Shown here: positions 1 through 4,054 of the stretch, piece by piece | Layout of the letters: each line of letters starts with the position of its first letter | How positions within the stretch are numbered: the first letter of the stretch is position 1 | DNA from: a virus | Taxonomy: Duplodnaviria > Heunggongvirae > Uroviricota > Caudoviricetes | Strand: one strand, 5' to 3' | IMG/VR virus record: IMGVR_UViG_2548876944_000012 | Length of the DNA stretch: 4,054 bases | Made by a program: the position numbers and the translations under genes | Notes under the pieces: generated by a model | Seen by the model: the letters and a program-made list of their open reading frames with translations, nothing else | The model's database searches: none | Told to the model about the DNA's origin: nothing

Positions 1-60
1 CCGAAGAGCCTCTCATTTCGTAGCAACTTTCTTAACAACACCTTTCAACGAGAAAATCCC

Positions 61-252
61 ATGTCAGAAATAAAATCTCTGGTCACTGCTGAAGCAGTGA
101 AGGACGTCCTGCGCTCTGAAGAAGTCAGAAGCGCACTGAAACAGCAACTCCGCCAGAATCTTGAGGCGCGTCTTGATGCTGAAGTGGATGCCATTCTGGA
201 TGAGCTGCTGGGGGGATCCGTTCCTGATGTCGTACTTCACTCAGACCACTGA
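61..252 (+). CDS. Hypothetical small charged, likely helical protein (63 aa); may be the 3' end of a longer gene
   Basis: ATG at 61 opens an ORF to a stop at 250-252. The same frame has no stop from position 1, so the true start could lie upstream of the window. No convincing Shine-Dalgarno before 61. The translation (MSEIKSLVTAEAVKDVLRSEEVRSALKQQLRQNLEARLDAEVDAILDELL...) is charged with heptad-like spacing. Not recognised as a known family. Confidence 0.35.
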   Translation: MSEIKSLVTAEAVKDVLRSEEVRSALKQQLRQNLEARLDAEVDAILDELLGGSVPDVVLHSDH

Positions 253-535
253 CGGCAGAGTGAATCTGATGCATCACAGGAAAGCCGGAAACACGAAGCT
301 GGGGGAGTTCGGCGATTACGGTAACGACTGGCAGACGCTGGAGCTGGTGTTCACCGCCGGCAGTGCCACGGTTACTCCGAAACTGAATGGAGTGGCTGGC
401 CCGGCATTCCAGGTTATAAAAGACAGTCTGACACTGGGACTGAATGCGCTGACGCTGACGGATGTTACAAAAAATGCAGCGTATGGCGTTGAGATAGAAA
501 GTCTGATGCTGGAGATAAATGCACCGGCAGCATAA
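227..535 (+). CDS. Hypothetical protein (102 aa) of the prophage late region
   Basis: The ORF track shows 161-535, but 161 is a TTG and the N-terminal 22 residues (W-rich) look like the shadow of the overlapping 61-252 frame. ATG at 227 is preceded by GGGGGA at 211-216. Stop TAA at 533-535 is followed directly by a hairpin. ATG at 269 is an alternative start. Small proteins of this size are common upstream of S in lambdoid prophages, but I cannot assign a family from memory. Confidence 0.45.
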   Translation: MSYFTQTTDGRVNLMHHRKAGNTKLGEFGDYGNDWQTLELVFTAGSATVTPKLNGVAGPAFQVIKDSLTLGLNALTLTDVTKNAAYGVEIESLMLEINAPAA

Positions 536-542
536 TAAAAAA

Positions 543-572
543 AGCCAGCGCCCACTCTGAAGGACGCTGGCT
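543..572 (-). terminator. GC-rich hairpin whose poly-T tract lies on the minus strand; orientation uncertain
   Basis: AGCCAGCG (543-550) pairs with CGCTGGCT (565-572), with two further inner CC/GG pairs. On the + strand it is preceded by an A-run (537-543) and followed by TAAAAC, which is not U-rich. On the - strand the hairpin is followed by TTTTTTTATTA, the canonical intrinsic-terminator layout. It sits right after the stop of the 227-535 ORF. Confidence 0.35.
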
Positions 573-642
573 AAAACGGGTAGATGTACTTCACATGATA
601 CTTATATTTGGCAGTACATTTTCTGACAGACAGTGACGGATG

Positions 643-669
643 TTGTCAAGATATTGTGTCATTTATAAC
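643..669 (+). promoter_or_regulatory. Weak sigma70-like promoter candidate (TTGTCA, 15 bp spacer, TATAAC), possible late pR'-like promoter
   Basis: TTGTCA at 643-648 and TATAAC at 664-669. The spacer is short at 15 bp. It lies about 100 nt upstream of the strong terminator at 748-782, matching the short promoter-to-terminator unit of lambdoid pR'/tR'. Motif-level evidence only. Confidence 0.2.
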
Positions 670-747
670 CTGAATCAGGGGTTGGTCGGAATGTTATCTG
701 GCATTTTTAGCAGAGCCTGAATGCCATAATCACGGCTCCCGGAGTTG

Positions 748-782
748 GCCGTCAGTGGGTGACACTGGCGGCTTTTTGTTTT
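748..782 (+). terminator. Strong rho-independent terminator just upstream of the holin, tR'-like
   Basis: 10-bp stem GCCGTCAGTG (748-757) / CACTGGCGGC (763-772) with one G-U wobble, 5-nt loop GGTGA, then TTTTTGTTTT (773-782). The holin start is 46 nt downstream. Confidence 0.6.
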
Positions 783-827
783 CCTTTACTTTCATTTTCT
801 GTCGGCGGTGACGGAGACATACATCAG

Positions 828-1034
828 ATGGAAAAAATCACAACGGGTGTGTCATACACCACGTCAGCGGTGGGGACGGGATACTGGTTACTGCAGCTGC
901 TGGACAAAGTCTCTCCGTCCCAGTGGGTGGCAATAGGTGTACTGGGGAGTCTGCTGTTTGGCCTGCTGACGTATCTGACTAACCTGTATTTCAAAATCAG
1001 GGAGGACCGCCGTAAGACGGCGCGGGGAGACTAA
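828..1034 (+). CDS. S: Class II holin (pinholin), phage 21 S21 / 933W S-like, 68 aa
   Basis: Translation [68 protein letters not shown] closely matches my memory of the phage 21 S68 pinholin (two TM segments, SPSQW motif, basic C-terminal tail). The track ORF 759-1034 begins at a GTG inside the upstream terminator stem, so the ATG at 828 is preferred. GGAGA at 811-815. Confidence 0.85.
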
Positions 1035-1038
1035 AGCG

Positions 1039-2028
1039 ATGAAGAAAAAATACGAACTGGTTGTTAAAGAGATAAATAATTACCCGGATAAGATTGCTGT
1101 TACTGTGGCACTTGAAATTGGCGGGCATCCGTCGTTGTTGTTGCCACATGTGGCGATTAGTCTTGACCGTACTGAAGGTGCCACGCTGGAGTTCTACGAA
1201 GCTGAGGCGAAAAAACAGGCGAAGCAGTTTTTCATGGATATTGTTGCCGGGTTATGCGAAGGGGATGAACCGTCACCGGAAAAGCGCCCCGTAATTTTAG
1301 ATGCGCAGGATGTATTGATAACCTACAAAGGAAAGCTACCGGGAAGAATTACTTGTTCTCTGAAGATGCCGCCGTCAACACTGCGGTCAGAAAAAGATGA
1401 TGTTGAATCGCGTATTGAAAAACTGGAGTGCTATATCGCTGAATTGAAAAAAAGCACCCCAACAAAAAATGAGGTGCTTGCAGCAGACGAAATGAAAGAA
1501 GCTATTCCTGATCGCGCGGCGAATCTAAGCTGCGCTTCATGGTTGAAAGAGCATCTTCAGCAGCCTGAAAAAAAACGCCGCGATGAGCAGTTTGCTGCGT
1601 TTTACGATTATTGCCGGAAAGTGATGAGCAGAAATCTCGCAGAGTGTTTCAGTATTCATAATGATAATTTCAGTGACCTGGAATGGGAGTGTAACCGGCC
1701 ATCCTTTGTTGTATCCGGTGATGCTGGGAAAATAACCATCTCAGAAAATGGAAAAGTAACACCGCCATCGCACCAGCATAGTGAGGAGCTCATTGAATTT
1801 GCCATTGATTACCTGAAGAACAATAAAAAGCAGGGGCTGATGAAGTGCATTGGTCGTTGCATGGGATATCTGCAGATAGCTGCTGAGATTGAAGCGCTGG
1901 CCAGTGGTGCGGACAAGGATGCAGTTGTGCGGGAGGCTCTTCTTCGTGATTTTGATAATCCGCCCTTTAAAAAAGTGCCGGCTTACTGGTTTCATCCAGG
2001 ACTGACTTATCTTAAAGGACGTATATAA
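1039..2028 (+). CDS. Uncharacterised 329-aa protein inserted between holin and endolysin; function unknown
   Basis: Long uninterrupted ORF. ATG at 1039 lies 4 nt after the holin stop, with GGGGAGA (1024-1030) inside the holin 3' end, which suggests translational coupling to S. No TM segment, signal peptide or catalytic motif that I recognise. Lys/Glu-rich with several Cys (for example CIGRC near the C-terminus). By eye it is more AT-rich than the flanking S, R and Rz genes (not computed). Confidence 0.8.
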   Translation: MKKKYELVVKEINNYPDKIAVTVALEIGGHPSLLLPHVAISLDRTEGATLEFYEAEAKKQAKQFFMDIVAGLCEGDEPSPEKRPVILDAQDVLITYKGKLPGRITCSLKMPPSTLRSEKDDVESRIEKLECYIAELKKSTPTKNEVLAADEMKEAIPDRAANLSCASWLKEHLQQPEKKRRDEQFAAFYDYCRKVMSRNLAECFSIHNDNFSDLEWECNRPSFVVSGDAGKITISENGKVTPPSHQHSEELIEFAIDYLKNNKKQGLMKCIGRCMGYLQIAAEIEALASGADKDAVVREALLRDFDNPPFKKVPAYWFHPGLTYLKGRI

Positions 2029-2070
2029 GCTGGCTCGTTATCTGTTGCCGATAAATCCTGATAAATATCC

Positions 2071-2604
2071 ATGAACACCAAAATCAAATACGGCCTGTCG
2101 GCTGCCGTTCTGGCGCTGATTGCCGCTGGTGCGCCTGCGCCTGATATTCTCGACCAGTTTCTGGATGAAAAGGAAGGTAACCACACCACGGCATACCGTG
2201 ATGGTGCGGGGATCTGGACCATCTGCCGTGGTGCCATCATGGTGGATGGTAAACCTGTTGTTCCAGGCATGAAGTTGTCGAAGGCAAAATGCGCTCAGGT
2301 TAACGCCATTGAGCGTAATAAGGCGCTGGCATGGGTGGAGAAAAACATCAAAGTGCCATTGACCGAACCACAGAAAGCGGGGATTGCGTCATTCTGTCCG
2401 TACAACATTGGCCCCGGTAAGTGTTTCCCGTCGACGTTTTATAAACGAATTAATGCAGGCGATCGCAGGGGGGCGTGTGAGGCGATTCGCTGGTGGATTA
2501 AGGACGGTGGCAGAGACTGCCGTATTCGCTCAAACAACTGTTACGGTCAGGTATCCCGTCGCGACCAGGAGAGTGCGCTGGCGTGCTGGGGAATTGACAG
2601 ATAA
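2071..2604 (+). CDS. R: SAR endolysin (lysozyme, T4-lysozyme-like fold), 177 aa
   Basis: The translation has a weakly hydrophobic Gly/Ala-rich N-terminal signal-anchor-release segment (YGLSAAVLALIAAGAPAP). Glu35, Asp44 and Thr50 (EGNHTTAYRDGAGIWT) sit at the positions of the phage 21 R21 / T4 lysozyme catalytic triad. Overall it resembles the lysozymes of 933W-type phages and E. coli cryptic prophages, as recalled from memory. There is a 42-nt gap after the upstream ORF and no strong SD. Confidence 0.9.
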   Translation: MNTKIKYGLSAAVLALIAAGAPAPDILDQFLDEKEGNHTTAYRDGAGIWTICRGAIMVDGKPVVPGMKLSKAKCAQVNAIERNKALAWVEKNIKVPLTEPQKAGIASFCPYNIGPGKCFPSTFYKRINAGDRRGACEAIRWWIKDGGRDCRIRSNNCYGQVSRRDQESALACWGIDR

Positions 2605-2694
2605 GCAGAATATTTTGCTGAAAAATGCGGTTTGCTCACACGGACGGATAACACGAAATCCTGCGAACTGACAAAAACTAAGTGAATAAAAGTA

Positions 2695-2736
2695 AAAACC
2701 CCGTTTGTTGGCTGCAAGCGGGGTTTTGTGTTTCCT
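2695..2736. terminator. Bidirectional rho-independent terminator in the R-Rz gap
   Basis: AAAACCCCG (2695-2703) pairs with CGGGGTTTT (2719-2727), 9 bp. On the + strand it is followed by TTTTGTGTTT; on the - strand by TTTTTACTTTTATT. Confidence 0.5.
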
Positions 2737-2763
2737 GACTCTGGAAAAGTCAAAGGAGAAAGT

Positions 2764-2901
2764 GTGTTTGATTTTAGCAAACTGATTCGGGAGATTCGAG
2801 TGATGGCTGAAAAATTATCCACCTGGAAGTTCATTCTTATCTGGCTGGTGTTTGTGATTATGGCCTCCGGTTATTTCATCGGTCAGATACGCTGGTGGTG
2901 A
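2764..2901 (+). CDS. Small hydrophobic single-TM peptide (45 aa from GTG 2764, or 32 aa from ATG 2803), translationally coupled to Rz
   Basis: AGGAG at 2754-2758 sits 5 nt before GTG 2764; an in-frame ATG is at 2803. Translation ends ...MAEKLSTWKFILIWLVFVIMASGYFIGQIRWW. Stop TGA at 2899-2901 is 1 nt before the Rz ATG at 2903. Too short to appear in the ORF track. Coding status unproven. Confidence 0.3.
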   Translation: MFDFSKLIREIRVMAEKLSTWKFILIWLVFVIMASGYFIGQIRWW

Positions 2902-2902
2902 A

Positions 2903-3370
2903 ATGAACCGCGTACTGTGCGTGGTCATCATTGCCCTGCTGGTGGCCTGTGGTGCGCTTAGTCTGGGGCTGAATCATTACCGTGATAACGCCATAACCTA
3001 CAAAGAGCAGCGCGATAAAAAAGTCAGTGAGCTGGAGCAGGCAAATGCAACCATTACTGATATGCAGCAGCGCCAGCGTGATGTTGCTGCACTTGATGCC
3101 AGATACTCGAGGGAATTAGCCGATGCGAGAGCTGAAAATGAAACTCTTCGCGCTGACGTTGCCGCTGGTCGTAAGCGCCTGCGGATCAACGCCACCTGTC
3201 CAGGCTCCGTGCGTGAAGCCCCCACCACCTCCGGCGTGGATAATGCAACCGGCCCCCAACTGGCAGACACCGTTACACGGGATTATTTCACCCTCAGAGA
3301 GCGGCTGATGACGATGCACAAGCAACTGGAAGGGGCACAGGACTATATCCGCACTCAGTGCCTGAAATAA
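2903..3370 (+). CDS. Rz: i-spanin Rz (inner-membrane spanin), 155 aa
   Basis: N-terminal TM segment followed by NHYRDNAITYKEQRDK...RDVAALDA...AENETLRADVAAGRKRLRI...DYFTLRERLMTMHKQLEG, which is near-colinear with lambda Rz as recalled. It contains the embedded +1-frame Rz1. Confidence 0.9.
   Translation: MNRVLCVVIIALLVACGALSLGLNHYRDNAITYKEQRDKKVSELEQANATITDMQQRQRDVAALDARYSRELADARAENETLRADVAAGRKRLRINATCPGSVREAPTTSGVDNATGPQLADTVTRDYFTLRERLMTMHKQLEGAQDYIRTQCLK
3123..3308 (+). CDS. Rz1: o-spanin Rz1 (outer-membrane lipoprotein), 61 aa, embedded in Rz in the +1 frame
   Basis: MRELKMKLFALTLPLVVSACGSTPPVQAPCVKPPPPPAWIMQPAPNWQTPLHGIISPSESG: signal peptide with lipobox VSAC (Cys20), a penta-proline stretch, and a PPPPPAWIMQP...QTPL...GIISPSE core shared with lambda Rz1 as recalled. 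Lies wholly inside Rz in another frame. ATG at 3138 is an alternative start. Confidence 0.85.
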   Translation: MRELKMKLFALTLPLVVSACGSTPPVQAPCVKPPPPPAWIMQPAPNWQTPLHGIISPSESG

Positions 3371-3720
3371 GTTTTGTTGATGCGCCGTATCGTCGCTGTA
3401 TTCCCTCATTAACAGAGACCGCAGCCCGACAGGGAGACTCCTCTGCGCGAGTGTGCGGGGATAATCAAAAACGATACACACCGGGGTTTACCGCGTTAAC
3501 GGAGCGCGGCGTTGTCCCCTCATAGTCGCCTGTCCGGTGCGATGGTGGAAGAAGTCGGATGTTTATCACTATTAATTGATGACACAGAAATGGATTCATT
3601 GAATTTCAGCACGTTTTTGTATTCGTGTTATTGAACATCTGTTTATTTTACTTTTAACATATTGATAATAAAAAGAGCTGTAAATCTTTAGATGAGTCGA
3701 TTTTGTCCGGGGAAGTTCAA

Positions 3721-3858
3721 ATGGATTTTATGCTGACGGTTTCTGGTGTGGTTATCCTGTCCATTGCTTATACTGCAGATAAATATGGCTGCCATTTGTT
3801 ATCACGTATTGGCGCTTATTGTTCGTTGATGCTGATTTTCTCGTCGCTTTTTTTTTGA
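3721..3858 (+). CDS. Speculative 45-codon hydrophobic peptide ORF in the AT-rich region downstream of Rz
   Basis: Manual translation gives MDFMLTVSGVVILSIAYTADKYGCHLLSRIGAYCSLMLIFSSLFF. GGGGAAG at 3709-3715 precedes the ATG, and the ORF ends in a T9 run (3848-3856). It sits in a roughly 300-bp AT-rich stretch with promoter-like hexamers. Not in the ORF track (too short); no homology recognised. Confidence 0.2.
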   Translation: MDFMLTVSGVVILSIAYTADKYGCHLLSRIGAYCSLMLIFSSLFF

Positions 3859-4031
3859 GTAAGTTATATTAATTATAACAAATAATTTTCTGTGTTATTT
3901 TTTCAGGCTATCCCGTCAGAGGGGAAGCCTGTACTGCCGGGGAGCGAATGGAAAACTGATGTGTCCGGTAACTGCGTGTTCTGTGAACACCATGTTACTT
4001 AGACTGGCCCCCTGAATCTCCAGACAACCAG

Positions 4032-4051
4032 TATCACTTAAATAAGTGATA
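4032..4051. repeat. Perfect palindrome TATCACTT-AAAT-AAGTGATA (8-bp arms), operator-like
   Basis: Read directly from the sequence. The arms carry the TATCAC / GTGATA hexamer that forms the lambda cI/Cro operator half-site, but the 20-bp span differs from the 17-bp lambda operators. The window ends 3 bp later, so the context is cut off. Confidence 0.4.
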
Positions 4052-4054
4052 GTC

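Follow-up and report, generated by a model that had tools for sequence, protein, structure and literature searches.

By its sequence, the 4,054-nt stretch of DNA analysed here (the window) comes from a lambdoid prophage, of which it is the late region. Over positions 1–4001 it has 100% identity with such a prophage in E. coli O55:H7 DEC5B (hit H26), and the surroundings were followed in a locus of 28 kb taken around this match (L002; window position = L002 position minus 12000). The order of genes along L002 begins with RusA, a DUF1133 protein (L002 7474–8025), a small ORF and a DNA methyltransferase. It continues with tRNAs (Ile, Arg, Arg), an STnc100 RNA and, on the other strand, iraM, and then reaches DUF1737 and esterase gene fragments, DUF1378 and a DUF826 fragment. 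The last runs into the C-terminal remnant of a sialate esterase, which is followed by a gap of 292 nt, the holin, a DUF1327/YdfR-like ORF, lysozyme, Rz/Rz1 and terminase (Table 1). The ORFs at 61–535 had been judged, in an earlier sequence-only reading of this DNA, not to resemble Q, and this is borne out by their identification as the DUF826 fragment and the esterase (DUF6645) remnant.

Stx1 phages such as H-19B and YYZ-2008 match the window at ~96% over 216–1100, and in them the counterpart of 216–535 is the 3′ end of an intact esterase gene. The window is a recombinant (200–215; L002 12061–12535), in which a DUF826 gene cut after ~50 codons is joined to the last 111 codons of the esterase; the DUF826 part is of the kind that adjoins the holin in Stx2-type phages, and the esterase part is of the Stx1/434 type.

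The gap holds two separate elements in opposite orientation. A terminator scan of the window returned 9 terminator-like sites, where shuffles gave 4.0 ± 2.2. Its two best stems of 11 pairs were 572→543 on the minus strand, followed by TTTTTTATTA, and 747–773 on the plus strand, followed by TTTTGTTTTC. Folded alone, the first hairpin has an energy of −22.7 kcal/mol (z = −5.9) and the second −22.6 kcal/mol (z = −4.5), and in each case 0 of 200 shuffles was as good. Scan and folding thus agree that both hairpins picked out in the sequence-only reading are real.

Table 1. Features of the gap and its surroundings (window positions, except where L002 is given)
Feature	Position	Strand	Details
DUF826 fragment	61–213	+	fused to the esterase remnant
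Sialate O-acetylesterase C-terminal remnant (nanS-p type, DUF6645)	200–535	+	PasC converges on its 3′ end
PasC small RNA gene	537–614	−	runs 614→537, 78 nt here; 78/79 identical to E2348/69 PasC
PasC terminator hairpin	543–572	−	11 pairs, 8-nt loop; U-tract is the complement of 537–542
Candidate PasC promoter	620–649	−	TTGACA (649→644), 18-nt spacer, TGT-CAGAAA (628→620)
Promoter-like match (the earlier "weak promoter")	643–669	+	TTGTCA (643–648), 15-nt spacer, TATAAC (664–669)
Intrinsic terminator before holin	747–782	+	stem 747–757/763–773, loop GGUGA, U-tract 774–782 (UUUUUGUUU); last plus-strand terminator between Q and holin
Phage-21-type class II holin (pinholin)	828–1034	+	single start codon, ATG at 828; GGAG ribosome-binding site 813–816
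Further terminator between Q and holin	L002 8434–8451	+	
Further terminator between Q and holin	L002 9961–9978	+	after tRNAs
Further terminator between Q and holin	L002 10182–10203	+	end of STnc100 match

PasC, the leftward small RNA

Alignment with the E2348/69 locus identifies the backward-facing hairpin: it terminates PasC, a small RNA already known from prophages of pathogenic E. coli, and does so as an intrinsic terminator. In EPEC E2348/69, PasC is a 79-nt RNA opposite in strand to its neighbours, with the orientation "(> <) >" (Pearl Mizrahi et al. 2021, PMC8550237, Table S6); it was confirmed by northern blotting, is less stable without Hfq and has 31 RIL-seq partners (Pearl Mizrahi et al. 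2021, PMC8550237). The sole difference between the reference copy (NC_011601 1290909→1290832) and the copy in the window lies at position 607, where the RNA has A here and G in E2348/69. The published northern probe for PasC, CGCTGGCTAAAACGGGTAGATGTAC, matches the plus strand exactly at 565–589, so the RNA is on the minus strand, and the probe for PasA is absent from the window even with 3 mismatches allowed. In the alignment of the E2348/69 locus, the 3′ end of PasC is the last U of the tract that follows the 572→543 hairpin; the stem-loop of 11 pairs is succeeded by six U and then A. By analogy with other Hfq-dependent base-pairing RNAs, this hairpin with its U-tract is probably also the Hfq-binding 3′ end of PasC.

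The position of the element is that of the family. An arrangement of esterase, PasA or PasC, holin and lysozyme is conserved in prophages and Stx phages, YYZ-2008 and phage 2B8 being representatives (Zhu, Shabalina and Storz, bioRxiv 2026, 10.64898/2026.05.13.724894). We found the layout esterase–PasA/C–holin to be common to E2348/69 PP5 and PP2, phage 434, H-19B, 2B8 and Sakai Sp4, and the same position is taken in EHEC Sakai by the PasA homologue EcOnc52, which is found at the stop of the esterase gene and on the strand opposite to it. In the window, the minus-strand RNA likewise lies between the end of the esterase remnant (535) and the start of the holin (828). On every feature that could be tested in the sequence, the element at 537–614 is a member of the PasC/PasA family. 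With PasC of E2348/69 it shares the sequence, the terminator stem, the probe match, the position and the convergence on the esterase; it differs in its neighbour, since no more than the C-terminal part of the esterase is left here, joined to a DUF826 fragment. In the loci of the paralogue PasA (EcOnc51 and EcOnc52 of EHEC Sakai) the corresponding stem, AGCCAGCAC/GUGCUGGCU, is related to the PasC terminator and has an A-U pair in place of a G-C pair, and these loci carry ~155 extra nt with a second PasC-like unit, which the window is without.

The sequence-only reading had seen in 543–572 either a minus-strand terminator directed against all the genes or a bidirectional insulator. The opposing terminator stands, as that of PasC itself, whereas the insulator falls: after the hairpin the plus strand reads AAAACGGG, without a U-tract, so the structure cannot terminate in the plus direction and faces one way only.

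The stretch at 620–649 is a candidate for the PasC promoter. The start predicted from it, at ~613–614, fits the published 5′ end of PasC, which is window 614. The whole stretch, the TTGACA region included, is nearly invariant across the PasC, PasA, phage 434 and H-19B loci that were compared. The promoter region is identical to that of the E2348/69 copy, the one for which northern blotting and RIL-seq have shown an Hfq-dependent RNA.

The plus-strand match at 643–669, which the sequence-only reading had put forward as a promoter, shares its −35 region with this candidate on the opposite strand. It agrees at 10/12 positions and has a spacer that is too short at 15 nt; a plus-strand promoter scan with spacers of 16–18 nt returned none at 643–669. 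Over the whole window, matches this good are no more frequent than chance would give (2 observed, 1.4 ± 1.2 expected), and the probability of finding one within 140 nt upstream of the terminator is ~0.02. The conservation of 643–669 is explained equally well by the overlapping candidate promoter of PasC, and the site may be a second, weak start.

The CA-rich minus strand of 628–660 raised the suspicion of AgvB, the anti-GcvB RNA, and this candidate was dropped: AgvB and AsxR are RNAs of 51–60 nt with a different position, and the Rfam models for both gave no match.

A possible target of PasC lies next to it. The motif CTGATGCTGGA has been reported as a PasA target site in both esterase mRNAs of E2348/69 (Pearl Mizrahi et al. 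2021, PMC8550237). The esterase remnant retains it at 503–513 on the plus strand, and the small RNA may therefore act on its own neighbour, just upstream of their overlap.

Two observations were made on related loci. In PasA-type loci, the ~155 extra nt are found between the esterase stop and PasA (L006 5267–5420, L004 4314–4470, L029 2058–2138). They hold a second PasC-like terminator, AGCCAGCG...CGCUGGCU followed by U7, with its own upstream TTGACA; the stretch resembles a tandem second unit, and its position fits the end of the 236-nt minor form of PasA. In phage 933W, a minus-strand hairpin with U8, CCGCCAGCG...CGCUGGCGG, lies directly 3′ of the esterase stop (L008 6128–6165). Its stem and that of the PasC terminator are related, while the gap otherwise differs; this hints at a diverged PasC-like RNA in Stx2 phages.

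The hairpin in front of the holin

The plus-strand hairpin has the form of a strong intrinsic terminator, as the sequence-only reading had said: its stem of 11 pairs, of which 7 are G-C, is followed directly by the U-tract, the end of which (782) lies 45 nt before the holin ATG. By form we take it for an ordinary intrinsic terminator inside a phage late operon.

Conservation of this element was assessed upstream of the holin gene in 80 viral contigs, chosen because their holin is ≥93% identical to that of the window, and in the loci collected before. A hairpin of the family is present in all 85 of 85 loci (28 sequence types), where it ends 42–55 nt before the ATG of the phage-21-type holin, and in most variants four to seven U follow the stem. 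The stems are related but have diverged, from GGCCGUCAGUG/CACUGGCGGCU here to GCCAUCAGU/ACUGGUGGC, GACCAUCGG/CCGGUGGUC and, in 933W, GGCCAUCAG/CUGCUGGCC. Covariation was tested on an alignment of 21 distinct variants over a helix of 10 pairs. Pairing is kept in 96.6% of the cells, with both sides changed in 5 of the 10 pairs, and none of 500 shuffles attained the observed covariation score (0.408); in controls with the partner slid by 1–3 columns, 21–68% of the cells were paired. In four variants (types L080, L013, L058 and L043) the stem is kept and the U-tract is degraded (CUCCUGUU and similar), so that termination may not be the only function of the stem.

The hairpin is also found without the sequence that lies upstream of it here. 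The PasA/PasC block, which holds the promoter-like site, is missing from 55 of 79 loci that have the hairpin, and in 24 of those 55 an ORF ends close to the hairpin, 80–99 nt before the holin ATG; in 933W the stop of the upstream ORF lies about a dozen nucleotides before it. Thus the hairpin does not form a short promoter-to-terminator unit, as had been claimed for 643–782. The pre-holin structure is conserved, and on these comparisons it belongs with the holin rather than with the upstream sequence.

In the GenBank record of phage 434, three predicted terminators are annotated at equivalent sites: a pair on the minus strand that follows the esterase, and a plus-strand one that precedes the holin by 45 nt. 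The element at 747–782 is thus already annotated in that phage and of an ordinary kind, and the finding as a whole is already known. A literature search on a terminator before the phage holin found none, the gene order from Q to holin being described without any terminator there. What is added is modest: in every context examined, the phage-21-type holin has in front of it a hairpin of this family, mostly with a U-tract, which has been kept by compensatory changes. Such conservation would be in keeping with a shielding of lysis cassettes against transcription that comes from accessory genes upstream, among them those for toxin, tRNAs and esterase.

Q and transcription towards the lysis genes

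The sequence-only reading had allowed that Q might lie further upstream, and a Q-like gene was indeed located in the upstream flank. The protein of L002 7474–8025 matches DUF1133 with 348 bits and Phage_antitermQ with 30.6 bits (cut-off 26), and phage records name its relatives antitermination protein Q. The gene lies ~4.8 kb upstream of the holin and 3′ of RusA, as Q does in lambdoid phages. Between 70 and 100 nt after its stop there is a strong hairpin with U7 (L002 8095–8130; −23.3 kcal/mol, z = −7.2). The usual site of pR′–tR′ is directly after Q, and a possible promoter adjoining the gene, TTGCAA-17-TTCAAT, would be our guess for pR′. Other phages show the same order of Q, terminator, accessory genes, esterase and holin: in phage 434 the Q gene, with a terminator after it, is 3.8 kb upstream, and in the GenBank record of 933W a putative pR′, qut and the first terminator adjoin Q.

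We consider it quite likely that the gap consists of PasC, transcribed leftward, and a separate rightward terminator before the holin which lies inside the late operon and is read through by Q-modified polymerase. PasC would then be an independent gene for an Hfq-dependent base-pairing RNA, transcribed from ~614 to 537 and convergent on the esterase. Late transcription would start beside the Q-like gene and cross several intrinsic terminators, with 747–782 the last before the lysis genes. In the lysogen, this last terminator most likely stops transcripts that come from the accessory genes (tRNAs, the STnc100/PasD-like RNA and the esterase region), and holin and endolysin would thereby be kept off; after induction, RNA polymerase modified by Q at the Q-adjacent promoter would read through 747–782 and the other terminators. 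We infer the termination at 782, its efficiency and the Q-dependent read-through, like the position of pR′, from the form and place of these elements. In several respects 747–782 resembles the late-operon terminators at which Q antiterminates (Q–stx of 933W and the pre-holin site of phage 434): it is a GC-rich hairpin with a U-tract on the strand of the late genes, it lies downstream of Q and upstream of the late genes, and lysis would need read-through. Its proposed task of insulating the lysis cassette is inferred.

Published RNA data from EPEC E2348/69 bear on the plus strand of the gap. By RIL-seq, PasB forms 774 chimeras with plus-strand 743482–743611 of PP2, equivalent to window 597–727, and 54 with plus-strand 1290834–1290972 of PP5, equivalent to window 539–677. 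The RNA ligated to PasB starts upstream of any transcript from 643–669 and runs antisense across PasC. A plus-strand RNA is therefore present in the lysogen, and it fits read-through from the esterase region towards 747–782. In PP2 the DESeq2 base means are 102 for the esterase, 3.5 for the holin and 3.2 for lysozyme. This raw fall from esterase to holin is 29-fold and, expressed per kb, ~3- to 8-fold for holin and lysozyme on very few reads, so that it gives weak support to termination at 782. The best local duplex between PasB and the plus strand of the gap, at 624–647, has −18.7 kcal/mol, and 17 of 40 shuffled PasB sequences did as well.

A further possibility is rather unlikely in our view. 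The nearly invariant region 617–782 might be more than a promoter with a terminator and yield an RNA of the plus strand, bound by Hfq, whose 3′ end is at the pre-holin terminator; it could be the last part of a transcript from upstream or start at a weak promoter within the region. This RNA would pair with PasB of another prophage and be fully complementary to PasC over 78 nt. If so, small RNAs of co-resident prophages could tune the transcription or the mRNA that reaches the holin, and hence spontaneous lysis.

An independent plus-strand small RNA of ~105 nt, running from ~676 to 782 and ending at the pre-holin hairpin, divergent from PasC, we regard as unlikely, and we think equally little of its proposed origin in back-to-back promoters that share the −35 region TTGTCAAG. 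The near invariance of 617–778 across the PasC, PasA, 434 and H-19B loci, in which the bodies of the small RNAs differ, would speak for such an RNA, as would the folding of 676–785, somewhat better than that of shuffles (z = −2.6), and the plus-strand RNA of the gap in EPEC, bound by Hfq and ligated to PasB in the 774 chimeras of PP2. The RIL-seq fragments begin, however, before the proposed start, at the equivalents of 539 and 597; the PasC promoter accounts for the conservation; and the spacer has 15 nt. No matching Rfam family was found, and the listed Hfq-CRAC peaks of Sakai include none next to EcOnc51 or EcOnc52 on the strand of the holin, although Sp4 is interrupted by IS629 ~120 nt past the esterase stop. 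All 2861 copies found in E. coli genomes are ≥95% identical and offer little divergence for testing.

It is also quite unlikely that the pre-holin hairpin acts mainly after transcription, either as a structure that stabilises or processes the 5′ end of the lysis mRNA or as a modulator of holin translation and lysis timing. Compensatory changes keep the stem even where the U-tract is degraded, and the distance to the holin ATG is held within 42–55 nt, as such a role would have it. Against it, the 4–7 U after a GC-rich stem in most variants, that of the window included, are the signature of an intrinsic terminator, and the hairpin ends ~40 nt before the ribosome-binding site, with which it does not overlap.

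Very improbable is the sequence-only reading of 643–782 as pR′ and tR′, with a constitutive RNA of ~105 nt ending at 782 unless Q modifies the polymerase: a 10/12 match does stand ~100 nt upstream of a strong terminator directly before the lysis genes, and tR′ does lie shortly before the holin in lambda, 21 and 82, phages without inserted accessory genes, yet we reject it because adjacency to Q and inheritance as one unit both fail, the Q-like gene being 4.8 kb away with its own terminator 70–100 nt downstream and the hairpin being kept in most loci without the promoter-like block. Where a strong sigma-70 promoter with Q-binding and pause elements would stand, the sole candidate is the match with the 15-nt spacer, and the plus-strand RNA seen by RIL-seq begins upstream of the proposed start. 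The records of 933W and 434, too, have their first terminators beside Q.

With lambda pR′–tR′ (6S RNA) and StxS of Stx phages the locus shares a strong late-operon terminator upstream of the lysis genes. The lambda element lies directly after Q, whereas here Q is far upstream and has its own terminator; unlike tR′, 747–782 would have other terminators between itself and pR′, and no short RNA of the 6S or StxS type is known to arise from it. At 643–700 neither qut nor pause signals were identified, the qut of a DUF1133-type Q being uncharacterised. The "backwards" hairpin receives a published name, PasC, and a known mechanism, and the wrong assignment to pR′ and tR′ is removed. The proposed shielding of the lysis cassette bears on how Shiga-toxin and related prophages express accessory genes in lysogens without lysing the cell.

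Other elements of the late region

Between the holin and lysozyme, the window holds an intact ORF of 329 aa on the plus strand (1039–2028), in which the match to DUF1327/YdfR is limited to the first 100 residues. RefSeq has at this place a truncated YdfR pseudogene covering 1039–1374 only and leaves the remainder unannotated; the ORF may be a fusion or an accessory gene within the lysis cassette. Further on, in the 300-nt non-coding gap between lysozyme and Rz, there is a strong hairpin of 14 pairs at 2695–2727, AAAACCCCG...CGGGGUUUU (z = −4.2). Its 5′ side is A-rich and its 3′ side rich in U and G, and it is a further terminator-like element in the lysis cassette. An Rfam search of the window (E ≤ 1) gave nothing in 536–827, and its sole match, a rimP-leader at 2671–2760 at chance level, is due to this hairpin.

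The three phage tRNA genes are followed by a full-length match to STnc100 (L002 10023–10212, 132 bits), ~1.8 kb before the start of the window. STnc100 is related to PasD according to Zhu et al. (bioRxiv 2026, 10.64898/2026.05.13.724894). With this match, the small RNA genes in the late region of the prophage number two at the least and probably three. On the minus strand at 3371–3555, 3′ of Rz, the window is ~95% identical to a segment of Sakai Sp10 that has the Hfq-CRAC peak EcOnc11. EcOnc11 has been renamed HnrS, a prophage small RNA of 66 nt that represses hha (PMC13502914). The minus strand of 3371–3555 contains CUUCUUCC, which could pair with a ribosome-binding site.

Follow-up and report, generated by a model that had tools for sequence, protein, structure and literature searches.

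The 990-bp gene located between the holin and endolysin genes of the phage DNA analyzed here encodes a 329-aa protein that is almost certainly a long two-module member of the YdfR/DUF1327 family (PHROG 1085), optional in lambdoid (Stx-phage-like) E. coli prophages. The window, i.e., the whole 4,054-nucleotide stretch taken from IMG/VR virus record IMGVR_UViG_2548876944_000012, carries this gene on the same strand as the lysis genes around it. The gene is not a new system; its family is catalogued, and it is a common late gene in E. coli prophages.

Lysis cassette and position of the gene

A 329-codon ORF, running from ATG to TAA, was found between S and R in the six-frame ORF list. An earlier reading of the same DNA, made from the sequence alone, had put a 990-bp ORF between a pinholin gene and its SAR endolysin gene, and both the coordinates and the Pfam identities of the neighbors agreed with it. 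The features of the cassette were as follows.

828..1034, + strand: S, phage-21-type class II holin (pinholin), 68 aa; Pfam PF04971 (Phage_holin_2_1, P21 holin S family), E 1.4e-32, and PHROG holin families
1024..1029, + strand: GGGGAG Shine-Dalgarno sequence within the 3′ end of S, 9 nt 5′ of the ATG at 1039; from the sequence
1039..2028, + strand: long YdfR-family gene, 329 aa, predicted soluble cytoplasmic two-module protein; ORF list, PHROG 1085 and RefSeq name
1039..1263, + strand: N-terminal DUF1327 domain, aa 1–75, predicted as three beta strands followed by a long helix; PF07041, AlphaFold2 pLDDT 70–87 for aa 1–70
1264..1692, + strand: variable Pro-rich linker and predicted coiled-coil/helical segment, aa 76–218; alignments and low pLDDT
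1693..2025, + strand: conserved C-terminal domain, aa 219–329, predicted as a three-strand meander and four helices
2029..2070, + strand: 42-nt spacer 5′ of R, without a Shine-Dalgarno sequence; from the sequence
2071..2604, + strand: R, lysozyme-type endolysin with a Gly/Ala-rich, SAR-like N-terminus, 177 codons; Pfam PF00959 (Phage_lysozyme), E 2.6e-24, and PHROG 7 endolysin
2903..3370, + strand: Rz i-spanin, 155 codons; Pfam PF03245 (Phage_lysis), E 2.2e-47
3123..3308, + strand: Rz1 o-spanin embedded in Rz, a 61-aa lipoprotein-like ORF; ORF list

The GC content of the 329-codon ORF was 45.3% (GC3 43.6%), which is about 9 points under that of S (54.1%), R (53.7%) and Rz (55.1%), and the gene was indeed richer in AT than its neighbors, as had been suspected. 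Neither a transmembrane segment nor a signal peptide was detected in the 329-aa protein, the highest 19-residue Kyte-Doolittle mean being 1.09, again in agreement with the earlier reading. As for S itself, the codons upstream of its start read IHQ-M, with ATA instead of ATG 9 nt 5′ of the start, indicating a single-start allele. We considered whether loss of the S dual start goes together with the presence of the gene; this was rejected, as a MYQM or MKSM dual start is kept in most gene-bearing loci.

Family assignment

The ORF had been described as unrecognised, and this description was overturned by the profile searches. The Pfam family DUF1327/YdfR (PF07041) matched aa 1–100 over profile positions 1–88 of 93 with 132.1 bits against a cut-off of 25 (E 8.5e-39), and PHROG 1085 matched the whole protein, aa 1–329, over profile positions 1–296 of 296 (E 2.5e-180). 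The identical protein is catalogued as G2583_2458 or as "YdfR family protein", which is also the RefSeq label of the 990-bp gene, and it occurs on at least 999 contigs. Furthermore, the corresponding slot of the K-12 Qin prophage has been occupied by essQ-ydfR-rrrQ since annotation. Many complete E. coli genomes, among them O55:H7 CB9615, RM12579 and the DEC5 strains, had the 990-bp sequence at 100% identity; some match was present in 2389 of 5426 complete E. coli genomes, and 491 of the 5426 had a match over at least 80% of the length.

In one complete genome, the surroundings of the identical copy comprised a Q antiterminator, tRNAs, a SASA esterase (nanS-p type), the holin, the gene itself, lysozyme, Rz and terminase. 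The prophage there is lambdoid and Stx-phage-like. In the same genome record, PGAP gave the identical ORF merely as a 336-bp "incomplete" pseudogene. The type member of the family is a single-domain protein of about 100–115 aa, while the present protein has 329 aa and an extra conserved C-terminal domain. This longer architecture is a variant and is no bar to DUF1327 homology.

None of the libraries searched gave a functional assignment for the 329-aa protein. With PADLOC, neither the full protein nor its C part nor the Salmonella homologues matched a defense protein model at E values up to 1, and the idea of a single-gene defense system was not borne out. The NCBIfam search returned noise only, and no relation of the 329-aa protein to a holin or antiholin family was found in Pfam or PHROGs. 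A released toxin had also been suggested; having neither a signal peptide nor a toxin-like domain, the protein does not have that profile.

Junctions and transcription signals

The S stop codon TAA (1032–1034) is separated from the ATG at 1039 by 4 nt, and the GGGGAG at 1024–1029 lies within S, confirming the arrangement from which coupling to the holin stop had been proposed. Through this Shine-Dalgarno sequence inside S, the 329-codon gene is translationally coupled to S. An alignment with VT2-Sakai, H-19B, Stx2_95 and Stx2_12E129 showed that the same GGGGAG-type site serves R in "empty" cassettes. Insertion of the gene moves R off the S-internal Shine-Dalgarno sequence and onto a 36–42-nt leader that has none. 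In the present window, the 42-nt spacer at 2029–2070 before the R ATG contained no GGA, GAG or AGG, as the earlier reading had remarked in noting the lack of a good Shine-Dalgarno sequence there.

The consensus scan found no sigma-70-like promoter on the + strand in or before the ORF, overall counts being at chance level, and no convincing terminator flanking it, in line with the earlier statement that the gene has no such signals of its own. The sole terminator-like site on the + strand near the ORF was a weak 6-bp stem within it, at 1119–1134. The Rfam search yielded just one match, to a rimP-leader at 2671–2760 on the minus strand, which was sub-threshold and was taken as chance. Prophages of the source type have a Q antiterminator upstream. 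A gene without a promoter of its own should therefore ride the Q-dependent late transcript, and, given the coupling to S, the soluble protein would appear only late in lytic growth, alongside the holin.

Carriage of the gene between S and R

We then compared lysis cassettes with and without the gene. In K-12 Qin, essQ is followed after a 4-nt gap by ydfR (103 aa) and then by rrrQ, whose start overlaps the ydfR stop. The annotated S, R and Rz genes of phage H-19B leave a 400-bp gap, which holds an unannotated 114-codon YdfR ORF. In VT2-Sakai, no gene lies between S and R, and R starts 4 nt after S, the junction again being GGGGAGAGTAA-NNNN-ATG; S and R are thus adjacent where the ORF is absent, the outcome that the earlier reading had proposed to look for in related cassettes. 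Of the phage records, 427 had a P21-type holin and 105 gave a tblastn match to the 329-aa protein; about a quarter of the records with such a holin carry a family member.

In all 80 of the 80 IMG/VR loci with the C domain, the copy lay between S and R. These loci were divided into 27 with a fused gene, 42 with a C-only gene coupled to S and 11 with a disrupted one. The fused or C-only gene began 3–4 nt past the holin stop in the E. coli loci examined, and the spacer before R measured 36 or 42 nt or about 452 nt across the 80 loci. Alignment identified the 42-nt spacer as the "empty site" of a convergent phrog_1853 gene found in related cassettes, and this small gene often accompanies the YdfR family. 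A scan of species-representative genomes gave 3 loci.

The gene is optional cargo at a conserved insertion point and no core lysis gene. The sequence-only reading had viewed it as a moron carried on the late lysis transcript. This view stood as far as optional cargo with presence/absence variation and deviating GC is concerned; it did not stand in the sense of an independent transcription unit with its own promoter and terminator.

Domain architecture and predicted structure

AlphaFold2 gave a poor model of the full-length protein (mean pLDDT 47.9), in which the N domain, three strands and a helix, reached pLDDT 70–87. When aa 206–329 were modeled with a more diverse alignment, the model was confident (pLDDT 86.9, pTM 0.80), and a three-strand meander followed by four helices was predicted. 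The linker (aa 76–218) was rich in insertions and deletions and mosaic among homologues. Within its helical part, at aa ~139–176, the 329-aa form has a 33-residue insertion relative to the 296-aa and 268-aa forms.

In an alignment with the Salmonella homologues, 11 residues of the C domain were invariant (L259, G272, R273, L278, Q279, A281, P309, K311, W317, P320 and Y324), and H247 was nearly so. The clustered cysteines, such as CIGRC, had been put forward as a possible metal site. This was rejected: most homologues have R or K in place of C270, the position of C274 varies between C, S and A among the Salmonella homologues, and no Cys was invariant across the two homologue alignments. The pI of the C domain was 6.3, i.e., the domain is not basic.

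The C domain matched no described family, and Pfam searches with 11 diverse C domains gave no consistent one. PDB sequence searches with the full protein and with the C-domain profile stayed at chance level, the best matches being PhoU (E 0.041), in which no stretch was significant, and RBM41 (E 0.4). Foldseek reached at best E 0.76 against viral structures in BFVD, and E 0.18 against the PDB with the low-confidence full-length model. Matches of that model to dsRBD and RNase III structures (E 0.5–0.7) were not significant and were not used as evidence. Neither the Pfam nor the structure searches found a nuclease- or RNA-binding-like relative of the C domain.

Evolution of the two-module form

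The homologues fell into three classes and were strikingly mosaic. N-only forms have 103–114 aa in K-12, H-19B and most Stx1/Stx2c phages, or 183–211 aa with a coiled coil. C-only forms have 185–222 aa, begin with the coiled coil and start 3 nt past the holin stop. Fused forms have 268, 287, 296, 305, 329 or 333 aa. With aa 120–329 as the query, HMMER was run exhaustively against 1.84 billion representative proteins and retrieved only 29 representative relatives, and in a follow-up profile search, all relatives given with a source organism were from Escherichia, Shigella or Salmonella.

Several distant relatives of 192–314 aa, including a Salmonella enterica protein, had the same two-module layout. 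Their C domains were 35–45% identical to that of the 329-aa protein, and their N domains, which lie under Pfam detection, were yet aligned to E. coli DUF1327 by hhalign with 89.6% probability (E 1.9e-6, 71 columns). From this layout common to the E. coli and Salmonella homologues, we infer that the N+C architecture is ancestral and that the short YdfR proteins are derived truncations.

The dN/dS ratios for four diverged homologues were 0.14–0.21 in the N domain and 0.14–0.50 in the C domain, and the overall ratio against full-length homologues was 0.27–0.34. As judged from these ratios, both domains are under purifying selection. For one partner, dS was ~2.25 in the N domain versus 0.18 in the C domain, a roughly tenfold difference between segments compared with the same partner, which indicates recombination within the gene.

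In Salmonella, the gene is found in the interval from Q to the lysis genes, 5′ of the holin, and can be downstream of artAB-like ADP-ribosyltransferase toxin genes or of a ParE/HTH pair. The neighboring holin is of the P21 type or of the HP1 type (PF16080). A strict tie to P21-type holins was therefore rejected, since some Salmonella homologues adjoin an HP1-type holin. The Salmonella placement and the mixed holin types thus connect the family with the late lysis-proximal accessory region, not with one holin family. Three points were absent from the literature searched: the two-domain ancestry shared with Salmonella, the standalone C module in the same slot, and the C module having no described relative.

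Possible functions

We tentatively propose that the 329-aa protein may be a late-made cytoplasmic RNase E/RNA adaptor with the C domain as its effector, an interpretation drawn by analogy with K-12 YdfR, to whose aa 1–74 the N domain is 41% identical. The N-terminal DUF1327 domain would bind the catalytic N-terminal half of host RNase E, RNA, or both, as has been reported for K-12 YdfR; the variable coiled-coil linker would give oligomerisation, and the C-terminal domain would act as an effector or a second binding surface. As an outcome, RNA decay might change as infection draws to its end, e.g., through protection of the long late transcript or redirection of RNase E. The N-only K-12 YdfR, which hardly affects the transcriptome, would then be a truncated remnant.

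The RNase E link of the YdfR family comes from a 2026 screen (PMC13232886), the sole experimental work on it that we found. There, residues 1–72 of K-12 YdfR sufficed for a two-hybrid signal with RNase E 1–597, and a weaker signal was obtained with RNase G (PMC13232886). Strep-YdfR co-purified FLAG-Rne 1–598, and its eluate held DNase-resistant nucleic acid, for which a contaminant as the source of the RNA could not be excluded (PMC13232886). Overexpression of K-12 YdfR was non-toxic and changed few transcripts, and ydfR was nearly silent in growing K-12 cells, with almost no RNA-seq reads (PMC13232886). Phage proteins acting on RNase E are otherwise represented by T4 Srd, T7 gp0.7 and phiKZ Dip (PMC4980113).

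Several observations speak against the adaptor proposal. The RNase E link comes from one study of a 41%-identical, N-only homologue that hardly affected the transcriptome, and the C domain has neither a basic pI nor nucleic-acid-related features. Moreover, C-only forms were the commonest (42 of the 80 IMG/VR loci), and the C domain must therefore be able to work without the RNase E-docking module. A role in RNA decay also leaves the constant lysis-gene neighborhood unexplained.

In the main alternative explanation, which we regard as doubtful, the protein would act from the cytoplasm as an accessory regulator of pinholin/SAR-endolysin lysis; produced in stoichiometric amounts with S, it would tune the timing or sharpness of lysis. 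By analogy with the soluble antiholins P1 LydB or T4 RIII, such a regulator could bind the charged cytoplasmic tail of S or alter the supply of R. It is favored by the position of the E. coli gene, fused or C-only, 3–4 nt after the holin stop at every locus examined and of the Salmonella gene just 5′ of the holin, by the displacement of R from the S-internal Shine-Dalgarno sequence to a 36–42-nt leader lacking one, and by the present S allele, in which the extra Met that precedes the start in the dual-start (antiholin) motif is missing. An envelope-integrity screen, as cited in PMC13232886, also reported a K-12 ydfR mutant. However, the 329-aa protein has no transmembrane segment and no holin or antiholin similarity, and the occurrence of HP1-type holins (PF16080) in Salmonella makes specific recognition of an S21-type holin unlikely. 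In addition, the gene is missing from many phages that have the same S and R, and the adjacency may reflect just a permissive insertion site in the late operon.

In a wider reading, which we hold to be unlikely, the fused N+C protein would be the ancestral, complete late effector of a temperate phage, of which K-12 YdfR is a truncated remnant; either DUF1327 would aim the activity of the C domain at RNase E, or the C domain would act on the lysis machinery from the cytoplasm. If true, Shiga-toxin-type prophages would carry a new class of phage protein for host takeover or lysis control, and the recurrent convergent phrog_1853 gene might act with it.

A fitness, exclusion or defense role in the lysogen, where read-through or a cryptic internal promoter would drive transcription and the product would protect or benefit the host, is improbable; the earlier reading had listed a defense or exclusion factor among its alternatives. 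Cargo genes typically show low GC and presence/absence polymorphism, the small convergent phrog_1853 gene is often alongside the family, and two published data sets point in the same direction: a probe labeled as CFT073 ydfR (c1434) was among the sigma-S-favored transcripts in an in vitro run-off array (PMC3141248), and the streptomycin MIC rose threefold with plasmid-borne ydfR in one screen (PMC12924614). Nevertheless, no promoter-like site was present on the + strand in or before the ORF, and the gene is tightly coupled in translation to the holin gene, which is itself silent of necessity in lysogens. The near absence of K-12 ydfR RNA-seq reads from growing cells (PMC13232886) and the lack of a PADLOC match also argue against it. 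Finally, it is very improbable that the ORF is a selfish or decaying filler, a mosaic remnant without current function in a slot prone to recombination: mosaicism is extreme, truncated or frameshifted copies are many (11 of 80 loci disrupted, N-only and C-only forms common) and PGAP calls the identical copy an incomplete pseudogene, but dN/dS is 0.14–0.50 across both domains, both keep invariant residues between Escherichia and Salmonella, and the identical intact protein occurs on at least 999 contigs.

Significance

K-12 YdfR counts among the E. coli "y-ome" genes, and in many Shiga-toxin and related prophages, a gene of its family is part of the lysis cassette. Shiga toxin release depends on the lysis cassette. 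The 103-aa K-12 protein that has been studied is the N module alone of a two-domain protein conserved in Escherichia and Salmonella, and this status may account for the weak effect of its overexpression. A standalone C module without a described relative occupies the same slot, which makes the long form or the C domain the construct of interest. The practical stakes are modest: in EHEC/EPEC prophages, the gene might influence the timing of lysis, the burst size or the stability of the late transcript.

Comparison with known systems

The soluble antiholins P1 LydB and T4 RIII are cytoplasmic proteins that are encoded beside the holin gene and made with the holin. In sequence, neither showed similarity to the 329-aa protein in any library searched. 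With regard to the adaptor proposal, T4 Srd targets the catalytic N-terminal half of RNase E, as does K-12 YdfR (PMC4980113, PMC13232886). However, T4 Srd, T7 gp0.7 and phiKZ Dip have no sequence or fold similarity to the 329-aa protein, an Srd-like BFVD entry being matched at E 2.3, and they belong to the early or middle gene classes of virulent phages; the present gene is a late one, and its phage is temperate.

The Salmonella homologues (e.g., the 192-aa one encoded 3′ of artAB-like toxin genes) combine a divergent DUF1327-like N domain with the same C domain and are encoded in the late operon near the lysis genes. They differ in that the gene is 5′ of the holin and not between S and R, the coiled-coil linker is lacking, and the N domain is under Pfam detection. 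K-12 YdfR (b1555, Qin) has a homologous N domain (41% identity over aa 1–74) and the same position, 4 nt after essQ and before rrrQ. It consists, at 103 aa, of the N domain and a short helix, to which the 329-aa protein adds the linker/coiled coil and the C domain of ~110 aa; the K-12 ydfR stop overlaps the rrrQ start, compared with the 42-nt gap before R here. The 296-aa and 268-aa YdfR family proteins (PHROG 1085) share the N+C architecture, the slot and the coupling to S with the 329-aa form, which is distinguished from them by its 33-residue linker insertion and a different N-domain allele.

Mosaicism and variants of the YdfR-family gene

Intragenic mosaicism of the YdfR-family gene (window 1039-2028) was judged against two homologues, L013 and L015. 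Compared with L013, the synonymous divergence was ~2.2 for the N domain, against 0.18-0.25 across the linker and the C domain. Such unequal divergence between segments for a single homologue implies recombination break-points within the gene. A 305-aa variant, represented by locus L020 (3001-3918), was also common, with 268 contig-index blocks listing it. Residues 1-209 of this variant were 94% identical to the window protein, after which the C-terminus was unrelated, and a 500-bp gap separated the variant from R. The L020 variant is probably a rearranged or disrupted copy.

The annotation of the long form was inconsistent between records. In NZ_CP027548.1 (locus L008), the 990-bp ORF recurs with 100% identity, and RefSeq/PGAP called this copy a 336-bp "incomplete" YdfR pseudogene (12001-12336), whereas the full 329-aa protein was called in other records.

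A convergent gene downstream of the YdfR-family gene

In several of the compared loci, the YdfR-family or C-domain gene was directly followed by a convergent phrog_1853 gene encoding ~104 aa, as listed below.

L003, 3052-3366 (-), phrog_1853 gene
L017, 3652-3966 (-), phrog_1853 gene
L009, 5599-5916 (-), phrog_1853 gene
L105, 4021-4338 (-), phrog_1853 gene

The ~104-aa protein gave no Pfam or PADLOC matches. In E. coli, the gene was present in 29 of the 80 IMG/VR loci sampled for the C domain, and in Salmonella it was found in two distinct contexts; the Salmonella copies were 51% identical to those of E. coli. It was cleanly absent from the window, where 2029-2070 forms the empty site. The phrog_1853 gene may work together with the YdfR-family or C-domain gene; alternatively, it may be independent cargo.

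Regions flanking the lysis genes

Upstream of S, two small late-region ORFs and two terminator-like hairpins, both GC-rich with an 11-bp stem and a T tract, were observed.

61-252, small ORF with a DUF826 match (E 1.3e-27)
266-535, small ORF, ~89 aa, without a match in the NCBIfam search
543-572 (-), terminator-like hairpin
747-773 (+), terminator-like hairpin

The region matching 61-535 is annotated in related phages as DUF1378 plus DUF826. The (+) hairpin lies within the late transcript, 55 nt ahead of the S start.

At 819-830, the S allele of the window reads IHQ-MEK..., with ATA rather than ATG at the codon 9 nt before the 68-codon start. The first of the two starts in the phage-21-type dual-start (antiholin/holin) motif is therefore missing from this allele. 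The H-19B allele likewise has ATA at that codon; in most related loci, the sequence is MYQM or MKSM. No general correlation was found between the dual-start state of S and the presence of the YdfR-family gene.

The R-to-Rz interval (2605-2902) constitutes a second accessory slot, which in many Stx phages is filled by ant, an antirepressor gene, together with small ORFs. After Rz, the sequence at 3500-3900 is AT-rich, with GC down to 32%. These regions contained the following features.

2695-2727 (+), strong 14-bp hairpin with a weak T tail
2728-2901, 57-codon ORF just after the hairpin, with a hydrophobic segment; phrog_6632 (family of unknown function)
3703-3858, small hydrophobic ORF in the AT-rich stretch

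The counterpart of the last ORF in a related genome is annotated as a 45-aa hypothetical protein.

Comparison with a Salmonella homologue

In the Salmonella locus L009, artAB-like genes (3157-4469) were located ~0.5 kb upstream of a two-domain homologue, and the first of them matched Pertussis_S1, Scabin-like and Enterotoxin_a with E around 1e-5. This placement of the Salmonella homologue near artAB-like genes resembles that of the E. coli lysis region, which lies close to stx.

Follow-up and report, generated by a model that had tools for sequence, protein, structure and literature searches.

The window, that is, the whole 4,054-nt stretch of DNA analyzed here, corresponds to the lysis region of an H-19B/phage 21-type lambdoid prophage. 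Its features are as follows.

828-1034: holin gene (PF04971).
1039-2028: 329-aa ORF of the DUF1327/YdfR family.
2071..2604, + strand: R, lysozyme-family endolysin of 177 aa (PF00959, E 2.6e-24; phrog_7; "lysozyme" in PGAP), bordering the R-Rz gap on the left.
2605..2688, + strand: conserved, non-coding spacer after R (GAATATTT..CTGAAAAATG..GGATAACAC), outside the mobile cassette.
2689..2901, + strand: cassette consisting of a hairpin leader and a 45-codon ORF; the exact extent of the match in phage Rac-SA53.
2695..2727, + strand: terminator-like hairpin with a GC core (2699-2707/2715-2723), a loop (2708-2714), and an A/U extension on both sides.
2754..2758, + strand: AGGAG, Shine-Dalgarno (SD) sequence of the small ORF, 5 nt before GTG 2764, at a position conserved in relatives.
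2764..2901, + strand: 45-codon gene with a GTG start (MFDFSKLIREIRVMAEKLSTWKFILIWLVFVIMASGYFIGQIRWW), identified by the phrog_6632 match, dN/dS, and the shared open frame.
2894..2901, + strand: GGTGGTGA, the last two Trp codons and the stop codon, the likely SD sequence of Rz.
2903..3370, + strand: Rz, inner-membrane spanin subunit (i-spanin; PF03245, E 2.2e-47; phrog_13).
3123..3308, + strand: Rz1, outer-membrane lipoprotein spanin subunit, embedded in Rz in the +1 frame (from the ORF list).

The ORF equivalent to Rz1 is labelled PF06085 or Rz1 in relatives. The record of phage H-19B describes R as "similar to bacteriophage 21 R protein", and the N-terminus of R is hydrophobic; from these two observations, R can be read as a putative signal-arrest-release (SAR) endolysin of the phage 21 type. 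A consensus scan gave other terminator-like hairpins in the same late operon, such as that at 747-773 just 5' of the holin gene, and found no promoter-like site on the + strand anywhere in the window.

The end of R (2604) and the start of Rz (2903) are separated by a gap of 298 nt (2605-2902), in agreement with the approximately 300 bp given in an earlier, sequence-only reading of this DNA. The homologues of R and Rz in K-12 Qin and DLP12 instead overlap by 4 nt (GTGA), with no intervening sequence, and the gap is therefore an insertion relative to the Qin/DLP12 layout. The same reading took the R-Rz junction to be tolerant of insertions. This view is borne out by the ant-type Stx phages BP-4795 and Sakai Sp15, in which ant and a different small membrane-peptide ORF occupy the junction, and by PhiR12_4 and 569R3, in which two to four other small membrane-peptide ORFs are found there. 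PhiR12_4 has the leader in common until 3 nt upstream of the start codon, after which it encodes a different peptide. In E. fergusonii, the first small ORF ends with KWW-TGA-T-ATG, followed by 'ATGTCCCGGGTA' and then by the hairpin of the phrog_6632 cassette. The segment 'ATGTCCCGGGTA' reads MSRV and resembles the start of Rz. Since this remnant of an Rz start is left of the hairpin, the cassette appears to have been inserted at this joint.

The first part of the gap, the spacer 2605..2688, shows 87-92% identity to the ant-type Stx phages, where other content comes after it, and is also present in Salmonella lysis cassettes with other endolysins. It is missing from the copies of the cassette outside lysis regions. 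The region from the R stop codon to the hairpin is moderately structured (z = -2.6); a small RNA derived from the 3'-UTR between them was considered and set aside, as no promoter was found.

The junction is widespread. A 391-nt query (2560-2950) covering the 3' end of R, the gap, and the 5' end of Rz is 100% identical in many E. coli chromosomes, and 871 of the 5,426 complete E. coli genomes contain at least 80% of it. The identity is 97-99% in H-19B, CP-1639, and many Stx1a, Stx2a, and Stx2c converting phages. The element is thus common, and it lies directly 5' of the spanin genes in an operon that releases phage and Shiga toxin, while in the model phage H-19B the ORF at this place is not annotated.

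For the small ORF's ribosome-binding site, AGGAG 2754-2758, the duplex predicted with the 3' end of 16S rRNA has an energy of -8.7 kcal/mol, compared with a background of -4.3 +/- 2.7 kcal/mol in the window. The ORF had been given a length of 32-45 codons. The longer form, with 45 codons from GTG 2764, stands, while ATG 2803 (32 aa) is ruled out as the main start: residues 1-13, which precede it, are kept as protein in all relatives, and the start is at the matching position, including in the relatives that start with ATG. Two other candidate ORFs were rejected. The in-frame GTG 2728 (57 aa) sits in the terminator tail without a ribosome-binding site, and a minus-strand 95-aa ORF (2547-2834), which is annotated in CP-1639, has no comparable minus-strand open frame in relatives.

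The phrog_6632 profile matches residues 1-45 on its positions 1-45 (E 1.2e-29). PGAP annotates the ORF in some genomes as WP_000459345.1 (45 aa, "hypothetical protein"), and the same protein in CP-1639 is CAH23245.1, whereas the H-19B record and most of the top RefSeq rows are without annotation for it. Relatives of 45 aa in the protein databases come from E. coli, E. albertii, E. fergusonii (82% identity), and Salmonella (67%), and a further one was found in Citrobacter braakii by genome scan. Comparison of the window with four diverged copies (Salmonella, E. fergusonii, Citrobacter, and phage Rac-SA53) gave dN/dS values of 0.06-0.18 at dS of 0.6-1.9, with third-position changes dominating; against the Rac-SA53 ORF, the first, second, and third codon positions differ at 5, 0, and 12 sites, respectively. 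The frame of the small ORF is the sole one open in all five compared sequences. The codon-level conservation that the sequence-only reading had proposed to look for is accordingly present, and these substitution patterns identify the small ORF as a real protein-coding gene under strong purifying selection.

The hydrophobic segment of the peptide covers residues 24-42 (mean Kyte-Doolittle hydropathy, 2.1). The N-terminal part has a net charge of +2, and RWW alone follows the hydrophobic segment. The AlphaFold model is a single continuous helix at residues 4-44 with a pLDDT of 86. The product is thus predicted to be a single-pass membrane peptide formed by one long helix, as the presence of one hydrophobic helix had been read from the sequence. 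Pfam, NCBIfam, and PADLOC gave no match for the peptide or its sister peptides, and the holin and antiholin families in Pfam, PHROG-lysis, and NCBIfam gave none for the peptide. Searches of solved structures returned chance matches to membrane helices only, and no paper on the element came up in literature searches with the peptide strings, the accession numbers, and the topic. In the leaders of relatives, a small stem containing the SD sequence recurs; the SD-sequestering stem in the window itself is not significant (z = -1.15), and the hint comes from the relatives only.

In the hairpin upstream of the ORF, nine pairs form the core, and AAAA 2695-2698 pairs with TTTT 2724-2727 to extend the stem. 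The T-run covers 2724-2733 (tail, TTTTGTGTTT) and the A-run 2685-2698; the sequence upstream of the hairpin, AATAAAAGTAAAAA, is a T-run when read on the minus strand. The fold is -23.1 kcal/mol on the + strand (z = -4.0, with 0 of 200 shuffles as stable) and -16.6 kcal/mol on the minus strand (z = -2.9). A hairpin with U-tracts on both strands, as described before, is therefore present. The consensus scan found it terminator-like on the + strand, and its scores under R1, a covariance model of the hairpin, are 70.4 bits for the + strand and 27.6 bits for the minus strand.

A comparable hairpin is located 36-44 nt 5' of the ORF start in 13 divergent loci, which are all the diverged loci inspected and come from lysis, tail, baseplate, head, and toxin-antitoxin-island contexts. 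The outer CCCCG/CGGGG pairs are invariant in these loci, the inner stems vary yet stay complementary, and the T-run is conserved. RNAalifold detected both-sided changes at three pairs. The hairpin is beyond chance, and its structure has been kept in evolution. With its GC-rich stem-loop followed by a T-run, it has the sequence features by which an intrinsic terminator is predicted, and it is most likely one. The single Rfam match (rimP-leader, minus strand) is below threshold (29.9 bits against a gathering value of 47) and was discarded as reflecting the terminator shape. Inspection by eye for a promoter in the hairpin loop or leader, a sigma-54 site, or an integron attC-like site gave nothing that fits.

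At the other end of the cassette, the stop codon of the ORF (TGA 2899-2901) is separated by 1 nt from the ATG of Rz (2903-2905), exactly as had been pointed out. The last codons, UGG-UGG-UGA, read GGUGGUGA, whose predicted duplex with the 3' end of 16S rRNA (-10.8 kcal/mol) is the strongest among the genes in the window (-8.7 for the small ORF and -2.3 for R). The stretch TGGTGGTGA in the ORF tail would hold the codons that form this ribosome-binding sequence. The spacing of stop, 1 nt, and ATG to a next ORF of at least 140 codons is found in 95 of 101 loci, a count dominated by 77 near-identical E. coli loci. The 95 loci include eight distinct spanin N-termini; the i-spanins belong to two unrelated families (PF03245 and DUF2514), and the endolysins that precede the cassette are of at least four types (R-type lysozyme, 162-aa lysozyme, GH19 enzyme, and 138-aa enzyme). 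Between the PF03245 and DUF2514 contexts, DNA similarity ends at the stop/start junction. Among cassettes ending with RWW or KWW, the next long ORF lies within 3 nt of the stop codon in 13 of 28, and within 30 nt in 8 more. RWW is also present in cassettes without a directly following gene (e.g., locus L110). With RWW retained in the absence of an adjacent downstream gene, the tail is not solely a ribosome-binding site.

The boundaries of the cassette are defined by phage Rac-SA53, which matches the window at 2689-2901 only (82% identity), after a baseplate gene in a baseplate operon. With the exception of the Rac-SA53 type, all close relatives (at least 67% identity) are directly 5' of an i-spanin gene. 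When 1.8 billion representative proteins were searched with a profile, 41 clusters at 50% identity were obtained; their members are all of 42-54 aa once upstream run-on is allowed for, share the N-terminal motif D-[FI]-S-K-L-I-R-E-[IL]-R-x-M, and extend from Escherichia to Pseudomonas phages. Elsewhere, the cassette is flanked by tail genes K and I (L113 and Pseudomonas phage YMC11/02/R656) or by Mu-type head genes (L120), and in L110 it has toxin-antitoxin genes on either side and a terminase gene downstream. The hairpin and the ORF thus move together as a single unit, a point absent from the sequence-only reading, and the hairpin is more than a terminator for R.

The leader is also found in front of other peptides. 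Additional copies of the hairpin found with R1 precede other small membrane-peptide ORFs, two in L110 and one in E. fergusonii; a copy in L113 lies between tail genes L and K, and that in PhiR12_4 precedes a phrog_1115 peptide. R1 gave no copy in the ant-type Stx phage loci (L009 and L102) and a weak match of 19 bits in K-12 Qin. Such small membrane peptides form tandem arrays in some phages.

A pattern for the hairpin only, AAAGCNAAANCCCCG-N12-18-CGGGGYTTTYT, was searched in IMG/VR and was found in at least 120 phage loci, where the number of chance matches estimated from its 22 fixed bases is well below one. Among the matches listed, an SD sequence and a 25-90-aa ORF with a hydrophobic segment are placed 26-41 nt after 83 of 128 hairpins, and the same rule applied to the opposite side of the hairpin gave 0 of 128. 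In 54 non-redundant cassettes, the start codon is GTG in 24, TTG in 13, and ATG in 17 (GTG or TTG, 37/54), and the C-terminus is RWW or KWW in 30. The peptide bodies differ between conserved cassette ends (the leader and CGnTGGTGGTGA). The bodies are of at least eight N-terminal types; several are in PHROGs, mostly without an assigned function, and several are in no library. One sister family, phrog_35629, is labelled "moron ... membrane protein". The genes 3' of the cassettes include those for baseplate hub gp41, gp53-like tail fibre, Mu F, DUF2213 scaffold protein, and DUF2514 i-spanin, besides two long ORFs (1,054 and 786 aa) resembling tail proteins. Judged by gene content, the host operons are late structural and lysis operons. 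Since relatives with the same leader precede baseplate, tail-fibre, head, and scaffold genes, the peptide does not appear to be specific to spanins.

We are moderately inclined to regard 2689-2901 as a promoterless passenger cassette that was inserted in the late (lysis) operon, splitting an ancestral overlapping R/Rz junction, and that has three working parts. The hairpin flanked by the A-run and the T-run would act, most likely, as an intrinsic terminator, in which case the peptide gene and Rz/Rz1 would be transcribed mainly by a polymerase that ignores terminators, i.e., the Q-modified one in a lambdoid late operon. A need of Rz/Rz1 for antiterminated read-through, as put forward in the sequence-only reading, would be reasonable in view of the established behaviour of lambdoid late operons. 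The second part would be a weakly initiated gene (GTG, AGGAG) for a 45-residue single-pass inner-membrane peptide. Its charged, amphipathic N-terminal 22 residues may face the cytoplasm, with only RWW beyond the membrane, and the weak start codons and the partly paired ribosome-binding site may hold the peptide scarce. The third part, the UGG-UGG-UGA tail, has the anatomy described above and could hand ribosomes straight to Rz, thereby restoring the coupling that was lost on splitting of the R/Rz overlap. Our best guess, made from genomic context, is that the peptide is made late and in small amounts and serves as an accessory factor in the inner membrane, modulating what happens to the envelope as infection ends; lysis itself probably does not require it.

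The peptide could alternatively be a dedicated lysis regulator that tunes the S21-type holin, the release of the membrane-tethered endolysin, or the Rz/Rz1 spanin, which would account for its place next to Rz in the lysis cassette. Its close relatives, apart from the Rac-SA53 type, are immediately followed by an i-spanin gene and preceded by at least four types of endolysin, which agrees with such a role, as do its small size and inner-membrane nature, shared with holins and antiholins, and the pile-up of other small membrane-peptide ORFs at the R-Rz junction. We consider a dedicated regulator unlikely, however, because the family with the same leader is also found among tail K/I, baseplate, head, and toxin-antitoxin genes, because Pfam and PHROGs contain no holin or antiholin family similar to the peptide, and because no gene intervenes between the R and Rz homologues encoded by Qin and DLP12. 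The suggestion in the sequence-only reading that the ORF might be just a leader for Rz is not sustained. A coupling leader is expected to stop within a few nt of the next start, as is the case here, with a ribosome-binding sequence in its last codons, but also to encode a peptide free to vary, and the dN/dS values are contrary to this. The N-terminal motif is kept from Escherichia to Pseudomonas phages, and the hairpin-ORF unit also occurs without a spanin gene or any tightly following gene. The selection and the predicted single-span helix together argue that the peptide is more than a leader, and an ORF that merely brings ribosomes to Rz, with a peptide lacking its own function, is extremely improbable. 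A module resembling type I toxin-antitoxin systems, with the peptide as a membrane toxin and the two-way hairpin terminating an antisense RNA that arises inside the ORF and covers the ribosome-binding site, is also quite unlikely. There is one minus-strand promoter-like site (2886->2857), but it scores 9/12, and its -10 (ATTATG on the + strand) is missing in the homologous ORFs compared for dN/dS. The peptide mRNA has no + strand promoter-like site, and the gap between hairpin and start is short. The minus-strand T-run of the hairpin is good, although R1 fits the + strand far better (70 vs 28 bits). PADLOC gave no matches, against which the small hydrophobic peptide, the weak start codon, the partly paired SD sequence, and the tandem peptide arrays in some phages can be set.

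The hairpin may not be mainly a terminator. It could be an element for stability or processing of the late mRNA, or a recombination end for cassette swaps, with transcription passing freely. All the sequence features of an intrinsic terminator are present with a conserved T-run, and other terminator-like hairpins such as that at 747-773 are found in this late operon; we therefore give this explanation a low probability. It is favored by the position of the hairpin before essential late genes in many phage types, and by the conservation of both cassette ends around differing peptide bodies, and by PhiR12_4, where the common leader ends 3 nt before the start of another peptide. For phages in which antitermination is not known, a true terminator ahead of the essential genes for head, tail, and baseplate would come at a cost, which suggests that the hairpin may be leaky or do something else.

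If the passenger-cassette reading is correct, such that the hairpin gates transcription and the tail couples translation, the supply of spanin would be wired differently from that in Qin and DLP12. The arrangement would also provide a repeatable design by which a passenger gene enters an essential operon without polar damage, and it points to dozens of small membrane peptides predicted to be made late in infection. A more tentative and, in our judgment, doubtful extension is that the gap element belongs to a large undescribed class of cassettes, which would have the hairpin leader, often a tail of (I/V)RWW and stop, and varied single-helix membrane peptides, and would fit in among late genes while leaving operon expression intact. 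The peptides could then be a diversifying inner-membrane arsenal used late in infection (e.g., for lysis, exclusion, or defence), and the conserved ends could permit swapping of the bodies.

Several known systems can be compared with this element. The type I toxins (Hok, Ldr, Ibs, and TisB class) and the small holins and antiholins are likewise short single-helix membrane peptides with restrained translation. The cassette differs from them in that no antisense RNA gene, own promoter, or family match was found for it, and in that it also occurs outside lysis cassettes. BP-4795 ORF50, Sakai ECs_5741 (phrog_4906), and phrog_1115 are at the same junction and have a similar size and one hydrophobic helix, but they belong to different sequence families. 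The phrog_4906 gene comes directly after ant without the hairpin leader (no R1 match in L009 and L102) and ends 7 nt before Rz. The start of Rz at or next to the stop codon of the preceding gene is reminiscent of the GTGA overlap in Qin and DLP12, whereas here the inserted peptide gene, not R, precedes Rz, the junction is UGA-N-AUG, and the ribosome-binding site is within the Trp-Trp-stop codons.

The nearest concept is the moron of lambdoid phages, described by Hendrix and colleagues as an extra gene that carries its own promoter and terminator and is inserted where related phages have two neighbouring late genes. The cassette resembles a moron in being a mobile extra small gene in a late operon, placed between genes that abut or overlap in related phages. 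Contrarily, no promoter-like site was found for the cassette, its terminator-like hairpin is upstream rather than downstream of the gene, and its 3' end, where the ORF abuts the start of Rz, would pass ribosomes to the next late gene. The entries phrog_6632, WP_000459345.1, and CAH23245.1 represent the same protein, and these catalogues record the ORF only, with nothing on the hairpin leader, the joint with Rz, or the mobility. The ORF is thus already catalogued (phrog_6632 and the "hypothetical protein" entries), and the upstream hairpin and the proposed ribosome hand-over tail are the element's own features beyond the moron.

The S–R junction, between the holin and endolysin genes, is a second site that tolerates insertions, since a 329-aa ORF sits there. 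It and three further features of the window are as follows.

747-773, + strand: terminator-like hairpin of 11 pairs with the tail TTTTGTTTTC, 55 nt upstream of the holin ATG at 828
1039-2028, + strand: the 329-aa ORF between the holin gene and R
2605-2688: conserved non-coding block of ~85 nt directly after R, GAATATTT..CTGAAAAATG..GGATAACAC
3721-3858, + strand: second 45-aa hydrophobic ORF (MDFMLTVSGVVILS...), in an AT-rich stretch downstream of Rz

Residues 1–100 of the 329-aa ORF correspond to DUF1327/YdfR, which is 103 aa long in K-12 Qin, and the remainder matches phrog_1085. This ORF is present as a pseudogene in strain 2013C-4465. R starts 42 nt downstream of the stop of the preceding ORF, and its Shine-Dalgarno match (2050-2073) is nearly absent, at −2.3 kcal/mol as compared with −6.6 to −10.8 kcal/mol for the neighboring genes.

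The position of the hairpin ahead of the holin ATG should be noted. A "hairpin then gene" layout is therefore repeated within this late operon, and in the window the holin hairpin is not of the type described by R1, the covariance model of the hairpin in the R–Rz cassette. The block after R is common to lysis cassettes of E. coli and Salmonella phages with differing endolysins and is also found in ant-type Stx phages; several copies contain an 8-codon mini-ORF ending in GG-stop. The hydrophobic ORF after Rz is annotated by PGAP as WP_000347012.1, and no match to it was found in PHROG, Pfam, or NCBIfam.

In some relatives, small membrane-peptide ORFs form a tandem array at the R–Rz junction, between two and four in number, as at the following loci.

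Phage 569R3 (locus L008), 612-1176: tandem small membrane-peptide ORFs
PhiR12_4 (locus L007), 2657-2985: tandem small membrane-peptide ORFs

Among these relatives, one tandem ORF is a chimera of the phrog_6632 N-terminus and a different C-terminus, and another, unannotated and 28 aa long, ends IRWW-TGA-T-ATG(Rz). In a further phage/prophage locus, L110, a direct repeat of ~700 bp lies at 2600-3700, interspersed with ParE, RelB/YafQ, and HicAB-type toxin-antitoxin genes. Each copy contains, in order, a good promoter-like site (TTTACA-17-TATCAT, 10/12), short terminator-like hairpins, and a peptide cassette headed by its hairpin. The segment running from promoter to terminator may represent a small-RNA gene.

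One compared locus comes from a phage whose reported host is Actinobacillus pleuropneumoniae.

L123, 2495-2632: locus of Actinobacillus phage vB_Apl-pPE4

Its gene order is identical to that in E. coli phage Rac-SA53, and the peptides of the two phages each match the 45-residue cassette peptide of the window at 86%. This agreement suggests either a very recent common origin or a mis-assigned host.

Follow-up and report, generated by a model that had tools for sequence, protein, structure and literature searches.

The DNA that follows the Rz gene in this sequence is the stretch where the lysis genes of a lambdoid prophage give way to its packaging genes, a junction that probably combines an RNA that acts in cis within the late mRNA, a moron that produces an inner-membrane protein from its own promoter and a ynfO-type gene that has been cut by the insertion element IS2. 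The window, that is, the whole 4,054-nt stretch of DNA that was analysed, covers the lysis region of a lambdoid E. coli prophage, and its features are collected in Table 1. Beyond Rz, four parts can be told apart: a conserved RNA fold, an AT-rich cassette, the 3' end of a ynfO/ylcI-type gene and the left end of IS2 (from about 4000). The original prediction had seen here a non-coding tail with no ORF on either strand. That description needs revision, as the tail holds a conserved RNA fold, its most conserved object, together with an expressed small gene. Short ORFs of 55, 51, 44, 40 and 36 aa are listed in the region, with both strands represented, and PGAP annotates a 45/46-aa ORF in RefSeq. 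The IS2 end, which makes up the last 55 bases, and the end of the ynfO-like gene were also missing from it. Much of the rest was accurate: Rz does stop at 3370, the first 200 bp or so are GC-rich (GC 0.50-0.58 across 3350-3599) and a markedly AT-rich block follows (0.27-0.30 at 3550-3699 and 0.28 at 3800-3899). The absence of a bor-like gene was likewise correctly noted, there being no bor-sized ORF (about 97 codons, minus strand) after Rz and no minus-strand ORF above 44 aa within 3371-4054. The sequence that comes after bor in lambda and in DLP12 is present in the window, without bor.

Table 1. Features of the 4,054-nt window, with coordinates counted from its first nucleotide.
Feature	Coordinates	Strand	Basis or remark
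P21-type holin gene	822-1034		
329-residue protein with YdfR/DUF1327 N-terminus	1039-2028		
Lysozyme gene	2071-2604		
Small membrane ORF, phrog_6632	2728-2901		
Rz	2903-3370		
Rz1	3123-3308		embedded in Rz
55-codon ORF over the RNA element	3358-3525	+	matches phrog_6954, labelled 'Rz-like spanin'
Conserved structured RNA element, about 175 nt	3387-3560	+	covariation
RNA 5' domain, one long irregular helix	3387-3393/3471-3477, 3399-3413/3451-3463, 3420-3424/3443-3447, 3432-3434/3440-3442	+	
RNA first 3' hairpin	3483-3485/3517-3519 enclosing 3491-3494/3506-3509	+	
RNA second 3' hairpin	3532-3538/3554-3560	+	loop with conserved GGAAGAA
AT-rich cassette	3566-3994		core, promoter prediction and small ORF
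Conserved core of the cassette	3631-3683		most conserved part of the cassette
Predicted sigma-70 promoter for the small ORF	TTGAAC 3631-3636, 18 nt, TAACAT 3655-3660	+	
Weak SD-like GGGGAAG	3709-3715	+	sequence
Small ORF, 45 codons and stop	3721-3858	+	RefSeq WP_000347012/WP_000347013; ECs1538 (Sakai prophage Sp6)
T9 homopolymer at the 3' end of the small ORF	3848-3856	+	
36-codon ORF, 'XECs148' of published Sakai ribosome profiling	3892-4002	+	peptide match
3' end of YlcI/YnfO-family (DUF3950) gene	3995-4001	-	stop 3995-3997 and the last one or two codons
IS2 left end	4000-4054	+	junction ambiguous within 4000-4002

The structure of the RNA element is well supported by the way in which its sequence varies among relatives. 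An alignment of 31 sequences, each differing from the others by more than 4%, gave a consensus structure of 42 base pairs with RNAalifold. Standard pairs fill 98.1% of the sequence-by-pair cells. In controls whose 3' partners had been displaced by one to three columns, the figure was 35-66%, and 2-8 pairs showed changes on both sides, where the fold itself has 13. The observed pair values were not reached in any of 500 column shuffles. The pair cells include 165 G.U but just 7 A.C combinations, which identifies the folded strand as the plus strand, that of the late transcript. Of the 28 pairs in the 5' domain, 26 are formed by the copies from lambda and the cryptic prophage DLP12, where a C-G pair of the main helix has been exchanged for G-C; one mismatch, U.C at 3406/3456, interrupts this helix in the window itself. 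Three unpaired stretches are invariant, namely AAUCAAAAAC, CACACCGGG and GGAAGAA. The signs by which a structured RNA is recognized were thus found together: pairing maintained by compensatory changes, wobble pairs biased to one strand and the lack of a coding signal. The GC-rich block had been called possibly structured, a suggestion that draws nothing from folding energy, since the single-sequence value is no better than that of shuffled sequences (z = -0.08, and near 0 on both strands, which is uninformative either way), but that is borne out by covariation. A local hairpin in this block, GTGTGC...GCACAC, was dropped, as long-range helices fit the variation better. A search of the whole window against Rfam 15 (E <= 1) found no match for the element. 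The sole Rfam match in the window is a rimP-leader-like terminator at 2671-2760, under the threshold of its family.

The element is widespread. Window positions 3385-3570 match 398 phage records at 60-99% identity, among them Stx1, Stx2 and lambda-like phages and a Salmonella phage, and the element is present in 4,145 of 5,426 complete E. coli genomes (76%), with a median of 2 and a maximum of 11 copies per genome, most of which are without annotation. With nhmmer, copies were located between bor and lambdap78 of phage lambda (46,873-47,040) and between borD and ybcV of the K-12 prophage DLP12 (579,014-579,182). The 5' half of the element adjoins iss on a plasmid (L218). The flanks of 115 copies on viral contigs fall into 24 classes upstream and 30 downstream; with flanks so varied around a constant block, the element is a conserved island at the lysis/packaging junction. 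It is absent from the Sakai prophages Sp11 and Sp14, and so must be regarded as dispensable rather than essential. A scan of the genome collection with a 21-base pattern returned only 8 species and added little diversity.

A different account of this conservation, and one that is judged highly unlikely, is that the GC-rich block has been kept as a small protein (phrog_6954 / ORF B85) or as a DNA site, be it a recombination linker or a packaging site near cos. The protein version can point to the match of the 55-codon ORF to phrog_6954 (E = 1.4e-16) and to the 81-aa ORF that some records annotate at this position. However, the variable columns of the alignment are spread evenly over the codon positions (33, 31 and 32) with no codon periodicity, 54 of 89 distinct variants meet a stop before codon 60 in the phrog_6954 frame, and relatives differ by indels of 1-2 nt. 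Given these stops and frame-breaking indels, the 55-codon ORF was rejected as a gene and its 'Rz-like spanin' label regarded as a propagated annotation. The old Sakai ORF equivalent to it, ECs1537, has a ribosome coverage of 0.18 (PMC5597208). As for a DNA site, the position of the block coincides exactly with a mosaic boundary, its flanks are many and varied, and in 12 of the 115 copies a cosN-like sequence is met within some 100-150 nt downstream. Against this, neither the 13 compensated pairs nor the strand bias of the wobbles would be expected from a duplex DNA site, and in lambda the block is 1.46 kb from cos.

As to what the conserved RNA does, we infer a cis-acting role in the late mRNA that depends on Q. 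This reading rests on the failure to find either a conserved promoter before the element or a terminator after it, and on the RNA-seq RPKM of only 3.0 for ECs1537 in uninduced Sakai, a value that may be depressed by multi-copy read mapping (footprint RPKM 2.1; PMC5597208). The best guess is that the element serves as a site of processing, of stability or of protein binding in the late transcript, a guess prompted by the likeness of the 28-pair rod to RNase III substrates. That the element of about 175 nt constitutes an undescribed class of functional RNA of lambdoid phages, with lambda itself among its carriers, is put at a little under an even chance. Open-access text yielded no description of an RNA at this position. 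Such a class would operate within the late transcript where the lysis genes end and the packaging genes begin, perhaps by providing a processing site or by regulating through the binding of a protein or a ligand.

Phage polycistronic mRNAs contain RNase III sites and other cis structures, such as the T7 R sites, lambda sib and the N leader. The RNA element shares with these an irregular helix of about 28 pairs, conserved internal loops and a place between gene blocks of a late transcript. In contrast to them, it has two extra hairpins and a conserved purine-rich loop, and it shows neither sequence similarity to them nor an Rfam match. It may also be set beside the small RNAs of prophages (AgvB/AsxR, the Pas RNAs and EcOnc10-12), which, like it, are non-coding, conserved and each found at a constant place in lambdoid prophages. 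AgvB/AsxR and PasA/PasC, however, lie upstream of the holin gene and are short and ended by a terminator, whereas the present element follows Rz, is about 175 nt long and has no terminator, no conserved promoter and no reported Hfq site. In the Sakai prophages Sp9, Sp10 and Sp12, the Hfq peaks EcOnc10, EcOnc11 and EcOnc12 map to the minus strand, where they adjoin the 3' side of the RNA element (PMC4104026), a placement that requires correction for a coordinate shift of 137-141 nt between versions of the Sakai genome. An apparent position of EcOnc12 on the core of the RNA element was rejected after this correction, with the peak falling just 3' of it on the minus strand. The cassette that carries EcOnc10/11/12 differs from the AT-rich cassette of the window.

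The second part of the junction, the AT-rich cassette, is supported as an inserted moron of a lambdoid phage. Window positions 3556-3995 are found in 734 of the 5,426 E. coli genomes, usually as a single copy, with two close alleles, at 99-100% and about 97%, and a single more distant copy, L005, at 76%. Only 10 of the 115 junction copies carry the cassette core, which shows it to be a variable extra between conserved phage genes; other prophages have bor, DUF1398 genes, pch genes or nothing at the same site. The core is also the part that has changed least, with an identity between the window and L005 of 92.5%, compared with 82.6% for the small ORF and 62-69% for the remainder, with 65-69% in the flanks of the core, and the indels that separate the two copies are outside the ORF only. 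The predicted sigma-70 promoter lies within this core and agrees with a BPROM prediction published for Sakai (score 8) at about 1,560,910, equivalent to about 3660 in the window (PMC5597208), a position derived from the distances listed for two neighbouring ORFs. The plus strand of the cassette has a strong excess of T (AT skew -0.32 to -0.42). The window's only match to the IHF consensus is in the core as well (3655-3667, minus strand; 1 against 0.20 expected), and was set aside as non-significant on its own because one match or more turned up in 37 of 200 shuffles as well.

The promoter in the core (about 3631-3660) would drive a protein of 45/46 residues destined for the inner membrane, independently of the late genes in the lysogen. 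Published Sakai data do place expression of the cassette gene in the lysogen above that of the late genes, and the gene has a predicted promoter of its own. No terminator of its own was found after the ORF, and RNA continues downstream (XECs147/148), so the cassette is not a textbook moron. Like the lambdoid morons bor and lom, and pchB/pchC in Sp11 and Sp14, it places an extra gene between lysis and packaging genes, is found in only some relatives, is AT-rich, has a predicted promoter and, without induction of the lysogen, is more strongly expressed than the late genes that flank it. Unlike them it has no terminator, its gene points with the late transcript, which bor does not, and its product is a 45-residue orphan.

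The small ORF itself conforms closely to how it had been described: it has 45 codons followed by TGA, is preceded by an SD-like sequence with the ATG 5 nt further on, ends in a run of nine T residues of which the last is the first base of the stop codon, and encodes a hydrophobic peptide (GRAVY 1.21). A published estimate for the SD sequence of ECs1538 puts it 4 bp upstream with a dG of -3.6 (PMC5597208). The ORF forms a GC island (0.41) inside the AT-rich block. The length of its T tract varies between strains (T8, T9 or longer), and only the last residues change as a result, with C-termini on viral contigs reading ...FFE in 70 copies (46 aa, as with T8) and ...FF in 12 (45 aa, as with T9), while 2 run to 49 aa. 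The ORF is intact in about 96% of 96 such copies. The T9 run was rejected as an intrinsic terminator, as no G+C-rich stem precedes it and the published analysis also predicts none (PMC5597208). Compared across related prophages, the ORF stays open in three diverged lineages (the window, L005 and L227/L228), which are all the lineages on which conservation of the peptide rests, and the flanks carry indels. It is the only one of the six frames that is open in both the window and L005, with no indel across 138 nt, and its pN/pS is 0.38 as against 0.59-1.4 in the other five frames. In the closest pair, that with L227/L228, where different genes follow, the ORF is kept with 5 non-synonymous and 2 synonymous changes, and the constraint on the peptide is therefore modest. 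An exhaustive HMMER search returned the peptide's own family only, and no homologues outside E. coli were found.

The ORF is predicted to encode a two-helix inner-membrane protein. AlphaFold2 models helices at residues 3-22 and 24-43 (mean pLDDT 74), and the supplementary tables of Hücker et al. 2017 (PMC5597208), obtained from O157:H7 Sakai grown uninduced in LB at 37 C, list ECs1538 with two transmembrane helices and a predicted location in the inner membrane, the authors' classifier calling it 'real'. In the same tables, ECs1538 has an RNA-seq RPKM of 57.6 and a ribosome-footprint RPKM of 26.1, a ribosome-to-RNA ratio of 0.46 and footprints over 0.98 of the ORF. The corresponding RNA-seq and footprint values are 10.1 and 6.7 for ECs1536, 8.4 and 8.4 for the holin gene ECs1530, and 45.6 and 11.1 for ECs1539, the convergent ynfO-type gene. 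When these published values are compared, the expression of ECs1538 is 6-19 times above that of the adjacent late genes; it would thus be expressed from its own signal and behave in the manner of a moron. In absolute terms, the expression of ECs1538 is low. RNA and footprints run on past ECs1538 through XECs147/148, and XECs148 was called 'pseudo' by the authors' classifier (PMC5597208); it mainly indicates that plus-strand RNA continues beyond the small ORF. Neither the peptide nor its RefSeq accessions were found in paper texts and supplements, and ECs1538 appears in no main text.

Two other accounts of the small ORF have to be weighed against that of a moron gene. It could be a non-functional frame in T-rich DNA, incidentally transcribed and touched by ribosomes, with the core of the cassette serving something else. 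T-richness alone yields hydrophobic ORFs, the peptide is an orphan restricted to E. coli prophages with little diversity, more of the changes in the closest comparison are non-synonymous than synonymous, the C-terminus shifts by homopolymer slippage, and the doubtful neighbours XECs147/148 show similar footprint levels. Yet chance would have to account for a frame that alone among six has remained open in both lineages, with the lowest pN/pS, and for an indel-free stretch whose identity is well above the 62-65% of its flanks; the proportion of intact copies, the island of higher GC and the near-complete ribosome coverage also speak for a gene, and this account is considered rather unlikely. 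The original prediction had offered a type I toxin-antitoxin locus beside a small membrane-protein moron. In such a locus, the toxin would be kept from translation by an antisense or divergent small RNA that arises from the AT-rich flanks. Size, hydrophobicity and prophage location do ally the peptide with Hok/Gef, Ldr, TisB, Ibs, ShoB and ZorO, as does its setting in AT-rich DNA, and the ribosome-to-RNA ratio is low (0.23-0.46). The minus strand, moreover, carries a perfect extended -10 directed into the ORF (TGTTATAAT, 3881-3873) and a promoter-like site upstream of the ORF at 3684-3656, the only site that a simple promoter scan of the core reported.

The first of these signals is not conserved among relatives. 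TGTTATAAT, the sole good minus-strand promoter-like site downstream of the ORF, is deleted in L227/L228 and mutated in L005, a loss in two of three lineages, and the ORF is kept in both. Promoter-like sites are in any case no more frequent than in shuffled sequences (1 found, 1.6 expected), no antisense terminator was found, and Hfq cross-linking in Sakai lists no orphan peak or binding site in the AT-rich cassette (Tree et al. 2014, PMC4104026). No toxin family was matched in Pfam, NCBIfam, PHROGs or PADLOC (E <= 0.1-1), in agreement with the earlier remark that the peptide resembles none of Hok, Ldr, Ibs, TisB, ShoB or Zor. The predicted peptide has two hydrophobic helices and not the single one typical of type I toxins, no conserved antisense RNA gene was found beside it, and ribosomes cover 98% of its ORF in normal growth, which would be unusual for a silenced toxin. 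A type I locus is accordingly seen as distinctly unlikely, and of the two readings that had been offered it is the small membrane-protein moron that is supported, with an ORF intact in three lineages, a cassette in about 10 of 115 junction copies and expression of ECs1538 in uninduced Sakai. The moron's peptide may modulate a host membrane function or exclude other phages, rather than act as a toxin.

At the right end of the window, the cassette would normally be followed by a convergent ynfO-type gene, here truncated by IS2. By synteny, intact prophages place the stop of a minus-strand YlcI/YnfO gene at 3995-3997 of the window, and the intact homologue matches DUF3950 in Pfam. Homology to intact prophages ends at 4001. 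The 57-nt end of IS2, of which only the first 55 nt are inside the window, recurs in 4,396 plasmid records, in many of them at 100% identity, and in one plasmid record an annotated 'IS3-like element IS2 family transposase' follows it at a distance of 37 nt. As IS2 cuts the ynfO-type gene two codons from its end, with the remainder of the gene on the far side of the insertion, the copy in the window belongs to a decaying prophage.

Few viruses have been studied as thoroughly as lambda and the Shiga-toxin phages, yet a multi-helix RNA that recurs in some 400 phage records, and in three of every four complete E. coli genomes, goes without annotation in most records or is mislabelled as an 'Rz-like spanin'. 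If this RNA is functional, it would represent an extra control point over the late genes, on whose expression toxin release also depends, and its function is directly testable in lambda. The small ORF, for its part, would add an expressed, prophage-borne membrane peptide to the accessory repertoire of O157 and O104:H4 strains, and it does so at an insertion site that holds the pch virulence regulators in other prophages.

The 14-pair hairpin that follows the lysozyme gene (Table) is probably a two-way terminator within the lysis cassette. Scored on its minus strand against the rimP-leader model, it stayed below the threshold, with 29.9 bits against 47. Two further terminator-like hairpins precede the holin gene, and they lie on opposite strands. 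In the literature, AgvB/AsxR and PasA/PasC, small RNAs of prophages, are assigned to this same part of the prophage, where the order is late promoter, small RNA and holin gene. A search of the whole window with the Rfam models of AgvB, AsxR and STnc100 gave no match. Between the holin and lysozyme genes, the similarity of the long ORF product to DUF1327/YdfR is confined to its first 100 residues, and no family match was found for the C-terminal extra residues, about 230 in number. YdfR in related prophages is 103-114 residues long, or is labelled truncated.

Further features of the window
Feature	Position in window	Strand	Location	Remark
Terminator-like hairpin	543-572	-	Between DUF826/DUF6645 ORFs and holin gene	Strong
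Terminator-like hairpin	747-773	+	Between DUF826/DUF6645 ORFs and holin gene	Strong
ORF, 329 residues	1039-2028		Between holin and lysozyme genes	Residues 1-100 match DUF1327/YdfR
Hairpin, 14 pairs	2671-2760 / 2695-2727	- / +	Lysozyme gene to next small ORF	A and T runs either side
Putative mini-ORF, 10 codons	3381-3413		Over 5' side of RNA element	ATG CGC ... CAT TAA; MRRIVAVFPH

In the RNA element, the conserved fold 3' of Rz, the putative mini-ORF overlies the 5' strand of both main helices. Most variants of the element have it; in the lambda-type variants it is broken. In Sakai Sp11 and Sp14 (L232 and L233), which are without the RNA element, the interval from Rz to the small terminase gene holds the LEE regulators pchB and pchC. 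Their insertion site is the same as that of the small-ORF cassette, the AT-rich insert of the window. In O157:H7 prophages (L006/L231), Rz is separated from the RNA element by an inserted 74-residue ORF, WP_000735655 (ECs1536), for which a Pfam search returned no match; the window does not carry this ORF.

The abundant Hfq-binding peaks EcOnc10/11/12 (Tree et al. 2014, PMC4104026), once corrected for the 137-141 nt shift between Sakai genome versions, map to a minus-strand RNA at about 9648-9707 of the Sakai Sp9 locus (L230). This RNA is placed downstream of the ynfO-like gene ECs_1788, and the terminator at its end abuts the 3' end of the RNA element.

E. coli plasmids carry 691 copies of the element. 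On one of them, the IncF plasmid NZ_CP023363.1 (L218, 777-1700), iss, a bor homologue, comes first, the 5' half of the element next and an IS2 end last, an arrangement that mirrors the IS2 junction of the window.

Follow-up and report, generated by a model that had tools for sequence, protein, structure and literature searches.

The window analysed here, a stretch of 4,054 nt from a tailed-phage record (IMGVR_UViG_2548876944_000012) taken at its full length, consists for the most part of the lysis region of a lambdoid prophage. Positions 1 to 4001 are 100% identical to a prophage of Escherichia coli O55:H7 DEC5B (locus L002), in which the gene order is holin, a YdfR/DUF6645-like ORF, lysozyme, Rz, a minus-strand ylcI/ynfO-family gene and the terminase genes. 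Related prophages diverge from the window after position ∼4001. The features of the prophage part are as follows.

1–3999, plus strand: lysis region of a lambdoid prophage, outside the feature under study (match to the E. coli O55:H7 DEC5B prophage)
∼828–1034: holin
1039–2028: ORF of 329 aa
2071–2604: lysozyme
2903–3370: Rz
3123–3308: embedded Rz1
3564–3569, plus strand: TATCAC in prophage DNA, chance occurrence (also in prophages without IS2)
3800–3805, plus strand: TATCAC inside a small prophage ORF, chance occurrence (annotated hypothetical CDS, L002 6221–6358, equal to window 3721–3858)
3995–3999, no strand: TTACT, presumed target site beside the IS2 tip, equal to the stop codon and 2 nt of the ylcI/ynfO-family gene (empty site in L002)

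For the intact 329-aa ORF between holin and lysozyme, the names given to RefSeq counterparts vary between "YdfR family", "DUF6645 domain-containing" and "SASA family carbohydrate esterase"; the counterpart in the 100%-identical DEC5B prophage is given as a pseudogene fragment; the annotation is inconsistent. The spanin genes form a typical embedded pair, with a 61-aa Rz1-type ORF in the +1 frame within the 155-aa Rz. The Rz1-type ORF has a lipoprotein-like signal (…LVVSAC…) and is unannotated in the DEC5B record.

IS2 sequence at the window edge

A direct check of the sequence found the 20-mer TATCACTTAAATAAGTGATA at positions 4032–4051, exactly where the sequence-only reading of this DNA had placed it. 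That reading described a perfect palindrome with 8-bp arms. According to the repeat finder, the arms are in fact 9 bp long (4032–4040 and 4043–4051) and 100% complementary, and they enclose an AA at 4041–4042 which, not being self-complementary, leaves a non-symmetric middle. No other inverted repeat in the window combines perfect arms of at least 9 bp with a spacer of at most 6 nt. At least one such 9-bp-arm repeat was present in 7.2% of 500 dinucleotide-preserving shuffles of the window; taken alone, a 9-bp-arm inverted repeat is unusual, not striking.

The end of the window is not prophage DNA. Positions 4000–4054 match nt 1–55 of IS2, an element of the IS3 family and among the earliest insertion sequences to be described, with 100% identity, position 4000 corresponding to IS2 nt 1. 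The last 57 nt of the window, searched alone, have matches at 18,445 places, both chromosomal and plasmid-borne; these are spread over 4,492 of 5,426 complete E. coli genomes, and many show 100% identity. When positions 3860–4054 were compared by megablast with the same 5,426 genomes, two classes of matches were obtained: prophage matches, which end at 4001, and a non-prophage remainder at thousands of places, with up to 41 per genome. None of these genomes covered both the prophage part and the IS2 tail of the query, and the window's own prophage–IS2 junction was not found in the 5,426 complete E. coli genomes, in 50,697 phage records or in the retrieved loci.

A full copy with the same left end is available in locus L001. 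It is an element of 1331 bp (TAGACTGG...GCAAATCCA) with a 5-bp direct duplication, CTGCT, and its CDS is annotated as "IS3-like element IS2 family transposase" with a programmed frameshift. In IS2 a programmed -1 frameshift joins orfA (HTH) to orfB (DDE/rve). The pair of ORFs has an HTH_Tnp_1 domain in OrfA (Pfam, E = 1.8e-19) and rve/rve_3 in the second ORF, and the right end carries the IRR, TGGATTTGCC...TATCACTTAA. In full copies the orfA ATG lies at IS2 nt 92; it thus comes 40 nt after the end of the palindrome and 37 nt outside the window. Window positions 4000–4041 read as the 42-bp IRL, 5'-TAGACTGGCCCCCTGAATCTCCAGACAACCA(A/G)TATCACTTAA-3', directly at the host boundary.

Because the tail is identical to IS2, because L001 holds a full element with this end, and because prophage homology ends at ∼4001, we assign 4000–4054 to IS2. 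These comparisons place the palindrome in an IS2 inserted in a lambdoid prophage, and not in prophage DNA. The exact 20-mer was also followed in viral contigs, where it stood in IS2 left-end context in 119 of 120 sampled. The sole non-IS2 copy (L157, 3657–3676) lies in an AT-rich intergenic region, directly after a stop codon, of an unrelated metagenomic phage contig.

The palindrome is not present in the prophage without the insertion. The empty site in L002 reads ...CATGTTACT|TAATTATG. Since related prophages have this empty site, the dyad is not a prophage element, and it is missing from them because it belongs to a mobile element.

IS2 has entered the minus-strand ylcI/ynfO-like gene at its last sense codon (L002 6495–6680; the CDS end at L002 6495 equals window 3995), between Rz and the terminase genes. 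From the sequence at this site we infer that TTACT is duplicated at the far end of the insertion. With such a duplication, ...AAG TAA would be restored at that end, and the ylcI/ynfO-family gene would remain intact. Transcription of the late operon runs across the insertion. IS2 insertions can be polar on genes downstream of them, and this one could affect the terminase and structural genes in that way.

IS2 with an OrfA 95–100% identical to that of the E. coli element was also encountered in assemblies labelled Streptosporangium, Paenisporosarcina, Lamprocystis, Brevibacterium, Collinsella MAG and Geobacteraceae MAG (L047, L050, L055, L073, L074, L076). Four of these six contigs are very short (558–1543 bp), and the two MAG contigs measure 5,072 and 14,609 bp. 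These copies look like E. coli contamination rather than genuine residence.

The dyad, the published OrfA site and PIRL

The ends of IS2 are imperfect inverted repeats, the IRL of 42 bp and the IRR of 41 bp; in each, the outer part serves as cleavage domain and the inner part binds protein (Lewis et al. 2012, PMC3299598). The published numbering maps exactly onto the window (TTAA at 4038–4041, ATAAGT at 4042–4047, TGAT at 4047–4050), and the features of the IS2 part can be listed accordingly.

4000–4054, plus strand: first 55 nt of IS2 (left end), ended by the window edge (sequence identity and break of host homology)
4000–4041, plus strand: IRL, reading 5'-TAG...TTAA-3' (PMC3299598)
4015–4041: binding domain of OrfAB (transposase), IS2 nt 16–42 (PMC3299598)
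4032–4051, no strand: dyad, IS2 nt 33–52 (repeat finder, and homologous dyad in five IS2-group lineages)
4032–4040: left arm TATCACTTA, inner end of the IRL, "element III"
4041–4042: dyad centre AA
4043–4051: right arm TAAGTGATA, inverted copy of element III just inside the element
4038–4047, no strand: footprinted stretch TTAAATAAGT, IS2 nt 39–48, with the OrfA/InsA repressor docking site TAAATAA at 4039–4045 (as given in PMC3299598, citing Hu et al. 1994)
4047–4054, plus strand: TGATAGTC, start of the weak extended -10 promoter PIRL, overlapping the right arm of the dyad (numbering of PMC3299598)

The left arm of the dyad belongs to a sequence shared by both ends, as local alignment of the IRL with the right end, the two being shifted by one base relative to each other, gives CCAGACA and TATCACTTAA in common. 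In the footprints of Hu et al., as relayed in PMC3299598, the transposase OrfAB protects IRL nt 16–42 plus nt 43–46. The operator is described there as nt 39–48 with TAAATAA, overlapping TGAT, and the window reads TTAAATAAGT at 4038–4047 and TGAT at 4047–4050. According to the same source, OrfA binds just upstream of PIRL, and the TGAT of nt 48–51 begins the extended -10. The TG extension of PIRL is found at nt 48–49 and its hexamer, TAGTCT, at nt 51–56, the last base being beyond the window edge. A plain scan detected no canonical -35/-10 promoter at the IS2 left end, which fits the weak extended -10 of PIRL and gives no independent support.

Published work also describes the protein side. 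OrfA binding is cited as repressing PIRL in both PMC3299598 and PMC3219604. The OrfA binding domain is an H+HTH bundle, and S44N is a loss-of-binding mutation in IS2 OrfAB (PMC3219604); residues 58–105 of OrfA mediate dimerisation (Lei and Hu, as cited in PMC3219604). The footprints of PMC3299598 were obtained with OrfAB-GFP preparations that also contained OrfA, so that the protection of nt 39–48 is not cleanly that of OrfA.

At this level the dyad is the already published OrfA/InsA operator at PIRL, ordinary and nothing new: all 55 nt of the IS2 part are identical to the IS2 left end, and the numbering of the IRL, of nt 39–48 and of TGAT agrees with the published one. The published site is the asymmetric 7-bp TAAATAA at the dyad centre, and it is never termed a palindrome in PMC3299598. 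The published account of IS2 thus has a 7-bp docking site and leaves the 20-bp dyad undescribed, whereas the comparative data presented below suggest that it is the symmetric arms that are conserved.

The sequence-only reading had proposed a site for a dimeric repressor controlling the gene beyond the window. This was right in kind, as the stretch is footprinted, OrfA dimerises and orfA follows, but the owner of the site is IS2 and not the prophage. An HTH regulator gene next to the palindrome, for which that reading suggested a search downstream, does exist: in full copies it is IS2 orfA with its HTH_Tnp_1 domain.

Similar arrangements are known from other insertion-sequence families. In IS30 and IS1, an N-terminal fragment of the transposase or InsA binds an inverted repeat and represses the promoter located there (the IS30 parallel is drawn in PMC3299598), but the proteins are unrelated to those of IS2. 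Common to all is a small protein with the DNA-binding domain of the transposase, positioned on a promoter within or beside the terminal inverted repeat. In IS911, which like IS2 belongs to the IS3 family, OrfA is reported without a repressor role of the IS2 type (PMC3299598).

It is very probable that 4000–4054 represent the left end of IS2 in a lambdoid prophage and that the dyad is the OrfA/InsA operator through which PIRL is repressed. The proposed mechanism can be outlined as follows. The left arm is the innermost conserved block of the IRL; this block belongs to the domain bound by the transposase and recurs at the right end. The right arm is an extra inverted copy, restricted to the left end, which overlaps the TG and the first -10 bases of PIRL. 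OrfA/InsA, the 14-kDa product of the first IS2 gene, has an N-terminal HTH followed by a coiled-coil dimerisation segment, and its dimer may read the arms symmetrically, with one HTH per arm. OrfA bound at the dyad would block RNA polymerase, probably by steric occlusion of the extended -10, and transcription of orfA and orfAB would in this way be autoregulated. OrfA would also compete with OrfAB, which has the same DNA-binding domain, for the left end, occupancy of the dyad presumably interfering with OrfAB binding to the inner IRL, and transposition would be kept low. The combined outcome would be less synthesis of transposase and less use of the left end.

Left ends of diverged IS2-group relatives

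Copies of IS2 proper are nearly invariant and hence uninformative on selection. Diverged relatives were therefore collected from plasmids, species-representative genomes and phage records. The best 80 loci from species-representative genomes were mostly identical IS2 copies, and the distant relatives came from plasmids and phage records. Their OrfA proteins were 95, 91, 85, 83, 74, 73, 72, 66 and 65% identical to that of IS2. Every relative shows an inverted repeat where the IRL ends on its inner side, directly followed by a conserved GATAG(T/G)C, but with arms that differ.

IS2 left end: TATCACTTA-aa-TAAGTGATA
Klebsiella/Providencia type: TATCACT-taaatt-AGTGATA
Aeromonas type: CCTCTTAA-c-TTAAGAGG
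K. pneumoniae plasmid element: TATCTC-cagataa-GAGATA
Pseudomonas phage-borne elements: CCCTTA-cca/cga-TAAGGG
Burkholderia/Ralstonia phage-borne elements: CTTA-aaa-TAAG, with imperfect extension

In the Burkholderia/Ralstonia type the arm is (t)CTCTTA and the perfect core comprises just 4 bp.

Pairing of the arms is maintained despite their divergence. In an alignment of 13 sequences, 83.8% of arm cells were paired, compared with 32–61% when the partner was slid by 1–3 columns. One pair of the dyad is A:T in 7 sequences, C:G in 2, T:A in 2 and T:G in 2, and a second pair changes from T:A to C:G. None of 500 shuffles attained the pairing or covariation of the real alignment, in a sample of about five independent lineages and with a tool that scores G:T as a pair, which is not a symmetry in duplex DNA. 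When ten left ends were folded to a consensus, no helix other than the palindrome core was retained.

The dyad is specific for the left end. Right ends carry the half-site once (TATCACTTAA in IS2, TCCCGCTTAG in the Aeromonas type, CCCCGTTA in the Pseudomonas type). At the right ends of the same elements no adjacent inverted copy was found, and the best dyads there were at the background level of 3–4 bp.

The half-site also varies together with the protein. Residues 42, 44 and 48 in helix 3 of OrfA change in step with it (L001, L008, L090–L094): VAASQLFLW goes with TATCAC, VNANQLF(K/G/H)W with C-rich half-sites, and IQPSLLFKW with TATCTC. Taken together, the comparisons indicate that selection has kept the dyad, specifically at the left end, and that it is linked to the HTH protein encoded by the element itself, as would be expected of an operator at a left-end promoter, because pairing is kept while the arms change, because the dyad is restricted to the left end, and because helix 3 covaries with it. 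The sequence-only reading had looked for conservation in related prophages; the palindrome is absent from these, which have the empty site, but the dyad is conserved among the relatives of IS2.

The centre of the dyad is variable within IS2 itself. Many copies carry TATCACTTATTTAAGTGATA, the exact reverse complement of TATCACTTAAATAAGTGATA, in which the central AA (IS2 nt 42–43) is replaced by TT and the arms are the same. It was found, for example, in L012, L014, L016, L019–L021, L023 and L025, and it accounts for most copies in Shigella flexneri SFBU1023 and E. coli ECMA0423 and for 22 of 121 IS2 left ends sampled from viral contigs. The flip turns the docking site TAAATAA into TATTTAA in copies that have clearly proliferated. 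Two simultaneous A-to-T changes would be the product expected of a hairpin-templated loop inversion.

Both the comparative data and the many copies with a TATTTAA centre and untouched arms speak for arms that count no less than the central TAAATAA, which would refine the published site without contradicting it. There is an even chance, in our estimate, that the whole dyad of 17–20 bp, composed of two inverted copies of element III, is the true OrfA operator of the IS2 group, read by a dimer, with arms that co-evolve with residues 42, 44 and 48 and with TAAATAA serving largely as a spacer.

Alternative explanations and significance

A dyad in DNA and a hairpin cannot be distinguished by sequence symmetry alone, and the palindrome could act in single-stranded form. 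It would then be either a stem-loop in the 5' leader of transcripts that come from outside or from a minicircle junction, tuning translation or stability of orfA, or a DNA hairpin or cruciform formed in transposition. IS2 nt 1–110, folded as RNA, form the palindrome hairpin inside a longer helix (MFE -27 kcal/mol, z = -2.0), and the sole helix kept in the consensus fold of ten relatives is the palindrome core. The T:G state of the covarying pair in the Burkholderia/Ralstonia type is tolerated in RNA and not as a symmetry of DNA, and the common AA-to-TT flip of the centre is as from a hairpin-templated switch. However, PIRL starts inside the right arm, so that the element's own Step-I transcript is without the hairpin, and the published protein protection of exactly this stretch (PMC3299598) is direct evidence for a site in duplex DNA. 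Occurrence of the half-site at the right end and its change with the recognition helix of OrfA are likewise as for a protein site, and the helix that would sequester the Shine-Dalgarno sequence is not conserved in distant relatives. We therefore regard a hairpin function as improbable.

The Shine-Dalgarno helix itself was considered as a separate candidate. In a hypothetical read-through RNA, the IRL sequence UCUCCA (IS2 nt 18–23; L001 2020–2025) pairs with the orfA Shine-Dalgarno sequence UGGAGA (nt 81–86; L001 2083–2088), and such a helix could keep transcripts coming in from outside the element from being translated. The candidate is attractive in IS2 itself and was dropped for lack of conservation in the relatives.

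A symmetry without function of its own would require the left arm to be just the IRL end, used for transposase binding, and the right arm to be a chance or historical duplicate. Perfect inverted repeats with 9-bp arms do occur in 7% of shuffled windows, and the near-invariant copies of IS2 proper are silent on selection. Against this, a dyad is retained at one and the same position in five diverged lineages whose arms differ, the changes being found on both sides, and none has it at the right end; moreover, protein protection reaches into the right arm (nt 43–48, PMC3299598). Pure chance symmetry is contradicted by this conservation of the dyad with changed arms, and an absence of function seems very unlikely.

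The weakest explanation is that of an operator of the prophage. In the lambda operator, a pseudo-symmetric site of 17 bp with the half-site consensus TATCACCGC, TATCAC forms the outer hexamer of the half-site. The hexamer is located at 3800–3805, as the sequence-only reading had noted, and at 3564–3569, one position before the coordinates given there; another copy lies on the minus strand at 2982–2987. The whole window contains 5 matches against 1.71 expected, a number reached in 6 of 200 shuffles, and two of the five are the palindrome's own arms. The enrichment that had been claimed does not extend to the prophage part (1–3999), where the hexamer is at chance frequency with 3 matches against 1.59 expected (p ∼ 0.2). 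Within positions 3400–3999 the hexamer occurs 2 times where 0.34 would be expected (p ∼ 0.05), hexamer and region both having been chosen post hoc. A repeat search of the window found no partner arms for the copies at 3564 and 3800, and these copies are unrelated to the dyad, because other genomes have the prophage DNA around them and lack the palindrome there.

The similarity to OR and OL of lambda, the targets of cI and Cro, is limited to TATCAC at the outer edge of the half-site and to a dyad for a dimeric HTH protein that overlaps a promoter. The lambda sites are of 17 bp, arranged in tandem triplets, with the half-site TATCACCGC, whereas IS2 has one dyad copy per element, a single 20-bp site with the half-site TATCACTTA and a gap of 8 bp, not 5, between TATCAC and GTGATA. 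The greater length had already been remarked upon in the sequence-only reading. An array of the lambda type would comprise two or three operators in tandem, flanked by divergently oriented repressor genes of cI and cro type. The HTH of the cI/Cro type also differs from the transposase-type HTH_Tnp_1 encoded next to the IS2 dyad, in a sequence that is absent from related, otherwise identical prophages. The resemblance of TATCAC to the lambda operator, which that reading had pointed out, is coincidental.

An operator for cI/Cro or another phage-encoded dimeric regulator, controlling a phage gene past the window with the hexamers at 3564 and 3800 as auxiliary sites, might be suggested by the lambdoid nature of the window, by the half-site hexamer and by the two copies in 3400–3999, but it is refuted for practical purposes and has hardly any probability left, as every testable lambda feature fails (length, tandem layout, neighbour gene, related prophages), the palindrome lies wholly within DNA 100% identical to IS2, the next gene in full copies is IS2 orfA, TATCAC is not enriched in the prophage part as a whole, the two upstream hexamers have no partner arms, and all but one of the 120 viral-contig occurrences are IS2 ends.

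The practical value of assigning the dyad to the OrfA/InsA operator of IS2 is in annotation. What lies at the window edge is an IS2 inserted in the late region of a lambdoid prophage, with the lysis genes on one side and the terminase genes on the other, and no regulatory site of the phage; searches for prophage operators or repressor specificities at this edge would be misled. For the IS2 group, a left-end dyad that tracks the recognition helix of OrfA is a modest addition to the literature on IS2 autoregulation. If the whole dyad is indeed the operator, this would be no new kind of system, but a refinement of a known mechanism together with a small natural set of matched repressor–operator specificities.
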